Shown here one piece after another: positions 1 through 64,000 of a DNA stretch of 64,000 bases (positions are counted from its first letter, which is position 1; the number at the start of each line of letters is the position of its first letter). The DNA comes from a virus (taxonomy: Duplodnaviria > Caudoviricetes). A program made the position numbers and the translations under genes. The stretch covers positions 15,390-79,389 of IMG/VR virus record IMGVR_UViG_3300032318_000487. One strand, written 5' to 3'. The notes beneath the pieces were generated by a model, which saw nothing but the letters and a program-made list of their open reading frames with translations, had not been told where the DNA came from and did not search any database.

Positions 1-131
1 ATTCTGTTTATACCGATCGAAACGATCTTATTGTTTCTCACAATAGCGGCGGCAAGCCGCGCCCTCGGGTATTCATCATTTGCTTCGGCAACTTTTGACA
101 GAGTGTTGATTACGTTCTTGCTTATCTTCAT
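1..131 (-). CDS. cytidine/dCMP deaminase-like protein, N-terminal part (runs off window edge)
   Basis: Hand translation MKISKNVINTLSKVAEANDEYPRARLAAAIVRNNKIVSIGINR resembles the N-terminal AAIV..N.IVSIG.N segment of CMP/dCMP deaminases; the catalytic HAE motif is outside the window; ATG overlaps the upstream stop (ATGA). Confidence 0.5.
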   Translation of the reverse strand, partial: MKISKNVINTLSKVAEANDEYPRARLAAAIVRNNKIVSIGINR

Positions 132-553
132 GCTGCACTCTTTTTGACCGAGAGAATATGACGACAAGACTTTCTGAAACCGAAACCAACACACGTACAA
201 GAAAAATGACCTCTATCATTTACCACAGTATAGAAGCCACCCTTTCTACTATCAGATTTAACTTGCCATGTCTGTGTCTCAACAACACGCTTTTCAGTCT
301 TGTCGGCTACAGAACCGTCTTCGAATACGATTCCAGTAACACGATCAAGATGAACATTGCGTATGGGGAAAACAGAATCCCCAGTAGTAATGCAAAAGGA
401 TTCTGGATCATGATGCTTCGCATTTGGTACTACCTTTCCACTGTAGGTACGAATCCGTACCGCAGATTGATCAAACGGTTTGAGATAGTCTGTCCAGTCC
501 GTAGTGACTGTCACGACTGATCCGACTTTCGGTGCTTTGAACTGGTACTTCAT
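128..553 (-). CDS. hypothetical protein with C-terminal SWIM zinc finger
   Basis: C-terminal FSCTCVGFGFRKSCRHI matches CxCx(n)CxH; start moved to ATG 553 (MKYQF), 6 nt after a TATAAT box. Confidence 0.75.
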   Translation of the reverse strand: MKYQFKAPKVGSVVTVTTDWTDYLKPFDQSAVRIRTYSGKVVPNAKHHDPESFCITTGDSVFPIRNVHLDRVTGIVFEDGSVADKTEKRVVETQTWQVKSDSRKGGFYTVVNDRGHFSCTCVGFGFRKSCRHILSVKKSAA

Positions 554-559
554 TCTTAG

Positions 560-588
560 ATTATATTGCATTTATCCAAAAAACACAA
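560..588 (-). promoter_or_regulatory. sigma70-type early promoter, probably leaderless transcript
   Basis: TTGTGT-N17-TATAAT, then 6 nt and ATG. Confidence 0.65.
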
Positions 589-595
589 ACAAAAA

Positions 596-618
596 AGGTG
601 CGACAAAATGTCGCACCT
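596..618. repeat. palindrome GTGCGACA-N3-TGTCGCAC, copy 1 of 3
   Basis: AGGTGCGACA-AAA-TGTCGCACCT; followed by a T-tract on the minus strand. Confidence 0.95.
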
Positions 619-654
619 GTGTACTGCTAAGAACAAGTTATTCTATACTTAAGC

Positions 655-1098
655 TTAAGTCTTCTGACCTGCGGTTGCCTTAAGCATCCAGCGATGCTTC
701 TTATGCGCTGTAATACGATCTTGAAGATAGTTTGAAAGACCAAACTCTTTTGCCGCTTCAGCCATCTCATAAGCAACTGTGACTGTTTCCAGAACAGCAT
801 CATTATCTGCGATTAGATTGGTAATCATCTTGGGTGCTAGAGGAATTGTTTCAGACTCTTCCAGAGTTGATAGTTCGATCATTCTAGAAACAGAGTTTGG
901 TGCAAATGCATCTAGCTGACGAATATGTTCTCCCAAAGCATCTACCGCACCATCAAGTTCACCATATAGATCGCCAAAGAAGTCATGATACTGAGGGAAG
1001 TCCGGCCCGATTACGTTCCAATGATATCCCTGTACCTTCATCTTCATGATAAAAGTATCTGCTAAACATTGCTTAAGTTGACTGATTAGATTTTCCAT
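655..1098 (-). CDS. dps: Dps family ferritin-like DNA-protection protein
   Basis: HWNVIGPDFPQYHDFFGDLY, DALGEHIRQL and HKKHRWML ferroxidase/Dps motifs. Confidence 0.92.
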   Translation of the reverse strand: MENLISQLKQCLADTFIMKMKVQGYHWNVIGPDFPQYHDFFGDLYGELDGAVDALGEHIRQLDAFAPNSVSRMIELSTLEESETIPLAPKMITNLIADNDAVLETVTVAYEMAEAAKEFGLSNYLQDRITAHKKHRWMLKATAGQKT

Positions 1099-1324
1099 TT
1101 TTATCTCCGAAAGATTCTAAAGTTTCATCCATATTTATTGTTGCTGATTTCCATTTGCCTATAGGACACTCGGCATCTAGTACATGAGTCTTACCATCCA
1201 TGAAACATCCACACTTATCACATCTATTGAAAGACTTTAGATGTTCACACTGTTTGCAGATTTCCATTCTTTGGTCTGCAATCTTTCTTCTTCTCGTCCA
1301 GAATGTATCAAGAATTGCAGGCAT
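1073..1324 (-). CDS. small Cys-rich putative metal-binding protein
   Basis: RMEICKQC...RCDKCGCFM..K.....CPIGKW pattern common in phage mini-proteins. Confidence 0.6.
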   Translation of the reverse strand: MPAILDTFWTRRRKIADQRMEICKQCEHLKSFNRCDKCGCFMDGKTHVLDAECPIGKWKSATINMDETLESFGDKNGKSNQST

Positions 1325-1325
1325 A

Positions 1326-1802
1326 TCAGTTTGATAAGATTTCTTTTAAACGATCAGCAGCATATGAAGCTGAGAACGCTTCTGGCTTTACTTTTGGAGA
1401 GAAGCCACACATACCACGAATATAACCAGTTGCTTGCTGAATCACACAAGAGCTACCATGCATCTCATTAGGATTGATATCTAGATGAACTTCACAATGA
1501 CGATCACCAACAGCATCAATCAAATCAAGATACATTTGAGCCGCACGATATACTTCATTCATCAAACGTGTAGCAGGCCTATCGTGTCTATTATCATAGT
1601 CACGTTCAGTGTCTACTTTTCCGAATACTTTACACCCACGAGAAGAATCCATATGCACGACAATAGCAACAGTGTAGTCAGCATACCAGAGGTCATCCCT
1701 ACCACGATAGCGTTCACTATCTGCTCCAATATAGATTGATGTGGTATCTGAAGTGTTGCTAATGAACTCTTTGACTTCATCAAGATTGAACTTTTCTTTC
1801 AT
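1326..1802 (-). CDS. RNase H-like protein, YkuK/DUF458 family
   Basis: IYIGADS, RLMNEV, VHLDINP and SYAADR motifs. Confidence 0.75.
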   Translation of the reverse strand: MKEKFNLDEVKEFISNTSDTTSIYIGADSERYRGRDDLWYADYTVAIVVHMDSSRGCKVFGKVDTERDYDNRHDRPATRLMNEVYRAAQMYLDLIDAVGDRHCEVHLDINPNEMHGSSCVIQQATGYIRGMCGFSPKVKPEAFSASYAADRLKEILSN

Positions 1803-1929
1803 TGAACTTCTCTTTTACTTTATTGTAAATCCAACTCGGTGCCATACAAATAGCATAGATTGCCCATATGATGTATGTGATACAGATAAACAACATCAAC
1901 GCTGATGCAAATGATAGTCCGTAGAACAT
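1780..1929 (-). CDS. small hypothetical membrane protein (49 aa, not in ORF track)
   Basis: Hand translation MFYGLSFASALMLFICITYIIWAIYAICMAPSW...; hydrophobic stretch; fits the tight gene packing. Confidence 0.45.
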   Translation of the reverse strand: MFYGLSFASALMLFICITYIIWAIYAICMAPSWIYNKVKEKFNERKVQS

Positions 1930-1948
1930 TATAACATTGTACATACTG

Positions 1949-2065
1949 TTAAACAAACAAGTGTAGTAAGATCAATGCTAAGATCGTTCCAGCAGTAATC
2001 GTACCAATGTATCTTACAAGATCATATGCTGCTTCTGACTTTCTGAAAATTTGTGTTGGTCTCAT
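1949..2065 (-). CDS. small hypothetical membrane protein (38 aa)
   Basis: MRPTQIFRKSEAAYDLVRYIGTITAGTILALILLHLFV; GAGGA SD upstream. Confidence 0.45.
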   Translation of the reverse strand: MRPTQIFRKSEAAYDLVRYIGTITAGTILALILLHLFV

Positions 2066-2068
2066 ATC

Positions 2069-2287
2069 TTAGTCCTCAATTCTAGAGATGTCTTTTCTAC
2101 CTGCTGTTATATTTACTCTTGCCCTAATGTTTGCGTTTTCCCATGTCCAACATTCACCGGTATCATCTTGAAAGCATACCCACATAAGATCACTTTCAAG
2201 TCCATAGTCAATCAAGAAATGTGCTACGGCTTTGCCTTTTGGTGTCATGAGAGGAATAGGTGGATCAATTCTTACAATTTGTGTCAT
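2069..2287 (-). CDS. conserved phage hypothetical protein
   Basis: ORF track; TPKGKAVAHFLIDYG...WVCF..DTGECWTW; start overlaps upstream stop. Confidence 0.7.
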   Translation of the reverse strand: MTQIVRIDPPIPLMTPKGKAVAHFLIDYGLESDLMWVCFQDDTGECWTWENANIRARVNITAGRKDISRIED

Positions 2288-2400
2288 AGGAATTTTGCTG
2301 TTAAAAACAAAACAAAAAGTGCAAAGATTGGCATCCAGAAAAGAACTAGACCAATCTTTGCAGATTCAATATATTGCTTAGTCTTCTCTTTACTACTCAT
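2284..2400 (-). CDS. small hypothetical membrane protein (38 aa)
   Basis: MSSKEKTKQYIESAKIGLVLFWMPIFALFVLFLTAKFL; stop overlaps the next ATG. Confidence 0.45.
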   Translation of the reverse strand: MSSKEKTKQYIESAKIGLVLFWMPIFALFVLFLTAKFL

Positions 2401-2403
2401 AGT

Positions 2404-2574
2404 TTAGTCTTCTTTTTCAACTTTTAATGCTTGCTTGATAAGCCATCGACAAGTAACAATATCATCTTGACTGACTGAATCTTTCATTAGAACATCATAA
2501 ACACGTTTAAGAATGTCTTTCATCCACTCAGCGTCAGCATGAAGTAAAATATATTCTTGATTCTTTGCGTTCAT
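2404..2574 (-). CDS. small hypothetical protein (56 aa)
   Basis: MNAKNQEYILLHADAEWMKDILKRVYDVLMKDS...; fills the gap between neighbouring genes. Confidence 0.5.
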   Translation of the reverse strand: MNAKNQEYILLHADAEWMKDILKRVYDVLMKDSVSQDDIVTCRWLIKQALKVEKED

Positions 2575-2575
2575 A

Positions 2576-3256
2576 TCAAATCTCCACTATCAATGGCTCG
2601 TAATTCGAGTAGTTGTTACGCTCGTTCTTGTAGCCGCGCGGCCAGCAGATCACACGAGTTTCGCCGATCATATAGTCGAAGTCGTCGTGGGTATGCCCAT
2701 GAATCCACAACTTCGGCGGCTTCTTCATTGCAAGAATCTGCTCGTCGAGGTTATTCGAGAACGAAGGATTGAACGGACTGCCACGATACTTCTCGTGAAC
2801 AGACTGAAGCGATGGCGTATGATGTGACACAATGATATCAGCTTCAGAGTTGAACAGAAAGTTCTTATGAGCCTCGTGCGTCTCAATCATACGCTGCTGT
2901 GTCACATCTTTAATGTAGCGATAGTCAACCAGACCGTTGATATACATTACCCAATCAATTGGATTTGATAGATCAGTCCACAGCGTTGCACCAGCAATCT
3001 TGATGCCGTTGACTTCTTGTGTTTTTGTACCATAGATAGCATCAGTGAAATGACCACCATAGTAATCATGATTACCATTGATTGCAAACATATGATTCGA
3101 GTGCTTCTGTATCCAGCGATGACGATCATCATCGTTTTCACATATATCACCTGCACAAATGTAAAAGACATCCGCCTTGGGCTCAAAGTCCCAAGGCGTC
3201 TTTTCAGTTTTGACTGACCGATTCATGTGCAGATCAGACATAATACCAATCTTCAT
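2576..3256 (-). CDS. calcineurin-like metallophosphoesterase
   Basis: SDLH, AGD, GNHD, SHHTP and HGHTH motifs. Confidence 0.88.
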   Translation of the reverse strand: MKIGIMSDLHMNRSVKTEKTPWDFEPKADVFYICAGDICENDDDRHRWIQKHSNHMFAINGNHDYYGGHFTDAIYGTKTQEVNGIKIAGATLWTDLSNPIDWVMYINGLVDYRYIKDVTQQRMIETHEAHKNFLFNSEADIIVSHHTPSLQSVHEKYRGSPFNPSFSNNLDEQILAMKKPPKLWIHGHTHDDFDYMIGETRVICWPRGYKNERNNYSNYEPLIVEI

Positions 3257-3257
3257 T

Positions 3258-3614
3258 TTAAGCTTGCCTTACCATCCAAGTAGGTCGAACATTTACTGCA
3301 TTGAAGTAATGCTTGACTAACTTAATAACAACTGCCGGATCAAATTCTTTGCAAGAGAAGACATCAAGATAGATTGCCTTTTCTTCATTCACGAAATGGG
3401 CACAGATATTTGAAGTTTCAATCAACTGTACCATTGTATACCCGGCTTTGTTGCCAGTGCCGAAGTTGACAATTTGTGGTTCACCATAAGCAATCATATC
3501 AATGTCTTTTACAAGTTGCTTTGTGAAATTGTAGATAACATCACGATCACGAATTGCATACTCATCACAATCTGCACAATCTAAGATTAAGTGATAACCC
3601 CAATATCTTGCCAT
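3258..3614 (-). CDS. speD: S-adenosylmethionine decarboxylase (SpeD)-like proenzyme
   Basis: GYHLILDC...LIETSNICAHF...YLDVFSCK pattern of pyruvoyl-dependent class 1B fold. Confidence 0.7.
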   Translation of the reverse strand: MARYWGYHLILDCADCDEYAIRDRDVIYNFTKQLVKDIDMIAYGEPQIVNFGTGNKAGYTMVQLIETSNICAHFVNEEKAIYLDVFSCKEFDPAVVIKLVKHYFNAVNVRPTWMVRQA

Positions 3615-3643
3615 CTCATGAAAACTCCTATGTGAGAGGAAAG

Positions 3644-3718
3644 TGGAGCGGGTAGGGAGAATCGAACTCCTCGTCTAAACGTTGGCAACGTCTTGCTCTA
3701 CCATTGAGCTATACCCGC
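3644..3718 (-). tRNA. tRNA-Gly(GCC)
   Basis: GCGGGTA acceptor, anticodon arm AGACG-TTGCCAA-CGTTT, TTCGATT T-loop, encoded CCA. Confidence 0.95.
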
Positions 3719-3721
3719 AAT

Positions 3722-3871
3722 CTACCAATGTCTGATAACTCCTGCGATAATGAAGGCATTGGTTATCAGGTATGAAAGTATAATAACAGTTCTTATGACT
3801 GCAATCAAGTCGGATTCAGAATTATTTTTGCCCGACTTTTCCCCTAAAGCTTTTGACCAAATTCTCCACAT
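3722..3871 (-). CDS. small membrane protein (49 aa) of a type common in T4-like phages
   Basis: Hand translation MWRIWSKALGEKSGKNNSESDLIAVIRTVIILSYLITNAFIIAGVIRHW. Confidence 0.65.
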   Translation of the reverse strand: MWRIWSKALGEKSGKNNSESDLIAVIRTVIILSYLITNAFIIAGVIRHW

Positions 3872-3877
3872 CGAATA

Positions 3878-4297
3878 TTAACACCAGCTTCTTTTCTTTC
3901 CACCATCATAGGGATAAGCATGGAAGTTTTCTAGAAGCATTTGCTTTAAACTTTTTCCGTCTAGAAGAACATCTCCTAAAACTCTACCACCATACTTGTC
4001 CCATTTGACAAGAACAACTTGATGCCTCTTTGCATTTGCAATCTGTGTCCTTGTGAATCTGGTCGCAGCTTCAGCCCTGTCTCTTTCATTTTTACACTTT
4101 GCTAAAGATCCCTTTTCGGGAGTATCTACGTCTATGATCCTTAACCTTAAAGTCTGTTTAAGTTCAACAGGAAGAAAGGAAGCATCTATTTCTACTGTAT
4201 CACCATCGAGTACACGAATGACTCGATAGTCATAAGGATTGGCAGCATATGCTACCGAAGAGAGAAAGAGTGATACTGCGACCAGAATTGTTTTCAT
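3878..4297 (-). CDS. thermonuclease (SNase-like) with signal peptide
   Basis: VIRVLDGDT, LRIIDVDTPE, DKYGGRVLGDV; N-terminus MKTILVAVSLFLSSVAYA. Confidence 0.88.
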   Translation of the reverse strand: MKTILVAVSLFLSSVAYAANPYDYRVIRVLDGDTVEIDASFLPVELKQTLRLRIIDVDTPEKGSLAKCKNERDRAEAATRFTRTQIANAKRHQVVLVKWDKYGGRVLGDVLLDGKSLKQMLLENFHAYPYDGGKKRSWC

Positions 4298-4298
4298 A

Positions 4299-4820
4299 TT
4301 AGAACCTAAAGTTTAGACCAATTGTTGTTGCATTACTATCTAGTCTTTCGTCATTGAACTGCCTTGTATAACGATACCTTGCATCTAGTTCAACATTACG
4401 TGAAAGTCCATAACGAACACCACCACCAACTGACCAGAGTGATGCAGGATCACCATTTCGACCTAGACCATTAAAACCATAGCCAACACCTACGAGAGCA
4501 TATGGAGTGAACGCACCAACTGGTACACCAACAATAGCATCAGCAGTTACAATCTGACCTTGATCAGAACCGAAACGATTAGATACATTTAGTTCACCAC
4601 GAAAATTACGATTGAACTCATAACCTACAGTACCACCAGCAATGGCATCTCGATTGTCGAAGTCACTGAAACTTACACCACCATTAACACCAACATAGAA
4701 ACCACTTACTGGTGTCTGAGTGAAAACAGGTGCAGGTGCAGCAGTGCGCCTAGGTAGATCAGCAGCATATGCTGACGTTGCAACTACGGTAGCGACAATA
4801 GCAGAGATAAAAGTCTTCAT
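4299..4820 (-). CDS. outer-membrane beta-barrel protein, Omp25/Omp31/RopB-like
   Basis: Signal peptide ending AYA, mature start ADLPRRTAAPAPVF, GFYVGVNGG, alternating beta strands, terminal Phe (GLNFRF). Confidence 0.88.
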   Translation of the reverse strand: MKTFISAIVATVVATSAYAADLPRRTAAPAPVFTQTPVSGFYVGVNGGVSFSDFDNRDAIAGGTVGYEFNRNFRGELNVSNRFGSDQGQIVTADAIVGVPVGAFTPYALVGVGYGFNGLGRNGDPASLWSVGGGVRYGLSRNVELDARYRYTRQFNDERLDSNATTIGLNFRF

Positions 4821-4855
4821 GTGTTTTTCATCCTTTGTTTTCAGTTTACTTAAAG

Positions 4856-4946
4856 TGGCGGAGGGTATAGGATTCGAACCTATGGGACGCTATTAACGTC
4901 CGACTCGTTAGCAATGAGCTGCTTTCGACCACTCAGCCAACCCTCC
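4856..4946 (-). tRNA. tRNA-Ser(GCT)
   Basis: GGAGGGT acceptor, loop TTGCTAA, long variable arm, CCA. Confidence 0.92.
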
Positions 4947-4955
4947 AAACTTATA

Positions 4956-5105
4956 TTAGTCTCGAAGTAGTTTAGGACCTGACTCGTTAAGTTGCTTCTG
5001 TTGCATCTCAGCAAGCTTCTTCTGATATTCCTCGTTGGTAAGATTATGCCAGCCGCAGCAATTGCCGCTTGGTGATCTACCACAAGAACATGTCTTTTCG
5101 TTCAT
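4956..5105 (-). CDS. 49-aa protein with CDGSH-like Cys/His motif (not in ORF track)
   Basis: MNEKTCSCGRSPSGNCCGWHNLTNEEYQKKLAEMQQ...; GAGGA SD upstream. Confidence 0.6.
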   Translation of the reverse strand: MNEKTCSCGRSPSGNCCGWHNLTNEEYQKKLAEMQQKQLNESGPKLLRD

Positions 5106-5124
5106 AGTATCCTCATTTTAGTTA

Positions 5125-5214
5125 TGGCGGAAGAAGTAGGATTCGAACCCACGGTAGACTCTCGCCTACGTCGCATTTCAAGTGCGGTGCCTTAAACCAC
5201 TCGGCCACTCTTCC
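5125..5214 (-). tRNA. tRNA-Ser(TGA)
   Basis: Anticodon arm CCGCA-CTTGAAA-TGCGA, long variable arm, CCA. Confidence 0.93.
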
Positions 5215-5393
5215 AAAACTTTGCCGATGATGGACCTGAAGATCAGATGATCTCTCCATCTCGCCTGCTGCTCGGCAACAGCGCCCTCACACGATCATCA
5301 GGTGGTTAGTCTGACGACTGAGGCGTAGAAGTCATGGTACTTGCGGGAACCACCCCGTTCGTATTCTCCAGAAGACCATCCTACGGTACATAC
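5215..5393 (-). ncRNA. candidate structured non-coding RNA between tRNA-Thr and tRNA-Ser
   Basis: ~54% GC by hand count, no credible ORF, several 6-8 bp helices including a crossing (pseudoknot) pair. Confidence 0.5.
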
Positions 5394-5469
<76 letters not shown>

Positions 5470-5475
5470 GAAACT

Positions 5476-5937
5476 TTAGAACTTAACTTTCCAGTCTTTC
5501 TTCCACTGCATATACATTTGATATAGACCCAACTCTCTGCCGAATGCTTCGATCTCCCACGGTCTATCAAAGTAATGCGTCTCATCTAACTTTATATATC
5601 TGCCCTGCCATCGCTCTTCTCGCTTTATCAACATGGACTTCAACTCACCTTTCGCATGTTGCTTGACATGAACCATTTCATGAGCCAATGCAATCAACTG
5701 TCTGCGCTTTCCCATAGAGGCATTGAGAATGATCTCAAATTCCCTAGGTCTGTTGTTTGTGTCCGTCCAAACTGACGAAGCATCACAGTAATGAACTATA
5801 TCACTCACCAGACGGATTGTCAAGTTCTTACACAATCTTTCCGACATTAGGCTACGCGCAAAGTATTTCGTAGCGATGAAGAGTTCCTTGCGCGTAATCT
5901 TTTCGTTCTTTCCTTTAATGTTTACCTTCATGCTCAT
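5476..5937 (-). CDS. putative zinc metallopeptidase (HExxH)
   Basis: ALAHEMVHVKQH and PWEIEAF; start moved to ATG 5937, overlapping the upstream TGA. Confidence 0.75.
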   Translation of the reverse strand: MSMKVNIKGKNEKITRKELFIATKYFARSLMSERLCKNLTIRLVSDIVHYCDASSVWTDTNNRPREFEIILNASMGKRRQLIALAHEMVHVKQHAKGELKSMLIKREERWQGRYIKLDETHYFDRPWEIEAFGRELGLYQMYMQWKKDWKVKF

Positions 5938-6536
5938 CAGATGTTGTTGAAACTTCGAGGTGCAGTAATGCCACCCTGCTGTGGTTGACCTTCTGGATAA
6001 AGGTCTACACTTCGAGCAGCATCTACACAATTAGAAATCTCAGTCAGTGTCCGAGAAGAACCAGTCAAGTCAATCTCAGCGTTCTGAATTGAACCAGGCA
6101 TTACCATGATTGCACGAGTGTTATTTGCAAACAATGGAAGAAACTTTTCCTTGATGATGTTTCGGATCACAATTGTATTCTTATTGATAAGACGATACTC
6201 GAAGTTTAGACCTGTTGTCTGACCAGAACGACTCAGAAAATTGATTCGCATACTATAGTTGCCGGGCGAATCAGAGATATTCCATGCGTTGTTTCGCAGA
6301 AAGATATAAAGCTCGCCATCAGCAAGATCACGAATCAACTGAAATCGTGAACCGTCTCGCCAATTGATTTCAGCATAACATGCGGGATTATCGTTCTTCT
6401 CTGCGTTAGCTGTTACACCAAACACATAGTATGGTCCAGGTTGCACATCTACATTAAAGAACTGTTGAGATGCTGCGAAAGCTGAACTCGTAAAGAGCAT
6501 CGCAGCCAGAGTACCACTAACAAGCTTCTTCATCAT
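5937..6536 (-). CDS. exported hypothetical protein
   Basis: Signal peptide MMKKLVSGTLAAMLFTSSAFA; GAGGTG SD upstream. Confidence 0.8.
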   Translation of the reverse strand: MMKKLVSGTLAAMLFTSSAFAASQQFFNVDVQPGPYYVFGVTANAEKNDNPACYAEINWRDGSRFQLIRDLADGELYIFLRNNAWNISDSPGNYSMRINFLSRSGQTTGLNFEYRLINKNTIVIRNIIKEKFLPLFANNTRAIMVMPGSIQNAEIDLTGSSRTLTEISNCVDAARSVDLYPEGQPQQGGITAPRSFNNI

Positions 6537-6562
6537 AACATTCACCTCTCACATAAGATATA

Positions 6563-6635
6563 GGGTGTGGGCTAACCGTGGGCACCACGCGGGTCTATTT
6601 ATCGCGACCAACCGTACGCACTACAACCGCACTGC
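6563..6635 (-). ncRNA. candidate structured element in tRNA-Ala trailer / 5' leader of next gene
   Basis: ~62% GC; closing helix plus hairpins CGTGG-TGC-CCACG and GGTC..GACC; contains ATAAATA. Confidence 0.35.
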
Positions 6636-6639
6636 AAAA

Positions 6640-6714
6640 TGGTGGAGGCCTAGGGACTCGAACCCTATAGACAATCTCCGTGCAAGGGAGATCCGTACAC
6701 CCTCTACTGCCCCC
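6640..6714 (-). tRNA. tRNA-Ala(TGC), atypical D-arm
   Basis: Anticodon arm TCTCC-CTTGCAC-GGAGA, G3:U70 pair, T-arm TAGGG-TTCGAGT-CCCTA, CCA; A7/G66 mismatch and weak D-stem. Confidence 0.75.
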
Positions 6715-6772
6715 AAATGAATTGGCGGACGGTTTTTGTGCCGCCCTTTAATGCTCCTACAAGTCACCAAAC

Positions 6773-6847
6773 TGGTAGTCCGTGACAGGGTTGAACTGCC
6801 GACCTTCTCCGTGTAAAGGAGTTGCTCTTCCACTGAGCTAACGGACC
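6773..6847 (-). tRNA. tRNA-Val(TAC)
   Basis: GGTCCGT acceptor, loop TTTACAC, CCA. Confidence 0.93.
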
Positions 6848-6853
6848 AAAGGC

Positions 6854-6926
6854 TTTGAAGTGTCATCGCTAACCCTAAACGATGATGAATTGATTTATTT
6901 AAAGGGCTATAAGTCAACACTTCAAA
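6854..6926. repeat. inverted-repeat-bounded spacer (TTTGAAGTGT ... ACACTTCAAA) with internal hairpin
   Basis: 10-bp perfect terminal inverted repeat filling the space between tRNA-Asn and tRNA-Val. Confidence 0.7.
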
Positions 6927-6927
6927 C

Positions 6928-7004
6928 TGGCTCGCATGGTAGGATTCGAACCTACAGTGGCCTGATTAACAGTCAGGTCCCGATACCAATTCGGGTTCAT
7001 GCGA
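6928..7004 (-). tRNA. tRNA-Asn(GTT)
   Basis: TCGCATG/CATGCGA acceptor, CCTGA-CTGTTAA-TCAGG, CCA. Confidence 0.93.
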
Positions 7005-7030
7005 ATAAACCTCAATCTCTCACTGTATAT

Positions 7031-7059
7031 ATTCTATACCATGGAAAGACATATGTCAA
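7031..7059 (-). promoter_or_regulatory. sigma70-type promoter upstream of tRNA-Asn
   Basis: TTGACA-N17-TAGAAT. Confidence 0.8.
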
Positions 7060-7067
7060 CTTGTTTT

Positions 7068-7406
7068 TTACTGGACAATCCGATAACTCACTCTACAATG
7101 TCCAACAGGAATACAACCTAAAGCCCTTGCAGCACCACGAGAAAGGTCTAAATCTCTTCCTCTAATGAATGGGCCTCGATCATTGATACGTACAATAACA
7201 GAATGTCCATTTCTTGTCAGGTGTAGTTTTGTTCCGAATGGAAGTGTTTTATGTGCTGCTGTTAATCCATCGGGAACAAATCTCTCACCGTTTGCGGTCC
7301 TTGTACCGTGATGATACCAAGAAGCGTTCATTGTTGCGCTTGATACGTCAGAGGTTGTTGCACAACCTCCTAATAAAAGCATTGCGACTAAGCTTATACA
7401 TCGCAT
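7068..7406 (-). CDS. rlpA: RlpA-like double-psi beta-barrel lipoprotein (septal-ring lytic transglycosylase family)
   Basis: Lipobox LLGGC, ASWY, TANGE, TAAHKTLPFGT, VRINDRGPF, DLS..AA. Confidence 0.9.
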   Translation of the reverse strand: MRCISLVAMLLLGGCATTSDVSSATMNASWYHHGTRTANGERFVPDGLTAAHKTLPFGTKLHLTRNGHSVIVRINDRGPFIRGRDLDLSRGAARALGCIPVGHCRVSYRIVQ

Positions 7407-7424
7407 TTATTTTCCTTTCTTGAA

Positions 7425-7499
7425 TGGAGGTGCTTCCCAGAGTCGAACTGGGTTCTCAAGGATTTGCAGTCCCGCGACTTACCGTCTGCCCCAAGCACC
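7425..7499 (-). tRNA. tRNA-Cys(GCA)
   Basis: Loop CTGCAAA, U discriminator, CCA. Confidence 0.9.
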
Positions 7500-7505
7500 T
7501 TTAAA

Positions 7506-7581
7506 TGGTAGACCCAGCAGGATTCGAACCTGCAACCTGGAGATTAAAAGTCTCTTGCACCACCTATTGTGCTATGGGTCC
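7506..7581 (-). tRNA. tRNA-Lys(TTT)
   Basis: AGAGA-CTTTTAA-TCTCC, CCA. Confidence 0.93.
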
Positions 7582-7631
7582 ATTATTTTCTTCATGTTTC
7601 TACCACAGAATATCAATACTCTATACTAGTT

Positions 7632-7708
7632 TGGTCGGGGAAGCCGGACTCGAACCGACGACCTGATGCTCCCAAAGCAACTGCTCTACCAGACTGAGCT
7701 ACTCCCCG
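7632..7708 (-). tRNA. tRNA-Pro(TGG)
   Basis: CGGGGAG acceptor, loop TTTGGGA, CCA. Confidence 0.93.
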
Positions 7709-7841
7709 TAAATGTTTCTTCTGTGTCCTAACTTATAGACGAACACCGAGATGTTTCCATGAATAGAGGGACGTTGAGATCGTCCACTCTATGATCCGAT
7801 TCAGTTGTCAAACAGTAATGTTTATTTAGTATACTTTTTAT

Positions 7842-7994
7842 CTAGGCTCGCTCAAGAATGGGCTTGCCGATGATTGTATTGTGATATGTAAGACTGCGAA
7901 TCCAAGAGAACGCAGTCTTCATCTCATTGAAAACGACTGACTTTGTTTCCAAGAAACCGTCTTTCGCCATGTAGTCGTAAGTTACTCTGACCAT
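7842..7994 (-). CDS. small hypothetical protein (50 aa)
   Basis: MVRVTYDYMAKDGFLETKSVVFNEMKTAFSWIRSLTYHNTIIGKPILERA; GAGGAG SD and a consensus promoter upstream. Confidence 0.7.
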   Translation of the reverse strand: MVRVTYDYMAKDGFLETKSVVFNEMKTAFSWIRSLTYHNTIIGKPILERA

Positions 7995-8021
7995 TTCCGT
8001 CTCCTCATCATCATATAAGGT

Positions 8022-8050
8022 ATTATAGACGATCTTCTATGCTTTGTCAA
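8022..8050 (-). promoter_or_regulatory. consensus sigma70 promoter
   Basis: TTGACA-N17-TATAAT. Confidence 0.9.
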
Positions 8051-8051
8051 G

Positions 8052-8127
8052 TGGTGCACGAGGAGGGATTCGAACCCCCGATAAGACCGTTATGAGCGGC
8101 CGGCATTAACCGCTATGCTACTCGTGC
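8052..8127 (-). tRNA. tRNA-Met/Ile2(CAT), non-initiator
   Basis: GGCCG-CTCATAA-CGGTC, paired G1-C72; Met versus lysidine-Ile cannot be decided by eye. Confidence 0.88.
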
Positions 8128-8310
8128 GAAACTCTGTTCTTCATATGCAAATTTTGAAGCATCATTAATCATATCCATCAACCGCCAACATTCGACACGA
8201 GAAACTTCCATCGGAATCGTAAAACCAACTTTATCACCACGATTTAGATGGAACATTAAGAGAGACACATCTTCTTCATTTCGAATATTAAGAACGGGAA
8301 AATCTGTCAT
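8113..8310 (-). CDS. hypothetical protein whose last codons overlap the tRNA(CAT) 5' end
   Basis: MTDFPVLNIRNEED...FARVA*; AAGGA SD; stop TAG inside the tRNA D-arm. Confidence 0.6.
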   Translation of the reverse strand: MTDFPVLNIRNEEDVSLLMFHLNRGDKVGFTIPMEVSRVECWRLMDMINDASKFAYEEQSFARVA

Positions 8311-8330
8311 GCTTATCCTTGCTTTTGCTT

Positions 8331-8407
8331 TGGTACCCACGGTCAGGTTCGAACTGACACTTTAGAGATTTTAAGTCTCTTGTCTCTGCCTGTTGGACTA
8401 CGTGGGC
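8331..8407 (-). tRNA. tRNA-Leu(TAA), short variable arm
   Basis: AGAGA-CTTAAAA-TCTCT, 5-nt variable region, CCA. Confidence 0.88.
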
Positions 8408-8417
8408 GTTGTTGTAA

Positions 8418-8493
8418 TGGCGGTCCCGGCAGGACTCGAACCTGCATATGACAGTTTAGAAGACTGTTGCCTTATCCATTAGACTACGGAACC
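8418..8493 (-). tRNA. tRNA-Arg(TCT)
   Basis: GGTTCCG/CGGGACC acceptor, ACAGT-CTTCTAA-ACTGT, CCA. Confidence 0.92.
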
Positions 8494-8834
8494 TGATCTC
8501 TGTGTTCTTCTCGGTGACAGTTGGCACAAAGGCACTTACACTTATCTAGTTCAGCCTTTATCTTGTCCCAACTCCACAATCTCATTTTATTCCAGTCAGC
8601 ATCTTTGCTGTTAGGATCAGTATGATGAAACTCAAGGGCGCCATAGTATCTATCATAACCACATGCCTCGCATTTACCACCTTTGTATCGTATAGCATCT
8701 AACTTGCGCTTTTTCCATCTTTCAATACAGTATTCATTGAAACACTCGCGGCATCTTGATTGCCACTTCTTTGCGTTCTTTTTGTATGCTGTATCTTCAT
8801 TCAACTCTTTTTGACAACCAGAACAGACTTGCAT
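8484..8834 (-). CDS. HNH endonuclease with Cys zinc-binding motifs
   Basis: CxxC motifs, ALEFHHTDP, ELDKCKCLCANCHREEH; last 10 nt overlap tRNA-Arg. Confidence 0.85.
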   Translation of the reverse strand: MQVCSGCQKELNEDTAYKKNAKKWQSRCRECFNEYCIERWKKRKLDAIRYKGGKCEACGYDRYYGALEFHHTDPNSKDADWNKMRLWSWDKIKAELDKCKCLCANCHREEHRDQVP

Positions 8835-8843
8835 TGAAACTCC

Positions 8844-8870
8844 TAGAATAGAAAATAAACTTCTATTCTA
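8844..8870 (-). promoter_or_regulatory. 10-bp hairpin abutting the SD of the HNH gene
   Basis: TAGAATAGAA-GTTTATT-TTCTATTCTA immediately followed by GGAG-N5-ATG. Confidence 0.7.
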
Positions 8871-8888
8871 TATAGTGTTCCGCTGATT

Positions 8889-8899
8889 GCTACGGAGCC
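8889..8899 (-). pseudogene. probable 5' remnant of tRNA-Arg
   Basis: GGCTCCGTAGC versus GGTTCCGTAGT at the downstream tRNA start (9/11 identical), located just after a promoter. Confidence 0.5.
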
Positions 8900-8910
8900 G
8901 TTATTCTGTT

Positions 8911-8939
8911 ATACTACATTATATATCTCACTCTGTCAA
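8911..8939 (-). promoter_or_regulatory. sigma70-type promoter heading the tRNA array
   Basis: TTGACA-N17-TAGTAT. Confidence 0.75.
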
Positions 8940-9331
8940 GCGACACACCAATCAACATCATCAGCAGTTTCGATATCCTCAAAGCCATCGTATTCAGTGA
9001 TGCGATACAGAGTGCCCTTCGGCAAATCTTCAACAACAAGCTTTGCAGAACGCCCGTTAGCCTTCTCGCCAAGTTCTTCTACGACCTCAACAAGCGCAGG
9101 ATCAGTACGTTCGATGTTATGATCCCAAAGAGAATACTTGCGATAGAATTCTGAATCCATCAAATCCATGCCCGACGGATCAGAGGTGAAGTATAGACTG
9201 AACATATCAGACTTGGACTTAGGATCTCGCCAAACGTAGAAGTCAAGACCCTTCTTCTGAGCATACAAGCGTAAAGCTTCTTCAGACAGACCGAAACCAC
9301 CATAACAAGCGTTGATCACAACTTTAGTCAT
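8936..9331 (-). CDS. conserved phage hypothetical protein
   Basis: KVVINACYGGFGLS ... RTDPALVEVVEELG ... EYDGFE; start at ATG 9331 (TGATG overlap). Confidence 0.8.
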   Translation of the reverse strand: MTKVVINACYGGFGLSEEALRLYAQKKGLDFYVWRDPKSKSDMFSLYFTSDPSGMDLMDSEFYRKYSLWDHNIERTDPALVEVVEELGEKANGRSAKLVVEDLPKGTLYRITEYDGFEDIETADDVDWCVA

Positions 9332-9510
9332 CACTTCACCTTCAAGCAAGCGGTGCGAAGCACCTTAGTAGAACGAGCAACGAGCGTTCCCGCTTCATTT
9401 GCCGCTTTTTCACAAGTCATCTTATCAGACATCGGAATGTTTGTCAAAGCTACATTATTACCTTGAGCGAGAGCGCCAGCATAGATGTAGATGACCAGAA
9501 CATATTCCAT
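9331..9510 (-). CDS. small hypothetical protein (59 aa)
   Basis: MEYVLVIYIYAGALAQGNNVALTNIPMSDKMTCEKAA...CLKVK; start and stop overlap neighbours. Confidence 0.6.
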   Translation of the reverse strand: MEYVLVIYIYAGALAQGNNVALTNIPMSDKMTCEKAANEAGTLVARSTKVLRTACLKVK

Positions 9511-9620
9511 TACCAGTACCCCTTGAAGCAGCCGTAAGAGTAGACACCGAATGACAGAGCCGCAGCAAGCGCAAAGCCGATCAGAGGTCCAAAGATTACG
9601 AGAAGAGTGAAAGTGTCCAT
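9510..9620 (-). CDS. small membrane protein (36 aa)
   Basis: MDTFTLLVILGPLIGFALAAALSFGVYSYGCFKGYW; GAGGA SD. Confidence 0.55.
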   Translation of the reverse strand: MDTFTLLVIFGPLIGFALAAALSFGVYSYGCFKGYW

Positions 9621-9645
9621 CAGGTCCTCATTCGATCTTGATACT

Positions 9646-9674
9646 ATCTTATACTGATTCGCAGGTAGTGTCAA
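9646..9674 (-). promoter_or_regulatory. sigma70-type promoter
   Basis: TTGACA-N17-TAAGAT. Confidence 0.8.
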
Positions 9675-9913
9675 CCCTCTAGGTAGAGGACTAAAGCATA
9701 GGCTAAGTCTTGTGTTTCAACAACGTTCTTTCCAGAGTCCCATGAGACAACATACTTCACTTCCGGTCTACGTTTTCCGTAGATAGTTGTGAGTACATAA
9801 ACACCCTTAGACTTTCGAACGTCACCTTTGATTTTTGTAAAGCTGAGTAGACCTGACTGTATCGTATATCCGTCGAGTTGATTATACAGATCGTCGTACC
9901 GAGTGTCGGTCAT
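9671..9913 (-). CDS. hypothetical protein
   Basis: ORF track; start ATG 9913 after AAGGTG SD. Confidence 0.65.
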   Translation of the reverse strand: MTDTRYDDLYNQLDGYTIQSGLLSFTKIKGDVRKSKGVYVLTTIYGKRRPEVKYVVSWDSGKNVVETQDLAYALVLYLEG

Positions 9914-9924
9914 CACTTCACCTT

Positions 9925-10071
9925 TCAAGAGAGAAGAAGATCAAGTTCGTCGCGAAGTTCTTCGATCTGACCGAAGAGACGGAAAACGGAGGTATAGTCT
10001 TCACGATCCATCGCTTCGCTATACTCAAGTTCAAGATCAGAAAGGGTGTCTCGCATCATCTGAAGTATCAT
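9925..10071 (-). CDS. small acidic helical protein (48 aa)
   Basis: MILQMMRDTLSDLELEYSEAMDREDYTSVFRLFGQIEELRDELDLLLS; AGGAG SD. Confidence 0.6.
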   Translation of the reverse strand: MILQMMRDTLSDLELEYSEAMDREDYTSVFRLFGQIEELRDELDLLLS

Positions 10072-10087
10072 GGTCAAGCTCCTGTTA

Positions 10088-10291
10088 TTAGCGGGACTCA
10101 CCGATTGCTTTAGCGAGGCTGATCAGTTTTTCAGCGGCTTGTTGATTGCAGTAAGCGCCACTGAAGATATCTTGAACGGACACTCGGCGAAGACGGGCGA
10201 GGCGTTCTGCGGTGCAGTAGATGCCATAACGGTCTTCGAGAGGGATTTCAGAGTAGAGGTTAAAGAAGGCGGAGGAGGATCTGTTGGTCAT
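10088..10291 (-). CDS. hypothetical early protein
   Basis: ORF track; AAGGGG SD; first gene after palindrome and promoter. Confidence 0.65.
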   Translation of the reverse strand: MTNRSSSAFFNLYSEIPLEDRYGIYCTAERLARLRRVSVQDIFSGAYCNQQAAEKLISLAKAIGESR

Positions 10292-10361
10292 GGTCTAACC
10301 CCTTTCTCAATGTCTATGATGTTAGAATATCAGGTTTGACGGCAGAAATACAAGCAAAAAA

Positions 10362-10382
10362 AGTGCGACATTGTGTCGCACT
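10362..10382. repeat. palindrome GTGCGACA-N3-TGTCGCAC, copy 2 of 3
   Basis: AGTGCGACA-TTG-TGTCGCACT. Confidence 0.95.
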
Positions 10383-10419
10383 CTAAATCATTGATTTTGT
10401 TCAATATGTCTTTTTTAAG

Positions 10420-10650
10420 CTAGGCCATAAACTGCTCAAACTTGGCATTAACATCGATTGTTGGCACAGGCTTGAGTATAAAAGATGGAGTGAAACCATC
10501 AAATGCTCCACCTTGATTTAAAAAGTATGCAAGGTCCTCGGCATCATCTTTGAAATGAAATGTATCAATGTATTGGTCAGACATAACTTCATACACCGAC
10601 CAATAGTACTCGTTAAGCATCTCAAAAGCGATCACTTCATACTTCTTCAT
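10420..10650 (-). CDS. hypothetical protein
   Basis: ORF track; GAFDGFTPSFIL-type segment seen in T4-like phage small proteins. Confidence 0.7.
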   Translation of the reverse strand: MKKYEVIAFEMLNEYYWSVYEVMSDQYIDTFHFKDDAEDLAYFLNQGGAFDGFTPSFILKPVPTIDVNAKFEQFMA

Positions 10651-10653
10651 GAC

Positions 10654-10836
10654 TTATCCTTTCGGTACACAAGTTAGATTATAGTTATCCCAAGAGAAGC
10701 TACGCTTCTTCTTTTCCTCAATAACTTTTAGTGCAAGCATACACGCTTGTTGAGTATTAAACTCTTGAAAGGTTACAGTCTGCCCATTGCCACCTGCTCC
10801 TGCAAAGTAAGACACAACAATAAGAACGTAGATCAT
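10654..10836 (-). CDS. small hypothetical protein
   Basis: ORF track; coupled to the gp41 stop. Confidence 0.6.
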   Translation of the reverse strand: MIYVLIVVSYFAGAGGNGQTVTFQEFNTQQACMLALKVIEEKKKRSFSWDNYNLTCVPKG

Positions 10837-12221
10837 TAGTTTACCTTTAGTCTCTTGAACTTGTCTCGATTCATACTATTGGATTTATCCATAACTGGAT
10901 TATCTTGTCCGCTGTCAATGATGTCCATCTGAGCCGACTGTTCAACATCATACAACTTCATCTTTGACCTGTCAATACCCAAAACAAATCGCTTGTTAAC
11001 TGTTGGATCATTATAACGATTTTTCAATTGCTTAACCATGATCTGACCAAGTTCTTGAAGCTGTTCTGTGGAAATCAAAGCGAACATAAAGTCCGCAGTT
11101 GCAGGAAGACCGAAAGATTCCGATGTGTCTGTCAAATCAACATCGGAGTTTGAATAACCAGATCGTGTTGTCTGTGTCGCTGTCACTAAAGGTACTTCAT
11201 ACTCAACGGCAAGACCACGAAGTTCTTCAGCAATGCTCTTGATATATGTATACGAGTTTACACTGCCACCAGGCTTAACTCTTGATGACATACAGATATT
11301 AAGATAGTCAATGAAGATGATATCAGGCTTGAATGACTTCTTTAGATTCAATTCATTCAACAATGCTTTAAAGTGAATAGTGGAAGCACCAGCAGTTGGA
11401 TACTCTTTGATGATAAGTTTACCGTTTGTCTTAGCCTTTAGAGACAAAGCTTTCTTCTCATACATTGATTTAGGAAGTTGCATCAAGTCTTCAAATGTAA
11501 TGTTCATAAGATTAGCATCGATACGCTTTGCAACTTCTTCTTCAGCAAGTTCTAGAGTTATGTAAAGAACATTCTTGCCCATGTTAAGACATGATGATGC
11601 CATGTGACACATGAACAATGACTTACCAACACCTGTACCTGCAAGAGCAACATTCAATGTCTTCTTAGGCAAACCATCTTTAGTGATCTTATTGAAGAAT
11701 TCTAGATCAAACGGAATCTTCTCTTGAACACGATGATAATACTCATACCGATCATCATATGATTCAAGATAGTCATGACCAACATTAGGATCAAACGATA
11801 CTGCAAGTGCATCAGACAACAATTGTGGAATAGCTCCCTTTGTGAGAGAGCTATTCTTATTGTTCATAATCTCGATTGAATTCATGATGGCATGATAGAT
11901 TGCTTTTTCTTGACAGAACTTTTCTGTCGAATCAGTCAACCAATCAACATTAGTATCGACTTTATCTTCTTGTAGAACCTTGATTGTATCATTGATACTC
12001 TTAACTTGATCTTCCTTAAGACCTTTCAGATTATCAATCTCAATCAACAAAGCATCTACTGTTGGAAGATTGTTATACTTAAGTATGAACTCTTTGATTT
12101 CCTTGAAGATTGTCCGATCTTCTTCTACAGTGAAATAGTGATCATGTAGAAAGGGAAGAACTCTTCTTGTATAGACTTCATTCTTCAACAAGTTCTTCAG
12201 AATTGTCTTTTCGATCTGCAC
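10836..12221 (-). CDS. gp41: replicative DNA helicase (T4 gp41-like)
   Basis: LAGTGVGKS Walker A, IFIDYLNI, ATQTTRSG, SESFGLPATAD; start moved to GTG 12221 with GGAGG SD. Confidence 0.96.
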   Translation of the reverse strand: MQIEKTILKNLLKNEVYTRRVLPFLHDHYFTVEEDRTIFKEIKEFILKYNNLPTVDALLIEIDNLKGLKEDQVKSINDTIKVLQEDKVDTNVDWLTDSTEKFCQEKAIYHAIMNSIEIMNNKNSSLTKGAIPQLLSDALAVSFDPNVGHDYLESYDDRYEYYHRVQEKIPFDLEFFNKITKDGLPKKTLNVALAGTGVGKSLFMCHMASSCLNMGKNVLYITLELAEEEVAKRIDANLMNITFEDLMQLPKSMYEKKALSLKAKTNGKLIIKEYPTAGASTIHFKALLNELNLKKSFKPDIIFIDYLNICMSSRVKPGGSVNSYTYIKSIAEELRGLAVEYEVPLVTATQTTRSGYSNSDVDLTDTSESFGLPATADFMFALISTEQLQELGQIMVKQLKNRYNDPTVNKRFVLGIDRSKMKLYDVEQSAQMDIIDSGQDNPVMDKSNSMNRDKFKRLKVN

Positions 12222-12507
12222 TAGGTGCCTCCGCAGCTTCAAGGATTAAATGATTTAGTAGAATGCCTAAGTGTTGTTCGAATCTCTTATCATTACGTAA
12301 TGTTAACTCACTAGATTCCGCAGGGTCAACAACGTCATAGGAAAATCTCAAAACGGCAGTGCCATTATCCTGTTCCTTCACACCAACTTGAGTGTATCGA
12401 AATATAACATCTTTGTATGGTGGTGTCAATATCTCAATTGCTATTGTATCACCGTTCTTAGATTTTGTTAGATCATCACGGAATCTGAAATCACTATTTT
12501 CAATCAT
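12178..12507 (-). CDS. hypothetical protein between uvsX and gp41
   Basis: ORF track; occupies the position of T4 gene 40, homology not verified. Confidence 0.7.
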   Translation of the reverse strand: MIENSDFRFRDDLTKSKNGDTIAIEILTPPYKDVIFRYTQVGVKEQDNGTAVLRFSYDVVDPAESSELTLRNDKRFEQHLGILLNHLILEAAEAPSADRKDNSEELVEE

Positions 12508-13556
12508 TCATCATTCTCCACACTAGTCTTGTTTGTCTTTCCATAAAGGAACTCTTGCTTGCAACCTTCATCAATCAAGTCGAGAATTTCTTTTGTGAAA
12601 TACTTCTGTGGATTCTTTTTGACTTGAGACTCGAATGCCTTATCACCATTTGGAAATTCGTATCTTGTTGAAACTTTCTTTACGATATCAAACTTCTCTG
12701 CAAGATCAAGTAGACCATAATATGGATCAAGACCCTCAGCGTAGTTCAACCAAGTCTCAACTCTCTTATCTTCAATAGTTAGACGAGCCTTCTTAGTGTG
12801 TGCAGTGACTACAGCACCTGTGCGACCTTCTTCATCATCTAGCATCTTGTCTTTCTTTTTTGAGAGAAAGATGATTGTAGATGCTGCATATTCTAGACCT
12901 GAACCACCACCCATCTTCTTGGTCGGCACATATGCACCAGTCACATCGTATACGTGATTAGTCACAATAAGAGCAACTTGTGCTTTACCTAGCTTCAATG
13001 TAAGAACACGAAATGCACCACGAATAAGCTGGGCACGAGTCATATCTCGTGTGTCTTTACCCTCTGAAATGTCAGCCATTTCTTTCTCAGTGGATAGATT
13101 ACCCAACGAGTCAAGAACAAATATCATAGGAAGTCTGTCTTTCTTCTCAAGATACTTGTCGAGAATCTTGGCAGCTTGTGTTCTAAACTCTTGAACAGTT
13201 GCAACTGGCATGATTGCAATTCGCTTTGTGTCAACACCACGATCTGTTAGCATTTGCTTAGAGATGGCAGACTCAGATTCAAAGTAAAAGATGAAGCCGT
13301 TTGGGTTGTCTATTAAGAATTGCTTACAGATGTTGATTGCATAGAATGTCTTACCAGTTGATGGTTCACCTGCTAGGGCAGTAACCTTATTAGCTGGAAG
13401 TCCGTTGTAAATAGAGCCAGAGAGCAAAGCATTGAGAGAATAGCTGCCACTATTAATAAATCCAGTAACATCACCCGCTTCGATTCCTTCGTCTGCGATG
13501 GACGCATACTCATTCTTAGTCTCCTTAATAAGTTCGTTAAATAAGTCATTCATCAC
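12504..13556 (-). CDS. uvsX: RecA-like recombinase
   Basis: AGEPSTGKT, YFESESA, VLDSLGNL, MGGGSG. Confidence 0.96.
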   Translation of the reverse strand: MMNDLFNELIKETKNEYASIADEGIEAGDVTGFINSGSYSLNALLSGSIYNGLPANKVTALAGEPSTGKTFYAINICKQFLIDNPNGFIFYFESESAISKQMLTDRGVDTKRIAIMPVATVQEFRTQAAKILDKYLEKKDRLPMIFVLDSLGNLSTEKEMADISEGKDTRDMTRAQLIRGAFRVLTLKLGKAQVALIVTNHVYDVTGAYVPTKKMGGGSGLEYAASTIIFLSKKKDKMLDDEEGRTGAVVTAHTKKARLTIEDKRVETWLNYAEGLDPYYGLLDLAEKFDIVKKVSTRYEFPNGDKAFESQVKKNPQKYFTKEILDLIDEGCKQEFLYGKTNKTSVENDE

Positions 13557-13566
13557 TTTCTCCGTC

Positions 13567-14406
13567 TTACGTTTGTTCGAATAGTTTATTTGTTTCTGTC
13601 TTATTCTTTCTTGGCTTTTTGACTTTTGTTATAACTGGTTCTGCAACAGTCATATCAAGAAACTGTGGTTCATCATCTTTCTTCTTAGATATATTGAAAG
13701 CCAGCAGCAACAAAACAGCCAAGGGATCAAACACTATGATAAGTAATACTATCACAAATCTGATCGCTTTGTCAACTATTTCTTTATCAGAGTCACCATA
13801 GATCAACTCCGCAACATACTTGATTGGTCCTATCTCAGCTTCAATCTTTCTAACCTCTGAATCTAATCTTATTCTGTTGTTTCTTAACTCAGATAGACTG
13901 CTTACAAGTTCCTGCTTCTTTTTTACCAAAGCATCTCTAGTCTTTCTCTGTTGATCAGCAGCCCTTAGTGATGACTGTGCCTGATTACGTTCTGTCATTT
14001 TCGTAATTGCACTGTCAATCTGATCAATCTGAACATCGATGTCTTTGATAGAATCTTGAATCACTTTGATATCAGAGTCAATGATCTGAATCTTCTCAAT
14101 CACACCAACATTCAAGTTTATGCTCTGTTCGATATATGCTTTAGATAGAAAGCCGAAAATACCCATGCTTGTTATGAGCATGAGTATTACGATGGCAGAC
14201 ATTAGATATGCTTTGATTAGAGCAGGTGCTACTTTCCAGTTAGTATGAAGCCATGTTACAGCAACAAGCTTTCCTATCTCAAGGACTGTACCCATGATTA
14301 CTATTGACCAAAACGATCCTGCAAAGATCGTTGTCAAACCAATAATAGAGTAGTATGCGGCAACAGCAGAGATTGCTATGCCGGATGCAAATACAACATA
14401 ATTCAA
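13567..14406 (-). CDS. membrane-anchored coiled-coil protein
   Basis: Three N-terminal TM segments, long coiled coil, C-terminal TM (IIVFDPLAV). Confidence 0.8.
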   Translation of the reverse strand: MNYVVFASGIAISAVAAYYSIIGLTTIFAGSFWSIVIMGTVLEIGKLVAVTWLHTNWKVAPALIKAYLMSAIVILMLITSMGIFGFLSKAYIEQSINLNVGVIEKIQIIDSDIKVIQDSIKDIDVQIDQIDSAITKMTERNQAQSSLRAADQQRKTRDALVKKKQELVSSLSELRNNRIRLDSEVRKIEAEIGPIKYVAELIYGDSDKEIVDKAIRFVIVLLIIVFDPLAVLLLLAFNISKKKDDEPQFLDMTVAEPVITKVKKPRKNKTETNKLFEQT

Positions 14407-14421
14407 TTTGAATCCTCTATG

Positions 14422-16971
14422 TTACTTGAAGAAGTCCTCAAGCGTTGATCTATGCTCAGTTTTCCAGTTGATGCTGTCCAGAATGATCTTGAGTGGATCA
14501 AGAAAAGACTTATCGAACTGTGTGTCATAGTCAATGTACTTAACAATGTCAAACTCAGGTGGAATCTTATCAGTGAAGGCAATGATGTTACTTCGAATAT
14601 GATTTGGTTCACGAAGATACATAAACTTGATCTTCTCACCTTCTTTGATTGTTTCATAAGTCTTGTTGAGCTTCAATTCTTTGAGAAGATGATTGTAGAT
14701 GAGTGAACCACGGACACCAATTGGTGTCCCCTTCTCATACACAGATCCATTCTTTCCAGAGTATCGATTCAAGCCATTCACACTTCTAGGAAAAGCTATG
14801 TCAGATGGTAACAAAGTTTTAAATTCTTTTCTGAAGTCTTCGATGAAGTTAATCATATCATCGTTGCTACCATCAAAGATTACATTGATTGCTTCTTTTA
14901 GCTTTGCACGACAAGCTGATGGTGTTGAAGACTTGATCATCTCAAGACCCATGATCTTGATCTTTGGCTTTGTGTAAGCAACACCTTCGTTGTTATGAAC
15001 GTTTAGAATGTAACGCTTCTTTGATGTCCAGATACCCTTGTCAGCAAGAGCCTCACGCTTCATTTGCATTTTTTGTTCGAAGGCGTTAACATATCCAGCA
15101 AGCTCATCATAAGCTTTGTCAATGTATGGTTGAATTTTAGCTTCGCAGATACGATCCATGAAGTTGATAACTTCTGATGTTGTAGCAGATGGATTCGCTT
15201 CAAGATAAGTCTTGCAGACCAATCCACTAAGAGACAGATAAATCGAATCCGTATCTGACGCAATAACATAATCTTCATTCTCCGTCCTAAGGATTTTGTT
15301 TAAGTACTCATTGAGCTTGTTTTCAATCCAACGAATAGACAACTGACCAGCAGTTGTGATTGCTGTGGCCTGTCGAATGTCAAAGAAGCGAAAGTATTGA
15401 TTACCTAACGCACCATAAGCTGAGTTGAGTGATACTTTCTTAGCAAGCTGAAGATTGTTATAGCGAGCAATTCGCTTTTCAATCTCATATCTTTTATCTA
15501 TGTCTTTCTCACCCTCAAGTTCTTTACGAGCTTCAATAGACTTAGCTTTATACACTGTACGATTTTCATACATTGCTGCCATCAACTCAGGCAGAAAGCC
15601 TTGCTTGTTTGTACGAAAGAACTGACCGTTTGGTGTCAATGTACAGTCACTTAGTCCTGATGTGTCTACACTTCTTCCGAGAAGATTATCCACAGAAACA
15701 GAACAAGAAAGAATATTACGATGAAGATTTCCATAATTTGAAGGTTCCATTAGAGTTTCTGGTGAGATGTTATACTGCATAATCAAATGTGGATACAGAG
15801 AGTTTAAGTCGAACGACGCAACCCACTTGTGCATACCAACAAGAGGTTCTTTTACATACGCACCAACGAAGGCAGCATCTTTACCATGATGCTCTGATGG
15901 AGGAATAACAATGTTCTTTTTCTTCAGATGATTGAAGATGATTGCATCCCACATACGAACCTGTGCGAACACATCATCGTAGTTGCACTTGTTATCGTAA
16001 GCCAAAGTGAGAGCAAGCTCAATTAGCTTAAGCTTATCTTCTAGCTTTTCGACAAGCTTAACGTCTTTGATGTTATACTCAATGAACTTCTGATAGTTAT
16101 CACGATATAGAGTATGAAGATTACCATCATACTGAATCTTACGTTCATTGACTTCTACACTTGCTATATGATCAAGCTTATAACTTTCTTGTGACTGACC
16201 ACCTGGTGCAAACTTCTTGTACAATTCAATGTAATCAAGAATACTGATACCAGATGGCAGATATGCCACTTGATCACGACCCATGATTGTCACTGTTCTT
16301 GTGTCAAGATAGTTCCAGGGTGACAAACGCTTTGCAAAGTCTTCACCCAGAAGATTTGTGATACGATTAACTAGGTACGGAATGTCGAAGAACTTTACGT
16401 TCCATCCAGTAATGATGTCTGGATAGTTACCACTCCAGTCGTCAACAAATCGTTTGATCAAATCAAACTCATCTCGACAATGGATGTATTCAACGTCTGT
16501 ATCTTTGTTGTTGTATACACCACAACCATAGACTTTGTACTTGCTACCCATCTTGTATGTGATAGCAGTGATAGGTTCAGATGCAGTAGCAGGTTCAGGA
16601 AAACCATTCTCTGAACCCACTTCGATATCGATGTTGCAGATGTTGATTAGATCGATGTTCCAATCGATGTCGTCAGCGAATGTGTCCGCAATAAATGCGT
16701 ACTCATACTTTTGATTGCCGTAGATTTTGAAACCTTCTACACCTTCATATTGCTTGATGAAGTCACGACACTCACGAATAGTACCAGGTCTAATCTCGGA
16801 TACATGTTCACCGTAGATTGTCATGAACTCAGTTGGCTTTGAAGAGGGAACATATAACGTGGGATGATACTCAATCTTATGACGAACACGACGACCGTTG
16901 TCAATTCCACGATACAGGATCTTGGAACCAAAAACTTGAACATTAGTGTAATGTGTTTGCTGAGACATCAT
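14422..16971 (-). CDS. gp43: family B DNA polymerase (T4 gp43-like)
   Basis: DIEV exonuclease, SFDLNSLYP, KVSLNSAYG, SDTDS, KKRY motifs. Confidence 0.98.
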   Translation of the reverse strand: MMSQQTHYTNVQVFGSKILYRGIDNGRRVRHKIEYHPTLYVPSSKPTEFMTIYGEHVSEIRPGTIRECRDFIKQYEGVEGFKIYGNQKYEYAFIADTFADDIDWNIDLINICNIDIEVGSENGFPEPATASEPITAITYKMGSKYKVYGCGVYNNKDTDVEYIHCRDEFDLIKRFVDDWSGNYPDIITGWNVKFFDIPYLVNRITNLLGEDFAKRLSPWNYLDTRTVTIMGRDQVAYLPSGISILDYIELYKKFAPGGQSQESYKLDHIASVEVNERKIQYDGNLHTLYRDNYQKFIEYNIKDVKLVEKLEDKLKLIELALTLAYDNKCNYDDVFAQVRMWDAIIFNHLKKKNIVIPPSEHHGKDAAFVGAYVKEPLVGMHKWVASFDLNSLYPHLIMQYNISPETLMEPSNYGNLHRNILSCSVSVDNLLGRSVDTSGLSDCTLTPNGQFFRTNKQGFLPELMAAMYENRTVYKAKSIEARKELEGEKDIDKRYEIEKRIARYNNLQLAKKVSLNSAYGALGNQYFRFFDIRQATAITTAGQLSIRWIENKLNEYLNKILRTENEDYVIASDTDSIYLSLSGLVCKTYLEANPSATTSEVINFMDRICEAKIQPYIDKAYDELAGYVNAFEQKMQMKREALADKGIWTSKKRYILNVHNNEGVAYTKPKIKIMGLEMIKSSTPSACRAKLKEAINVIFDGSNDDMINFIEDFRKEFKTLLPSDIAFPRSVNGLNRYSGKNGSVYEKGTPIGVRGSLIYNHLLKELKLNKTYETIKEGEKIKFMYLREPNHIRSNIIAFTDKIPPEFDIVKYIDYDTQFDKSFLDPLKIILDSINWKTEHRSTLEDFFK

Positions 16972-16990
16972 TCCTCTTCTCAATAAAAAA

Positions 16991-17029
16991 GCCTAGCATA
17001 ATGATACGCTAGGCTCGTGTTAATGTCAA
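16991..17029 (-). terminator. intrinsic terminator overlapped by a sigma70 promoter for gp43
   Basis: GCCTAGC-N10-GCTAGGC-TTTTTT; TTGACA-N17-TATCAT spans the hairpin. Confidence 0.75.
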
Positions 17030-17041
17030 TATGTGTTATCG

Positions 17042-17356
17042 TCACTGCCCCGGCATGACCAACTTAGATGAAGGTGCAACAATACCACCAAATATTCCGT
17101 TATACTGATTGATGAATTCCTGAACAGGCTTCATCATTGTAATGACATGTGCTTTGTGAATAGTGAATTGCTTCTCATCCGAGAACTCTGCCCAAGGTGC
17201 AAAGCCTACAGTTGGTGCTTGTGGATTTGTCTTTGATGGAATAACTACAACACGAACAGGATTCTTGATCGTTACGTTAATTGAGCTATCTTCTACAACT
17301 TCACACATGACCTCATCACCAGAGATCATCTTGAGAATCTTAAGATTAGTTGCCAT
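17042..17356 (-). CDS. conserved T4-like small protein usually found just upstream of gp43
   Basis: KILKMISGDEVMCEV ... VGFAPWA ... FINQYNGIFG. Confidence 0.75.
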   Translation of the reverse strand: MATNLKILKMISGDEVMCEVVEDSSINVTIKNPVRVVVIPSKTNPQAPTVGFAPWAEFSDEKQFTIHKAHVITMMKPVQEFINQYNGIFGGIVAPSSKLVMPGQ

Positions 17357-17580
17357 TAGTCTTGAAACTCCATAATATAATCATACACGCCAAGTGTTAC
17401 CCACTTCTCTGGAATTAGAGTAACCTTAGAACCTGTCTCAGTCTCATAAGAGTACTTGTTGTCAAAGTCAACAATCTTACAGATTCGTTCCCACTTATCA
17501 TCATAAGCTCGCTGCTTAAACTGCGTCTCAAGAATTGCCATTCCATATTCTGACTTTGCACCCATTCTAAGTCCTTTCAT
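17356..17580 (-). CDS. hypothetical protein
   Basis: ORF track, overlapping starts/stops. Confidence 0.7.
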   Translation of the reverse strand: MKGLRMGAKSEYGMAILETQFKQRAYDDKWERICKIVDFDNKYSYETETGSKVTLIPEKWVTLGVYDYIMEFQD

Positions 17581-17864
17581 AGATCAATATCATAATAGTT
17601 CGTGTTTGTTAAAAGTTTAAAGTGACCTAACTTTTGACCGTTCTCTATACAACGGTCACATATAGTACCACAAGTGTAGCAGTTTGTCAAGACTTCATAC
17701 AGTTCTCCATCGATTGTTCGTGAACCGAAACAACCAACTAGATACTTTTTATCTTCACGTTCAAAGATTTCAGACGCACAACCCATCGCTTGCGTGCATG
17801 GATGTCCTGGCCCTTCTTCAAAGAGAGGTATGAACATCTTTCTACAGTGTGTACAAGTAATCAT
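17577..17864 (-). CDS. Cys-rich hypothetical protein
   Basis: CxxC motifs; ORF track. Confidence 0.65.
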   Translation of the reverse strand: MITCTHCRKMFIPLFEEGPGHPCTQAMGCASEIFEREDKKYLVGCFGSRTIDGELYEVLTNCYTCGTICDRCIENGQKLGHFKLLTNTNYYDIDL

Positions 17865-18520
17865 TAGTCCCAGAGTCCACGATAGTATTTGCCGAAAAAC
17901 ATTAGACCTCTATCGATACGTTCATGATGTTTCTTGTATCCTTCAAAATCAAATACGTGCGTATCGTTAGGACCCAACTCCATACGAGATAGTCCGTCTT
18001 CTTGCTTTACCCATTGAACGTCATGCTTACCATCATAAAATTGATCGTCAGAATTTTCATCAACAAGTTGCTCAAAAGCCCAAATCATCTCAGAAAGAAT
18101 CCAACTCCAACGGTCATGAACAGTGTTATCTATATAACCGTTATCGGGACCTGCTTGTTCAGTTGGATGAAGATATTCTGGTACGTCTTTAAGTTCAACC
18201 AAAGGAGAACCATGCTTTGTAGCTTGAAGTTGTCTAAGCGCAGGTAGAATGATCAATGCAAGTGTGTGATCCATCGACCATGTATCATAGTCGTCAATTC
18301 GCACTTTTACCTTGCGACCTTTCCAAGCATAAAACTTGTTCAGTGGTCGCAACACAAGATCAAAATACAAATCAAAAGTCTTTAGAACGATCTTATCGGT
18401 CCTTGTGTAGTCTTCTTCTGCAACTTCCCACGGTTCTTTTTTATACATGCGGCGAAACCACCACCTTTCAAGAGAACGTGTGGTATAATACTTTTCATAA
18501 GGTCCGATATAGATTTTCAT
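17864..18520 (-). CDS. conserved phage hypothetical protein
   Basis: DTWSMDHTLALIILPAL ... RW..IL.EMIWAFE ... FGKYYRGLWD. Confidence 0.8.
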   Translation of the reverse strand: MKIYIGPYEKYYTTRSLERWWFRRMYKKEPWEVAEEDYTRTDKIVLKTFDLYFDLVLRPLNKFYAWKGRKVKVRIDDYDTWSMDHTLALIILPALRQLQATKHGSPLVELKDVPEYLHPTEQAGPDNGYIDNTVHDRWSWILSEMIWAFEQLVDENSDDQFYDGKHDVQWVKQEDGLSRMELGPNDTHVFDFEGYKKHHERIDRGLMFFGKYYRGLWD

Positions 18521-18521
18521 G

Positions 18522-18968
18522 TTAGCATCCTACGCTAGTATCAATTTCATACTCATCAATAATCTTGGTCAACTGATCTCGCAGTGTCTTCTGAAGACCA
18601 ACACGAGTGAACATCTTCCTTGCTTCTTCACCCAGAAGAAACTCAAAGGTCGCACCACCATCTACATTATCACGCTCAGATAGAACTTCAATATGCCAAG
18701 GATCAAGAGGTGGTGCGTAATCTTCTTCATAAGTCTCTTCAAAGATATCCTTGGCGCAGAAGTAAAACTCGCCATGAACACCCTTGATGAGATAGTCACC
18801 AACTGCACCAGTCATGGTATCTTCAAGAGTATATACCATCATACCAGTCATAGAACCATCAGGTCTACGAACGATGTCAGACTTTGACCATGCAGCAAGT
18901 TCATCTGCATTCTCAATCGTAATCTGACGGGCTTCAATCGGAATAGGTTTCTTTGTATAGAAAGGCAT
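18522..18968 (-). CDS. hypothetical protein, PGDYG-like N-terminal domain
   Basis: KKPIPIEA ... GDYLIKGVHGEFYFC..DIFEETYE. Confidence 0.75.
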   Translation of the reverse strand: MPFYTKKPIPIEARQITIENADELAAWSKSDIVRRPDGSMTGMMVYTLEDTMTGAVGDYLIKGVHGEFYFCAKDIFEETYEEDYAPPLDPWHIEVLSERDNVDGGATFEFLLGEEARKMFTRVGLQKTLRDQLTKIIDEYEIDTSVGC

Positions 18969-19192
18969 TACTTAGTCTCCAATATTCTATTCAAATCATC
19001 AAAGGTGTAACTTGTCATTGACACACCGACACGATCAGTTTTATGTTTATAGATGATATATCCTTTTGGATTACCATCTATATCTATGAATGGATAAAAA
19101 GAAACAACCACAGGACTTTCTTCACCCTGAGAGTACCATTCACTAAGATGATGAGTTATTTTAATCCAATTTTCAAAAGAGTAGTTCATCAC
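18968..19192 (-). CDS. hypothetical protein
   Basis: ORF track. Confidence 0.55.
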   Translation of the reverse strand: MMNYSFENWIKITHHLSEWYSQGEESPVVVSFYPFIDIDGNPKGYIIYKHKTDRVGVSMTSYTFDDLNRILETK

Positions 19193-19884
19193 TTATCTCC
19201 AAGATCAAGGCAATCTTTCAGCGACGGAAAAACTTCCGTGATCTGATACCAAGCATCAGCAGCAACTTCACGATGTTCCTTCTGTGTTTCTGGACCCATA
19301 CGTAACTGGCAGTAATGAATCCAAGAACGCAGAGTACCATTCATATACATGCGAGAAACAGTCAGACCTTCAGGAAGAACAGCACGTGCCTGTTCCTTTG
19401 CAATACCGTTATCAATAGCCCAAGCGTAAGCTCTTTTAGATTCCGTGGTAACAACTTCTTGCATCATAACCCAACGGTCATGCAGCCCACCTTGATAGTC
19501 GTCGTTCGTATCAATCTCAATGCTATTCTGACGGTTCTTCGTATCCTGCAAACGAGCTTCACGAGTAACGAAACCCAAGTCCTTAGTAGGATCAGCATAA
19601 CGCTGACTGAACTCTTGAAACGAGAATGAGCGATGACGGAGAATCTGACGAGCGATGTCCCTGGTTGTTTCAATGGACATAGTGATACTTACAGTTTCAA
19701 AAACGCTCCAGTGCTTGTGCTTGGCACAATAACGTAATAGTTTTGGAGCAGTCATACTATTCATTTGATTAGAAGGATTGGATACTCTAGCACAGTAAGC
19801 AATGAACTCATCAGGTGTCATTCTAACACCATTTTCATTGTCAATCAAGGGTTGTGTAACAGCAATAATCTTAGCAGTATTCAT
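19189..19884 (-). CDS. thyX: FAD-dependent thymidylate synthase
   Basis: HWSVFE, RQILRHRSFSFQEFSQRY, ARAVLP, TQKEHR. Confidence 0.97.
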   Translation of the reverse strand: MNTAKIIAVTQPLIDNENGVRMTPDEFIAYCARVSNPSNQMNSMTAPKLLRYCAKHKHWSVFETVSITMSIETTRDIARQILRHRSFSFQEFSQRYADPTKDLGFVTREARLQDTKNRQNSIEIDTNDDYQGGLHDRWVMMQEVVTTESKRAYAWAIDNGIAKEQARAVLPEGLTVSRMYMNGTLRSWIHYCQLRMGPETQKEHREVAADAWYQITEVFPSLKDCLDLGDK

Positions 19885-20150
19885 ATAACTTCAGCTCCCA
19901 ATAGACGCCAACCATCAATTGGTTGATCTTTGAACATATCATACATTTGACTCTTAGCTATATCATAGGCACTTTCCTTAGTCTTAGCGAGTACTATGAT
20001 TTCTTTTTCTTCATAATAGTCTCTACGATAAGGTTTCAACTTTACTTTAAACTTCTTCATACCCTTGTTCTGATCTCTATACTGCTTCCAGTATCCATAT
20101 GGCTTGTTTTGCCATATGTCTTCCATTTCTTCTTTAGTCAAGCCTATCAT
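19881..20150 (-). CDS. hypothetical protein
   Basis: ORF track. Confidence 0.65.
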   Translation of the reverse strand: MIGLTKEEMEDIWQNKPYGYWKQYRDQNKGMKKFKVKLKPYRRDYYEEKEIIVLAKTKESAYDIAKSQMYDMFKDQPIDGWRLLGAEVI

Positions 20151-20439
20151 GATACTTGGTTTCCCATTCAGTTTGCTTCACTGGATCTTTCAATGGATAC
20201 TTTTTACACACTTCGAAGTAGTCTTTAGATGGTTCTCTTGGATTCATCTTATGATACTTAGTTGCTTTCTCAATTCGCTTTTGTTCCATTATCCTCAGAT
20301 ATTCTTCATCAGGAACACGACCGTCTCCAGTATACTTGCACCAGTCTGAGAAATAAACATTGTTGATGAATGTTTTACCAAAAATCCAGTCGTCAGACTT
20401 CGATGTGATCTTGTGGAACACGTCATAGTTATTTGACAT
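20134..20439 (-). CDS. hypothetical protein
   Basis: ORF track. Confidence 0.6.
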   Translation of the reverse strand: MSNNYDVFHKITSKSDDWIFGKTFINNVYFSDWCKYTGDGRVPDEEYLRIMEQKRIEKATKYHKMNPREPSKDYFEVCKKYPLKDPVKQTEWETKYHDRLD

Positions 20440-20446
20440 TATATGA

Positions 20447-21166
20447 TTAGCCTTTGATTTGTGGATACTGAACGCTATATTCCATGCGAAGAATCATTTC
20501 TGTTTCTTGCCAACTCTTCACATGATAATACTGATCTGAAAGGATTGCAATATGAAAATCGTTTTCATCTTCGTTACATTTATCACCAAAGAAGATGATC
20601 TTTTTATCATCTTCAGTTATAAAAGGAAAAATCTGACCTTTGTCATTTCCTCTTAGATGGATGTCAATTCCTAAATCACCAGCAATGTAACAGTCTAGTC
20701 TGGGTAAAAGAGACCTAATCTTTCTAACAAGATATGCTCGTTCTTTAGTCTTTTTGTCCCATTCAATATATTCCTCACGTTGCTTCTTAGTTGCGTTTCT
20801 ACCCAGAACTGAAAAGTTAACAAGTCCTGTTTTCTTTTCAAAGTGATAGCCAGTTCTGGTTGCGAAGAATGATCTGTTCAACAAGGTCTCAATGATATCT
20901 TTCTCATGGTAAGTTAAATCAAATCTGTTCGAATAGATTTTCTTACTATCAGAATGATACTCATTACCACCACATGTGAAAATGCCTTCACATGCTTTAA
21001 TAAGATCAGGACCGAGTTGACTCTCAGTCTGATCTAAATCGTTTCCGGTAACAATGTAAACTTTGTTCTTTAGACAGAAAGACTTAAAGAAGTGTTTAAA
21101 GTCTGTGTCCATTTCTTTCTTGGAGGGTGTTAGTGTGCCGTCAACGTCGAAAACAAAGATATACAT
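20447..21166 (-). CDS. HAD-IIB phosphomannomutase-like protein
   Basis: FDVDGTLT, VTG.D, NFSVLGR, GND..K, FFGDK...ND. Confidence 0.85.
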   Translation of the reverse strand: MYIFVFDVDGTLTPSKKEMDTDFKHFFKSFCLKNKVYIVTGNDLDQTESQLGPDLIKACEGIFTCGGNEYHSDSKKIYSNRFDLTYHEKDIIETLLNRSFFATRTGYHFEKKTGLVNFSVLGRNATKKQREEYIEWDKKTKERAYLVRKIRSLLPRLDCYIAGDLGIDIHLRGNDKGQIFPFITEDDKKIIFFGDKCNEDENDFHIAILSDQYYHVKSWQETEMILRMEYSVQYPQIKG

Positions 21167-21182
21167 TCATACCTCAAATATA

Positions 21183-21256
21183 TGGAGCGGGCAACAGGAT
21201 TCGAACCAGTATCTCTAGCTTGGAAGGCTAAGGCACAACCTTTATACCATACCCGC
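21183..21256 (-). tRNA. tRNA-Gly(TCC), 5' end overlapped by the GIY-YIG ORF
   Basis: GCGGGTA/TGCCCGC acceptor, TTAGC-CTTCCAA-GCTAG, CCA; D-stem rich in G:U pairs. Confidence 0.88.
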
Positions 21257-21754
21257 GAGTTTTTCTCTGTGCTTTCGTTTGATAGCTTCAGAGATGTTTT
21301 TTCTATGTTCATCAGATTTGGGTTTATCTTTTAGGGCGATAGAATTTTTGATTGAAATGGCATTCTTTTGTTCTTCAGAAATAGGAATACCTTTTTTATG
21401 AGTATTGCCAAAATGTGCCATTCTTTTCTTAGATTCTTCCGTATGTCGTTTACCTTTGAATTTGGGTATATCATTTGAATTGATATACCCAAATCCTCCA
21501 TTACCACCTTCACATAAATTATAAGACGATTCTGACAAAATAACAAGTTCTCTTTCTTTGTTATTCATCTCTTCTTCATTATCAAACACAAACAAAATTT
21601 CTTTCCTAAATGATTCTTTACCATACTTTTTGATAGCTTGTTTCAATAGTTTTCCAGAACCAAGATATGAATCATTTATATCTTTTGTTTTATGTTTTCC
21701 TATATAAAAGCGATCATTCACAGTGTTAACAGTTTTATAAACAATATAAAACAT
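21242..21754 (-). CDS. GIY-YIG (Seg-like) homing endonuclease with NUMOD3-like repeats
   Basis: YIVYKTVN....FYIGKH, YLGSG, E.ELV, YNL..GG.GG; KHTEESK / KPKSDEHRK repeats. Confidence 0.9.
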   Translation of the reverse strand: MFYIVYKTVNTVNDRFYIGKHKTKDINDSYLGSGKLLKQAIKKYGKESFRKEILFVFDNEEEMNNKERELVILSESSYNLCEGGNGGFGYINSNDIPKFKGKRHTEESKKRMAHFGNTHKKGIPISEEQKNAISIKNSIALKDKPKSDEHRKNISEAIKRKHREKLAGMV

Positions 21755-21787
21755 AAGGCTGACACTCTACCCCTGAGTTATACCCGC
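21755..21787 (-). pseudogene. 33-nt 5' half of a tRNA-Gly, ending at the first anticodon base
   Basis: GCGGGTA-TA-ACTC-AGGGGTA-GAGT-G-TCAGC-CT-T then directly the endonuclease ATG; collinear with the first 33 nt of the downstream tRNA-Gly. Confidence 0.9.
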
Positions 21788-21904
21788 ATTTTTATTCTTA
21801 TCTGTTTTAGGCTTTAGTTTTGGATCAACAGGTTTGATTTCTTCTTTTGGAGGAACGAAGTCAGCACTTGCAGGTCTAAACCAACTTTTAATCCATTTCC
21901 ACAT
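21767..21904 (-). CDS. small Lys/Pro-rich protein (45 aa) ending inside the tRNA-Gly remnant
   Basis: MWKWIKSWFRPASADFVPPKEEIKPVDPKLKPKTDKNKNAGITQG; AGGAG SD, ATAAATA box upstream. Confidence 0.6.
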   Translation of the reverse strand: MWKWIKSWFRPASADFVPPKEEIKPVDPKLKPKTDKNKNAGITQG

Positions 21905-21951
21905 TGAAAACTCCTGTGTTGCTTTCAATGTATTTATGAAAATATATCATT

Positions 21952-22140
21952 CTATGTGTTGGATGTCAATAACAATCTTCTTTTTTCCGATTCGATATTG
22001 ATCTGTTCCTTTCGCTGATTATCCGCACCGAACCATTCCGTAATCTCATCGTAAGTTCTTCCACAACCTATACACACTAAAAGCTCTTTCAATTCAGTAT
22101 AGGAACAAATCTTAACACAAGGAGAATTACTTCTTGTCAT
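21952..22140 (-). CDS. DUF1289-like Cys-rich protein
   Basis: SPCVKIC ... CIGCGRT..EI..W. Confidence 0.75.
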   Translation of the reverse strand: MTRSNSPCVKICSYTELKELLVCIGCGRTYDEITEWFGADNQRKEQINIESEKRRLLLTSNT

Positions 22141-22244
22141 TATTTTCCTTCTTCTTTGTGTTCTTTTCCCTCAACTTCTGAAGTCTCTCTCTTGCTGCTT
22201 GAGACTTTTCCTTATGTGAACTTAGAGTTGATCTCTTCTTTTCC

Positions 22245-23027
22245 TCAGACATATTCTTTCCTCTTTATTAACTTTGCTGATAAGTTGGTGACTGTATCTA
22301 AGTTTTTGACTGAATACACTTTAGCGTTTGAATCACTACAGACCCACATCTCATCTCGAAATCTATCTGGTGCTGTTCTCAACCAAGAGTCTCTAGTTTT
22401 TGATTGAAGGTTTTTCCACCAGTCAATGGTTGATGGATCAGGTAACCTTCTTAAGTAGCTTGAGTTTGACCACCAGAAGTTACCACTGAAGTGTGGACAA
22501 GGTTCGTCAAAGTAATTAACACCAGCAACATCATGAGTATTTAGCGACTCAACACATCTTTCCCAGTTTTCGATAACACCCCAATTCAAGAACTGTCTCC
22601 AGTAATAGTAGTTCTTGAATGTACCGATGTTTCTCTTTTTAAGATGGTTATCAACTGAAGTTATGCCCTTCGTGTGTAGATACAAAGCAGTGAAGACATC
22701 ATTCTGAGAATCATTCCATATTCTTTGAAGAATGACGTTTTCAGTGATTGTCTCTGAGTTGTTGATGCCACTTAGCATGACACCATCATTTGAGTGATTG
22801 TTCTTGAACACAATCAACTTTGCATTTGGTAGTGCAAAGCTCATACAAAGATCAGCAAATATCTTGGTTCTCTCATCTTGCTGAGAGACGCATGTTATCG
22901 TAATATCATCAAACGATGAAAGAAGATGATGGTCTTCCATCATCTTCATCTGTTCCATGAATGGATATACCCAAGTTGAATACTCATCACTTAGGTATAC
23001 ATGATAGTACAAATACTTTTTCATCAA
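22245..23027 (-). CDS. glycosyltransferase-like hypothetical protein
   Basis: LYLHTKG, DVAGVN, HFSGNFWW motifs; terminal gene of the sugar cluster. Confidence 0.55.
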   Translation of the reverse strand: MMKKYLYYHVYLSDEYSTWVYPFMEQMKMMEDHHLLSSFDDITITCVSQQDERTKIFADLCMSFALPNAKLIVFKNNHSNDGVMLSGINNSETITENVILQRIWNDSQNDVFTALYLHTKGITSVDNHLKKRNIGTFKNYYYWRQFLNWGVIENWERCVESLNTHDVAGVNYFDEPCPHFSGNFWWSNSSYLRRLPDPSTIDWWKNLQSKTRDSWLRTAPDRFRDEMWVCSDSNAKVYSVKNLDTVTNLSAKLIKRKEYV

Positions 23028-24259
23028 TCTACAATCTTAACTTCAGGAAAGTATTTGATAAATCTATCATACTCATTGTCTCGAATGCCCTTGATCTTGT
23101 CTCTGATCTCATCAAAGAAGTTCCATGCTAATGGTACGAATAGAGTGGTTCCCTTCAACTTAAGAATCTCTTTCTGTGAGACAACTGGAATACTAGAACC
23201 AGGTGTGAATCTACCTTGCTTTAGTGGATTATCATCGACAATGAAATCTAGATCCAACTTAGCATAGTTCAACAGAGTCATACCCTTTGCTGCTGCACCA
23301 TATCCAACGACATTCCAATCAATCATGCCTTGCCGAACAAAATCTGTTTGATGCTTCAACTCAGACACGATATCATTACAACGTTGTGCGTATCGTACAT
23401 ATGTCTCAGGACTGTAGAGTCCATTAGATTGCTCTTCCTTAATTAGAAGATCAACGTTTCTTCCATCAAACTTCTTTCGAATCACGAAGACAAAGCTAGT
23501 ACCATGAATTGGCATGTAGTCAACACCAACCAGATACAGACCAGCTCTCTTACATAACTTATCCATTGACTGAATATTGAAGAATGATACATGCTCATGA
23601 TAGATTGTATCAAACTCATTGTTCTTGATCATGTTAGCTTGTGATGTTTGAATGATGAGTGTGCTATCATCATGCATAACACTCTTGGCAGTCAAGAGAA
23701 AGTTTAGTGGATTAGGACCATGTGCAAAGACATTCTGTGCTGTTATGACATCAAAACTTAGCTTTGCTTTGTTAATTCTCTCTGCAAAATTATGATCAAA
23801 CCATTCACAGAAAATAGAGTGACCCTTCTTTGAAGAAACTTCTTCAAGATTCTTTGCTGGATCAACACCAAATGTGATGAAACCCAAATCTTTGAAATAA
23901 TCTAGCTGAGTACCATCATTACAACCAACATCTAGTACAAGCTTACCCTTTGTTGTCTTTACTGCAAACTCTGCGAAAGTCTTCATGTGTGAGTGCATCG
24001 TCTTTGACGTGCCACTAACATAAAGATAATCATTGAACATCAACTCAGGATTAACTGAGTGTGTAAGTTGCACATGATAGCAATCTTCACAATGATTGAT
24101 CGCAAGAGGATATTCTTCTTGCACATCATCTCTCTTTAACTTGAATGAGTTTGCAAGTGGTTGCTTACCCAAGTCAAGGGTAAGCTTTAAATTGCTTGAA
24201 CCACATGCGACGCAGTGGTCAAGATGTTTTACATTATCTGACGATTCTAGGTGAGACAC
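23024..24259 (-). CDS. NDP-sugar C-methyltransferase-like SAM enzyme
   Basis: N-terminal CxxC/LG.QPLAN/CxxC zinc domain, DVGCNDG, FDTIYHEH, GYGAAAKG, DDNPLKQG. Confidence 0.85.
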   Translation of the reverse strand: MSHLESSDNVKHLDHCVACGSSNLKLTLDLGKQPLANSFKLKRDDVQEEYPLAINHCEDCYHVQLTHSVNPELMFNDYLYVSGTSKTMHSHMKTFAEFAVKTTKGKLVLDVGCNDGTQLDYFKDLGFITFGVDPAKNLEEVSSKKGHSIFCEWFDHNFAERINKAKLSFDVITAQNVFAHGPNPLNFLLTAKSVMHDDSTLIIQTSQANMIKNNEFDTIYHEHVSFFNIQSMDKLCKRAGLYLVGVDYMPIHGTSFVFVIRKKFDGRNVDLLIKEEQSNGLYSPETYVRYAQRCNDIVSELKHQTDFVRQGMIDWNVVGYGAAAKGMTLLNYAKLDLDFIVDDNPLKQGRFTPGSSIPVVSQKEILKLKGTTLFVPLAWNFFDEIRDKIKGIRDNEYDRFIKYFPEVKIVD

Positions 24260-24905
24260 GCTTCATATCCTTCTTGCCGAACTTTTCAAACACAACCATA
24301 CTATCATAGAAATGAACAGATGACAAACCCTTAGATAGCTTCCATCTACGTTCTAGCTCAGTTGTATATTGTTCTTTCCAATTCCAGTGTAGAACATCAA
24401 CATACGACTTTGCATATTCAATGAATGTTGAACTCTTGTTTAGACCACCACCATTATATGACATATAACTTGTATGACAGTCTTCACAGATGTAAACACT
24501 ACCTTCTGGCATTAGAGGAAACACTTTTTCAAAAGTCAAGATTTGTTGGTCCATGAAGTGACCACCATCATCGATAAAGATATCGATGTTTCTATTGACT
24601 AAGAATGTGTCCCAGAATGAAGCTGAACTCTGATCACCAATAACAACACTGATCTTTTGATTTTTATACTTTAGATTAGCACACTCAGGATCGACATCAA
24701 TTCCTGTAATGTTCTTTGCATTTGGAAAATATGTAGACCACATATCAAGTGATCCACCCTTTTGAACACCGACCTCAACAAGGTCGATGCTCTTTCCATT
24801 TAGTCTAAAGTTACTCAGATGTCTCTCATAAACATCGAAGTAAGATTCCCACTTGTCAGATGGGTGACTTAGACTTTCGTCAAAGATTTCTCTTAGTAGA
24901 CTCAT
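24234..24905 (-). CDS. class I SAM-dependent (sugar O-)methyltransferase
   Basis: KWESYFDVYERH, EVGVQKGGS, IDDGGH, YICED. Confidence 0.85.
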   Translation of the reverse strand: MSLLREIFDESLSHPSDKWESYFDVYERHLSNFRLNGKSIDLVEVGVQKGGSLDMWSTYFPNAKNITGIDVDPECANLKYKNQKISVVIGDQSSASFWDTFLVNRNIDIFIDDGGHFMDQQILTFEKVFPLMPEGSVYICEDCHTSYMSYNGGGLNKSSTFIEYAKSYVDVLHWNWKEQYTTELERRWKLSKGLSSVHFYDSMVVFEKFGKKDMKRVSPRIVR

Positions 24906-25945
24906 AGTTCAATCCATTCTTTGTTTGCAAGGGACCAGTCAACAACTTCCTTGATGCGTTCATTTAGTGTGAACCTTGGTTCCCAACCTAGTTCTCGCAT
25001 ATAATCTCCAGACAATGCATAACGTAGATCATGGCCTGGTCTTGACGTATGGAAGTCAATCATTTCATAGATCGGATCTTTGTTCTGTGCCCTAGCAATG
25101 ATGTTGACCAGATCAAGATTGTTGATCTCTTCCTTACCAACAACATTGAACTTTGGACACTTTGCACCACCAAAGTCTGGCTCGTAGACCTTAGACAGAA
25201 CCTTCTCATCCTTCATGTTAAGAAGGAAGTACATTGCTTCGGCAACATCCTTAGCGTGAATATAGAAGCGACTACCAGGAATAGTCTTCGTCTCGTCAGA
25301 ATGAATGAAAATCTTTTCGTTATCTCGAATCTTTCGAATACACATTGGAATGAACTTCTCTGGATGCTGTCTTTCACCAAAGACGTTCATTGTATGTGTG
25401 ATGAAGATTGGAAGCTTGTACGTGTTCTCGTAAGCGACACAAAACTCTTCTGCTGCTGCCTTTGAAGCTGAGTATGGATTCGTTGAGTTGTAACGATCAC
25501 GTTCCTTGTATGAAACACCAGGTGGTGCAATACCAAAGATTTCATCTGTACTGAAATAGATCATTCGCTCAAGATTCTTCAGTGAACGTGCATAGTTGAG
25601 AATGTTCACTGTTCCAATGGTATTGTCCATAACAAATTCCATTGGATGAGTAATTGACCGATCAACGTGACTTGAAGCAGCAAGATGCAAGATGATGTTT
25701 ACATCACCAATAAAGTTTGAATTGATCTCTTTGATTTCAGCCTTAAGATCATGCCAAACGATCTTAACACGCTTTCGAGTTGATGCTGGATAACGAGACA
25801 CAACATTATCTAAGCGGTTAAGATTACCAGAATAGTCTAGACGATCAAGAGATACGATTTCCCAATCAGTCTTTTGAAGAAAGAGATCAATGATGTGATG
25901 ACCAATAAAACCAGCACCACCAGTAATAAGAACCTTCTTTGTCAT
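24902..25945 (-). CDS. rmlB: dTDP-glucose 4,6-dehydratase-like NAD-dependent enzyme
   Basis: TGGAGFIG, HLAASSHVDRSI, FSTDE, YSASK, RPGHDLRY. Confidence 0.85.
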   Translation of the reverse strand: MTKKVLITGGAGFIGHHIIDLFLQKTDWEIVSLDRLDYSGNLNRLDNVVSRYPASTRKRVKIVWHDLKAEIKEINSNFIGDVNIILHLAASSHVDRSITHPMEFVMDNTIGTVNILNYARSLKNLERMIYFSTDEIFGIAPPGVSYKERDRYNSTNPYSASKAAAEEFCVAYENTYKLPIFITHTMNVFGERQHPEKFIPMCIRKIRDNEKIFIHSDETKTIPGSRFYIHAKDVAEAMYFLLNMKDEKVLSKVYEPDFGGAKCPKFNVVGKEEINNLDLVNIIARAQNKDPIYEMIDFHTSRPGHDLRYALSGDYMRELGWEPRFTLNERIKEVVDWSLANKEWIEL

Positions 25946-25962
25946 ATTATCTTTTCACCTTT

Positions 25963-26709
25963 TCATTTTAATTTACAAGCACTAAGAGTCTCTTGTGTAT
26001 CGGTATACTTATATTCAAGTCCAAAACGATCTTTCATATACTTAGGAAACCAATCTTGCATAAGATAGTCCATCTCTTTAAAAGCATTTGTCTTATCATA
26101 CCAAGATTCACGTCGCATATGCTTAATTGAAGATGCATGGATGACATGTGCTGTCTGTCTTAGATAGTAACACATGATCTTATCAATGCCCCATTCAGAC
26201 TCATTATATACGTAATCAGACAGTAATGTCAACACTTTTCTGAATATGTCCGCTCTATAAAATGGAACTCCCATTTCAGTGAAGTTCGTTTCTGTGAAAA
26301 GAAACTCAGGCTTTTGTTCTAAGCAAGGATAAACAGTCCATGATCTTAGAGACTGCTGAAATAGTCTCATATCAAACTGTCTAGCAAGCTGCAATGCCTT
26401 CTCTACAGATTGAATGTCTGTACAATAATCATCATCCCAATATCCGATGTAATCATAGTCCCACCAGCAGATTCCATTCGTTGCTAGAAAAGAGCATAGT
26501 TCTGGCAGTTTCTTCCACTTATGACGAACAGGATAATGAAAGAAGTGATCATACGAATCCATCTCAGGAACATAGTCTTCTTTAAAACCTATAACGCACA
26601 CTTCATATGTGCGTCCAGGCTTTACGAATCTCCAATGATTTTCCCTATCATACTCATCGTCATAGAACATAGGACAACCAGTTGGAGTGATGATCAGTGC
26701 CTTATCCAT
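25963..26709 (-). CDS. DUF707-like putative glycosyltransferase
   Basis: YDYIGYWDDD, F.E...P, EWGID motifs. Confidence 0.55.
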   Translation of the reverse strand: MDKALIITPTGCPMFYDDEYDRENHWRFVKPGRTYEVCVIGFKEDYVPEMDSYDHFFHYPVRHKWKKLPELCSFLATNGICWWDYDYIGYWDDDYCTDIQSVEKALQLARQFDMRLFQQSLRSWTVYPCLEQKPEFLFTETNFTEMGVPFYRADIFRKVLTLLSDYVYNESEWGIDKIMCYYLRQTAHVIHASSIKHMRRESWYDKTNAFKEMDYLMQDWFPKYMKDRFGLEYKYTDTQETLSACKLK

Positions 26710-27592
26710 TGTTCAAGGCTCCGACATAAACATTGTTCTCAAACCAGTTTAGAAAGCGAGTCTTGTCCATGAACTTGTTTGCCCTCTGATAGTCTGCAAA
26801 CATTGGCTGAAGATACATTTCTTCATAAAGATCAGGAGTTTCATCGATCTCTTTGATTGCTTCAAAGAAGTCTTTGTCATTGCCATAGTCATGCCAGTTA
26901 AGAAAAGCTTTCGTATTGAAGTCAGTTTCGACTGTGGGACTACCCCAATAGATTGGAACAGTCTTAGCACACAATGCTTCATAAAGCTTTTCAGTTGCAT
27001 AACCAGGATAAGATGAGTTCTCAAAACAAAGATTGAACTTATATGAGTTGAGAAACTTCAATTTAGCTGCGACTGACTCTTCACCTCTAGGTAGAATATA
27101 TCCGATGTTATTATACAATGGTCCACCAGATGCAACATGCTTGTATGAACTTAGAATATGAAACCAGTCATTTCTCTTTTTACAAGCTTCATTCTTAACA
27201 ACAAATGAACAAAAGCCCTTCTTCTCTAGAAGATCAGATGGTGTTCTGTTGATGTTACTTGTGTTAGGTACATCTCTAAAGTGATTGTCATAATCATAGA
27301 TTACCCAAAGTGGCAATCGATAGTTCTTGCCACCAAACTCATCATGATCGAATGAGATAGAGAAGTGGCACCTGTAGTCCCAAGGTCTTGCGTTCTCACC
27401 TGTATAGAAAATCTTTATACAGTTCTTAGAGTCGTATGATGTATTGTTGTTTCCAAAGTTCTTATCACCGAAGATAAGATAATCTGGATTAACATCGTCT
27501 CTTACTACTTCAAATCGCTCAGACAGAATTTTGATAAAGAAGTTTTCAATGGCACCAAACGTGTCTGTAAATCCAAGTCTTAGTTTTTTCAT
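26702..27592 (-). CDS. GT10 alpha-1,3-fucosyltransferase-like protein
   Basis: NPDYLIFG, YTGEN, YRLPLW, KFLNSYKFNLCFENS...YATEKL, PIYWG. Confidence 0.9.
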   Translation of the reverse strand: MKKLRLGFTDTFGAIENFFIKILSERFEVVRDDVNPDYLIFGDKNFGNNNTSYDSKNCIKIFYTGENARPWDYRCHFSISFDHDEFGGKNYRLPLWVIYDYDNHFRDVPNTSNINRTPSDLLEKKGFCSFVVKNEACKKRNDWFHILSSYKHVASGGPLYNNIGYILPRGEESVAAKLKFLNSYKFNLCFENSSYPGYATEKLYEALCAKTVPIYWGSPTVETDFNTKAFLNWHDYGNDKDFFEAIKEIDETPDLYEEMYLQPMFADYQRANKFMDKTRFLNWFENNVYVGALNNG

Positions 27593-28632
27593 ACCATAGA
27601 GTTCCTGATCACAATCTGTTCTTCAATCCATTCGTAAGTATTCTTTAGTCCCTGATAAAGATCATGCTTTGAGTGCCAGTTTAGCTTTTCTTCAATTAGT
27701 CGATTGTCTGAGTTTCTACCTCTCACACCGACTGGCCCTGGAATATGATTAATGTCAATCTTCTTGTTTGCAACTGTTGCAGCAGTGACTACGAGATGAT
27801 TGATTGTTACCATCTCTTCAGATCCGATATTAACTGGACCCATGAAGTCGTCTTGTTCCATGAACAATCTAACTGCCCTGATGCAGTCGTCAATATAGAG
27901 GAATGATCTTGTCTGCTTTCCATCACCCCAAATGTCAATGATATCATCAATGCTCATTGCAATCTTTCTACAGATTGCAGCAGGTGCCTTTTCTTTGCCA
28001 CCATCCCATGTGCCTAGTGGACCATAGATATTGTGGAAACGAGCAACACGAATAGGAATACCATAATTACGATTATAAGCGAAATAAAGACGCTCGCTGA
28101 ATAACTTTTCCCAACCATACTCACTATCCGGGTTTGCAGGGTATGCACTACTCTCAACACAGTTTGGATTGTCTGGATCCATCTGATTGTGTTCTGGATA
28201 GATACATGCCGAAGATGAATAGAAAATCTTTGTCTTGTTAATCTTATTGATCTTGTTATATACTTTTACAGAGTCAAGAACATTCAGATTGATTGTAGCA
28301 GAGTTATGCATAACATCTGCATCATGATCACCAGTAAAGATGTATCCTGCACCACCCATGTCTGCTGCAAACTGATAAATCTCATCGAATGGTCGATCAA
28401 ACTGCATTGCAAACGTCTGATATGGATTACGACTGACACCAGCATAACTGATTACTTGCCTCACAATGTCATAGTCTCTGAGATCAGCAATCACAAAGTG
28501 ATCAGCAAAAGTCTTAGAGAACTCTGGATACTTAAGATCAACACCTCGTACCCAGTATCCTTCTGACTTTAGACGATTTACCATGTGATTGCCGATAAAT
28601 CCACCAGCACCAAGAACTAACGCTGTCTTCAT
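27589..28632 (-). CDS. GDP-mannose 3,5-epimerase-like NAD-dependent epimerase
   Basis: GAGGFIG, AADMGGAG, YSSSACIYP, PDSEYGWEKL, RFHNIYGP, GGKEKAPAAICRK. Confidence 0.85.
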   Translation of the reverse strand: MKTALVLGAGGFIGNHMVNRLKSEGYWVRGVDLKYPEFSKTFADHFVIADLRDYDIVRQVISYAGVSRNPYQTFAMQFDRPFDEIYQFAADMGGAGYIFTGDHDADVMHNSATINLNVLDSVKVYNKINKINKTKIFYSSSACIYPEHNQMDPDNPNCVESSAYPANPDSEYGWEKLFSERLYFAYNRNYGIPIRVARFHNIYGPLGTWDGGKEKAPAAICRKIAMSIDDIIDIWGDGKQTRSFLYIDDCIRAVRLFMEQDDFMGPVNIGSEEMVTINHLVVTAATVANKKIDINHIPGPVGVRGRNSDNRLIEEKLNWHSKHDLYQGLKNTYEWIEEQIVIRNSMV

Positions 28633-28638
28633 GTTAAT

Positions 28639-29142
28639 TTACCTCCTATACCAAAACCAAACAGATCGATTTGAAACAAGAATCGGAGTGCCAATTTTGT
28701 TTCTTTTCCTAAAAGAACTCAACTGTTCTTTGACAGAAACAAGTTCATGTCCGTTACCACAAAAAATACCACCTGGTCTAACAGAATCATAGTATAGCTC
28801 AAGTGTTTCGCAAGTGCAAGCTGTTTTGTCAATTCCAACGAGATCGACTTTCTTTCCCTTCACTTTCTTGATCTTGTCTGTCAGTGTCTTTGTGTTTTCA
28901 TCGAACACGGGTTGATACTGACTTTCCTCATTTGAATAGTAGATTTTACTCACATTAGGACAAGATTCAAGAATATCATAGATGCTTTCACCCTTAAGAT
29001 CGTTCTTAAGAGTAAGAACAACATCATCCTTATCTAGTCTCTTGATATATGAAATCATTGCCCTTGAGATGAGATCAGCATCGGGCCACATATCAAACTG
29101 CTTTCTTTGCTCAATTGTGAAAAGTTCTGGATCCATAAACAT
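28639..29142 (-). CDS. degenerate methyltransferase-like hypothetical protein
   Basis: YYDSVRPGGIFCG C-terminal motif; within the sugar cluster. Confidence 0.55.
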   Translation of the reverse strand: MFMDPELFTIEQRKQFDMWPDADLISRAMISYIKRLDKDDVVLTLKNDLKGESIYDILESCPNVSKIYYSNEESQYQPVFDENTKTLTDKIKKVKGKKVDLVGIDKTACTCETLELYYDSVRPGGIFCGNGHELVSVKEQLSSFRKRNKIGTPILVSNRSVWFWYRR

Positions 29143-29148
29143 GATATA

Positions 29149-30045
29149 TCAATACTCCTCATACATCTTTTGAATTTCGTCATTCAGTTTTTTAACTCTA
29201 TCATACTGATGAACAATTGCATATAGCTGATTGTGTACATTCTTTACATATGCACCGTCAATTACTGGCTGATAGTCATCAAACAGTTCAAGATACTTCA
29301 TTGTGTCATTTTGATACTTTGCACCAATATCACCTGAACCTGATGTGACAGCATGAATCGACGTACCAAGATTGATTGCCCATGAGTCAGCACATGATAG
29401 CTTCAGTGTGTCGTCAGAATATGGTGGAAAGTTTAGAAGGAAGTTATAAACAGCCTGATCTACAATCGGAATAGGTCTGTTCACACTCATCTGAAAGATC
29501 ATCATCATCAGACCTTTCACATAATCAAAGTTACCTGCAACAACACCAACGTTGAAGATATACTTGTCCTTAATTAGATTGTGGAAGAATGGACCAAATG
29601 TATCATATAAGTTCTGATTGCTCCAGGGTTCATTCTGATACTTCATACCCTCAGAGCTTGCAACAAGAAGACTTGAAACAATGTTGCTTCTTAACCACTC
29701 TGAGGGATCAGTCTGAAACAGAACATCTCTAGTGTCTGTAGTGATTACGTTGTTGTACTTCTCTTTTGTGTTATTAAGAAACATCCAAAGATAAAAGAAT
29801 CTCTCTACATGTGGTGCATTGTTTGTTGGAGATACAACGTCACCATTTTCGTTTTGCTTTCCATAGAGAGAAAGAATAACTCCTTCTTGCTGAAGCTTCT
29901 CGATAGTTTCTCTCTTGATGTTTGTTCCTACGACTGCAATGTCACCAGAGAATCCAGTCTTCTTCAAAGACTTTATCCAAATCTTGAGCTGATTCCAATC
30001 GTAGTTTGATGCAGCACCAATCACTAAGTCTTTATTACTCATCAT
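29149..30045 (-). CDS. GT-A-like nucleotide-sugar transferase (hypothetical)
   Basis: ERF, TDTRDVLFQ.DP, NVGVVAG, DQA.YN, IVHQYDR. Confidence 0.65.
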   Translation of the reverse strand: MMSNKDLVIGAASNYDWNQLKIWIKSLKKTGFSGDIAVVGTNIKRETIEKLQQEGVILSLYGKQNENGDVVSPTNNAPHVERFFYLWMFLNNTKEKYNNVITTDTRDVLFQTDPSEWLRSNIVSSLLVASSEGMKYQNEPWSNQNLYDTFGPFFHNLIKDKYIFNVGVVAGNFDYVKGLMMMIFQMSVNRPIPIVDQAVYNFLLNFPPYSDDTLKLSCADSWAINLGTSIHAVTSGSGDIGAKYQNDTMKYLELFDDYQPVIDGAYVKNVHNQLYAIVHQYDRVKKLNDEIQKMYEEY

Positions 30046-30046
30046 A

Positions 30047-30706
30047 TTATACCTTCACGTAAAAGTCATCACACCTAGAGATTTCTGAAAACTTTCTCTG
30101 GTAGCCGTTAGCAACGAGAAGTCCAAAGAGTTTCTTTCTAATCACGGGAACATAATTGTGTTCTATAGTTATATATCTGATATCATACTGATCATTGTTT
30201 GACTTTAGAAACTCATACAGAATGTCATACTCACTACCTTCAGTATCAATCGATAGATAGTCAATCACTTTTGGTGCATCATACTTCTTAAGAAGATCAA
30301 GCAGAGTGATAGTCTTTACCATGGTCACATCATTAGATGCATTTCTTTTGTGATTATGTTCGTCTTCTGTACCAAATCCCTTGATTGTCGATAGATCAGG
30401 TGCATTTGTGTTTAGAAACTCTACGTAAGTATCGGACTTAGTGTATACACAATCGGTTGAAATGTGACACTTCCTATTCTTTAATAGTGCTTCATGCCAT
30501 GTAACGTTAGGTTCAGCTACGATACCATTCCACGAGTACTCTGTTTCAAGAAGATAGCTATTGTTGATTGTGATTCCATCTGTTGCACCAAAGTCAACAA
30601 AGTATCCACCTGTCTTCTTGTTTGTCTCATACAGAACCCATGCATCTTGCATATTCTGCGATACTGAATTGTTTAGTGTTGAATGAAATTTTAAAAAGTT
30701 TTCCAC
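30047..30706 (-). CDS. FkbM family methyltransferase
   Basis: SQNMQD, YFVDFGATDG, NSY, AEPN, IDYLSIDTEGSEY. Confidence 0.9.
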   Translation of the reverse strand: MENFLKFHSTLNNSVSQNMQDAWVLYETNKKTGGYFVDFGATDGITINNSYLLETEYSWNGIVAEPNVTWHEALLKNRKCHISTDCVYTKSDTYVEFLNTNAPDLSTIKGFGTEDEHNHKRNASNDVTMVKTITLLDLLKKYDAPKVIDYLSIDTEGSEYDILYEFLKSNNDQYDIRYITIEHNYVPVIRKKLFGLLVANGYQRKFSEISRCDDFYVKV

Positions 30707-31425
30707 GGCAGCTTTCCATTATAAGTTACGTTTTGATTATTATTACCATTGATGAAGAATGATTCTTTGACTGAACCTTCGTTACCATCAAGTCTGTAAC
30801 AAAGTGTATGCTTTCTTGATGAGTCGTGATTAGATCTATCTTTGATTAGAGAGAAAAATCTTCTATCACCACCCCAACCAAAATGCCAAAGATTACAAGT
30901 CTGAACAAGAAAATCTCTCTTGAATAGATACGAAGACGTATCAACAAGATACTCTTCTTTATTGTGCCAAATTGGCCACTTTCCTAAACTCTCACAGTTA
31001 TCTTCGATAAGAAAATTGCCATCTGAATTGTGAATCTTTCTCATACTGTATGCAAAGTTTAAATTCTTTGACTCTATTGTAGAGACGAGACTTTCAATAT
31101 GTTCTGGGTCATACCAGTTGTCTTCATCTAGAAAGGCAACATACTCACTGTTGATCAGATGTGGATATGAAGCATAGATGCGATGGCCGTAGAAGCCATT
31201 TGCACCTGTGTTTTCTGGTGATACTGCTAGTTGAACTTTTGGATCTGGATTAGAAACTTCAACGTATTGAACAGCTTTGTTGAAATACTGTGGTCCATCA
31301 ACAACGATAAGATGTTTGATGCTTTTGTATGTCTGATTACGTACACCTTCCATTGCATCTCTAAGTTTATGAGAGCCAATAGTTGGTGTGATCACTGTAA
31401 CAGACTTTTCAATTCTTAGCTTCAT
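30691..31425 (-). CDS. GT2 family glycosyltransferase
   Basis: VITPT, HLIVVDG, AFLDED.W, DR.F. Confidence 0.85.
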   Translation of the reverse strand: MKLRIEKSVTVITPTIGSHKLRDAMEGVRNQTYKSIKHLIVVDGPQYFNKAVQYVEVSNPDPKVQLAVSPENTGANGFYGHRIYASYPHLINSEYVAFLDEDNWYDPEHIESLVSTIESKNLNFAYSMRKIHNSDGNFLIEDNCESLGKWPIWHNKEEYLVDTSSYLFKRDFLVQTCNLWHFGWGGDRRFFSLIKDRSNHDSSRKHTLCYRLDGNEGSVKESFFINGNNNQNVTYNGKLPWKTF

Positions 31426-31450
31426 AATAACTCCACATGATCATATAGAA

Positions 31451-31476
31451 AGAAAGGGAATTTTCATCCCCTTTCT
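31451..31476 (-). terminator. possible terminator hairpin after hsp20-DUF1127
   Basis: AGAAAGGG-N10-CCCTTTCT followed by TTCTAT on the minus strand. Confidence 0.5.
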
Positions 31477-31481
31477 GAGTG

Positions 31482-31652
31482 TTATTGTTTTATCTTTCTA
31501 GACGCTTCTTTAGTAACATGATATATCTCACCGCGAGTGATACCTAAATCTTTCAAGTCTTTGTTTGATAAGTTCTGAAGTTCTTTGGTAGCCCGCTTTC
31601 TATAACGAAATCTTTCGAAGCAATATGAAATTTCTTCAATTAAGATTGTCAT
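31482..31652 (-). CDS. DUF1127 (YjiS-like) small protein, 56 aa (not in ORF track)
   Basis: R.R.RKRATKELQNLSNKDLKDLGITRGEI matches the DUF1127 L..LS...L.D.G..R.I signature. Confidence 0.8.
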   Translation of the reverse strand: MTILIEEISYCFERFRYRKRATKELQNLSNKDLKDLGITRGEIYHVTKEASRKIKQ

Positions 31653-31655
31653 AGT

Positions 31656-32141
31656 TTACTTCTGGTATTTTTCCGTTAAGAATTGCTTTGTAGCATTTTC
31701 TTTTGAGCCTTCATTGATATTAATCTTACGTGCTTTCTTCTCTTCTGGAATGAAACGCTCAAGCCAAATCTTCAGCATACCATTAATAAGATCAGCGTTC
31801 TTTACTTCAATACTCTCGGATAGAGTAAAGTTTCTAGTAAACGCACGATCTGCAATACCCTTGAAGATGTAGTCTGTTGCGTCTTTTGATTCAAGATTAC
31901 CCTTGACAGAGAGAACACCATCGATAAGTTCGATCTCGATGTCTTGCTGACCAAAACCAGCGACAGCGATTTCAATCACATACTTGTTGTCGTCAACCTT
32001 ACGAATGTTATAAGGTGGATAAGTTGGAATCTTCGGAAGATATTCAGTTACTCCGTTAAGCTTCTTAATCATTTCATCGAAACCGATGGTTGAAGATGTA
32101 AGCTTTCCGAAGTCTCGGAATGAAGAGAATGGATCGTTCAT
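31656..32141 (-). CDS. hsp20: small heat-shock protein (Hsp20/IbpA-like)
   Basis: YPPYNI, YVIEIAVAGF, GIA.RAF.R.F, A.L.NGML.I.L. Confidence 0.95.
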   Translation of the reverse strand: MNDPFSSFRDFGKLTSSTIGFDEMIKKLNGVTEYLPKIPTYPPYNIRKVDDNKYVIEIAVAGFGQQDIEIELIDGVLSVKGNLESKDATDYIFKGIADRAFTRNFTLSESIEVKNADLINGMLKIWLERFIPEEKKARKININEGSKENATKQFLTEKYQK

Positions 32142-32205
32142 TTTGTTACTCCTATGTAGCGAGTTTCAATATACTTGTGGTCCCTATTAAGCTGACCACA
32201 AGTAT
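32142..32205 (-). promoter_or_regulatory. ROSE-like RNA thermometer in the hsp20 5' leader
   Basis: Upstream hairpin plus ACUC-G-CU/ACAU/AG-GAGU hairpin: UCGCU motif with bulged G opposite the AGGAG SD. Confidence 0.72.
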
Positions 32206-32234
32206 ATATTAGTTGATAAATCTGTCTTTGTCAA
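32206..32234 (-). promoter_or_regulatory. sigma70-type promoter of hsp20
   Basis: TTGACA-N17-TAATAT. Confidence 0.7.
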
Positions 32235-32518
32235 CCGTCAAATACATCTGGTGAACCAGCGGCAACGGCAGTACATCCTGAAATGCTATCGCCTATTCTA
32301 CCAACACCTAAAGAGTTTGCAAAGCTGGTTGTAGAACCTACTGCGATTGGTGCATTGTGTATTGGACAAGGACTTCCAGGTAAAAGATGAGATGTATTTA
32401 CATCAGTGCGTCTACTAACACCTAAACCATTAATAAAAACATCTGATGACTTGCCTAATCTGGTCATACCAGAACAATGTGCAACATCTGCGTCAGTAAA
32501 TCTAGTTACGGCTGGCAT
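32231..32518 (-). CDS. PAAR-repeat spike-tip protein (T4 gp5.4-like)
   Basis: MPAVTR..D, GSSDVFING, H..PI..GS, V.RIGD.I.GC..VAAGS.DVF. Confidence 0.9.
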   Translation of the reverse strand: MPAVTRFTDADVAHCSGMTRLGKSSDVFINGLGVSRRTDVNTSHLLPGSPCPIHNAPIAVGSTTSFANSLGVGRIGDSISGCTAVAAGSPDVFDG

Positions 32519-32714
32519 AGTTCTTTTCTCTGGTTAAAAGTTCTCTGAGCTTAGGTACAAAACTATCAATAAAATCATGCTGTTCTTTTGTATGAGGAGG
32601 TTCAGGATATTCAGGCAAGAACTCAATGACATTATCAAAAGTCTCAGGAATGTCTTCATAGTTCTCGAAGACGTGTATTTTCTTACCTATTCTAATAGTA
32701 AACTTACCTCTCAT
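32502..32714 (-). CDS. conserved T4-like small protein adjacent to PAAR
   Basis: DIPETFDNVIEFLPEYPEPPHT..QH. Confidence 0.75.
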   Translation of the reverse strand: MRGKFTIRIGKKIHVFENYEDIPETFDNVIEFLPEYPEPPHTKEQHDFIDSFVPKLRELLTREKNYASRN

Positions 32715-33019
32715 TTCTTACCTCTGTAACCAGAAGTTAGAATCTTAGGATTTAGATCGATACGCAGAGACTGTTGTTCGATGTGTTCAGAAGAGCCCAT
32801 ATAGATTTTACCATCAACATCAAGATCGAATGATTCAGAGGCGTGCATCTTAATCTTCTTGGCATCAAACTCAATAGTGTCATTCTGGAAACACAACTTG
32901 TTCTGTCCAGAAACAATGACGTTATTGTCCTTATCGATATTGATTGTTACTCCGCCATCAACTTCAATAAGACAGGGTTTCGAAACTACAAGATATTCGT
33001 AGTCAAGTTTCTTAAGCAT
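32711..33019 (-). CDS. hypothetical protein, beta-rich (spike/baseplate-like repeats)
   Basis: ORF track; alternating-pattern beta strands. Confidence 0.55.
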   Translation of the reverse strand: MLKKLDYEYLVVSKPCLIEVDGGVTINIDKDNNVIVSGQNKLCFQNDTIEFDAKKIKMHASESFDLDVDGKIYMGSSEHIEQQSLRIDLNPKILTSGYRGKK

Positions 33020-33603
33020 TATGAACTCACTTTCTTAGGTCTTCCTGATCTTCGCTTTACTGGTTGTTCATCTGATTGAGTAACAACGTCTAAGATTGTG
33101 GCGATTCCAGTTGAACCTAGTCCACCGACTCGATCAGTCTTTTGTGTTGGTGCGATGATTGTTTCAGAGACCACATACTTAAGTTGAAGAATAAGTTCAG
33201 CTTGTGCAATACGATCACCTGGCTTAATTGTTTGATGATTCTCACTTAAGTTTGTTAACAACACGAATGTCTCTTGAACATAATCTGAGTCAATAACAGC
33301 TTCAAGATTTGCCAGCACTAGACCCTGCTTATATGATAGACCAGATCGTGGATGAATACGAACAGAGTAACCTTCTGGAATATCAAAGATCAATCCTGTA
33401 GGAACCATAACACGATCACCTGGCATGATCATAATATTACCAGAGTTTAGCGGTCGAGTGAAAGGTGCATTGTAACCATTATAACCAGAGTACTGATGCT
33501 TACCATGAGGTTGAAATGCCAAATCAAAACATGCTGCCTGTTCAGTACCAAACTTTGGCAAAATAACTTCAGGATGTGTCTTATAAATCTTCAATTCTAA
33601 CAT
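33019..33603 (-). CDS. dut: trimeric dUTPase
   Basis: AACFDL, VPTG, PRSGL, VID.DY, GDRIAQ, R.GG.GSTG. Confidence 0.95.
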   Translation of the reverse strand: MLELKIYKTHPEVILPKFGTEQAACFDLAFQPHGKHQYSGYNGYNAPFTRPLNSGNIMIMPGDRVMVPTGLIFDIPEGYSVRIHPRSGLSYKQGLVLANLEAVIDSDYVQETFVLLTNLSENHQTIKPGDRIAQAELILQLKYVVSETIIAPTQKTDRVGGLGSTGIATILDVVTQSDEQPVKRRSGRPKKVSS

Positions 33604-33618
33604 AATGTATCTCCGTAA

Positions 33619-34938
33619 TTATCTAGAAACTTCTTCCCAATCTATTGTGACAAGTGCATCATCACCTGCTACGGCTGTAGCCATAGTTACAGTAACAGGA
33701 TAAGACGTGTGTGTCAACCCATTTCTTTCAAGCTGAAACTTAAATAGTGCTTCCTTAAGAATATCTGTAGCTACAGATGCCTGTGTTGATGATGTTACGT
33801 ATCCAGAAGCAAGAGTTCTACCGCCTGTTGCAGTATTTGCAGTCAGATCATACTCGACTGAAGAGTTTGTATCCGCTGAAGTCCATGTCGTATTAGCTAG
33901 AGTTGGATTAGCAATAACTTTCCATTTCGCTCTGGCATTATTACCCACACATAAAATAGACAGAGCCGTTATGATAACGATAGCATCTTGTCTGGCCTGC
34001 TTCAATCTTATTGAAACTATAGGAACATCTACACCTGGTGTACCACCCATATCTTTAGGTGATTGAACAGGTGTACCAACAGACTGTTGCGACCCTCTAA
34101 GTTCATATCCACCTTCAGTTATAACAGAAGAGCAAATTTGCTTCAGCATACTGTTGCTCGTTGTTATACCCGTATTGAATATCTCATATCTTAAAGGTAG
34201 AGAGGCGGTCTGAATGTATGTAGATGTTATGTAGTTGGCATGGTGAAATGAATGGCAGTGTATGAATTGACCGTCGATGACAAATCCACATCTTACTGTG
34301 CCTAGACCAAGCCATTCGATATCTGTCCATAAAATCTGAGCCTTACTCATATCCAAAGTTCTCTGAGAAGGACTACCTGCCGTAGCACCTAATAGAGTAT
34401 CATAGTTCCAGTCTGCTTGATTGACTCTTGTTTCAAGAACACTACCACTGACAATTGATCTTTCAACAAACGAGATCGTGTTACCTGTTTGCTCAAGATA
34501 GATACCATTGTTTGCGCCGAAGTATCCAACTCTCTGTGTTAGATTGGCTTTGGCTGGTTCCATAACAAAAGTGTTGAGTACAAGAAGAGACTTACCAGGT
34601 TGATAAGAGAAAACTTTTGTCGTCTCACGAACAATGTTTGCACTGTTTGCTGTTGTGATAGCAAGATTGACCAAACCTTCGTTCGGCGAGAAAGTGACTG
34701 TGCTATTTCCAGCAGCACTATTCGCGGTATCCCAAAGACCATTATCTGCATATCTATGTGAAGAATCGAATAAGGTAAGAGGAGTAGAAACTCTTGATCT
34801 ACCGAAAGCATCAATTGCAACACCAGTAGGATTAGCAGGACCAACTTGATTGCCATATTGATCTGCCAACATGACGACTTCAAAAAGAGTTTTCTCTTGC
34901 GGTAGATATTGATGCGAATCGATTCTAAACTGTGCCAT
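33619..34938 (-). CDS. conserved hypothetical, probable virion structural protein
   Basis: DAFGRSRVSTPLTLFDS, YQPGKS, WLGLGTVRCGF, ASLPLRYE; Thr/Ser/Ala-rich beta composition. Confidence 0.7.
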   Translation of the reverse strand: MAQFRIDSHQYLPQEKTLFEVVMLADQYGNQVGPANPTGVAIDAFGRSRVSTPLTLFDSSHRYADNGLWDTANSAAGNSTVTFSPNEGLVNLAITTANSANIVRETTKVFSYQPGKSLLVLNTFVMEPAKANLTQRVGYFGANNGIYLEQTGNTISFVERSIVSGSVLETRVNQADWNYDTLLGATAGSPSQRTLDMSKAQILWTDIEWLGLGTVRCGFVIDGQFIHCHSFHHANYITSTYIQTASLPLRYEIFNTGITTSNSMLKQICSSVITEGGYELRGSQQSVGTPVQSPKDMGGTPGVDVPIVSIRLKQARQDAIVIITALSILCVGNNARAKWKVIANPTLANTTWTSADTNSSVEYDLTANTATGGRTLASGYVTSSTQASVATDILKEALFKFQLERNGLTHTSYPVTVTMATAVAGDDALVTIDWEEVSR

Positions 34939-35342
34939 TAGTCTTCTCTTCTTTTCTTGCCTATCGAGTATTTAGTGACAAGATTCCAATTATTCTTTTC
35001 TTTATGAGGAATAATCTTGATTTGGCTCAGATTTGAATTGGGGTAGTCTGTCTTCTTAGGATCAACTAGATCGATGAGTTCCCATTCACATAAAAGATTA
35101 GCAATTGTGTTTAGTCTAATCTTGTCTGACTCATCAAAGTTTGAACTCTTACCATCAAGAAGAAACATCTGTTTAAAGTGTACGATGTAGTATTTACTCT
35201 GTTTATGAAGAATGTGACAAGACTGGTAAAGTGTCTTGTCTTTCTTAGATGCGATTCCAATTCTTGATAGTGTTTCTCTAACCTTTAAAAAGTCGTCAGA
35301 GTTACGAAGTGTTACTTCTACTAGTTCCTCTAGTTTTATCAT
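34938..35342 (-). CDS. regA: translational repressor RegA
   Basis: DFLKVRETLSRIGIAS, LYQSCHILHKQ..YYIVHFK, IPHKEK..W.L..KY.IG. Confidence 0.97.
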   Translation of the reverse strand: MIKLEELVEVTLRNSDDFLKVRETLSRIGIASKKDKTLYQSCHILHKQSKYYIVHFKQMFLLDGKSSNFDESDKIRLNTIANLLCEWELIDLVDPKKTDYPNSNLSQIKIIPHKEKNNWNLVTKYSIGKKRRED

Positions 35343-35724
35343 TACTTAAACCACCTTTGTTCAAATGTTTTTTAATCTCGTCAATTTGGTCTTTTGTCAA
35401 AATACTCAATGCTTCTCTAGCCTTTTCAGTTGAGAAGTTATAGAACTCTTTAACATATTCCAAATCTTCGATGGATTCTTGTTTGATCCACTTTTGAAAT
35501 GGTCTCTTGTATCCACGAATAGTATTTATCAAAAAGTGATATTGTAGAAGTTTATCTGTGTTTGGTAGTCTATTCATCTCATTAGCAAACAAGACGCAAT
35601 CCTTGTGAAAGGAAAGCGCCCTGTTAACGACGTATGGAACATACTCTTTCTCGTTTTCTTCGAAGATAGTATGTTTCTTTGTTTGTAGAATTGATGGTAC
35701 AACTTCTTTGAATAGATCGGTCAT
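35302..35724 (-). CDS. gp62: clamp loader small subunit
   Basis: Y.P..VNRALS, QY.FL.N.I, VKEFY..S.EKA.EAL.IL; position after gp44. Confidence 0.92.
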   Translation of the reverse strand: MTDLFKEVVPSILQTKKHTIFEENEKEYVPYVVNRALSFHKDCVLFANEMNRLPNTDKLLQYHFLINTIRGYKRPFQKWIKQESIEDLEYVKEFYNFSTEKAREALSILTKDQIDEIKKHLNKGGLSNDKTRGTSRSNTS

Positions 35725-36656
35725 GTCATCTCACAGTCAATCATGATTTCAGTCAAACATGCCACAAGGTTGATCTCTTGATCAGCAACGAAGGCACTTT
35801 GATACTGATACTTAGAGATGATCAAAACTGCTTGTGGTATGCTATCTGGCTTGAAGTACTCATATAGTGAATCATATATCTTACGATAGATGCGAGATGG
35901 GTCAGCATCAGAGTTTGCAACAACCCACTTTCTCATTTCACTGAAGTTCTTATCTTTTAGATGAGAGACAAGTTCATTAATCTTTCTGATATCTGAAATC
36001 TGTGCAAGAGTACCTGCATTGATAGAACCAGAAGATGCATATCGCTGAAGTTCATTCAGCGTTCTACGATAGTCAGGAAAGTGCTTCTCAACAATCTTGA
36101 TTAGAACTTGCTTATCGTACTCGATAGATTCTTTGTTTAGAATTACAGACAATCGACTAAACAACTGTGCTGCCATTCTTGGCTTCTCTTCAGTCTTCAA
36201 TGAGAAGTCAATAACTGAACAGCGAGAGTGTAGTGCTTCAATCAATCTGGACTTGAAGTTACAAGTGAAGATGAATGTACAATTATCTGAAAACTCTTCG
36301 ATTGCACCTCGAAGACCAGCCTGAGCTTCTGGTGTAAGATAGTCTGCCTCATCTAGAATGATAACTTTTCTACCACCAGTTAGAGAGATGGTAGATGCAT
36401 ATGACTTGATCTTAGTTCGAAGCACGTCAATGCCACGTTCTTCAGATGAGTTGATGAACAAATGATTTACACCAATCTCATCACACATAGCCATAGCAAC
36501 TGTTGTCTTGCCGACACCAGCACTGCCAGTCAACATAAGATTTGGAATGTTCTTAGTGTCTACATATTGCTGAAAGACCGCTTTGATGCGGTCTGGTAGA
36601 ATACATTCAGCAACAGTCTTTGGACGATACTTTTGTGACCATAAAAAATCAGTCAT
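35721..36656 (-). CDS. gp44: clamp loader ATPase subunit
   Basis: KYRP, GSAGVGKTT, ILDEAD, L.SRC, PD.R..LNELQ. Confidence 0.97.
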   Translation of the reverse strand: MTDFLWSQKYRPKTVAECILPDRIKAVFQQYVDTKNIPNLMLTGSAGVGKTTVAMAMCDEIGVNHLFINSSEERGIDVLRTKIKSYASTISLTGGRKVIILDEADYLTPEAQAGLRGAIEEFSDNCTFIFTCNFKSRLIEALHSRCSVIDFSLKTEEKPRMAAQLFSRLSVILNKESIEYDKQVLIKIVEKHFPDYRRTLNELQRYASSGSINAGTLAQISDIRKINELVSHLKDKNFSEMRKWVVANSDADPSRIYRKIYDSLYEYFKPDSIPQAVLIISKYQYQSAFVADQEINLVACLTEIMIDCEMT

Positions 36657-36853
36657 TCAATTTCCTTCAGCTTTTTCATCAAGACAGTCTTAGTCGCTTC
36701 AGGTCCAATAGTATTAACGAAGATGTTACATGCCGTAACATACATGATTGAAGCCAACTCGACCAGCTCAGTTTGATTATCACACAACATGATCTGTTCG
36801 TCAATTGGCTTCATCAGCTCTTTCATTCTTTTTATTTTGTGTTCACTCATCAC
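36653..36853 (-). CDS. hypothetical protein
   Basis: ORF track, coupled overlaps. Confidence 0.65.
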   Translation of the reverse strand: MMSEHKIKRMKELMKPIDEQIMLCDNQTELVELASIMYVTACNIFVNTIGPEATKTVLMKKLKEIE

Positions 36854-37149
36854 TGAGCTGTTTGCTTGATGACCGTATCGTAGAACTCTTCAAAGTTCTT
36901 GTTTTCTTCAACCTCATCACCGAAGTTTGCCTTATAGTAAGCCTTTGACATGCGTCGAACCATCTTCTTTTCGACACCCAGATCGTCAAAGACTTTGTTG
37001 ATTGCTTCCTTCTGAAGCTCACGTTCAGCAGCAACACGAGTCATGGAATCATTAAGTTCCATAATAGCACGCTTTAGCTTCTTTCGATCTTCAGTTGAAA
37101 GAGAATTTACAGATACGAAAGGCTTGTTGTGTCCGATACCAGCCATCAC
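36850..37149 (-). CDS. T4 DsbA/GapR-like dsDNA-binding protein
   Basis: GIGHN N-terminus; helical ELNDSMTR...ERELQKE...RRMSKAYYK. Confidence 0.65.
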   Translation of the reverse strand: MMAGIGHNKPFVSVNSLSTEDRKKLKRAIMELNDSMTRVAAERELQKEAINKVFDDLGVEKKMVRRMSKAYYKANFGDEVEENKNFEEFYDTVIKQTAQ

Positions 37150-37799
37150 TTCTTCTCCATAGCAATGTAGTAAGTTAGATTACCGCTCTTGTTAGACCAC
37201 TTAGAGAAACCACCGATTGCGATTTCAACATTGTAATCGTCTGGAATGAGACGTAGATTTTCAGTCTTGAATGAGATAGAGAAGTCTGCACCAACATACT
37301 CATCTATCGACGTTGATACAAAGTTTGACGTATCATTCTTAGCTTCATGTGCTTGAAGCTTAATCTCACCATTCTTGCCAATAACAGAAAGATTGGGCAG
37401 ATTGTTCATCGAGGCAAGACGAAGAATCTTAGTCAAAGTTGCATTGCTGATGTTAAATGCAACATCGATCTTAGGAAGAACAAGTTCTTTGTTTGGTGGT
37501 GAGATAATAAGTGAAGGAGAACATGAGTAATAGTTAAGACTCATATCACCAGAACTCATCACAACACGATCATTCGAAAACGATAGATCTGGATTACCAA
37601 GTGTTGTTACGTTACCCAAAAACTGATTTAGATCATAGATGCCAAAAACATTAGGTAGTTCATCTTCTAGCTTTGCTTCAACAAGAATAGTCTGTTCAGG
37701 AGACATGGTCTTCTGTGTCTTACCAGGCTGTAAGACAAGTCCAGAATTGATTGACGAAAAGTTCTTCATCACCTGAAGTGTACGATCATTAAGCTTCAT
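37146..37799 (-). CDS. gp45: sliding clamp
   Basis: LKNFSSINSG, FGIYDL.QFL, FK.ENL.LIP..Y, YYIAME; synteny. Confidence 0.95.
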   Translation of the reverse strand: MKLNDRTLQVMKNFSSINSGLVLQPGKTQKTMSPEQTILVEAKLEDELPNVFGIYDLNQFLGNVTTLGNPDLSFSNDRVVMSSGDMSLNYYSCSPSLIISPPNKELVLPKIDVAFNISNATLTKILRLASMNNLPNLSVIGKNGEIKLQAHEAKNDTSNFVSTSIDEYVGADFSISFKTENLRLIPDDYNVEIAIGGFSKWSNKSGNLTYYIAMEKK

Positions 37800-37815
37800 A
37801 ATATACTCCTCGTTA

Positions 37816-38490
37816 TCAAGCTACATCATTCATTGTAGTGGGTCCTGTAAAGACACGCAACATGTGTTTTACATCCGCTTCTAACATGCTCATAGTTCCG
37901 TTGTTACTGATCAAGTAGTCAAATTGCTTACCAATCCATGCCCATTCTGAAATGTGAACACCTAACTTAACCATTTCATCATGAGCCTCAGGTGCATGAA
38001 GAAATGTTTCATTATTAGCTGCATGAGCCATATCATACCACTCGGGTTCATGTCCACGAACAACACGAACGATCATTCCACCCCAACTACGAATTGCTTC
38101 TATCTCGTTGGGAAATCGAACATCAGGAATTACAAAGTTATCTTCGAGCATCCATTCTTGTGCATACTTTATCTTTTTTTCGACTGCATGAACCCATATG
38201 TCATCATGAAAAACATTTCTTCCTGCTTCAGTTCCCATTAGCTGCAATGCAAGACGGGGTGTGAAGTCACGACCAAACTTGTTGCTCCAGAAACTATCTT
38301 CAATCTCACGAAACTGGCGTGACTCGTTTGTATCACCTTCAAGAAGGTGTCTCGGCCATCCAAAGATAGCCGAGACTGCATCCTTCACTGTATCTGCAAA
38401 TGACAACTTGTAGAAATCATGTTGATCTACAAGGACATCACTGACTGTACCCTTACCAGAGCCAGCAAAACCAACGATTCCGATCAGCAT
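37816..38490 (-). CDS. deoxynucleoside monophosphate kinase (T4 gp1-like)
   Basis: GFAGSGKGT, SFAD.VKD, TPR.ALQ.MGTE, DVRFPNE, H.SEW. Confidence 0.92.
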   Translation of the reverse strand: MLIGIVGFAGSGKGTVSDVLVDQHDFYKLSFADTVKDAVSAIFGWPRHLLEGDTNESRQFREIEDSFWSNKFGRDFTPRLALQLMGTEAGRNVFHDDIWVHAVEKKIKYAQEWMLEDNFVIPDVRFPNEIEAIRSWGGMIVRVVRGHEPEWYDMAHAANNETFLHAPEAHDEMVKLGVHISEWAWIGKQFDYLISNNGTMSMLEADVKHMLRVFTGPTTMNDVA

Positions 38491-38933
38491 TGAACTTTAT
38501 TCCTATTATCTCTATGCATAGGATTACTCTCTCCAGAAAATTTTTCACTCATCATTTTTCTATATTCTTCATTTTGCCATCTTTTCTTACGAGCATCGGA
38601 CATTTTTCTTTTCGTTTCATCGCTTGTCTTCATACCAAGACGTGGAGGTTTCTGTCGTTTGCGCGATTCACTCAAGTTCTTTTTATGTTGTTCACTGAAT
38701 ACTAATTTGCGGCCAGTATTTGCTTTCTTTACTGCGAGAATAATTGCTTCGGCGTTCGATATCTGTCCAGATAAACATAACCAAGCAATTCGATCTTCTT
38801 CACATCCCAAATCTTCCCATAGTTGCTTATGAAGATTTGCATGTTGCTCTATAGTGACTTGGACAAGATTGGATGGATCATCTGTTCCACCCATATGTTT
38901 TGGTATGATATGATGTTTATGATAAATAGGCAT
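38484..38933 (-). CDS. HNH homing endonuclease (Mob-like) with NUMOD3 repeats
   Basis: HHIIPKHMGG.DD.SNL...T.EQHA..H; SEQHKKNLS and SDETKRKMS repeats. Confidence 0.9.
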   Translation of the reverse strand: MPIYHKHHIIPKHMGGTDDPSNLVQVTIEQHANLHKQLWEDLGCEEDRIAWLCLSGQISNAEAIILAVKKANTGRKLVFSEQHKKNLSESRKRQKPPRLGMKTSDETKRKMSDARKKRWQNEEYRKMMSEKFSGESNPMHRDNRNKVQC

Positions 38934-38999
38934 AGGCTGGCGCTCCCTTTAGCGTTAGAGTAGGTAGGTGCTGGTAACACCGTGACCTACACCTATTTA
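38934..38999 (-). promoter_or_regulatory. late-promoter-like box and two hairpins in the HNH leader
   Basis: TAAATA, GTAGGT..ACCTAC hairpin, CGCT-AAAGGG-AGCG hairpin over the SD. Confidence 0.6.
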
Positions 39000-39014
39000 G
39001 TAATATCGAGTGTT

Positions 39015-39833
39015 CTACAGATTTCCTGTTAGTGCGGCTACCTTATTCATATCGCCTGTAAAAGCATACGTACCTACATGTTGGGTTCTCATCCATGGAC
39101 AAAGCCATATCGAAATTCCGATTGATCTAGCATACTGACAGAACATATAATCTTCTGAAAGATATCGATGAGAATCTGGATCAATCACTGTATCAAAGTA
39201 TGCATGAATATAGCGAGAGCCATCGAAGTTTGCTTGACCTGCATGATCAGGCTTGTAGTTCAAATGAGGGTATTCTTCCTTGAACTTATCAAAGACGGCA
39301 CGCTTGATCAACATGAAGCCAGTGCCGATTTCCATAACTTCAAGCGGCTCTGATACCTTGAATGACTTTGTACCAGGAACAGGATTGAACACATAGTCAC
39401 CAGTGATTGCTTCAAGCTCACCTGGATTAAATGTCTCTTCATCAAAGTTTGGATCATTGATCACTCGCTTTGCACCAGCGAAGACATTCTTCCAGTTGAT
39501 TGACTTCTTAGGATAAGGACCACCGATAACGTCCTTGTCTATGGCAAGAAGTGCTAGAACATCTTGTGGATTGAAAAGAATGTCAGAGTCAATGAATAGA
39601 AGATGAGTATAACCAGACCTCAAGAACTCATCGACAAGGTAGTTTCTTGCACGAGTAATCAGTGACTCATTGAAAAGAAAAGAAAACCGAACTTCAATAC
39701 CATACTGTGTACAGATGCCTTGAAGATCAAGACATGCCTTCATGTAAAGACCATTACAATTTCCACCGTACATTGGTGTTGCAATGAACAGCTTATTCTT
39801 ACGTAGTTCTTCAACGCTAATTGTAAGTTCCAT
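39015..39833 (-). CDS. GT-A fold glycosyltransferase-like protein conserved in T4-like phages
   Basis: LFIATPMYGG, SLITRARN, LLFIDSDI, GTGFMLI, YLSEDY.FC. Confidence 0.75.
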   Translation of the reverse strand: MELTISVEELRKNKLFIATPMYGGNCNGLYMKACLDLQGICTQYGIEVRFSFLFNESLITRARNYLVDEFLRSGYTHLLFIDSDILFNPQDVLALLAIDKDVIGGPYPKKSINWKNVFAGAKRVINDPNFDEETFNPGELEAITGDYVFNPVPGTKSFKVSEPLEVMEIGTGFMLIKRAVFDKFKEEYPHLNYKPDHAGQANFDGSRYIHAYFDTVIDPDSHRYLSEDYMFCQYARSIGISIWLCPWMRTQHVGTYAFTGDMNKVAALTGNL

Positions 39834-39860
39834 TATATGTTCACTCCTTAAATGACAAAA

Positions 39861-39895
39861 ATGAAAGGGACACTAATATATAGAATCCCTTTCAT
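39861..39895 (-). terminator. intrinsic terminator after cobS-like gene
   Basis: ATGAAAGGGA-N15-TCCCTTTCAT followed by TTTT. Confidence 0.75.
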
Positions 39896-39909
39896 CAAAA
39901 ATGTGTGGA

Positions 39910-41118
39910 TTAGAACGCAACTTCTTCTGTGTTAGGAGTTACATTCTGAGCAGGAAGAGGATTGATAGTCTCATCTAGCTTCTTGTAGAGATCAAGAAAG
40001 CTATTCTTGGTATCAACATCGAAGCGGTTCAGACAGAACGAAATTGCCTTCTCACGGTTCTGACCGAAGATTGAATAAGCTTCGCAGATATGAACAAGAC
40101 GACGGGTAGAGATGATCTCACTCACAGCACCCTCGTAGAAGGACTTACGAATAACGTCAGCCCAAGCAACGATACGTTCGGCAAACTGGTTGTCTTCAAT
40201 GCCGTTTGAAGCCAGAACATTGTTCACAATCTTCTGTTCGATCTTGATCGAAGGATACTCTTGCTCAAGAGTGACCGAGAAACGCTCAAGAAAAGCTTCG
40301 TTCTGGACATTAGTACCGATGAAGCGACCATCTTCAGAACCCTTACCCTTGGTATTTGCTGTTGCAACAACAGTAAAACCGGGCATCGGAGTGATAACCT
40401 TGTTGATCTTCTTAAGATAGATGGGCTTGCCTTCAAGAACAGGCTGAAGGCACATCATCTTATTAGAGCCAAGATCGACCTCATCGAGAAGTAGAACAGC
40501 ACCACGTTCCATCGCAACAATCACAGGACCATTCTGCCAAACAGTCTTGCCATCTTGAAGACGGAAACCACCGATCAAATCGTCTTCGTCAGTTTCAATC
40601 GTAATGTTTACACGGATCATTTCACGCTTTTCAGCAGCGCAAACTTGCTCAACCATCATAGTCTTACCGTTGCCAGAAAGACCCGTGATATACATCGGAT
40701 AAAATTTACGAGACTTAATTACGGCACGAACGTCTGAAAAGTTACCGAACGGCACATAACCACTTACCTTCTCAGGTACAAGATTAATAGGTGCAGGATT
40801 GTTGAGAGCGACCGCTGCGACGGCCATTTCAGCCATCATCGGCACTTCAGACATTGAAGACTTAGAAGTTGAAATAGTCTTTGCCTTAGTAGGCTCAATT
40901 ACAACGTCGGACTTAGGAGGAAGAGAACCTACACGTTCGAAAGAATACACACCACGAGAAACACGGTGACGAGGATCAGTCGTCATCCAGTTGGGCCAAT
41001 CAAGACCATACTTGTCGCAAATTGTAGTAACTTGGGCACGGGTCACTGTTTCAGTAGTTGAACCAAGAAGCTTCTTGGCAGACTTGATGAACGAGGTACG
41101 ATCAACCAGACGAGGCAT
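39910..41118 (-). CDS. cobS: CobS/MoxR-like AAA+ ATPase with N-terminal extension
   Basis: GLSGNGKT, DLIGGF, LLLDEVD, ATANTKG, NEAFLERF, ISTRRL. Confidence 0.9.
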   Translation of the reverse strand: MPRLVDRTSFIKSAKKLLGSTTETVTRAQVTTICDKYGLDWPNWMTTDPRHRVSRGVYSFERVGSLPPKSDVVIEPTKAKTISTSKSSMSEVPMMAEMAVAAVALNNPAPINLVPEKVSGYVPFGNFSDVRAVIKSRKFYPMYITGLSGNGKTMMVEQVCAAEKREMIRVNITIETDEDDLIGGFRLQDGKTVWQNGPVIVAMERGAVLLLDEVDLGSNKMMCLQPVLEGKPIYLKKINKVITPMPGFTVVATANTKGKGSEDGRFIGTNVQNEAFLERFSVTLEQEYPSIKIEQKIVNNVLASNGIEDNQFAERIVAWADVIRKSFYEGAVSEIISTRRLVHICEAYSIFGQNREKAISFCLNRFDVDTKNSFLDLYKKLDETINPLPAQNVTPNTEEVAF

Positions 41119-41153
41119 AAGATTCCCTTTCGATGAAGCTCGACTATGGATAT

Positions 41154-41195
41154 ATTATACATGAATTGGAGAGGATGTCAACCGAATCCTCTCCA
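41154..41195 (-). promoter_or_regulatory. sigma70 promoter overlapped by a 10-bp inverted repeat
   Basis: TTGACA-N16-TATAAT; TGGAGAGGAT-N9-ATCCTCTCCA straddles the -35 box. Confidence 0.7.
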
Positions 41196-41199
41196 TTGT

Positions 41200-43437
41200 T
41201 TAGATCAAGTTAAGCTTAGGCTTGACTGACACCAGTTCCATAAACTGACGGAGAAGAATTCGGTTGACGGTTTTCTTTTCCGAAAACTTCATGAACTGTT
41301 GAGCAATCTTGTTGCGTGACATGCTAGAATTAACTTCTAGCTCATTCTTCTTTTGAACCAATGCTCTCTGATCGATAATAAAATACTTATCGTAACCAGA
41401 AGATGTTGCAGTGATAAAGCCATCTTGTTTCCATTGCTTTCTGAGCTTTTCAGAGTCAACAGAAACAGGAAAGAACTTATTCACTAGAGAATTAAGTCCG
41501 TCATTTGACAAGAAGATACCAACAAGATTGCAGTTAGTACGATCTTTCAAGATTTTCAACAGAGATGATGTGATCTCTTGATGAGAGAACCGATCGTTTC
41601 CAATTTTATACTCTTTCTTGGTAATCTGATCACGAACGATGAACTGATTACCACCCTTACGCCAAGGATACTTTGCCTTGTCATAGGCAAAATGTTGAAC
41701 AGGATTTGAGTCACCATCTGTCAAGAAGATGACATTGACAATCTCAACCTTAGACTTACGTCTAAAGTCATTCACAACACCTTCAGCAGCAATAATAGCA
41801 GCATTAAGAGGTGTGCCACCGAGAGGATCAGCACGGTTGTAACCACCCATGAACAAGTAACTATAAGCCTTGTTCATTTCGGCAGCGTTCATACGAGACG
41901 ATAGAACATTGCGAAGCTTAAAACCATGATTACCTTGTACATCAAGCCAGTCTTTGCTCGCAGGACGTTCAAAGACATTGCCAACAACTTCAAACATATT
42001 CGGATCACGGAAAGTATACACTTCAAAAGGTATACCAACACGCTTACAGAATTGAGTCAATGCAACAATCTGTTTGATCGTTGATTGGAGACATTGAGTC
42101 ATTGACCCTGACCAATCAACAAACATAACGAAGCCATGGTTTTTACCAGTGGGCACATTGATCGACCGTCGAAAAATGTCATCGTTATACTTGTATGAAT
42201 GAAGCTTGTTAGTATCGATCACACCTGTCTTAGAAATGTTGATCTTTGCATAAGCTTCAGCAGCCTTACGCTGTTCAAATTCTTTGATGAGGAACGAGAT
42301 ATTGTTGTTCTCATCTTTCTTGAAATTTGAAGCCTTATTATGCATCTGATCAATATAAGTTTGGTCACTGTTCGTTGAAAAACTATTCAAATACTTCTTA
42401 TAATCGTCCACGATTAGATCAAGCTTTGCTTTTGGCAAATCAAGATAGATATAGTTCACATCGGACTGTGCTACAATAGAAGAGATATTCTTCTCCCACT
42501 CACGCTCAGTCTCAGATTCAGGAATATAATCATCTAGCGTTGAACTTGCACCAGCCCCGGTGTTAGAACGATCTGGTGCACCAGTATTGGAATTTTCGTT
42601 GATATCACCGTTACCGCGTTGTCCACGCTTACCAGAACTATTCGATTCATCTTCAGATGTTTTACCTTCATCATCTCGACCGTTACCATCACGATCAAGA
42701 TCACCTTGACGAGAATCCTCATCATCGAAGTCATCTTCGGAATCAGTCCATTCCGACTCATCGTATTCACTGCCATCATCGGAATCATCATCACCAATGT
42801 CCGAAGACTTGATGAGTTGGTTCTGTTGACCCTTCTCACGAGACCAAGTGTAAATTTCTTCAGTCAGATCAACGGTCTGAGCAAATGTTTCTTGCTCTTC
42901 CATCTTACGAATGAAGACACGCTCTTCGGGACTAAACTTGATACCAAGAGCAAAGCCACCCTTGAAATAGATGTTGGCACGGTCGATAAAAGACATCTCA
43001 TGGATACTACGATTGGCAGTACCAAAGAAGTCACGAGTAATCAATTCTTTGTAGCCAACAATATAGTTGCGCTTAGAGCCAGGATAACGACGCTTCTGCC
43101 GCTTATCAATTCTGGCATCTTCAACAACATTTAGGAAACCCTTGATAGAGCCAACAGCAGCTTTCCAGTTATCACCATGTATCTTTATGGCAATGCTTTC
43201 AATAGCATTTTTCCAATCTTGATATGGTGTATCAAGCGCATGACCAACTTCATGCACCACAAGCATATCATATAAATCTTCTGAAATGTTCTGCCAGACG
43301 GGCAGAACAAGTTCGCGGTTCTTAACGTCAAAGTATGCGGTGCTTGCACCAGCATCATGACGGAAAGAGATGTTTTCTGTCGCAAGAAGCTTGGCAAGTT
43401 GCGACTTGAAGGGAGAAGAGGCTGTGTTTGTCATCAT
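41200..43437 (-). CDS. cobT: CobT-like protein: HExxH metallopeptidase domain, acidic linker, vWA domain
   Basis: HEVGH, NVVEDARI, acidic D/E tract, VDWSGSM MIDAS, GGTPL, FLTDG. Confidence 0.85.
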   Translation of the reverse strand: MMTNTASSPFKSQLAKLLATENISFRHDAGASTAYFDVKNRELVLPVWQNISEDLYDMLVVHEVGHALDTPYQDWKNAIESIAIKIHGDNWKAAVGSIKGFLNVVEDARIDKRQKRRYPGSKRNYIVGYKELITRDFFGTANRSIHEMSFIDRANIYFKGGFALGIKFSPEERVFIRKMEEQETFAQTVDLTEEIYTWSREKGQQNQLIKSSDIGDDDSDDGSEYDESEWTDSEDDFDDEDSRQGDLDRDGNGRDDEGKTSEDESNSSGKRGQRGNGDINENSNTGAPDRSNTGAGASSTLDDYIPESETEREWEKNISSIVAQSDVNYIYLDLPKAKLDLIVDDYKKYLNSFSTNSDQTYIDQMHNKASNFKKDENNNISFLIKEFEQRKAAEAYAKINISKTGVIDTNKLHSYKYNDDIFRRSINVPTGKNHGFVMFVDWSGSMTQCLQSTIKQIVALTQFCKRVGIPFEVYTFRDPNMFEVVGNVFERPASKDWLDVQGNHGFKLRNVLSSRMNAAEMNKAYSYLFMGGYNRADPLGGTPLNAAIIAAEGVVNDFRRKSKVEIVNVIFLTDGDSNPVQHFAYDKAKYPWRKGGNQFIVRDQITKKEYKIGNDRFSHQEITSSLLKILKDRTNCNLVGIFLSNDGLNSLVNKFFPVSVDSEKLRKQWKQDGFITATSSGYDKYFIIDQRALVQKKNELEVNSSMSRNKIAQQFMKFSEKKTVNRILLRQFMELVSVKPKLNLI

Positions 43438-43443
43438 GGTGTT

Positions 43444-43472
43444 ATCTTATACGACAAATGCGTGGCAGTCAA
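43444..43472 (-). promoter_or_regulatory. sigma70-type early promoter, leaderless transcript
   Basis: TTGACT-N17-TAAGAT, 6 nt, ATG; no SD. Confidence 0.75.
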
Positions 43473-43479
43473 ACTAAAA

Positions 43480-43502
43480 AAGTGCGACAAAATGTCGCAC
43501 TT
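43480..43502. repeat. palindrome GTGCGACA-N3-TGTCGCAC, copy 3 of 3
   Basis: AAGTGCGACA-AAA-TGTCGCACTT. Confidence 0.95.
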
Positions 43503-43540
43503 GTAAGTATCTGATTCTAAAAGAGTTTAGATAAAAGCTT

Positions 43541-44524
43541 CTAGGGTTGTTTCTGTTTCTGTAACTTGACCAGAACCATTCCATAGTTGTTTACCTTCGG
43601 AAAGTCCTTAAGATTGATATCTGATCTAAGTTTAAGTCTATTGTCCGAATCTGTCAACCCCAAATTTCTGCGGATTTTAAGTTGATCAGGATTCAAATCA
43701 ACTTCTCTCTTTTGAAAGGGAGAATAATCAACATAGTGGTGCCAACGACCGTACTTCCAAACAACTCTAGCAACATCAGGATGCATATCAACAAGCATCT
43801 GAGACTTGTTGACAGTTCCTGTCGCATTTAGCTGACCATCACGCCATTTGGTTTTATCAAGATTACCTTCAACATGATAAAACTCTTGAGTGTTACCACC
43901 CTTTACAGTCTGAGTTGCAGCTTTGCCTTGAAGAAAAGCATTGAACTGAATTGTACAGTCACCGTCTTTCAGTACACGCAAACAAATGTCCGTATCTTCG
44001 TTGTATCGTCCTCTCCAACGATGTTTGCAATCATTGGAAATTAGCAGACACGAATAGATTCTTGTGTTTACTACGAATGGTGGATAAGATTGATTTGGTG
44101 CAATGAAGAATCGATACTGAAAGCCAGAGATAGGCACATTCTCGAATCGATCAACAAAGTCTTCAGCAGCTTTGAAGATAATGCCAGATTCAACACGAAT
44201 ACGTTCGTTCATATGAAGTCTGTAAAAATCTTGAATGTTATCATCCATAACCCAATGCTTCTTTGCACCAAGAGCAATTGCATGATCCCATGCAAAGTTT
44301 CTTGCTCGACCAGGACCATCACCGTGATTAGAGAATGGAGCAACAACAAGAGTTACATAGTCTCTTGTTCCAAGCTTATCTAATGACTCATCATATGATT
44401 CATAGTCTTGTGGTTCAATGATAATGTAATGTGGTACTTTCATTCGAGCGAGCGACCTCGACGTATACGAAGTATCTGCTCTACCCTTAGATACAATATA
44501 AACAGGATTATCAGGATTAGTCAT
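43541..44524 (-). CDS. GREB1/TET-associated (TAGT)-like glycosyltransferase
   Basis: PVYIVSKGR, ARN..WD, WVMDDNI, YSCLLI, NED.D..LR.L, TQ...GGN. Confidence 0.65.
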   Translation of the reverse strand: MTNPDNPVYIVSKGRADTSYTSRSLARMKVPHYIIIEPQDYESYDESLDKLGTRDYVTLVVAPFSNHGDGPGRARNFAWDHAIALGAKKHWVMDDNIQDFYRLHMNERIRVESGIIFKAAEDFVDRFENVPISGFQYRFFIAPNQSYPPFVVNTRIYSCLLISNDCKHRWRGRYNEDTDICLRVLKDGDCTIQFNAFLQGKAATQTVKGGNTQEFYHVEGNLDKTKWRDGQLNATGTVNKSQMLVDMHPDVARVVWKYGRWHHYVDYSPFQKREVDLNPDQLKIRRNLGLTDSDNRLKLRSDINLKDFPKVNNYGMVLVKLQKQKQP

Positions 44525-44536
44525 ACTAAATTCCTA

Positions 44537-44887
44537 TCAATCACCAGACTCAAACCATCTCTTCAAAGAGTTTTCGTCCTTATCTAAATGAGGATACCAC
44601 ATTGACTTAGTTTTGTCAGTGATAACTTGATCACTATCTAATGACTTGTACTTGGAGACAAACTCTTTGAAGTCTGCTTCATTTCTGAAGTGAAGATAAA
44701 TTGTCTTGAATGTCTTCTTATCTTCTTGTACAAACTCAGGCATTCCAACCCAGAGCTTGTCTCTTTCTCTCATCTCATCAGTCTGAACTTCGATAGGAAG
44801 CTTTCCATCTTCATCATATTCTTCCTTCTTATTCAGAAAGTTGTCATATACAGTAGATTCCTGTACAACAATGTCCTTCTTACTCAT
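44537..44887 (-). CDS. small acidic partner of the TAGT-like gene
   Basis: W.GMPEF.Q, I.LHF.NE.DF.EF, KTKS.WYP. Confidence 0.7.
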   Translation of the reverse strand: MSKKDIVVQESTVYDNFLNKKEEYDEDGKLPIEVQTDEMRERDKLWVGMPEFVQEDKKTFKTIYLHFRNEADFKEFVSKYKSLDSDQVITDKTKSMWYPHLDKDENSLKRWFESGD

Positions 44888-44897
44888 TCATATCTCC

Positions 44898-46613
44898 TCA
44901 TGAAATCAACTGACTAAAGTTCTTTACCTTAGCAAACTTGAATATTCTCTGAAACTTATCTTGCATTATATCAGACTTGTGTGAGATTACAAATGTATTT
45001 GTGTCACCCAACATGTCCCACATAATCTTTAAGAACTCATCTGTTCCATTATTATCTAGGGAACCATCCAGAACTTCATCAAGAATAAGAAGATTTGTGT
45101 TGACACTATTTCTCATCTTAGCAATAGCTCTCCATGTAAACAATAGAGCAAGATCGATACGTGTCTTTTCACCTTCTGAAAAGTTCTGATACGAGAACTC
45201 ATCTCTATGTCGGCTCTTGATTGTTTCTTCAAACTGTTCATTGATATTGAAGTTGACAAAGAAACCCATTCTGGCAAGATACTTGTTGATATGCTTGTTG
45301 ATGATAGGAAGATATTGCTTGATGATCTTTGTCTTGATACCACCATCTTTGAGTAGATTGATTGCAGTTTCAATATACTGACGTTCAACAAGAAGGTCTT
45401 GCTTCTGCTTAATAAGAAACTCAATCTCTCTTATAGTTTCGTCCATTACTTTCTGGTTGTCAGATACAATATTATCTGTATGTTCTAACCTTTGTAAATC
45501 TTCTTTAAGCTCATTGATTCTGACTTCTAGTGAAGTAGCATGAAGCTTGTTTTTCTGAATGTTACTCCAGATTTTTTCTGCTTCTGAAAGAGTGTAGTCA
45601 ATGTCTGCAATTGACTGTAACGTACTTGCGATCTGCTCATTTATTGCAATAAGTCCACTTTCATATTCAGCGATCTTCTTTTCACTAGACTCAACTTCAG
45701 ATTCTTTGAATTGAGAGTCAATAGATTGACGACACGTAGGACACATGTCATTGTCACAATAGAACGAAAGGTCTTTTTTAGTACGCTTTAGATTGGTATC
45801 AATCTTAGAAGATAGTGAAACAAGCTTAGTGTGCTTGTCTTTTAGAGCTTTCGTAGACGCTGTTCCCGATAAGATAACGGTGTGTTGGTTTTCGAGGTCA
45901 ACAATGCTTTTTTGCGTATCGGACAAGGTTTCCAAAAGACGTTGTAGTTGAGCCATATAATCGGATTTTTTTTCTTCGTTGTTTTGCTTAAGGATAGCGA
46001 GCGTTTTCTCAACATATACTTTCTTCTCTTCTTTAGCGTTCAGAGATACACGATTCAATTCAACTGCTTGTTTGTTTGCTATAGCTCTCTGTTTTACGAT
46101 AACGTTCATGACAGAGAAGATTTGAATGTCAAGTAAGTCTTCAATTACAGCACGACGATCAGCAGGTGATAGCTGCATGAAAGGAACAAATGATGCTGAA
46201 CCAAGAATAACAATCTGAGTGAACGACTTGTAGTTCATCTTCAGAACAAACTTCTCAAGATGTTCTTGATAGTCTTTCGTCGTTGAATCTTGATTGATCA
46301 TTGTTCCATCACAATAGATTTCAAAGATATTTGGCTTGATGCCACGAACGATCTTGTATTCTTTGTTGTTTGTTGTAAACTCGATTTGAACTTCACAGCC
46401 CTTCTCGTTTACAGAGTTAACTAGCATAGGCTTATTAATCTTACGGAATGGTTTACCGAACAAAGCAAAGCACAAAGCATCGAGAATAGTAGATTTACCC
46501 GCACCGTTGTCTCCAACGATGAGGGCATTCTGATGTTCATTCAACTTAATCTCAGTGAATAGATTACCCGTCGATAATAGATTGCGCCATCTAATAACTT
46601 TGAATATGATCAT
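44898..46613 (-). CDS. gp46: recombination endonuclease ATPase subunit (Rad50/SbcC-like)
   Basis: [13 protein letters not shown] hook, FSEGEK, LILDE. Confidence 0.97.
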
Positions 46614-47686
46614 ACATGCTCCACAGACAATGCTTCCGTATAGACATCTTTCATGAAAGATTTCATCTTATCTGAATCTACTCCCAATGTCAAGCCATCA
46701 ATATACTTAGTGAGGATTGTGGGTGTGTCTTCAGCTTCATCGACAACGGAATCTTCTTCATTGTCTTTGAAAGCTGAGATATCTTCAATGATGGAAATGT
46801 CTAGTGGAGATGCTTTGTATAGTTTGTCTAACATCATATCAAATGCATAAGGATTAGTCTTGTTGACACACACAATTTTAACATAGGTGTTGGCATACTG
46901 ATCATAGTTAGACTGATTGATCTTCTCAAGAATGTCCTTGTACTTCACATCATCATATACAAGCATCTTAAAGATGTGATTCTTGTTTTGGTAGAATGTT
47001 ACTTGTCGATCTTTCGTATCGAAAACACTGAATCCCCTTGGGTCAGCATAGTCCGACCAAGTATACTCAGCAAAAGCTCCAAGATAATGAACATTGCCAA
47101 TAGTGGAACGATGATGATAATGCCCACTAAAAACAAGATCAAAACGAGAGAAAATATTACGATCCATCCCATGGTCATTAACAGAACCACGATACATTTC
47201 AAAGCCGTTGAGTTCAAGATGTCCCATGCAGACTTCAGCAGTCGATGTGCGGATTGCATCAAGTGACTCGTCATAGTTAGACTCCGTAATCCATGGTAAA
47301 AGTTGAATCTCACATTCGTTGATGACGATCATCTCTGGCACATCGTATATGTAAATGTGCTTGTATCGTCCATCAAGAATCTCACGGAGGGCATTTACTT
47401 CATGCGTGTTCTTGTAATACTCATCATGATTGCCTGCAATGATATGTGTTTCAATACCTCGCTTCTCTAGCTGTTCAAGAAAGTCTTCACGACAACGCTT
47501 TGCTGTCATGTAGTTGACGAACTTGCGACGGTCAAACAAATCACCTAAATGAATGACATGCTTGATCTCTTGTTCGTCAATTACTTGCCAGAACTGTTCG
47601 AGTGAACGATTGAAGTAATCATGAAAAACTGGGCTATCATTTCTGATACCCCAGTGTGTATCCGTGATAAGGGCAATTTTTGTCAA
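46610..47686 (-). CDS. gp47: recombination endonuclease nuclease subunit (Mre11/SbcD-like)
   Basis: TDTH, LGD.FD, GNHD, GH.E..GF, SGHYH. Confidence 0.97.
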
Positions 47687-47687
47687 G

Positions 47688-47885
47688 TTACGCTCGTTTC
47701 CTCTTGATTTGAGCTTGCATCATATCATCATTCTTATACTTACGCAAGCTGGAATCGATTGCGTCTCGGATCGATTCTAGTCTTGCTCTATAGTTTTCCC
47801 TAACGTGTTGTCTCTCACCCTTATCAAGCATGTTATGAATAAGTGATTCGACTTGAAAAGGAATGTTATGTGACTCGTCCCTCAT
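47688..47885 (-). CDS. conserved small protein after gp55
   Basis: ORF track; R.NY..RL..I. Confidence 0.7.
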
Positions 47886-48445
47886 GCTGATTCTCCTTTC
47901 TCTTCATAGAATCTCATTAGATTGTCCTTTGCCTTCTTTCTTTTTTCTTTCTTGACGGCTTCTTTTCGTTCAAATTCTTTCATAAAGATGTTGATGTTAT
48001 CATACATCTGAGCGGAAACCAATATGTTATCACTTTCATCACTGAACAATGATGAATCTGTATTGCAGAGAACAGTTTCTTGAAAACTCTTGTATATTGT
48101 ATATCTATTCTTCTCTTCCTTATAGATTCTCCTTAAGAAAGCATATTTGATGACTTGAGTGAAGTAAGCAAATGGATTTGAACCTCTGTCTGGATCATAG
48201 TCTTTAAAGTAAAGAAAACAGTTCTCAATTCCATCTGAAACCATCTCTTCTCTGTATGAGTAGTTAACAAAGCATGGCTTAGTCGATAGCTTCTCAGCAA
48301 TCTTCCAGATGCATTCTCCTATATAGTCTGGAATACGAGGCTCTTCCAAACCAGCTTCTCTTGCGGCTGAAAGTCTCTTTCTGTACTCAACAATCTCTCT
48401 AAAGAACTTTTTGTTATCAACATAGTGACGAGTAGATTTTGCCAT
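47882..48445 (-). CDS. gp55: late-transcription sigma factor
   Basis: HYVDNKKF, YIGECI..IA..LS..P.F.NYSYREEM..DGIENC, NPFAYFTQ; start moved to ATG 48445. Confidence 0.96.
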   Translation of the reverse strand: MAKSTRHYVDNKKFFREIVEYRKRLSAAREAGLEEPRIPDYIGECIWKIAEKLSTKPCFVNYSYREEMVSDGIENCFLYFKDYDPDRGSNPFAYFTQVIKYAFLRRIYKEEKNRYTIYKSFQETVLCNTDSSLFSDESDNILVSAQMYDNINIFMKEFERKEAVKKEKRKKAKDNLMRFYEEKGESA

Positions 48446-48475
48446 TACTAATTCTATCCTTTTGTACGATTTCTC

Positions 48476-48504
48476 TTGACAAGGGGTTGACAAAGTGGTA
48501 TAAA
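48476..48504 (+). promoter_or_regulatory. plus-strand (antisense/divergent) sigma70-like promoter
   Basis: TTGACA-N17-TATAAA on the strand opposite all genes. Confidence 0.5.
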
Positions 48505-48532
48505 GGCTATGCCCTGTTGCAAATGAATTAAT

Positions 48533-48793
48533 TTATATATCTGTTATCTGTCTTAGCTTATCTAACTGCTTAGTCACTACTTCTGATCTGTTTGGCCACT
48601 TGATCATTGCTTTATCTGGTTCTTTAGCTAAGTTCTCTAGAAATGGTACAAACATAGACTTCAGAAGATCGATTCTGTTTCTTAGATCAGAAACTTGTTT
48701 TTGTAAGTCACGATACCTATCGTTATCAACAATAACTTCAGCTTCATCTGCAAAAGTGAAACCAAAGTCAAAAACATCTTTCTTGTTTTCCAT
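48533..48793 (-). CDS. conserved hypothetical protein
   Basis: FDFGFTF, PFL.NL..EP.K.MI.WPNR. Confidence 0.75.
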   Translation of the reverse strand: MENKKDVFDFGFTFADEAEVIVDNDRYRDLQKQVSDLRNRIDLLKSMFVPFLENLAKEPDKAMIKWPNRSEVVTKQLDKLRQITDI

Positions 48794-49224
48794 TAGTGTA
48801 AGTTCCTTTTATCTTTCTTGCCTAGAGTACCACCTAGAAACTCATTAATTATCTTCATAGCTTCTTCTTCAGTTGTTGGTTCATCAAACACATCATCTTG
48901 CTCGTCTTCTGAACTAAGTTCTGCTATATTCTTATTGTTCTTATAATGATCAATACAATCCCAGTAATACTTAGTCATACCCTCTGATGCTTCTGATATA
49001 ACAAGAACATCAGATGGACTGATATTGAAAGACTGTCTACTGCTGATTCTATTGAACACCCACTGCATGAGAGTAATACTCAAGTATCCATTTTCATTAG
49101 TTGTATATAGAATCTTCATGGGTTCAGTGATTGAATAGTAACTTTCATCATCTGACTCAAACGTTGTGAATTGAGTTACTAAATCTTCACCGTTATTAAG
49201 TCTCACAAACATAACATCATTCAT
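48793..49224 (-). CDS. conserved T4-like hypothetical protein after uvsW
   Basis: VRL.NGED, acidic C-terminus, ends RNLH. Confidence 0.75.
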   Translation of the reverse strand: MNDVMFVRLNNGEDLVTQFTTFESDDESYYSITEPMKILYTTNENGYLSITLMQWVFNRISSRQSFNISPSDVLVISEASEGMTKYYWDCIDHYKNNKNIAELSSEDEQDDVFDEPTTEEEAMKIINEFLGGTLGKKDKRNLH

Positions 49225-49228
49225 TGCT

Positions 49229-50677
49229 TTAACCTTTCAATTCAATACGATAAATCTTAAATGTAAACTTCTGTTCAGAATAAATCTTTATTCTTTCTTC
49301 AAAATGATCTAGTGTGTAGTTCATGTGTTTTTTATATGACAGGTCATCTGCTATGTCAAAGAGAGTTGCTTTGTCTTTTGTGTCAGACCTTCTTAGTCCT
49401 CTACCAATCGATTGCAAGTTTCTAACTCTTGACTTTGATGGAGAAGCAAATATGATGTTATGTAGATTCTTGATATTGATGCCAGTACTGAAAGTACCAT
49501 ATGAGGCAACAATGATGATATCATTTTCTTCTTCAGCTATACGTCTTATGTTCTCTCGTTCATACACGTCAGTATCACCGTGTACAAAGTAAACTTTCCT
49601 TGTATCATTCTTCTTAAGAATATCATACAGGATTTTTCCATGTTTTTCAACATACTGATACAAAATAAGTGTGTTTCCATTGAGAGATTCTGCTAGATTA
49701 GTTATGAACTTGTTTCTCTTCTCATTTAGTACAAGAAACTCAATCTCTTCAGGATATCTCTTACCCTTAACTTGTTTACATATCTCTTCAGAGTATCTAA
49801 GCAAAAGACACTTGATGTTGAAGTCAGCTACAACTTTTTTGTCCATCAACTCTTTTGTTGTGATAACATCTTTTGTAGGACCAAACAGACCCTCAAGAAC
49901 CAGTTTGTGTGTCTTAGTACCATCAAGAGTACCAGTCGTACCTATTCTGTACTTAGCATTGATGAGAGATGTGAGAATCTTTGTGAGTGACTTTGCTTTG
50001 AATAGATGTGCCTCATCACCAATCACGGCATCAAACTGATGAAAGAACTTTTCTGGCATTGTGTAGATACTCTGCCATGTAGATATCACAACTTTCTTGT
50101 CAGAGTGTTTATCTTTACCTGAGAAGATACCATGAACGTTGTTCTCAGAGTCATAACCATAATCTTTGAAGTCACCTGCAAGCTGAGTTACAAGTGATGT
50201 TGTTGGTACGATGATAAGAGTTTTTTTTGCATTGATCTTTCTGAGAAGAAGATATATGATAAGAGACTTACCAGATGCAGTTGGTGAAAGAAGGAGTGAC
50301 CGACGTGTTCTTATCGCATGAACAAATGCATTGACTTGGTAGTCACGGGGTTCTATTGTAAGATTCAGTGTCTTGATGAATTCCATAGCTTCATGAACAG
50401 AGAACTCATCATCATACTGTTCACTCTCGTAAACGAGCTTATAGTTTCTCTCTTGACAAAACTTTCTAAGATAATGAACAAGACCTCGATACACAGTGTT
50501 TGTTCTGATATCGAAAAGTCTGATTTTGCCGTCCCAAAGCTTTGCTCTGTATTGAGGTGTGAATTGATGACCTGGAACTGAGAATGTGAAAAACTCTCTC
50601 AGTTCATATGCAATGCCACCATCACACTCAATCTTAACTGACACTTCGTCTACGTCACGCACATAAATTTTATCCAC
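49229..50677 (-). CDS. uvsW: DNA helicase UvsW
   Basis: PRDYQ, SPTASGKS, DEAH, TGT, TFSTGINI, QSIGR.LR; GTG start overlapping the uvsY stop. Confidence 0.97.
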   Translation of the reverse strand: MDKIYVRDVDEVSVKIECDGGIAYELREFFTFSVPGHQFTPQYRAKLWDGKIRLFDIRTNTVYRGLVHYLRKFCQERNYKLVYESEQYDDEFSVHEAMEFIKTLNLTIEPRDYQVNAFVHAIRTRRSLLLSPTASGKSLIIYLLLRKINAKKTLIIVPTTSLVTQLAGDFKDYGYDSENNVHGIFSGKDKHSDKKVVISTWQSIYTMPEKFFHQFDAVIGDEAHLFKAKSLTKILTSLINAKYRIGTTGTLDGTKTHKLVLEGLFGPTKDVITTKELMDKKVVADFNIKCLLLRYSEEICKQVKGKRYPEEIEFLVLNEKRNKFITNLAESLNGNTLILYQYVEKHGKILYDILKKNDTRKVYFVHGDTDVYERENIRRIAEEENDIIIVASYGTFSTGINIKNLHNIIFASPSKSRVRNLQSIGRGLRRSDTKDKATLFDIADDLSYKKHMNYTLDHFEERIKIYSEQKFTFKIYRIELKG

Positions 50678-51122
50678 CACTTGTAAACTTTTCCCAATCA
50701 ATAAATGACTTAAGCTGCCATGTTCTACTATTTAATTCTTTGATGATTGACTGACAATAATCAACGATCTCTTGATGTATTACCCTCTTTAGAAGGATGT
50801 TGTTTAGTTCTTTGTCTGAATCGATATACATTGGAATGTCTTGTCTGAGAGTCTTCTTTACCCAAGGCTCTAGACCATACTGTTCTAAGTCTTCTGGGTT
50901 ATTGAGATCACCAGAATAGTATTCCCACTTGATCTTCTTAAGCTTGTTATAATCTATAGTCAGCTTCTTAACAATCAAGTTATGATGTGACATGATATTG
51001 AGATACTTAGAATGGGTCTTTGAAATCTTGATAAGTTCTCTACCTGGCTCAGTCTCGTCAATGATTGAGTCTTTAGACCATTCTTCCATAAGAACGTCTA
51101 TTGTGACAGGTGCTTTGATCAT
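50670..51122 (-). CDS. uvsY: recombination mediator UvsY
   Basis: W..DS.ID, H.KYL, K.EYYSG, RT.Q.K..I.W.KF..G. Confidence 0.92.
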   Translation of the reverse strand: MIKAPVTIDVLMEEWSKDSIIDETEPGRELIKISKTHSKYLNIMSHHNLIVKKLTIDYNKLKKIKWEYYSGDLNNPEDLEQYGLEPWVKKTLRQDIPMYIDSDKELNNILLKRVIHQEIVDYCQSIIKELNSRTWQLKSFIDWEKFTSGG

Positions 51123-51158
51123 AAAAGAAACATCTCCAACAAAAAAGTGTATTACGGA

Positions 51159-51187
51159 ATATTACTCTATTCCGATACAACTGTCAA
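51159..51187 (-). promoter_or_regulatory. sigma70-type promoter of uvsY
   Basis: TTGACA-N17-TAATAT. Confidence 0.75.
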
Positions 51188-51194
51188 CTAAAAA

Positions 51195-51713
51195 TTACAA
51201 TCTTTCTATCTCAAAAAAGTCGTACCTGAATGTCACATCTGCTGTTGGAATTGACTGTGCGTTATCTGATGTATTAAATGCTACGCCACCTAGAGACACA
51301 GGATGAATGTTCTTAAACTTGAATCTGATGTTAGGTAAGTTAGCATTGGTATTTACTGTTAGAATAGCATCGTGATATAGTTCACCTGTTGCATTGTAGA
51401 ATCTTTTATACTCACTAAACTTAGTTGGCTTTGTCAATGCTCTTAGCCAATTATATGTCTCTTCCCATACTCTCATCTCTTCATCGATGATTGCATTAAC
51501 AGAGAATGTCTCATAAACTAGTTTATCACCATGTCTAAATGTGCTAGAAAATGGAGATGGTACTTCAACAGCAGTTGTACTTACACCAGGCAAGTTCATT
51601 GTCTGTGAGAAATACTTAAGAAAAGACAAAGTAGGAAACACAACAGTAAACTTAGTTAACTGAAGAATACTTGTGTTCTCTGGTATCTTTGCGATATATG
51701 GTTCGTTAGCCAT
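51195..51713 (-). CDS. gp3: tail completion / sheath stabiliser
   Basis: NLPGVS, GDKLVYE.F.V..IIDE.M..W.E...W, F...HP.SL; position after gp23. Confidence 0.85.
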   Translation of the reverse strand: MANEPYIAKIPENTSILQLTKFTVVFPTLSFLKYFSQTMNLPGVSTTAVEVPSPFSSTFRHGDKLVYETFSVNAIIDEEMRVWEETYNWLRALTKPTKFSEYKRFYNATGELYHDAILTVNTNANLPNIRFKFKNIHPVSLGGVAFNTSDNAQSIPTADVTFRYDFFEIERL

Positions 51714-51740
51714 AATCATTAAGCTCCTATATATTAACAC

Positions 51741-51747
51741 TATTTAT
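51741..51747 (-). promoter_or_regulatory. T4-type late promoter (ATAAATA)
   Basis: Box just upstream of gp3. Confidence 0.7.
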
Positions 51748-51757
51748 TAGATACAAA

Positions 51758-51781
51758 AAAAGCGGGGAAAAACCCCGCTTT
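51758..51781 (-). terminator. intrinsic terminator after gp23
   Basis: AAAGCGGGG-TTTTT-CCCCGCTTT followed by TTTT. Confidence 0.92.
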
Positions 51782-51813
51782 CTAGTTTGTTAGAACTTTT
51801 ATTAATCTTATTA

Positions 51814-53142
51814 TTATGTAAGATTACGTACTCTGAAGATACGATAGTAGATGTTTGCGTTGTTTGCGTTTGTGTTACGTGGAGCAACGGCACCATCACC
51901 AGCAGCGGTAGCAAACGGGTTTGCAACCATGCCGTAACGTGTCTTGAAGCCAATCTTTGGCTGGAATGTATCCTGACCGATTGCACGAACCATCTGTAGT
52001 GGAACGTATGGGCAGTAGAATAGACCAGCATCGTATGGGGAAGTGCCCTTATAACCTACGGTGCAGAGTTCGTCACCGTTGGCTGAACCACCGAAGTATG
52101 GATCGATGTAAACCTTGATACGACCATGGAGAGTACCAGCGAAGGTATTGCCTGTGTCGTCAACGTTTAGATTTGCCTGAAGAGCAGGGGTGTAGTCAAG
52201 AACACCAGCCATCGCAAGAGCTGAAGCAACGTCAGATGATACGATGATGATGTTACCCTTACCGCGACGTGTAGCACGTGCGATTGCGTTAGCTTCACGC
52301 TCAATCTGGAATACTAGACCCTTGAACTTCTCAACTGACCAACGGCCGTTTGAGTCTGTATCAAGATCGAATGTACCAGCTGTTGTAACACCGTACTGAG
52401 CACCAACTGTAGCTGAGCTATAGATTGTGCGAACTACTTCACGGTTGATTTCTGCAAGGATTTCTGTTGACAGAATGTTTGCAAGCTCTGTCTCAGCATC
52501 AAGACCATGAACAGCCTTGAGATCCTGAGCGAGTTCCATTGTGTACTCTGCCTTTAGCGCACGGCTACGGGCTGTAACAGTTACCTTGTCGATAGCGAAA
52601 GCCATTTCAGCGAACTGGTTTGTACTAACGTCGCCAAGAGCTTCAGCTTGTGCAGTTGTCATACCACGGCCGTAACCGAATACGTCGTCATCACTTAGTG
52701 CAAATACTGGGTTTGTGTTTGAGATTGAACCACGAACGTTACCGTTTGCACCGAGAGAGTTTGTACCAGCAAATGCTGTGTTAGCTTCGTTGAATAGAGC
52801 TTCTGTACCTGTCTGTGTTCTATACTTTGAACGCATAGCAAAGATAAGGCCAGTTGGACCTGTCATTGGCTGAACGCCGCAGATATCATATGCAATTAGG
52901 TTTGGAAGGGCACGACGAACCAATGAGATAAGAATTGGATCGTATGCGCTGATGTTGCCACCACCGTAGTTGTTTGTTGGTGCAACTTCGTTAAGCTGAC
53001 GTGACTCTTCAGCCATAGCACGTTCCTGGTTCTCAAGAATCATTGCTGTAACTGCACGACGATAGTTGTCCTTAATTGGATTTAGACCATCGTGGTCAAG
53101 GACTGGTGACCACTTGTTTTCTAGTTGTTCCGTTAGATACAT
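51814..53142 (-). CDS. gp23: major capsid protein
   Basis: KWSPVLDH, DPILISLVRR..PNLIAYD.CGVQPM.GPTGL.FAMR, FQPKIGFKTRYG. Confidence 0.99.
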   Translation of the reverse strand: MYLTEQLENKWSPVLDHDGLNPIKDNYRRAVTAMILENQERAMAEESRQLNEVAPTNNYGGGNISAYDPILISLVRRALPNLIAYDICGVQPMTGPTGLIFAMRSKYRTQTGTEALFNEANTAFAGTNSLGANGNVRGSISNTNPVFALSDDDVFGYGRGMTTAQAEALGDVSTNQFAEMAFAIDKVTVTARSRALKAEYTMELAQDLKAVHGLDAETELANILSTEILAEINREVVRTIYSSATVGAQYGVTTAGTFDLDTDSNGRWSVEKFKGLVFQIEREANAIARATRRGKGNIIIVSSDVASALAMAGVLDYTPALQANLNVDDTGNTFAGTLHGRIKVYIDPYFGGSANGDELCTVGYKGTSPYDAGLFYCPYVPLQMVRAIGQDTFQPKIGFKTRYGMVANPFATAAGDGAVAPRNTNANNANIYYRIFRVRNLT

Positions 53143-53174
53143 TTATTTTCTCCTTTGAAAATTTTAGATATTAC

Positions 53175-53182
53175 TATTTATA
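53175..53182 (-). promoter_or_regulatory. T4-type late promoter TATAAATA
   Basis: Exact T4 late consensus upstream of gp23. Confidence 0.9.
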
Positions 53183-53188
53183 ATTTCT

Positions 53189-54628
53189 TTATCTTGGAAG
53201 TGTTTTTCCTAGAGTTCTTACATAAGCTGCCATTGGACCTGATAGACTCTCATTCAACATGTTTCCAGACAAGTCTACATTGTTCGAGTCTAGAACATTT
53301 TCTGTTCTCACTGAACTATTGAAATAACTCTCTCTTAGAATGTTGATCTTATTTTCATACTCATCGATTGATGAATAGTCGAGTCCTTCAGCAAGAGACT
53401 TTAGCTTCTCTGCCTGTACTTCTGTCAATCCAACACAAGCATTAAATACAATTTCATTCTGTGCTGACTCATTTAAAGCGGTAGTCAGATATACATTTCT
53501 GTCAATTTCTTCGTTTAGCTTGTCTTCAAGAACTGTGACTTTTTCAGCCATTTCTTCTACTACAGAAACCTTATCTTCTGGAATGTCAATGTAGTGTTCA
53601 GCAAATAGATTGCGAAGACCAGAGATAAATTCTTCTGTTAGTTCTGTGCGAAGACCAGCTTCGATAGCAACTTCATTCTCAGATACCCACTGCTCAACAA
53701 CATAGTTTAGATAGTTGTCTACATCTTCAGTGAGACTATTTTGAATTTGTTCAATTTGCTCTTCAAGAGTCTCAGCATATGCTTCTTCAATTGTAGCAAG
53801 TTCTTCTTCTACCTTCTGCTTTACAGCGGCTTCGAAGATTGCAATTGCCTTCATCTTGAAGTCTTCTGATAGTTCTTCACCTGCAAAGAGTGCTTCAATG
53901 TGTTCAGACATATCTACTTCGTAATCATCGAAGTCTTCATCAAGCTCTTCAACATCTTCAGAAACTAGTTCGAAGTTCTCGTCAATTGCTACTGCAATTT
54001 CGTCTTCTGAATAGCCTTCCTTGATCATCTCATTGATGAAATCTTCAAGCTCTTCTGAAATTTCGATCTCTTCTTCCATTTGACCCATGCCACCTTTTTC
54101 AACTTTTCTCTTGAGCATCATGATACCACGATGACGTTTGCGAAGAGTTTCGTCACCCTTCTTATCAGATCCATAAGGATTTACATCTTGGATTTGCTTA
54201 GCAGCTTTTGCTGCATATGAAATCTTATCTTTAGCCTTATCAAGAACTTCATCAACTTGTTCTACTTCTTCCATAACTTCAGCTTGATTCTTTGACTTTT
54301 CAGCAGCTAAAGCACCCCTACGAGACTGTGAAGAACCGCTTGTGTCCTTGCCCATCTTTCCAGCTGCCTTTGCAGATGGTGATGTATCTGTATACTTAAC
54401 AAGTGCTGCACCTAAATCTTCTACACCATTATTTCGTGCCTGAGGTGACATAGCACCAGGATTTGAAAACTGCTTTTCATTGTAACCAGCATTTGGCTTC
54501 AATGAAGACTTTGCAGTTGTCATTGAATGTGCATCACGATCAAACTTTCCAAGCATGTCTGGTGTTACAGAAGAATATGCACCTTCTGACAAAATTTTCT
54601 TTGCTACTTCAGTAAGTGACTTACCCAT
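53189..54628 (-). CDS. gp22: prohead core scaffolding protein
   Basis: LFAGEELSE.FK.KA..IFEAAV, DNYL.YVV.QW, EN..AIE.GL, KL..L.EG. Confidence 0.95.
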   Translation of the reverse strand: MGKSLTEVAKKILSEGAYSSVTPDMLGKFDRDAHSMTTAKSSLKPNAGYNEKQFSNPGAMSPQARNNGVEDLGAALVKYTDTSPSAKAAGKMGKDTSGSSQSRRGALAAEKSKNQAEVMEEVEQVDEVLDKAKDKISYAAKAAKQIQDVNPYGSDKKGDETLRKRHRGIMMLKRKVEKGGMGQMEEEIEISEELEDFINEMIKEGYSEDEIAVAIDENFELVSEDVEELDEDFDDYEVDMSEHIEALFAGEELSEDFKMKAIAIFEAAVKQKVEEELATIEEAYAETLEEQIEQIQNSLTEDVDNYLNYVVEQWVSENEVAIEAGLRTELTEEFISGLRNLFAEHYIDIPEDKVSVVEEMAEKVTVLEDKLNEEIDRNVYLTTALNESAQNEIVFNACVGLTEVQAEKLKSLAEGLDYSSIDEYENKINILRESYFNSSVRTENVLDSNNVDLSGNMLNESLSGPMAAYVRTLGKTLPR

Positions 54629-54653
54629 ATTAGATTACTCCTTTTTTCAGTAT

Positions 54654-54661
54654 TATTTATA
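54654..54661 (-). promoter_or_regulatory. T4-type late promoter TATAAATA
   Basis: Exact consensus upstream of gp22. Confidence 0.9.
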
Positions 54662-54665
54662 TTAT

Positions 54666-55316
54666 TTAAATTTTTGAGATGAAACTTTTCCAAACTTTTA
54701 GAGCAACATCTTCAATCTCATTTCTAGAAGCTTCTTTGATTAGCTTCTTAGCTCTTTCTTGATGGACAGGCATCCATCCTTTAGCTGTTAAAACCCACTC
54801 AGCATCTTCCATAATACCTCTCACGAAAGCATCTGGTGCTGAAGGATCAGCTACAATGTCTGCCGCTGTAGCTAGATGAAAATCATCTTGAACAAGCTGA
54901 AAACCACTTTGTGGTCTAAGAGACCCTACGCCTCTTGTTGACACACCTAAGCTTGCTCCACCATCTAAAAGACTCTTCACAATTTTTCCGTTAGGAGTAT
55001 CTAATATTTTGGCTTTACCAATAAAGTTATTGCCATCTGGATAGAGCTTTGTGATCATGTGTGACACTCTATCTAGATTGATTGTTGGTGAGTCTGGATG
55101 ACCTAGTTCACCAAATGCTCTGTTCTTCTGAACGTAATCTTGATTATATCTTTGTACTTCCTTTGAAAGAACATGCTGAGGATAAACTCTACCGTTTCTG
55201 TTCTTCTTCTCAGCCTGCATGAATATGCCTTCGATTGCATATTCTTTTTCTCCAGTCTTTTCGTTTCTTTCAACTAGATACTGGACTTCTAGTACTTCTT
55301 CTGCTATCAACTTCAA
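54666..55316 (-). CDS. gp21: prohead protease
   Basis: IEGIFMQAE..NRNGR.YP, GELGHP, DRVSH, GVSTRG.GS, D.VADPSAP.AFV; TTG start (LKLIAEE) with GGAG SD inside the upstream ORF. Confidence 0.97.
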   Translation of the reverse strand: MKLIAEEVLEVQYLVERNEKTGEKEYAIEGIFMQAEKKNRNGRVYPQHVLSKEVQRYNQDYVQKNRAFGELGHPDSPTINLDRVSHMITKLYPDGNNFIGKAKILDTPNGKIVKSLLDGGASLGVSTRGVGSLRPQSGFQLVQDDFHLATAADIVADPSAPDAFVRGIMEDAEWVLTAKGWMPVHQERAKKLIKEASRNEIEDVALKVWKSFISKI

Positions 55317-55831
55317 CGTTGTAACTCCTTGCAACTGTCAAAATGCCATCTACTCATCTGTGGTTTTGGTCCCAACTTTTTACAATGAGGGCATTCAACT
55401 TTTTTTCTTCTCTTGGCTTTTTCTGCCATTATAGCTTTCTGATTATCATCAAACTTATATCCGATTCGATGTTGACAGTAACTCAAACCTAGCTTTTCAG
55501 CATTTTCGCGTCTTTTTTCGACAAAACATTTACGATCTATTCTTTGATTCCAATCTGGAAGACCACCACCTTGACCTCCAGGCTTTAGATTAAGACATTT
55601 AGAATCTTTTAATGTTTCTAATGTTACAAGTTTTGACTCAATAAGTAGAGCTTTCTCATAAGTGTTACAAAACTGAACTATCTCTCGAACGAAATCACTA
55701 GGATGTTTGTTATATTTAGCTCTAAATTTCTTTCCTGATCCAATGTATCCGTCATCAGGTGTTCCTTTATGGACACCGATGTAGTATTCATCTGTTATAA
55801 TGTTAGTCCATCGATAAATGAAAGACTTCAT
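55313..55831 (-). CDS. GIY-YIG (Seg-like) homing endonuclease with C-terminal CxxC/HFD.C domain
   Basis: FIYRWTN....YYIGVH, Y.GSG, NL..GG.GG, CPHC...G....M.RWHFD.CK. Confidence 0.88.
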   Translation of the reverse strand: MKSFIYRWTNIITDEYYIGVHKGTPDDGYIGSGKKFRAKYNKHPSDFVREIVQFCNTYEKALLIESKLVTLETLKDSKCLNLKPGGQGGGLPDWNQRIDRKCFVEKRRENAEKLGLSYCQHRIGYKFDDNQKAIMAEKAKRRKKVECPHCKKLGPKPQMSRWHFDSCKELQR

Positions 55832-56703
55832 AGTCCTAATCTCTGTCTCTTCATAAGCGACATCTTGCGCTTACGAAGTGTCTGTGATTTTTTTGCTTTT
55901 GATTTTCTTGCAGCCTTCATAGCACCAAGCTTACGACGGCGACGTTCGGCTGCTGACATTCTCTCTAGTTTACCACCACGAAATGTCATACCAGGAACAC
56001 CAGAAACTTTTTGGCGACGCTGAATCTTACCACCACGAACACGAAGATTTACGATATTAACACGAGATTCTTCAAGAGTTTCTTCTTTATCACCTTCCAT
56101 ATAATCCGCAACAGCATTCATGTAGTCTGCTGCTTTTGTAATCTTTGATTGAGTCCAAGCTTCAAGTTCTTTATTACCTTTAATCTTAGACATTATGATC
56201 TTAGCGTCTTTTGTGATAGCTTGAAGCTCAGAACGAGCCATAGAACTTTCTTCTGATGCATCTTCTGACATTCTATTCTTTAGAGCACCGGCATGTCTCT
56301 GCTTATATATACCATGTGTTTCTTTAGTTCCGCCTTTTTTAGTTCGTGCTGAGGCGGCGTCTTCCATGGTCTTATATGTACCAACAACTTCTTTTGTTTT
56401 CTTATCTTTGAGAACGAAAGAATGTTCTTCTTCTAGACTCTGATTAGCTCTTGCTATTGGTGTCTTAAGTTCCATTGACTTTCTAGAAACTTTCAGTAAG
56501 CTCTCATCTACATCATCTTCAGCTAGACCTCTGTATAGCTTTTTTACAGAAGATAATCTACCTTCACCGCTATACATTTCAGCCATAATCATCTTCTTTT
56601 TTTCTGTTAGCTTCTTCTCTACGATATTTGTAACTCTATCTTCAAGAAGCTCACTTGCTGTTGAAAAATCTTTATTGATGATTGATTCTATGATTTTTGT
56701 CAT
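55828..56703 (-). CDS. prohead core-type protein (gp67/gp68-like modules)
   Basis: N-terminal II.K.F..A..L, LEAWTQSKITKAADY module, basic C-terminal VRGGKIQRR...RR.LG module; many (L/V/M)xE sites. Confidence 0.7.
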   Translation of the reverse strand: MTKIIESIINKDFSTASELLEDRVTNIVEKKLTEKKKMIMAEMYSGEGRLSSVKKLYRGLAEDDVDESLLKVSRKSMELKTPIARANQSLEEEHSFVLKDKKTKEVVGTYKTMEDAASARTKKGGTKETHGIYKQRHAGALKNRMSEDASEESSMARSELQAITKDAKIIMSKIKGNKELEAWTQSKITKAADYMNAVADYMEGDKEETLEESRVNIVNLRVRGGKIQRRQKVSGVPGMTFRGGKLERMSAAERRRRKLGAMKAARKSKAKKSQTLRKRKMSLMKRQRLGL

Positions 56704-57206
56704 GGTGCTGCTGATCCTCTATTGAAAGCGACTGGATCAGCGGTCTGTCCTGCGTCGTAATCTCTTGAATCTTTTCTAATATCAATGAAAAATGTCATTG
56801 CTGAGTTTGCATTTAGCCCCTTAGTAGAGATGAGAACATCACCTGTAGGACTTGCTTCTGGGTTTGTGAACACTGCAACATCGCCTGATGTGCTTTGAAA
56901 GTCATAATCGAAACCACCAGAACCGAAAACTACGATCTCACTGTTCGTTGTACCTTCCCACTGAAGTCTTACATAGCCATCAGTGATAGCATTACCAAAA
57001 ATTCTCTTAATGGTTGTTCTGTAGTTGCTTCTTGAATTTGTGTTTCCAGTCATAATGTATCCATTAGTATTTAATGAAAACCTAAGCATGGAAACATCAA
57101 CAAGTCTAGTATTAGCTTCGTTTGTACCATCAGAAACAATAACATACTTGATCAAAGCTCTTTTATTGTTGTCGATGAGATTGTGTTGTCTGATTAAGTT
57201 TGGCAT
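56700..57206 (-). CDS. hypothetical protein in head cluster
   Basis: ORF track; between prohead core genes. Confidence 0.75.
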   Translation of the reverse strand: MPNLIRQHNLIDNNKRALIKYVIVSDGTNEANTRLVDVSMLRFSLNTNGYIMTGNTNSRSNYRTTIKRIFGNAITDGYVRLQWEGTTNSEIVVFGSGGFDYDFQSTSGDVAVFTNPEASPTGDVLISTKGLNANSAMTFFIDIRKDSRDYDAGQTADPVAFNRGSAAP

Positions 57207-57208
57207 TG

Positions 57209-58981
57209 TTATTTTTGTCCTACTGCAAATTCTAAAACTTTTCTGAATGAATCTACATCTTCGTTCAACATAGATTCCATTTTAAACTTGTTTTCTTGCG
57301 ACAAAGACTCATGAAGCTTGATTAGCTTTTCAGCAATCACTTCATTGACTACGACGCTATTTCCATTTATATTTAGTTCAGTTTTACCTTTAACATCATA
57401 CAACTCTCTAACAACATTCTGCTGTTGTGTACCAAAAGGATTCTGTTGCACTGCACGAGTTTGTTTGATGTTCACAGAGTACTCAGGATCAAATCTTGTA
57501 GCTCTTGACTTTGATACTGGCTCGTTACGGAACTCTGGTGCTTTTACAGGCTCACTTATTTTTGAGTACTGTGCCTGAGAACCTGGTCCATCATTATTTC
57601 CTCCAGAATCGTTGCCTCCTGGCAATCTTCCAAAAAGTCTTCTCAATCCTCTTGTGGGTCTTCCTGTTGGCTTAGAGTCTGGCTTTCTAGCTGGAACAGG
57701 TTCTGGCTTATCAGAAGGTTTTGGCTCAGTCTTTGGTTTTGGTGCTTCTGGCCCAGTATCTGGAACTCTATCAGCTGGTTTAGCATCTGGCTTCTTGTTT
57801 TTTGCTGCCCTTTTAAAAAAATCACTGAGAAGTTCAGTCCCTTTTTCAATCGCATTTTTACCAGCACCAGTCCTAGCTGCCGTTCCTACTAGTCTACCTA
57901 AAAACTCATTGATGTTTCGTTTTTTCTCTAGCTTCTCTACAAAACTCTCTCTAAGACCGACTTTCTTTTTGTCAGATAGTCTCTGAGATGACAACTTTCT
58001 GGCACTGGTAGCTGCTTTGTTTCTTTCTTCATCACTCAGTGAAATGTCTTTTGCTTTTTGTTTAAATGACTGTATTGTTGGTTGTCTCTTATTAAGATCA
58101 GCTAACACACTCTTTTGTCTGTTATTAAGCTTTCTATCTTTTTTGTCTAAAGTTGGTGTTGGCACAGGTTCTGGTGCTGAAGCGACAGATGGACTCTCAG
58201 TTCCTTTATTTTCTGAAGGAGTTGATGATCTCTTCTTCTTAGAAAGAACGAATCTTCTTACTGCTGCACCGTGTTTCAGACCTAACTTTGAGAAGAATGG
58301 TAGATTTGTCTTATCGATGTTAGCGTTTTGTGCACCAGCAAGATCAGGTCTATAACCCAACTTCTTTTCCATTGCATCTAGAAGTGCTGGATCTTTTTCT
58401 CTACCTACTGGAATATTCTTAGCGACAAATCGAGACAGATCACCTCGAACTTCTCGACCACGAATTTTCTTTGGTGCTAACTCTTTTGCTGCTCTATTAG
58501 CTATTGCTTCATATCTTTCATTGATACCAATAGCACCAAAAGGTATTGTGACATACTTGTTCAGTGCATCTGAATAGTAAAGAGCTACTTTCTGATTGTC
58601 TGGATAAATGCGAATTGCTTTTCTCTTGAGAATCAGAACTTGCGGCATGTCTTTGTCAGTAGGAAACTTATTACCACCGACAGTTGGATCATACTTGGCA
58701 AGATAGTCTTTAACATCTCTTTTGATTGACTCGTCAAGTTGTTCTGTATCTACCGAGTTTAGTCGTGAATGATTCTCAATCATCAATGACTCAACAACAC
58801 TCTTAAGAATCTTTCTCTCAGAGATAGTGAGCTTTTCTACATCTTTGTTTAAAGCTCTTTCGAAAAAGATAGCCTTATCAGCATCAAGCAAACCATTCTC
58901 ACATAGAGAAGATATCATGCTCTTCTCTTTAGAACTTTCATCGTTATCTTTTCTGATCTGCTTGATGCTCTTCATTTTCAT
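57209..58981 (-). CDS. large Lys/Pro-rich hypothetical, probable internal head protein
   Basis: ORF track; LILKRKAIR.YP..QKVALY module, low-complexity K/P/E tracts, repeated (L/I/V)xE sites. Confidence 0.75.
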   Translation of the reverse strand: MKMKSIKQIRKDNDESSKEKSMISSLCENGLLDADKAIFFERALNKDVEKLTISERKILKSVVESLMIENHSRLNSVDTEQLDESIKRDVKDYLAKYDPTVGGNKFPTDKDMPQVLILKRKAIRIYPDNQKVALYYSDALNKYVTIPFGAIGINERYEAIANRAAKELAPKKIRGREVRGDLSRFVAKNIPVGREKDPALLDAMEKKLGYRPDLAGAQNANIDKTNLPFFSKLGLKHGAAVRRFVLSKKKRSSTPSENKGTESPSVASAPEPVPTPTLDKKDRKLNNRQKSVLADLNKRQPTIQSFKQKAKDISLSDEERNKAATSARKLSSQRLSDKKKVGLRESFVEKLEKKRNINEFLGRLVGTAARTGAGKNAIEKGTELLSDFFKRAAKNKKPDAKPADRVPDTGPEAPKPKTEPKPSDKPEPVPARKPDSKPTGRPTRGLRRLFGRLPGGNDSGGNNDGPGSQAQYSKISEPVKAPEFRNEPVSKSRATRFDPEYSVNIKQTRAVQQNPFGTQQQNVVRELYDVKGKTELNINGNSVVVNEVIAEKLIKLHESLSQENKFKMESMLNEDVDSFRKVLEFAVGQK

Positions 58982-59157
58982 TACTCTTCGTCTTCAGAAT
59001 CTAAGTTATTAAGTTGTCCAAAATAGTTTTCTGCAATCTGGACCTTCTTCTCTTCAAGACTCTGAACTGCTTTTTCAGTAATAGCAACTTTTAGATTCTC
59101 TCTCATAAGATCGAGGTCTTGTTCTAAAATATTCTGTATTGCTTCTCTGATATACAT
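58981..59157 (-). CDS. small acidic prohead core protein (gp67-like, 58 aa; not in ORF track)
   Basis: MYIREAIQNILEQDLDLMRENLKVAITEKAVQSLEEKKVQIAENYF...; AAGGAG SD; position after portal. Confidence 0.7.
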   Translation of the reverse strand: MYIREAIQNILEQDLDLMRENLKVAITEKAVQSLEEKKVQIAENYFGQLNNLDSEDEE

Positions 59158-59184
59158 CAGTTGATACTCCTTAGTCGAATATAC

Positions 59185-60045
59185 TTATTTATTTGTAGTT
59201 TCACAAGTGAAATATAGAACTTCAAGATTGTTATTACCTGTAAACTTGTTACTACCAACAAGCTTTGAAGGACCAGACAATACTTTAATCTTTGATCCTC
59301 TTGGTAAGATAAACTCTGACTCACCAGGTGTAGATGAGAAGTCTTCTACAAACAAGCCTCTTGAGTTTTCTTTAACTTTGATCTGAAGTAGAACAGTCTG
59401 TTGTCTGTTCGATGTCTTACTTACTCTTGAGTTAGTGTTTAACGCAACGTTAGGATTGATTGTTGTTGATCTGAATCCCTTCATTGAAAACACTGTGCCT
59501 GGCAAGAAGTCTGCAACATTGTAGTCACTTCCTAATCCTACATATGTGAAGAACTCTACTGGTGTTCTTGTCTTGTTAAGGGCTGAGTCAAGTGCTGAAA
59601 TAATAGATGGATTATCGTCTCCATCAAACTCAGGTTGTATCTTGTCAGCTTTGATACCAGATGGAAGAGACAACAGAACATCATTCACTTCTGTGTACTT
59701 TTGACCTGTGAAACTTTCGATTGCATCAAGTTCTTCAGGAGTAAACATTTCAGGCTTGTACTGATCAATAAGAACTGCCTGAGTGTTCTGAATATCTGGC
59801 ATCATCTGTTTAACAAATGCACCATAGTCATCTTGTGATTGCTGCTTAAATGAGTTGGTTTTAATTGCTCTATTGAATGGAACAAGACGATCATTCTGAA
59901 CAATATGTGTAACTTGCTGTGTATTTGGATCTTCGTATCTGCCGAATCCAACATACTGAAGACCCATCTTCTGAGCTTGTTCAGCCGCATTTGAAGATGG
60001 TTCTTGTAGAGCAAGATTTAAGTCTTCTGATAGTCTTTTTCTCAT
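59185..60045 (-). CDS. ADP-ribosyltransferase (VIP2/Alt-like fold) in the head gene cluster
   Basis: YT...Y..VN..L, LDSAL, F.STT, E.E.ILPRG; catalytic Arg position reads YVG. Confidence 0.8.
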   Translation of the reverse strand: MRKRLSEDLNLALQEPSSNAAEQAQKMGLQYVGFGRYEDPNTQQVTHIVQNDRLVPFNRAIKTNSFKQQSQDDYGAFVKQMMPDIQNTQAVLIDQYKPEMFTPEELDAIESFTGQKYTEVNDVLLSLPSGIKADKIQPEFDGDDNPSIISALDSALNKTRTPVEFFTYVGLGSDYNVADFLPGTVFSMKGFRSTTINPNVALNTNSRVSKTSNRQQTVLLQIKVKENSRGLFVEDFSSTPGESEFILPRGSKIKVLSGPSKLVGSNKFTGNNNLEVLYFTCETTNK

Positions 60046-61724
60046 CTTAAAAATTCCAATTCGTTAGCTCTCAACTCAAACTTAGAAGGCATCTCTTCAG
60101 TTGTCTCACCTAGATTCTTACCACTATTGTCTACCATTGATTGCTGTGGTGGATTTCCACCTGCTGCTGCCAACTGAGCTTGTGATTGCTGTGGCTGTGG
60201 CTGTTGAAGCTGCTGTTGATCTTGAACAGGATTACCATTCTCATCAACAGCAGGTGCCATAGCTTGTTGTTCTTCGGATATCTGTTTGTTAATTTCTTCA
60301 ATATCTTCGTCAGTCTGCTTGAGAATATTCTTCTTTACCCATTCCATGGAATAATATCTACCGACGAATGGATCAACATACTGCAACAGAAGGATTCTGT
60401 TTGTTATGAGTTCAGCTTCTTTAAGTTCAGTGAAGTTATTATCTTTTTTATAATCGTACCAGATATCTTCTTTGAACTGTTTCCATTCTTCTTCTGTACA
60501 AACTTTCTTTAGAACTAGCTGTACACGCATAAGATCATCAAAGAGTGTAGAGAACTTGTTTCTTAGTCTCTGAACAAACTTAGAAAATTTAAGTTCATCT
60601 CTTGTAATCTCTGTTGACTTACCTAAACTGAAACCTTGTTGTGATTCAAGTCTACCGAGTGGAACACCAAGAGACTTATAAAGCTTTCTTTCAAAATACT
60701 TAACGTCTTCAAGTTCACCTAGATTAGCACCACCTGGTAGAGTAGTGATCTCTGTTCCCTTCGTGCCTTCTCTTCTTGGTAACCAGAAATCTTCAAGCAT
60801 CGATAGATGTTTTCTATCGTCCTTGATCTCACCTGTGCTTGAATCATACACAAGCTTGTTTCTGTACTTGACCATAATATCTCTTAGATATTGTTCGGCC
60901 TTAATAGTTGGCATGTTACCAACGTCAACATAGAACACACGTCTTTCTGGTGCTCTCGATAGTCTGTAGATAACGGTAGCGTCTTCTACCATTCTAAGCT
61001 GATTGAGTGGCTTGATTGCTTTGTGAAGATATGAGAGAACCATTGCTCTCTTACTATCAAGAAGACCTGAGTTGACGTTAACTACAGAGTCTACTGCAAT
61101 CTTTGTACCAAGATTAGAATGTGCCCCGATGATACCTCTTTCATTGTAGAGATAGTACTCACTCATCTTCTTGATGATTTCCATACCAGTCTTGGTGTCT
61201 TTTGACTTTTGTACTTCTCTGATCTTTCTGATACGTCTTGGGTCGATATATCTAAGTTCTTGAATACCTAAAGTTGGTCTTTGTTCGTCGATGATGATAT
61301 GATAGAATAATCTACCATCTATGTACCATCTTCTGAAAATGTCATGACCCATATTACCGAAGTCTAACATTCTCAGAACATGGTCAAATTCATCCCTAAT
61401 CTTACTCTTAATCTTCTCAGGAAGTTTTAGTTCATCTGTGTTTAGCTCAACAGCTTGACCGTTGTCATCATTGACGATAGCTTCGTTGACAACTTCATCA
61501 ATCGCAGTTTCAAGTTCTGGCTGCATAGACATCTCACGATATCGAGTGATAAGCTCAACTTCATTTCTTACAACACCATCAAGATCGACATATGTTCCAT
61601 AATAAGAACCTGATTGAATCGTAACTGCACCATCCTCATTTTGAGGAATGGCAAACGACTTATTAACTTCTTCGTCTTGATTTATTTTTCTGCGGCTAAT
61701 CTCAAAGCCAAAAATTTGAATCAT
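60042..61724 (-). CDS. gp20: portal vertex protein
   Basis: ELI.RYREM, WYIDGR, ELRYIDPR, YRLSRAPERRVFY.DVGN, EDFWLPRR; Gln-rich tail. Confidence 0.99.
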   Translation of the reverse strand: MIQIFGFEISRRKINQDEEVNKSFAIPQNEDGAVTIQSGSYYGTYVDLDGVVRNEVELITRYREMSMQPELETAIDEVVNEAIVNDDNGQAVELNTDELKLPEKIKSKIRDEFDHVLRMLDFGNMGHDIFRRWYIDGRLFYHIIIDEQRPTLGIQELRYIDPRRIRKIREVQKSKDTKTGMEIIKKMSEYYLYNERGIIGAHSNLGTKIAVDSVVNVNSGLLDSKRAMVLSYLHKAIKPLNQLRMVEDATVIYRLSRAPERRVFYVDVGNMPTIKAEQYLRDIMVKYRNKLVYDSSTGEIKDDRKHLSMLEDFWLPRREGTKGTEITTLPGGANLGELEDVKYFERKLYKSLGVPLGRLESQQGFSLGKSTEITRDELKFSKFVQRLRNKFSTLFDDLMRVQLVLKKVCTEEEWKQFKEDIWYDYKKDNNFTELKEAELITNRILLLQYVDPFVGRYYSMEWVKKNILKQTDEDIEEINKQISEEQQAMAPAVDENGNPVQDQQQLQQPQPQQSQAQLAAAGGNPPQQSMVDNSGKNLGETTEEMPSKFELRANELEFLR

Positions 61725-61747
61725 TAAGAAATGCTCTCCTGAGAGGG

Positions 61748-61782
61748 AAGATATGCGGTATCTTTTTCATACCGCATATCTT
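61748..61782. other. 14-bp perfect hairpin between gp19 and gp20
   Basis: AAGATATGCGGTAT-N7-ATACCGCATATCTT; U-tract only on the plus strand. Confidence 0.8.
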
Positions 61783-61812
61783 TTATATATTAAGCATTAG
61801 AAAGTGTTATTG

Positions 61813-62376
61813 TTATGAAACAACACTTTCACTCTCTGTCCACCACTGATATGCGAATGTGACAGTGTACTCTTCGATGTTGTCGTTAGAACCCCAATCT
61901 AGATCGATTGGAGTAATGTCAACTGGGAACATGCCGAAGAAGTAGTATTGCTTAATTCTGTCACCATTCTTACCGTACTGAATAACAGATGCTACGTCAC
62001 CACTCTCATCACCTGCCTGATAGTCAGAAGGTGAAATGAATGAGTCGTTTCTTAGACCTGTTGTATGCTCGTTAAGACCGTTCAACCATCTTTCGAAAGC
62101 GTTTCTAATTAAGAAGTCTTCGTCGTTGATGATTGTTACTGCCCAATCCTGGAATACTCTGTTTCCGGCAAACTTAAACTCTCTACCGAAGTACATAACT
62201 GGTACTGAGTTTACAGTTGAACCAGGTAGTGATGCTGCTCTTGCCATAAATGTAAACTTTTCACCAGGTGATCCGATGTTAGCATATGCTGGAAAAGCCA
62301 ATTTACACTCGAAGAGGTTTGGTCTTGCTCCATCAAACTGCATAAGTGATCTGAACTTTGATAACTCAAATGCCAT
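61813..62376 (-). CDS. gp19: tail tube protein
   Basis: GARPNLF, KAAS.PGS-like, GR..K.AG.R.F..W.VT.INDEDF..R..FE.W, IEE..VTF.Y..W. Confidence 0.97.
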   Translation of the reverse strand: MAFELSKFRSLMQFDGARPNLFECKLAFPAYANIGSPGEKFTFMARAASLPGSTVNSVPVMYFGREFKFAGNRVFQDWAVTIINDEDFLIRNAFERWLNGLNEHTTGLRNDSFISPSDYQAGDESGDVASVIQYGKNGDRIKQYYFFGMFPVDITPIDLDWGSNDNIEEYTVTFAYQWWTESESVVS

Positions 62377-62409
62377 CTGTAATTACTCCTTTATTTCTTT
62401 ATTTGTTTA

Positions 62410-62416
62410 TATTTAT
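62410..62416 (-). promoter_or_regulatory. T4-type late promoter (ATAAATA)
   Basis: Box upstream of gp19. Confidence 0.75.
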
Positions 62417-64000
62417 TAGAAGCGACCGACGATTTCTTCAAATGCAACACCTGTTCTAACAGCAATGAAGTTCAACTGGATGAAGTTGATGCTTCTAGCT
62501 GGCTTGATGTAGATGTCACCAACGAATTCATTTCTATCGATAACTTCAGGAGTATTGTTAGAGTTATCACAAACAACACGGAAGTCAAAGATACCACGAC
62601 GACCCTGAACATCTCTTAGGAATGGCTCGATTAGACCAACGAACTGGGCTCTTGTGAACTCATCGTTGAACTCGAATAGTGAATACTTAGCTGCTCTAGC
62701 AATTGCCTTCTCAAGAACAATGAACAGACGACGAACGTTAATTCTGTCGAAAGCTGATGGTCTTGTAAGCATTGTCTTATCACCGTAAAGAATTACACCT
62801 TCACCTGGAAATGAGATAACTGGGTTAACACCAATCTTATAAAGCTCATCTCTGTCTGTCTTGTTTGGATACCAAGAAAGCTTTACAACGTTCTTGATCT
62901 GACCACGATTGAAACCAGCTGGTGAAAACCATGGATCTCTATCATTGTCTGTTCTAGCACATAGACCAGCAATGTCACCGTTTAGTGGAATCCAACGATA
63001 GACGTTGTTATACTTGTCGAACTGATACTTCCAACCAGAATCCATGATAGCATATGAAGATGAGTTAAACTGATTTCTATATGCAGTGATGTCTGCTACT
63101 TCGTCTCCAGCGTTGTTTACAACGTCTGAGTACTCAGGTGAAATGAGAGCAACGCAATCTTTTCTGGTCTCAACAATGTTTTCAAGAACATACTCTGAAA
63201 CAGCTTGTGAGTGTGCACCAGTCATAACTAGAGAAATGTCAACTTCTTCTGGATTCTTGAACTTATCATATGCGAGCTGAACTGTTGCATCAGTTGCTGT
63301 ATCATCAACACCACCTGATAGTGAAGCTGTGTATGAAGCGTTGTTACCAGAATTAAATGCTGTTCCGGCTGCTGTTGAACCCCAGTTTACGTTTGAGTTT
63401 GGTGAAACGTCATGATTCATAATGTAGATGTACTTTGAACGCTCGTTAATAACGTTTACATAGTAGTTTGATGAACCATCATCGTTTCTACCGTCTGATG
63501 CCTTTGAGACGAATGAATACTTCTCAAGAACTGTGTTTGCAGTACCTGTTAACCTACCTCTTTCGTCAAGAACGATGATGTGAATTTCGTCGTTTGCACC
63601 GTTTACGTTTCCAACAAATGCTGATGTTCCTGGTGCACCATCAAACTCTTCACTGTATTGCCATGCTGCGAAAGATGCAGAGTTACCTGAGTTAGCAAAC
63701 ATAGAAACCCTGAGTGAGTTACCTAGAGCACCTGCATATCTTGATGCGAACTGACCAACGTTGTTTGTTGCTGAAAGATCAAGATATTCAAGATCATACT
63801 GATCAGAGTTCTTAATGCAAATCTTTTCGGAACCGCTTGTTGCGTTTCTTGCGATTGCAGAGTTAGCTGCTCTAATTACCTTAAGGTTGTTACCATAAGA
63901 AAGGAAGTTAGAACATGTGAAAAATTCTTTGAATGTGTTAGCGTCTGGACGACCGAAGCGATCTACCAATCTTAGTTCGTCTGAAATTGTAACGATTTCA
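62416..64000 (-). CDS. gp18: tail sheath protein (5' part outside window)
   Basis: F.SYGN.L...R, RKDC.A..SP, DSGWKYQ.D.YN, W.SPAG.NRG, LYGDKT, RINVRRLF, KPARSINFI.LNF. Confidence 0.98.
   Translation of the reverse strand, partial: EIVTISDELRLVDRFGRPDANTFKEFFTCSNFLSYGNNLKVIRAANSAIARNATSGSEKICIKNSDQYDLEYLDLSATNNVGQFASRYAGALGNSLRVSMFANSGNSASFAAWQYSEEFDGAPGTSAFVGNVNGANDEIHIIVLDERGRLTGTANTVLEKYSFVSKASDGRNDDGSSNYYVNVINERSKYIYIMNHDVSPNSNVNWGSTAAGTAFNSGNNASYTASLSGGVDDTATDATVQLAYDKFKNPEEVDISLVMTGAHSQAVSEYVLENIVETRKDCVALISPEYSDVVNNAGDEVADITAYRNQFNSSSYAIMDSGWKYQFDKYNNVYRWIPLNGDIAGLCARTDNDRDPWFSPAGFNRGQIKNVVKLSWYPNKTDRDELYKIGVNPVISFPGEGVILYGDKTMLTRPSAFDRINVRRLFIVLEKAIARAAKYSLFEFNDEFTRAQFVGLIEPFLRDVQGRRGIFDFRVVCDNSNNTPEVIDRNEFVGDIYIKPARSINFIQLNFIAVRTGVAFEEIVGRF

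Follow-up and report, generated by a model that had tools for sequence, protein, structure and literature searches.

How can a homing endonuclease gene lie inside a tRNA gene when no intron carries it? Homing endonuclease genes are thought to survive within other genes only by way of an intron or an intein, and to be intergenic otherwise. The locus described here raises the question directly. In the window, by which we mean the whole 64,000-nucleotide stretch of viral DNA that was analysed and in whose numbering all coordinates are given, the minus strand carries an orphan tRNA-Gly 5' half, then a nuclease ORF that follows without a spacer, then a complete tRNA-Gly(UCC). The likely answer, to which we give a probability of about 0.85, is that a T4-like myovirus carries here an intron-less homing cassette in which a SegB-like nuclease is fused to its own tRNA-Gly(UCC) allele. 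The features of the locus are listed below; type-A and type-B denote two allele classes of tRNA-Gly(UCC).

21941..21969, minus strand: sigma-70-like promoter match (TTGACA, 17 nt, TATATT, TG extension; 11/12 matches)
21767..21904, minus strand: small upstream ORF, 45 aa (AGGAG and a 6-nt spacer before the ATG)
21755..21787, minus strand: orphan tRNA-Gly(UCC) 5' half, type-A, 33 nt (nt 1-34 in standard numbering)
21242..21754, minus strand: SegB-like GIY-YIG homing endonuclease gene, 170 aa
21242..21256, minus strand: overlap of nuclease ORF and tRNA, 15 nt (last four codons and TAA)
21183..21256, minus strand: complete tRNA-Gly(UCC), CCA encoded (ARAGORN tRNA-Gly(tcc); Rfam)
21209..21256, minus strand: donor-type (type-B) part of this tRNA, linear nt 1-48, near-identical to the cassette tRNA of relatives L077/L078
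21183..21207, minus strand: resident-type part of this tRNA (T loop, T-stem 3' strand, acceptor 3' strand, CCA)
20447..21166, minus strand: HAD-like hydrolase gene, downstream neighbour (phrog_29277; context only, outside the element)

The anatomy of the element is shown. In the orphan half, the acceptor strand is followed by a perfectly paired 4-bp D stem that closes a 7-nt loop, then by the 5' strand of the anticodon stem and C-T-T, and the half has anticodon base U34 as its 3' end; on reading the sequence we found no 3' half after it. It occurs once in the window, with 0 matches expected from shuffled sequences even at 3 mismatches, and nhmmer flagged it as lying outside every ARAGORN tRNA. 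The nuclease ATG (21754) abuts the half directly, and the stop codon TAA (21244-21242) falls within the D loop of the downstream tRNA. L077/L078 and L183 share the same overlap, and that of L039 uses a different frame. By cutting at tRNA position +1, RNase P would strip the stop codon from the nuclease mRNA, a consequence for expression that we infer. The old and new 5' halves are equal in length and identical at 21/33 positions (64%); the 3' strand of the anticodon stem pairs fully with the new half and has a C-A mismatch with the old one.

The ORF encodes a GIY-YIG homing endonuclease of the Seg/I-TevI type, as shown by sequence, residues and predicted fold; its site-specific cleavage is inferred. 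It matches PHROG phrog_314 'homing endonuclease' (2.9e-39) and shares 47% identity with T4 SegB across residues 1-96 (BLASTP, 1e-26). Both Pfam matches fall just under their cut-offs (SegE_GIY-YIG, 24.7 bits vs 25; GIY-YIG, 17.3 vs 22.6), and a phmmer search against PDB sequences gave nothing relevant. Residues Y6, Y17, G19, E67 and N79 are invariant across 22 homologues, and mutation of Y17 and G19 is known to kill SegB (PMC13096335). Residues 1-80 of the AlphaFold2 model have pLDDT values of 90-96, and the top three PDB matches by Foldseek are the I-TevI catalytic domain (1mk0, 1ln0), with a probability of 0.99-1.0 and a weak E-value of 5e-3. The catalytic domain covers approximately residues 1-92 and the C-terminal part may hold three NUMOD3-like repeats: an H/S-x-E-x-K-like helix motif occurs three times in the alignment, the model has helices at 106-116, 127-139 and 148-166, with low pLDDT, and the Pfam NUMOD3 match (E 0.034, 14.5 bits) is below the cut-off of 20.4. 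Comparison with the L077 copy gave a dN/dS of 0.08 at a dS of 0.50, showing that the gene has been under purifying selection over most of this divergence. A preliminary description, made from sequence alone, had reported the 33-nt half, the ATG with zero spacer, the ORF ending inside a complete tRNA-Gly(TCC), the better pairing of the 3' anticodon strand with the new half and the GIY-YIG identity of the ORF; all of these held, the last on the evidence of phrog_314, SegB and Foldseek.

The downstream tRNA scores 54.2 bits with Rfam RF00005 (gathering score 29; full model, 1-71). It is presumed to be functional from its cloverleaf, anticodon and score, its charging and expression being inferred. 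One T-stem pair is non-standard (a U-U mismatch), with an odd T at 21208. The orphan half matches intact type-A tRNA-Gly(UCC) genes in 73 viral contigs (a 26-nt core in 73/73, the full 33 nt in 16 or more), and type-B is a second common allele class, present in more than 118 contigs. Both the D arm and the anticodon stem of the downstream tRNA are type-B, and approximately its first 48 nt show only 2 differences from the L077 tRNA; its last 25 nt are identical to type-A alleles that share the old half. From this allele comparison we infer that the window tRNA is a donor/resident chimera; the U-U mismatch would be explained by the join falling in the T stem. Such a chimera fits the expectation of short, variable co-conversion tracts. 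The 'own replacement half' of the preliminary description must be corrected, since the travelling part is a whole, common tRNA-Gly allele, not a purpose-built piece.

Filled and empty versions of the same site are shown among relatives. The nucleases of L077/L078/L240/L244 are 91-92% identical to that of the window and have the same layout; in the sister element (L240/L078/L244/L303) a type-A half is followed by a 33-nt spacer, the nuclease and a type-B tRNA. Its empty partner, L282, has an intact type-A tRNA-Gly gene in a genome otherwise 99.7-100% identical to the filled sister, L240/L078/L244 differing from it at 0-5 positions over 1.3-1.9 kb of upstream flank and 0-4 over up to 5.9 kb of downstream flank. 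A 597-nt cassette stands in place of 33 nt of the resident tRNA, and the whole resident 3' part has been replaced. An empty allele had been predicted from the window, and this prediction held, both in the intact type-A genes of the 73 contigs and in the clean partner L282.

The recurrence of the layout is likewise shown. A third lineage, L039, shares the old half and the junction and has a nuclease of 70% identity. L288 and L293/L299/L302 have the reciprocal polarity, a type-B half leading into a nuclease of 56-62% identity, then a complete type-A tRNA, with the CTTC/ATG junction and a spacer retained; L326 is a syntenic empty relative of L288, at lower identity than in the L240/L282 pair. The CTTC/ATG junction is found in five Gly lineages besides the window, or six with it. 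The same design occurs in tRNA-Trp(CCA), filled in L017/L306/L313 and empty in L022 and in seven other contigs whose immediate flanks are the same; L017 and L022 are 91-93% identical across the surrounding kilobases, and 711 nt stand in place of 35 nt. In each case (six Gly lineages, both polarities, and the Trp case) the half has a fixed end in the anticodon loop and is of the same isoacceptor as the downstream tRNA and of the opposite allele class. The empty sites carry one intact tRNA, never a tandem pair. This recurrence, in both polarities and at tRNA-Trp, supports the earlier proposal of intron-less homing into a tRNA anticodon loop. A D-arm heuristic for orphan halves missed the type-B halves because their D stem is rich in G-U pairs, and an nhmmer profile of 5' halves caught them. 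We left L245/L316/L317 out of the confirmed cases: in these, a tRNA-Gly-like fragment of 29 nt and a late-promoter-like box accompany a nuclease ORF of 285 aa, and what follows downstream is an odd tRNA-like RNA of 84 nt that reaches only 38.8 bits, with the tRNA-Sec model.

An HNH gene in the window has its ORF end inside a tRNA-Arg. It was not accepted as a second in-window case, as the putative decayed 5' fragment upstream of it could not be confirmed as a tRNA remnant: no intact tRNA resembling the fragment was found in about 380 fetched loci with up to 4 mismatches allowed.

For the window's own phage, no near-identical relative, empty or filled, was found by junction scan or neighbour search. 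A metagenome scan with the junction of the upstream flank and the half gave 0 matches, and a search of viral contigs for the HAD-like neighbour gave only proteins of 37-38% identity; a metagenome scan with the ORF-end/tRNA junction gave only more copies of the L077-type phage. Distant syntenic relatives have either allele class roughly at the window's site, with immediate flanks that cannot be aligned. As no close relative is at hand, the window's own insertion is argued by analogy.

SegB is a proven homing endonuclease that cuts tRNA genes and drives their inheritance (PMC2330249). In the mechanism we propose, the nuclease would cut the other tRNA-Gly allele class in a cassette-free phage that infects the same cell, with the break in the anticodon loop or close to it. 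The cassette-bearing genome would serve as repair template, the resident 5' half would be kept up to U34/C35, and the nuclease gene and the donor tRNA would be copied in during repair, with a right-hand crossover anywhere from the T arm to just beyond the 3' end of the tRNA. The invaded gene would be destroyed as a working tRNA-Gly arrives, making invasion neutral for the phage, and the replacement tRNA would play the role that splicing plays for intron-borne nucleases. The orphan half, which we infer, without cleavage or cross data, to be the leftover of the invaded resident gene, would stay as a scar and likely as a left homology arm for later homing. In the window, the conversion tract would have stopped in the T stem, leaving a chimeric tRNA, and expression of this copy would have to depend on the promoter upstream, perhaps with translation coupled to the small ORF.

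Several points count against this reading. Neither the target site nor the immunity of the carried allele is backed by any cleavage assay or genetic cross, and both anticodon-loop cutting and the 'cleavage-resistant' half of the preliminary description remain inferences. The window tRNA bears the T-stem mismatch described above. The recognition motif of SegB is the T loop, not the anticodon loop (PMC2330249, PMC13096335), and the window's own tRNA has a consensus T loop; this objection is softened by the putatively DNA-binding C-terminal part of the nuclease, which is unrelated to that of SegB. Lastly, the left crossover in the L077 lineage must lie within a few nucleotides of the junction, which is unusual for homologous repair.

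Whether the window copy is expressed is a matter of inference. L077, L039, L288 and L302 have a spacer of 30-33 nt with TATAAATA and GGAG, in which TATAAATA is a late-promoter-like box within a hairpin over the RBS or start codon; late promoter plus hairpin is the pattern of regulation of T4 nuclease genes (PMC2988022). The window lacks this promoter/RBS spacer, its nuclease ATG directly following CTT, and reading of the sequence gave no good Shine-Dalgarno at the usual distance before that ATG. The window nuclease may therefore be poorly expressed or immobile. The sigma-70-like promoter precedes the small ORF and, beyond it, the old half, the nuclease gene and the tRNA. It may be real, although the evidence is suggestive only: the call is a consensus match, and the region contains 5 such sites vs 5.5 expected. 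The small ORF, which we infer to be a gene from reading the sequence, ends with a TAG in the D loop of the old half, 12 nt upstream of the nuclease ATG, and translational coupling of the nuclease to it is conceivable.

These signals bear on the rival explanation that survives best, a possible one, in which the window copy arrived by homing but is now a fixed and immobile relic: loss of the spacer silenced the nuclease, leaving the tRNA as the only part of value to the phage. This shares its origin with the homing-cassette reading and differs from it on present activity. In its favour are the CTT/ATG junction without the relatives' spacer and the missing Shine-Dalgarno; against it, the ORF is intact with all catalytic residues present, the dN/dS of 0.08 reflects selection over most of the divergence, and the upstream promoter and small ORF could provide transcription and coupled translation.

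A second explanation, which we consider very unlikely, is coincidence: in a region rich in tRNA genes, an ordinary free-standing Seg gene would have a decayed tRNA pseudogene as its neighbour, the half being debris of tRNA-array turnover or of SegB-type amplification, unrelated to nuclease specificity. Seg homologues do very often adjoin tRNA genes, as seen here and as reported (PMC13096335), SegB promotes microhomology-driven rearrangements between its own 3' end and the 5' end of a tRNA (PMC13096335), and the related nucleases of L183, L233 and L224 lie right upstream of a type-B tRNA-Gly without any half. Coincidence does not account for the constant end of the half, the matching isoacceptor and the opposite allele class in six Gly lineages and Trp, nor for the single intact tRNA at empty sites, and the half is undecayed, being 33/33 identical to live alleles.

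Two further explanations are all but excluded. The insert could be an intron, or the tRNA split, in which case the old half and the downstream 3' half would be joined as RNA and it would be the old half that serves in the tRNA; in bacteria, tRNA anticodon loops do house group I introns (PMC3984707), and the break lies in the anticodon loop. However, an Rfam search of 20000-23000 at E up to 1 gave only tRNA matches and no intron or ribozyme family, the insert is entirely ORF with zero spacer and a complete, self-consistent tRNA downstream, the old acceptor strand of L077 cannot pair with the new 3' end, and the old anticodon-stem strand of the window mismatches the 3' strand. Alternatively, an integrase-mediated element with tRNA genes as its targets could have left the duplication behind as an att-type repeat. 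tRNA genes are common targets of integrative elements, which make good the overlapped part of the gene with a copy of their own. Here, however, the insert of about 0.5 kb encodes the GIY-YIG protein only and no integrase, and the repeat is a 5' half of the other allele class with 64% identity, not a near-identical 3' att core. A tandem duplication was rejected on the single intact tRNA at empty sites, and an assembly artefact on the same layout in independent assemblies from different samples.

The homing-cassette reading can be taken further. In a bolder version, two or more tRNA-Gly(UCC) allele classes would each be fused to its own diverged member of one nuclease family, which attacks the other class, a reciprocal allele warfare in which intron-less cassettes overwrite each other's tRNA at the anticodon loop. 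Conservation of CTTC/ATG across nucleases 56-92% identical, together with the tRNA-Trp parallel, suggests on this version an old and general design, although on balance we lean slightly against it. If true, it would give homing endonucleases a third way to live inside essential RNA genes beside introns and inteins, by replacement and not by splicing. It is also possible that the swapped anticodon-stem alleles alter sensitivity to host tRNA-cleaving defence nucleases, and that the cassettes spread escape alleles. Recent work showed that SegB amplifies tRNA genes which counteract tRNA-cleaving defences (PMC13096335), and tRNA-overwriting cassettes could spread defence-resistant tRNA variants, which bears on the turnover of phage tRNAs.

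On the homing-cassette reading, a nuclease gene inside a tRNA gene would pay for the damage with a replacement allele, and natural phage populations hold both clean filled and empty sites, with cassettes in both allele directions. This makes a testable system for target choice and immunity of free-standing nucleases at RNA genes, for chimeric tRNAs built by short co-conversion tracts, and for stop-codon/tRNA overlaps that would couple nuclease expression to tRNA processing. For annotation, orphan tRNA halves beside nuclease genes would be read as homing scars and not as random pseudogenes.

In the literature searched, we found this layout nowhere described for tRNA genes. The view that the pattern was undescribed thus holds in part: it does for tRNA genes, but the principle of a nuclease ORF with a replacement gene end is known from fungal mitochondria, and the element is a new variant only (PMC3630166). 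The nearest analogues are these mORFs, found in Allomyces atp6 and in Glomus atp6, atp9, cox2 and nad3 (PMC3630166), in which an intron-less nuclease ORF comes with a foreign replacement part that keeps the gene working and leaves a duplicated native remnant. All components of this type (nuclease ORF, foreign functional copy, native remnant) are present here, and the hybrid genes of mORFs resemble the window's chimeric tRNA; the likeness is one of design, without sequence relationship. The mORFs lie in protein genes of eukaryotic organelles, are mostly LAGLIDADG, and carry a 3' end upstream of the ORF, often as an in-frame fusion, whereas the element here lies in a phage RNA gene and carries a 5' part (up to the whole tRNA) downstream, overlapped by the ORF.

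T4 SegB is close in its catalytic domain (47% identical), in its T4-like myovirus setting, in abutting a tRNA (T4 segB ends 5 nt before tRNA-Arg) and in the late-promoter-plus-hairpin control seen in the relatives here. It cuts tRNA genes and drags them along by co-conversion, and the association of its homologues with tRNAs is widespread (PMC2330249; PMC13096335). SegB, however, is free-standing between tRNA genes and, recognising a T-loop motif that many tRNAs share, cuts them close to the 3' end, whereas the element here interrupts a single tRNA gene at the anticodon, with a 5' half left behind, and concerns one isoacceptor with two allele classes; its nuclease may have three NUMOD3-like repeats and has no similarity to SegB past residue 96. 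The intronless homing of T4 SegF, SegG and SegE also places a GIY-YIG gene in cis with a resistant target allele, and these genes spread by double-strand-break repair with co-conversion of the flanks and marker exclusion (PMC2988022). They are intergenic, next to their target and without a gene fragment; here the insertion is inside the target.

Insertion of an intron-less, free-standing nuclease gene within a functional T4-like phage gene has precedents in mobE in Aeh1 nrdA, mobA in the T4 topoisomerase gene and seg in gene 43 of phage 25 (PMC2988022). In those cases both gene pieces are functional and their products reassemble, whereas here one of the pieces no longer works and the cassette supplies a complete replacement gene. 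Group I introns of tRNA genes share with the element the anticodon-loop position and the harmless invasion of a conserved RNA gene (PMC3984707); unlike them, it has no ribozyme and no splicing, and function is restored by a second copy at the DNA level.

Our analysis showed that a nuclease gene fused to one allele of a phage tRNA-Gly(UCC) gene replaces the 3' two-thirds of another allele and leaves the 5' half of that resident allele in place. We consider it likely (probability about 0.85) that the element works as a homing cassette, overwriting alleles of tRNA-Gly. The copy in the window has three parts:

21787-21755, minus strand: orphan tRNA-Gly 5' half (the old half), 33 nt
21754-21242, minus strand: GIY-YIG nuclease ORF, 170 aa
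21256-21183, minus strand: complete tRNA-Gly(UCC), called by ARAGORN

The old half starts with the acceptor strand and runs through a D arm (four perfect base pairs, 7-nt loop) and the 5' strand of the anticodon stem to C-T-T, stopping at the first anticodon base; it occurs once in the window, where none is expected by chance. The nuclease ATG at 21754 abuts it with zero spacer, and the last four codons and TAA of the ORF lie within the first 15 nt of the downstream tRNA, which scores 54.2 bits against the Rfam tRNA model (gathering score 29) and has one non-standard T-stem pair. A search of 20000-23000 that admitted E values up to 1 gave neither an intron nor any RNA family besides tRNA. The source is a 79-kb IMG/VR viral contig, estimated to be 47% complete, and its genes for a T4-type DNA polymerase, a gp46-like protein, portal, major head, sheath and helicase proteins identify the phage as a T4-like myovirus, with a G+C content of 39%.

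The preliminary description had reported this layout of half, ORF and overlapping complete tRNA, which is confirmed at the sequence level, and had predicted an empty allele lacking the cassette, which was found. A 26-nt core of the old half is present in 74 viral contigs and runs on into an intact tRNA-Gly(UCC) gene (type A) in 73 of them, at least 16 of which match all 33 nt. The claim that the element carries its own replacement half has to be corrected: the downstream tRNA belongs to a second natural class (type B), with a distinct D arm and a YTAGC/GCTAR anticodon stem, which is common in phages (more than 118 contigs), mostly without any nuclease gene. Thus no special half was built; the cassette carries one natural allele and invaded the other. 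A subgroup of type-B genes (L167, L169, L172, L183, L194, L225, L234, L239, L245 and L250 among the fetched loci) has an aberrant T loop, GAGCGTT instead of GTTCGAA, that would be without the SegB recognition motif; ARAGORN misses the L183 tRNA. A weak nhmmer match (E 4.9) at 48495-48515 (plus strand) resembles a type-B D arm and is probably due to chance.

Nucleases 91-92% identical to that of the window are found in contigs L077 and L078 (the same contigs as L244/L240) and in two metagenome contigs. This sister cassette opens with a half from a second type-A variant, whose last bases are CTTC. A 33-nt spacer holding a TATAAATA box and GGAGG separates this half from the nuclease gene, whose end overlaps a complete type-B tRNA in exactly the way found in the window. 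Contig L282 has the type-A gene of this second variant intact and differs from the filled contigs at 0-5 positions over 1.3-1.9 kb upstream and 0-4 positions over up to 5.9 kb downstream, the sole structural change being that the filled contigs have 597 nt in place of 33 nt of resident tRNA that span the anticodon through the acceptor 3' strand. The L282 tRNA is self-consistent and its acceptor strand matches the orphan half of the filled contigs, a half that the 3' end of their new tRNA does not match; the insertion is therefore the derived state.

The old half of the window and the same junction are also present in contig L039, together with a homologous spacer of 30 nt, a nuclease with 70% identity and a further type-B tRNA. 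Profile-based searching for orphan 5' halves revealed the reciprocal arrangement in L288 and in L293/L299/L302, where a type-B half ending in CTTC, a similar spacer and a nuclease with 56-62% identity, without the middle C-terminal repeat, precede a complete type-A tRNA containing the ORF stop. Intact type-B genes with the anticodon stem of these halves occur in 65 contigs, and L326 is a syntenic empty relative of L288. The design also exists for tRNA-Trp(CCA), with a 46%-identical nuclease (L017/L306/L313): the resident gene is reduced to a 5' half that breaks off at the anticodon loop, and a late-promoter-like box and the nuclease gene lie between it and a complete but different tRNA-Trp. 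The intact resident tRNA-Trp is found in eight contigs with the same immediate flanks, and L017 and its counterpart L022, 91-93% identical across the surrounding kilobases, differ by 711 nt in place of 35 nt. In L183, L233 and L224, related nucleases lie directly upstream of type-B tRNA-Gly without a half, plausibly an ancestral, intergenic configuration.

Many nuclease homologues lie in phage tRNA arrays behind a TATAAATA-like box (L077, L084, L085, L087, L107, L129 and others), their ORFs ending 0-70 nt from the next tRNA or overlapping it, by about 33 nt of a tRNA-Leu in L107. In the phage tRNA array of L245, an amber-suppressor-like tRNA with a CUA anticodon (88-160, 62.9 bits; also in L316 and L317) is directly followed by a tRNA-Gly-like fragment of 29 nt and a Seg-like ORF of 285 aa. 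About 50 nt of this ORF lie within an odd tRNA-like RNA, 84 nt long with a GCC anticodon, which scores 38.8 bits, below threshold, with the tRNA-Sec model. In the window, an HNH endonuclease ORF (8484-8834, minus strand) ends about 10 nt inside tRNA-Arg(UCU) (8418-8493), a further nuclease ORF with its stop codon in a tRNA. Upstream of it, a putative tRNA-like 5' fragment at about 8885-8909 lacks any intact counterpart among some 380 loci fetched; the window therefore offers no confirmed second example of the half-nuclease-tRNA layout.

Sequence, residues and fold place the nuclease in the Seg family of GIY-YIG enzymes; cleavage specificity and mobility of the window copy have not been demonstrated. 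It matches PHROG phrog_314 (homing endonuclease, 2.9e-39) and, weakly, Pfam NUMOD3, scores narrowly below the cut-offs of two Pfam GIY-YIG models, and is 47% identical to T4 SegB across the N-terminal 96 residues (1e-26), the remainder being unrelated. An alignment of 22 homologues shows no variation at Y6, Y17, G19, E67 and N79; SegB activity requires Y17 and G19 (PMC13096335). Residues 1-80 of an AlphaFold2 model are confident, the top PDB matches of the model are the I-TevI catalytic domain, and the alignment and low-confidence part of the model indicate three C-terminal NUMOD3-like helical repeats. Between the window and L077 genes, dS is 0.50 and dN 0.038; the dN/dS of 0.08 indicates that the protein has been constrained. 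Despite this dS, the last ~80 nt of the ORF (21242-21320, minus strand; L077:3435-3513) show one difference and ~60 nt are identical, which suggests recent conversion or extra constraint, e.g. as tRNA leader or recombination arm. A second GIY-YIG homologue in the genome (55424-55822, minus strand; open frame of 185 aa) is 31% identical to the tRNA-Gly-associated nuclease across residues 4-134.

The window tRNA is composite: its linear nt 1-48 are type B and differ from L077 at 2 positions, and its last 25 nt are identical to type-A alleles sharing the old half, the join leaving a U-U pair in the T stem. We read this as a conversion tract ending inside the tRNA here and just past it in the sister, a kind of variation that double-strand break repair predicts. 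It is possible that the window copy is now silent: it lacks the promoter/RBS spacer of its relatives, CTT being followed directly by ATG. Against this, there is a strong sigma-70-like promoter match upstream (21969-21941), and a 45-aa ORF beginning at 21904 has a good AGGAG site, and its TAG stop codon falls within the D loop of the old half, 12 nt ahead of the nuclease ATG; read-through transcription and coupled translation could perhaps express the nuclease, which is unproven. In the sister element, where the ends do not match, an RNA-level join between the old half and the new 3' part can be ruled out.

The interpretation as an intronless homing element in a tRNA anticodon loop is supported, with the correction made here; its claims that the nuclease targets this loop and that the carried half resists cleavage remain inferences, which, without cleavage data, we favour only slightly. 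A cut at or close to the anticodon loop of the non-carried allele is inferred because resident sequence is kept right up to the junction in all lineages, including variant-specific bases 4 nt from it. The anticodon stem, D arm or variable loop of the carried allele would differ enough to make it immune. In the homing-cassette model, the first structure would have arisen when one broken end could only join by microhomology, the retained half then acting as left homology arm. The ORF/tRNA overlap would make nuclease and immune allele inseparable, and RNase P processing would remove the stop codon from the nuclease mRNA, a possible brake on expression. The RBS or start codon of relatives is covered by a hairpin whose loop contains a late-promoter-like box, as has been described for T4 nuclease genes (PMC2988022).

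The closest relative of the nuclease, SegB, is a proven homing endonuclease cutting tRNA genes (PMC2330249), and across phages, SegB homologues are found in association with tRNA genes (PMC13096335). Unlike the gene studied here, segB lies between tRNA genes, and the T loop is what its product recognises, with cleavage near the 3' end. Inside phage genes, the only known free-standing nuclease genes are insertions that split the gene into parts whose two products come together again (PMC2988022). We found no description of the present design for tRNA genes or for phages in the literature searched, which did not cover all journals. The principle itself is already known from fungal mitochondria, where a nuclease ORF, a replacement gene end and a native remnant form the same three-part design in protein genes (PMC3630166).

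Follow-up and report, generated by a model that had tools for sequence, protein, structure and literature searches.

A short ROSE-like leader, a candidate RNA thermometer, upstream of the small heat-shock gene of T4-like phages

ROSE-like RNA thermometers have been described for small heat-shock protein (sHSP) genes of alpha- and gamma-proteobacteria, and the thermometers described in phages belong to other classes (PMC11182007). A ROSE-like element is an sHSP leader that folds into 2-4 hairpins, the 3′ one of which holds the Shine-Dalgarno (SD) sequence imperfectly paired with a U(U/C)GCU motif, with a predicted bulged G (PMC3669281, PMC11182007). The Pseudomonas ibpA leader is a validated thermometer with only two hairpins, a stable hairpin I and an unpaired AUG (Krajewski, Nagel and Narberhaus 2013, PMC3669281). 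In phages, RNA thermometers are known from lambda cIII, SPbeta blyA (fourU) and a sigma-70 gene of gut Caudoviricetes (fourU) (PMC11182007, 2024). Like the leader proposed here, these are cis-acting 5′ structures that gate ribosome access on phage genes, but they rely on alternative folds (cIII) or fourU pairing and serve other target genes; a ROSE-like structure is not among them, nor is a chaperone gene among their targets. The first-pass annotation knew of no described phage ROSE, and our full-text literature searches agree, having turned up no report of a phage ROSE-like element.

The DNA analyzed here (the window) is a 64,000-nt stretch of a 79-kb IMG/VR virus record with an estimated completeness of 47%. 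The phage is a T4-like myovirus, with genes for a tail sheath, portal, scaffold, major head protein, gp43-type polymerase, SbcC-like nuclease and helicase. On the minus strand, to which all coordinates around this locus refer, it encodes an IbpA-like small heat-shock protein of 161 amino acids (hsp20, 31656-32141; Pfam HSP20, 3.3e-16) that shares 46% identity with E. coli IbpA and starts at 32141-32139. The PAAR-like gene upstream ends at 32231, and the 89-nt intergenic leader lies directly 5′ of the hsp20 start codon, as a ROSE element of an sHSP gene should. A DUF1127/YjiS-like gene (56 amino acids, 31482-31652) begins 3 nt after hsp20, an order shared by every strain variant, and behind it lies a terminator-like hairpin with a T-run (31451-31476). 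Given the short gap, the constant order and the hairpin, the two genes look like one small operon. The best 120 protein homologues of the window sHSP are all metagenomic, and a blastn search of a phage collection with the hsp20 locus gave no match.

Just ahead of the start codon, the minus strand reads exactly as it was first quoted. RNAfold and the comparison of relatives pair an anti-SD, ACUCGCU (32158-32164), which contains the U(U/C)GCU motif, with the Shine-Dalgarno sequence AGGAGU (32148-32153), and RNAfold places an ACAU loop (32154-32157) between them. The resulting SD hairpin (32148-32164) consists of the pairs A32164-U32148, C32163-G32149, U32162-A32150, C32161-G32151, C32159-G32152 and U32158-A32153, so that UCGCU lies imperfectly paired opposite AGGA. 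G32160 is unpaired in both the minimum free energy (MFE) and the consensus folds, which gives the bulged G characteristic of ROSE elements. The AUG (32141-32139) follows 7 nt 3′ of GGAG, and a spacer of 4 nt separates the SD hairpin from the upstream hairpin 1. Both hairpins appear in the RNAfold MFE structure of 32130-32230 (-25.3 kcal/mol, z = -4.6), and none of 200 shuffles was as stable. The pattern CTCGCT-N3-8-AGGAG occurs once in the 64 kb, at the hsp20 leader, against a chance expectation of 0.07; at least one match arose in 6 of 100 shuffles, so we regard the motif in this single genome as suggestive. The weight of the case lies with its conservation in 78 of 78 related loci.

These relatives were obtained by scanning IMG/VR with the window sHSP, which returned 80 loci at 58-72% amino-acid identity, 78 of them with upstream sequence and 46 distinct leaders. 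Every one of the 78 has U-Y-G-C-(U/A), a loop of 4-6 nt, (A/U)GGAG and then AUG, so the survey of hsp20 leaders that had been suggested as a check finds the same plan throughout, and in several cultured phages as well. Of 47 leaders, 46 contain CUYGCU, and in the L065 type CUUGCA comes with a matching SD change (UUGCA with UGGAG). In an alignment-free parse, core pairs 1-5 form in all 47 leaders, the sixth in 44 and the seventh in 33. The Y base is C in 15 leaders and U in 32, either of which pairs with G, and the loop varies in sequence among the relatives as well as in length. Two compensatory swaps occur in the SD hairpin: the loop-closing U-A becomes A-U in the L065 group, and an A-U becomes U-A in L074. 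Covariation in this hairpin is sparse because the SD is itself constrained, and its support is therefore mostly conservation.

Hairpin 1 of the relatives is a perfect stem of 5-9 bp in 46 of 46 leaders, in 28 different sequences, and 7 of its 8 pairs change on both sides in the MAFFT alignment. In the same alignment, paired cells make up 94.9%; shuffling lowers this to 82.4%, with none of 500 shuffles reaching the observed value, and sliding the partners lowers it to 42-61%. RNAalifold, supplied with no structure, returned the same two helices and the bulge. Thus the ACUC(G)CU/AGGAGU hairpin with its bulged G opposite the SD, as first annotated, is borne out by the RNAfold MFE structure, by RNAalifold and by the core pairs in 47 of 47 leaders. 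At the level of sequence, we consider the comparative evidence for the leader decisive.

The upstream hairpin was originally given as GUGGUC/GACCAC. A hairpin is present there, but it is longer than quoted: a perfect 14-bp stem (32194-32207 with 32169-32182; hairpin 1, 32169-32207) closes an 11-nt loop that contains UAAU. In this the window is atypical. In the related phage leaders, hairpin 1 has a bulged G that never varies, together with a CC/GG clamp and a loop of the UAAU or GAAA type, and the window copy is without the bulged-G CC/GG core. Many relatives (e.g. L006, L008, L021, L022, L038, L052 and L062) carry a third hairpin, ~ 25-50 nt upstream of the first, whose stems covary (GUGAGG/CCUCAC is one of them) around a conserved loop ending in AUUGCGUA. 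Their leaders thus have three hairpins, and the third is absent from the window.

Transcription of the leader is predicted to start close to hairpin 1. A sigma-70-like promoter, TTGACA-17-TAATAT (32234-32206), scores 10/12; its -35 hexamer (32229-32234) overlaps the stop codon of the PAAR-like gene, and its -10 hexamer (32206-32211) predicts a start that falls within the 5′ arm of hairpin 1, near 32199 and ~ 35 nt upstream of the UCGCU motif. In six contigs of strain variants with an identical protein, the substitutions within 111 nt are confined to the promoter spacer, and the hexamers and the leader are unchanged. This pattern supports the promoter call, and with it a transcript that would begin upstream of the motif. 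The outer two pairs of hairpin 1 overlap the predicted -10 box, and an RNA started near 32199 would hold only ~ 6-8 of the inner pairs, whereas read-through from the PAAR-like gene would carry the full 14-bp stem. In relatives, TTGACA plus TATAAATA or TATATATA stands immediately 5′ of hairpin 1. We considered a T4 MotA box at UUGCUUAA and rejected it, because the variants CGCUAA, UGCUAA and UGCAUA lose the box and the start codon occupies the -10 position.

Overall, the phage leaders have a phage or sigma-70-like promoter or follow a tRNA gene. In several relatives (L045:1347-1421, L047:987-1061 and L048:1336-1411) the leader hairpin 1 begins just a few nt after the end of a tRNA-Met gene, and the L013 type (L013:1359-1427) has a borderline tRNA-like gene whose score, 28.9 bits, falls just short of the cut-off of 29 and in which ARAGORN finds no tRNA. 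There is no promoter between tRNA and leader in the tRNA-bearing relatives, so the 5′ end of their hsp20 mRNA may come from tRNA 3′ processing. Since the promoter is of the phage or sigma-70 type, temperature control, if any, would act on translation. The first-pass proposal that the chaperone is made only during heat stress goes beyond the evidence, as the promoter is not a heat-shock promoter and the leader may serve IbpA-type autoregulation besides, or in place of, thermosensing.

How close, then, is this leader to the known ROSE families? The window leader has all four ROSE-like sequence-level features, as judged by RNAfold, RNAalifold and the pair counts. The resemblance to Pseudomonas ibpA (ROSE_3) extends from the IbpA-type sHSP gene to an arrangement in which a short single-stranded spacer links a stable hairpin I to a 3′ SD hairpin, to the unpaired AUG, and to ACU-Y-G-CU imperfectly paired with AGGAG around a bulged G. 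Hairpin I of the phage relatives also has the bulged-G-plus-CC/GG core of the ROSE_3 consensus. However, the phage copy is on a virus and is preceded by a phage or sigma-70-like promoter or a tRNA gene rather than by a sigma-32 promoter, its SD hairpin is weaker, with an upper stem of just 2 bp, its spacer is A-rich and variable, and hairpin 1 of the window is the atypical 14-bp perfect stem. The leader of E. coli ibpA (ROSE_2, RF01832) has an identical SD-hairpin core, CUC-G-CU with AGGAG, and likewise a preceding hairpin with a bulged G, but it folds into three hairpins, and its lower stem is longer and extends in the direction of the AUG.

The Rfam models give a different answer from the structural definition. 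A cmscan with the ROSE models had been named as a test of the ROSE assignment, and no phage leader reaches a cut-off. The window leader has no match to any of them, even with 91 nt searched, and ROSE_2 and ROSE (RF00435) have no match at E ≤ 10 in the window and 17 relatives (the relatives scanned whole). An 86-nt scan of the relative L007 placed ROSE_3 (RF02523) first of 4227 families, at full length and in register, with 18.9 bits and E = 0.029, which is below the gathering cut-off of 43 bits. The positive controls scored 100.4 bits (E. coli ibpA on ROSE_2) and 69.2 bits (a Pseudomonas-type ibpA leader on ROSE_3), and both show an upstream hairpin with stem, bulged G and CC-type clamp, followed by CU-Y-G-CU facing AGGAG. 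The literature's sequence-level hallmarks of ROSE are nonetheless all present in the phage leader and conserved across relatives, in line with the ROSE-type identity first assigned. Because the phage leaders fit the definition but miss the Rfam cut-offs, we place them in a separate ROSE-like subfamily outside the three Rfam families.

So, does the leader sense temperature? We think it probable that it is a short two-hairpin ROSE-like element whose SD hairpin is shut in the cold and melts on warming, raising translation of the chaperone. By analogy with the validated thermometers, we infer that the helix blocks ribosomes and melts within the host temperature range. The hsp20 mRNA would begin at or within the stable 5′ hairpin, and ~ 4 nt further on the marginally stable ACUC-G-CU/AGGAGU hairpin would hide the ribosome-binding site. 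At low temperature the closed hairpin would hold down translation of the IbpA-like chaperone; warming would melt the short, bulge-weakened helix, free the SD and let translation rise.

By nearest-neighbour prediction, which is uncalibrated and a weak guide here, the SD hairpin is marginally stable: its free energy in the window is -7.2 kcal/mol at 10 °C but -3.5 at 37 °C, and the predicted median of the relatives is -2.1 at 37 °C and -6.5 at 10 °C. For E. coli ibpA the predicted stability of the SD hairpin is higher, which points to a cooler set-point for the phage element. Without its bulged G the hairpin is predicted in silico to be twice as stable (-7.3 instead of -3.5 kcal/mol). Non-canonical pairs have been seen in the ROSE helix by NMR. 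Among 29 genes of the window that have an SD, hsp20 ranks fourth from the bottom in predicted SD accessibility. Warming from 10 to 45 °C is predicted to raise this value modestly, from 0.085 to 0.19, against 0.06 to 0.35 for E. coli ibpA, although such full-leader predictions are noisy because the 5′ ends are arbitrary.

The strongest competing explanation is that the leader is mainly a feedback operator, to which the phage sHSP would bind, repressing translation, until it is drawn away by aggregates, so that the RNA would follow proteostasis in the infected cell and not temperature; this could coexist with thermosensing. There is precedent, as IbpA of E. coli, Cedecea and Vibrio binds the 5′ UTR of its own ibpA mRNA and represses its own translation, which requires Arg93 and Tyr34, and IbpB is without Arg93 (PMC10474464). 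The architecture of the phage leader is the same as that of ibpA leaders, and the Arg93 equivalent (GIA-D/E/K/A-R; Arg99 in the window sHSP) is kept in 12 of 12 aligned phage sHSPs. Tyr34 is kept in the window sHSP and its near relatives, but the sHSP of HTVC008M has Phe at that position. The leader may therefore sense free chaperone or aggregation besides, or instead of, temperature. Conserved residues do not amount to RNA binding, however, and Arg93, which belongs to the alpha-crystallin domain, may owe its conservation to something else. We judge a mainly autoregulatory role possible, if on the unlikely side.

A more speculative proposal, which we consider rather doubtful, combines the two inputs. 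The chaperone would bind its own leader through the Arg93 and Tyr34 equivalents, output would track both temperature and misfolded load, and the leader and gene would form a portable module across SAR11, OM43 and Prochlorococcus hosts. We know of no ROSE elements in SAR11, OM43 or Prochlorococcus.

It is also conceivable, but distinctly unlikely, that the structure is real and constitutive, with hairpin 1 shielding the mRNA 5′ end and the SD hairpin setting a low, fixed rate of translation without a switch. Nearest-neighbour predictions change just gradually with temperature, the hosts are aquatic and may rarely reach melting temperatures, and the 5′ hairpin has been suggested to stabilize ibpA mRNA (Krajewski et al., PMC3669281). 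But what the phages keep is the exact bulged-G UYGCU geometry of validated thermometers, not just any SD-occluding helix. The Y base also tracks the length of the lower stem, which is short in 13 of 15 leaders with C and long in 31 of 32 with U. This association hints, from sequence comparison, at selection for a narrow stability range. The compensation is just partial (predicted Tm 73 with C at Y and 63.5 with U), and an independent-pairs test was underpowered, with one usable pair on a poorly resolved sHSP tree with 5 starred branches.

Least probable by far is that the 14-bp palindrome, which is perfect and overlaps the -10 box and predicted start, is a DNA operator for a repressor or the terminator of the PAAR-like gene, with the UCGCU/SD match incidental: the palindrome lies downstream of the promoter, UYGCU/SD pairing is kept in 78 of 78 loci, and the stem sequence of the relatives varies freely while its pairing is kept, as expected of an RNA hairpin and not of a protein-binding site. 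The window shows no excess of the half-site, with 6 matches where 4.05 are expected, and because that sequence is not repeated elsewhere there is no sign of a DNA operator; nor does a U-tract follow the hairpin-1 stem, as a terminator would have.

Returning to the favored reading of a ROSE-like thermometer, the leader extends beyond the phages in which it was recognized. A covariance model built from the phage leaders (R1) recognizes just one genuine copy, whether the window or the full record is scanned. The only further R1 matches there, at window 11532-11551 (9.5 bits) and G000 4599-4623 (13.2 bits), were considered as second copies and taken as chance, because they lie inside coding sequence and are without an SD. 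Among cultured phages outside the training set, R1 matches C48C1 (29.6 bits), Methylophilales phage Melnitz (24.8 bits) and Prochlorococcus phage P-SSM4 (17.7 bits); the match in Pelagibacter phage HTVC008M is weak (13.5 bits, E = 0.055). R1 misses HTVC103P and cyanophage S-TIM5, both of which show the leader plan on inspection. In S-TIM5 (L090:340-392), CCAC-G-CU faces AGGUGG, a compensating variant in which the bulged G is kept and a U-A pair becomes A-U. Four cultured phages (C48C1, Melnitz, P-SSM4 and, at a low score, HTVC008M) thus have the leader, and three of them have named hosts in their records, which makes the proposed temperature response directly testable.

A search of genome contigs for a donor led to just two loci, the first being an ibpA of Thermodesulfobacteriota whose SD is preceded by UCGCU. 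The other, also outside the training set, is a 132-kb contig binned as a Bacteroidetes MAG (L083, CAIWHI010000271.1), which scores 30 bits with R1. On this contig are TTGACA plus TATAAATA, a leader with the two hairpins and an hsp20 of the phage type, and binning has probably put a phage genome into a bacterial MAG here. The match of R1 to the E. coli ibpB leader (L082:4896-4990, minus strand) is weak (10 bits, E = 3.6); this leader has a hairpin with stem, bulged G and CC/GG, as in hairpin 1 of the phages.

Should the phage leader indeed respond to temperature, abundant aquatic T4-like phages would adjust their own chaperone supply post-transcriptionally, by temperature and perhaps by proteostasis, with a bearing on infection outcome in warming water. 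It would also represent a new and very short subfamily of natural thermometers, one that every Rfam ROSE model misses at the cut-off.

Two further observations arose in the course of the analysis. A record labeled 'UNVERIFIED: Pseudomonas phage Y7' (OQ572409.1; L099:340-406) has a full-score ROSE_3 match (69.2 bits) before an ibpA-like gene; as an unannotated, unverified entry it may be Pseudomonas chromosomal DNA, not phage. In the window, a second perfect 14-bp inverted repeat, with a 7-nt loop, lies at 61748-61782 between the portal gene and the next gene, where it may act as a terminator or an RNA-stabilizing hairpin.
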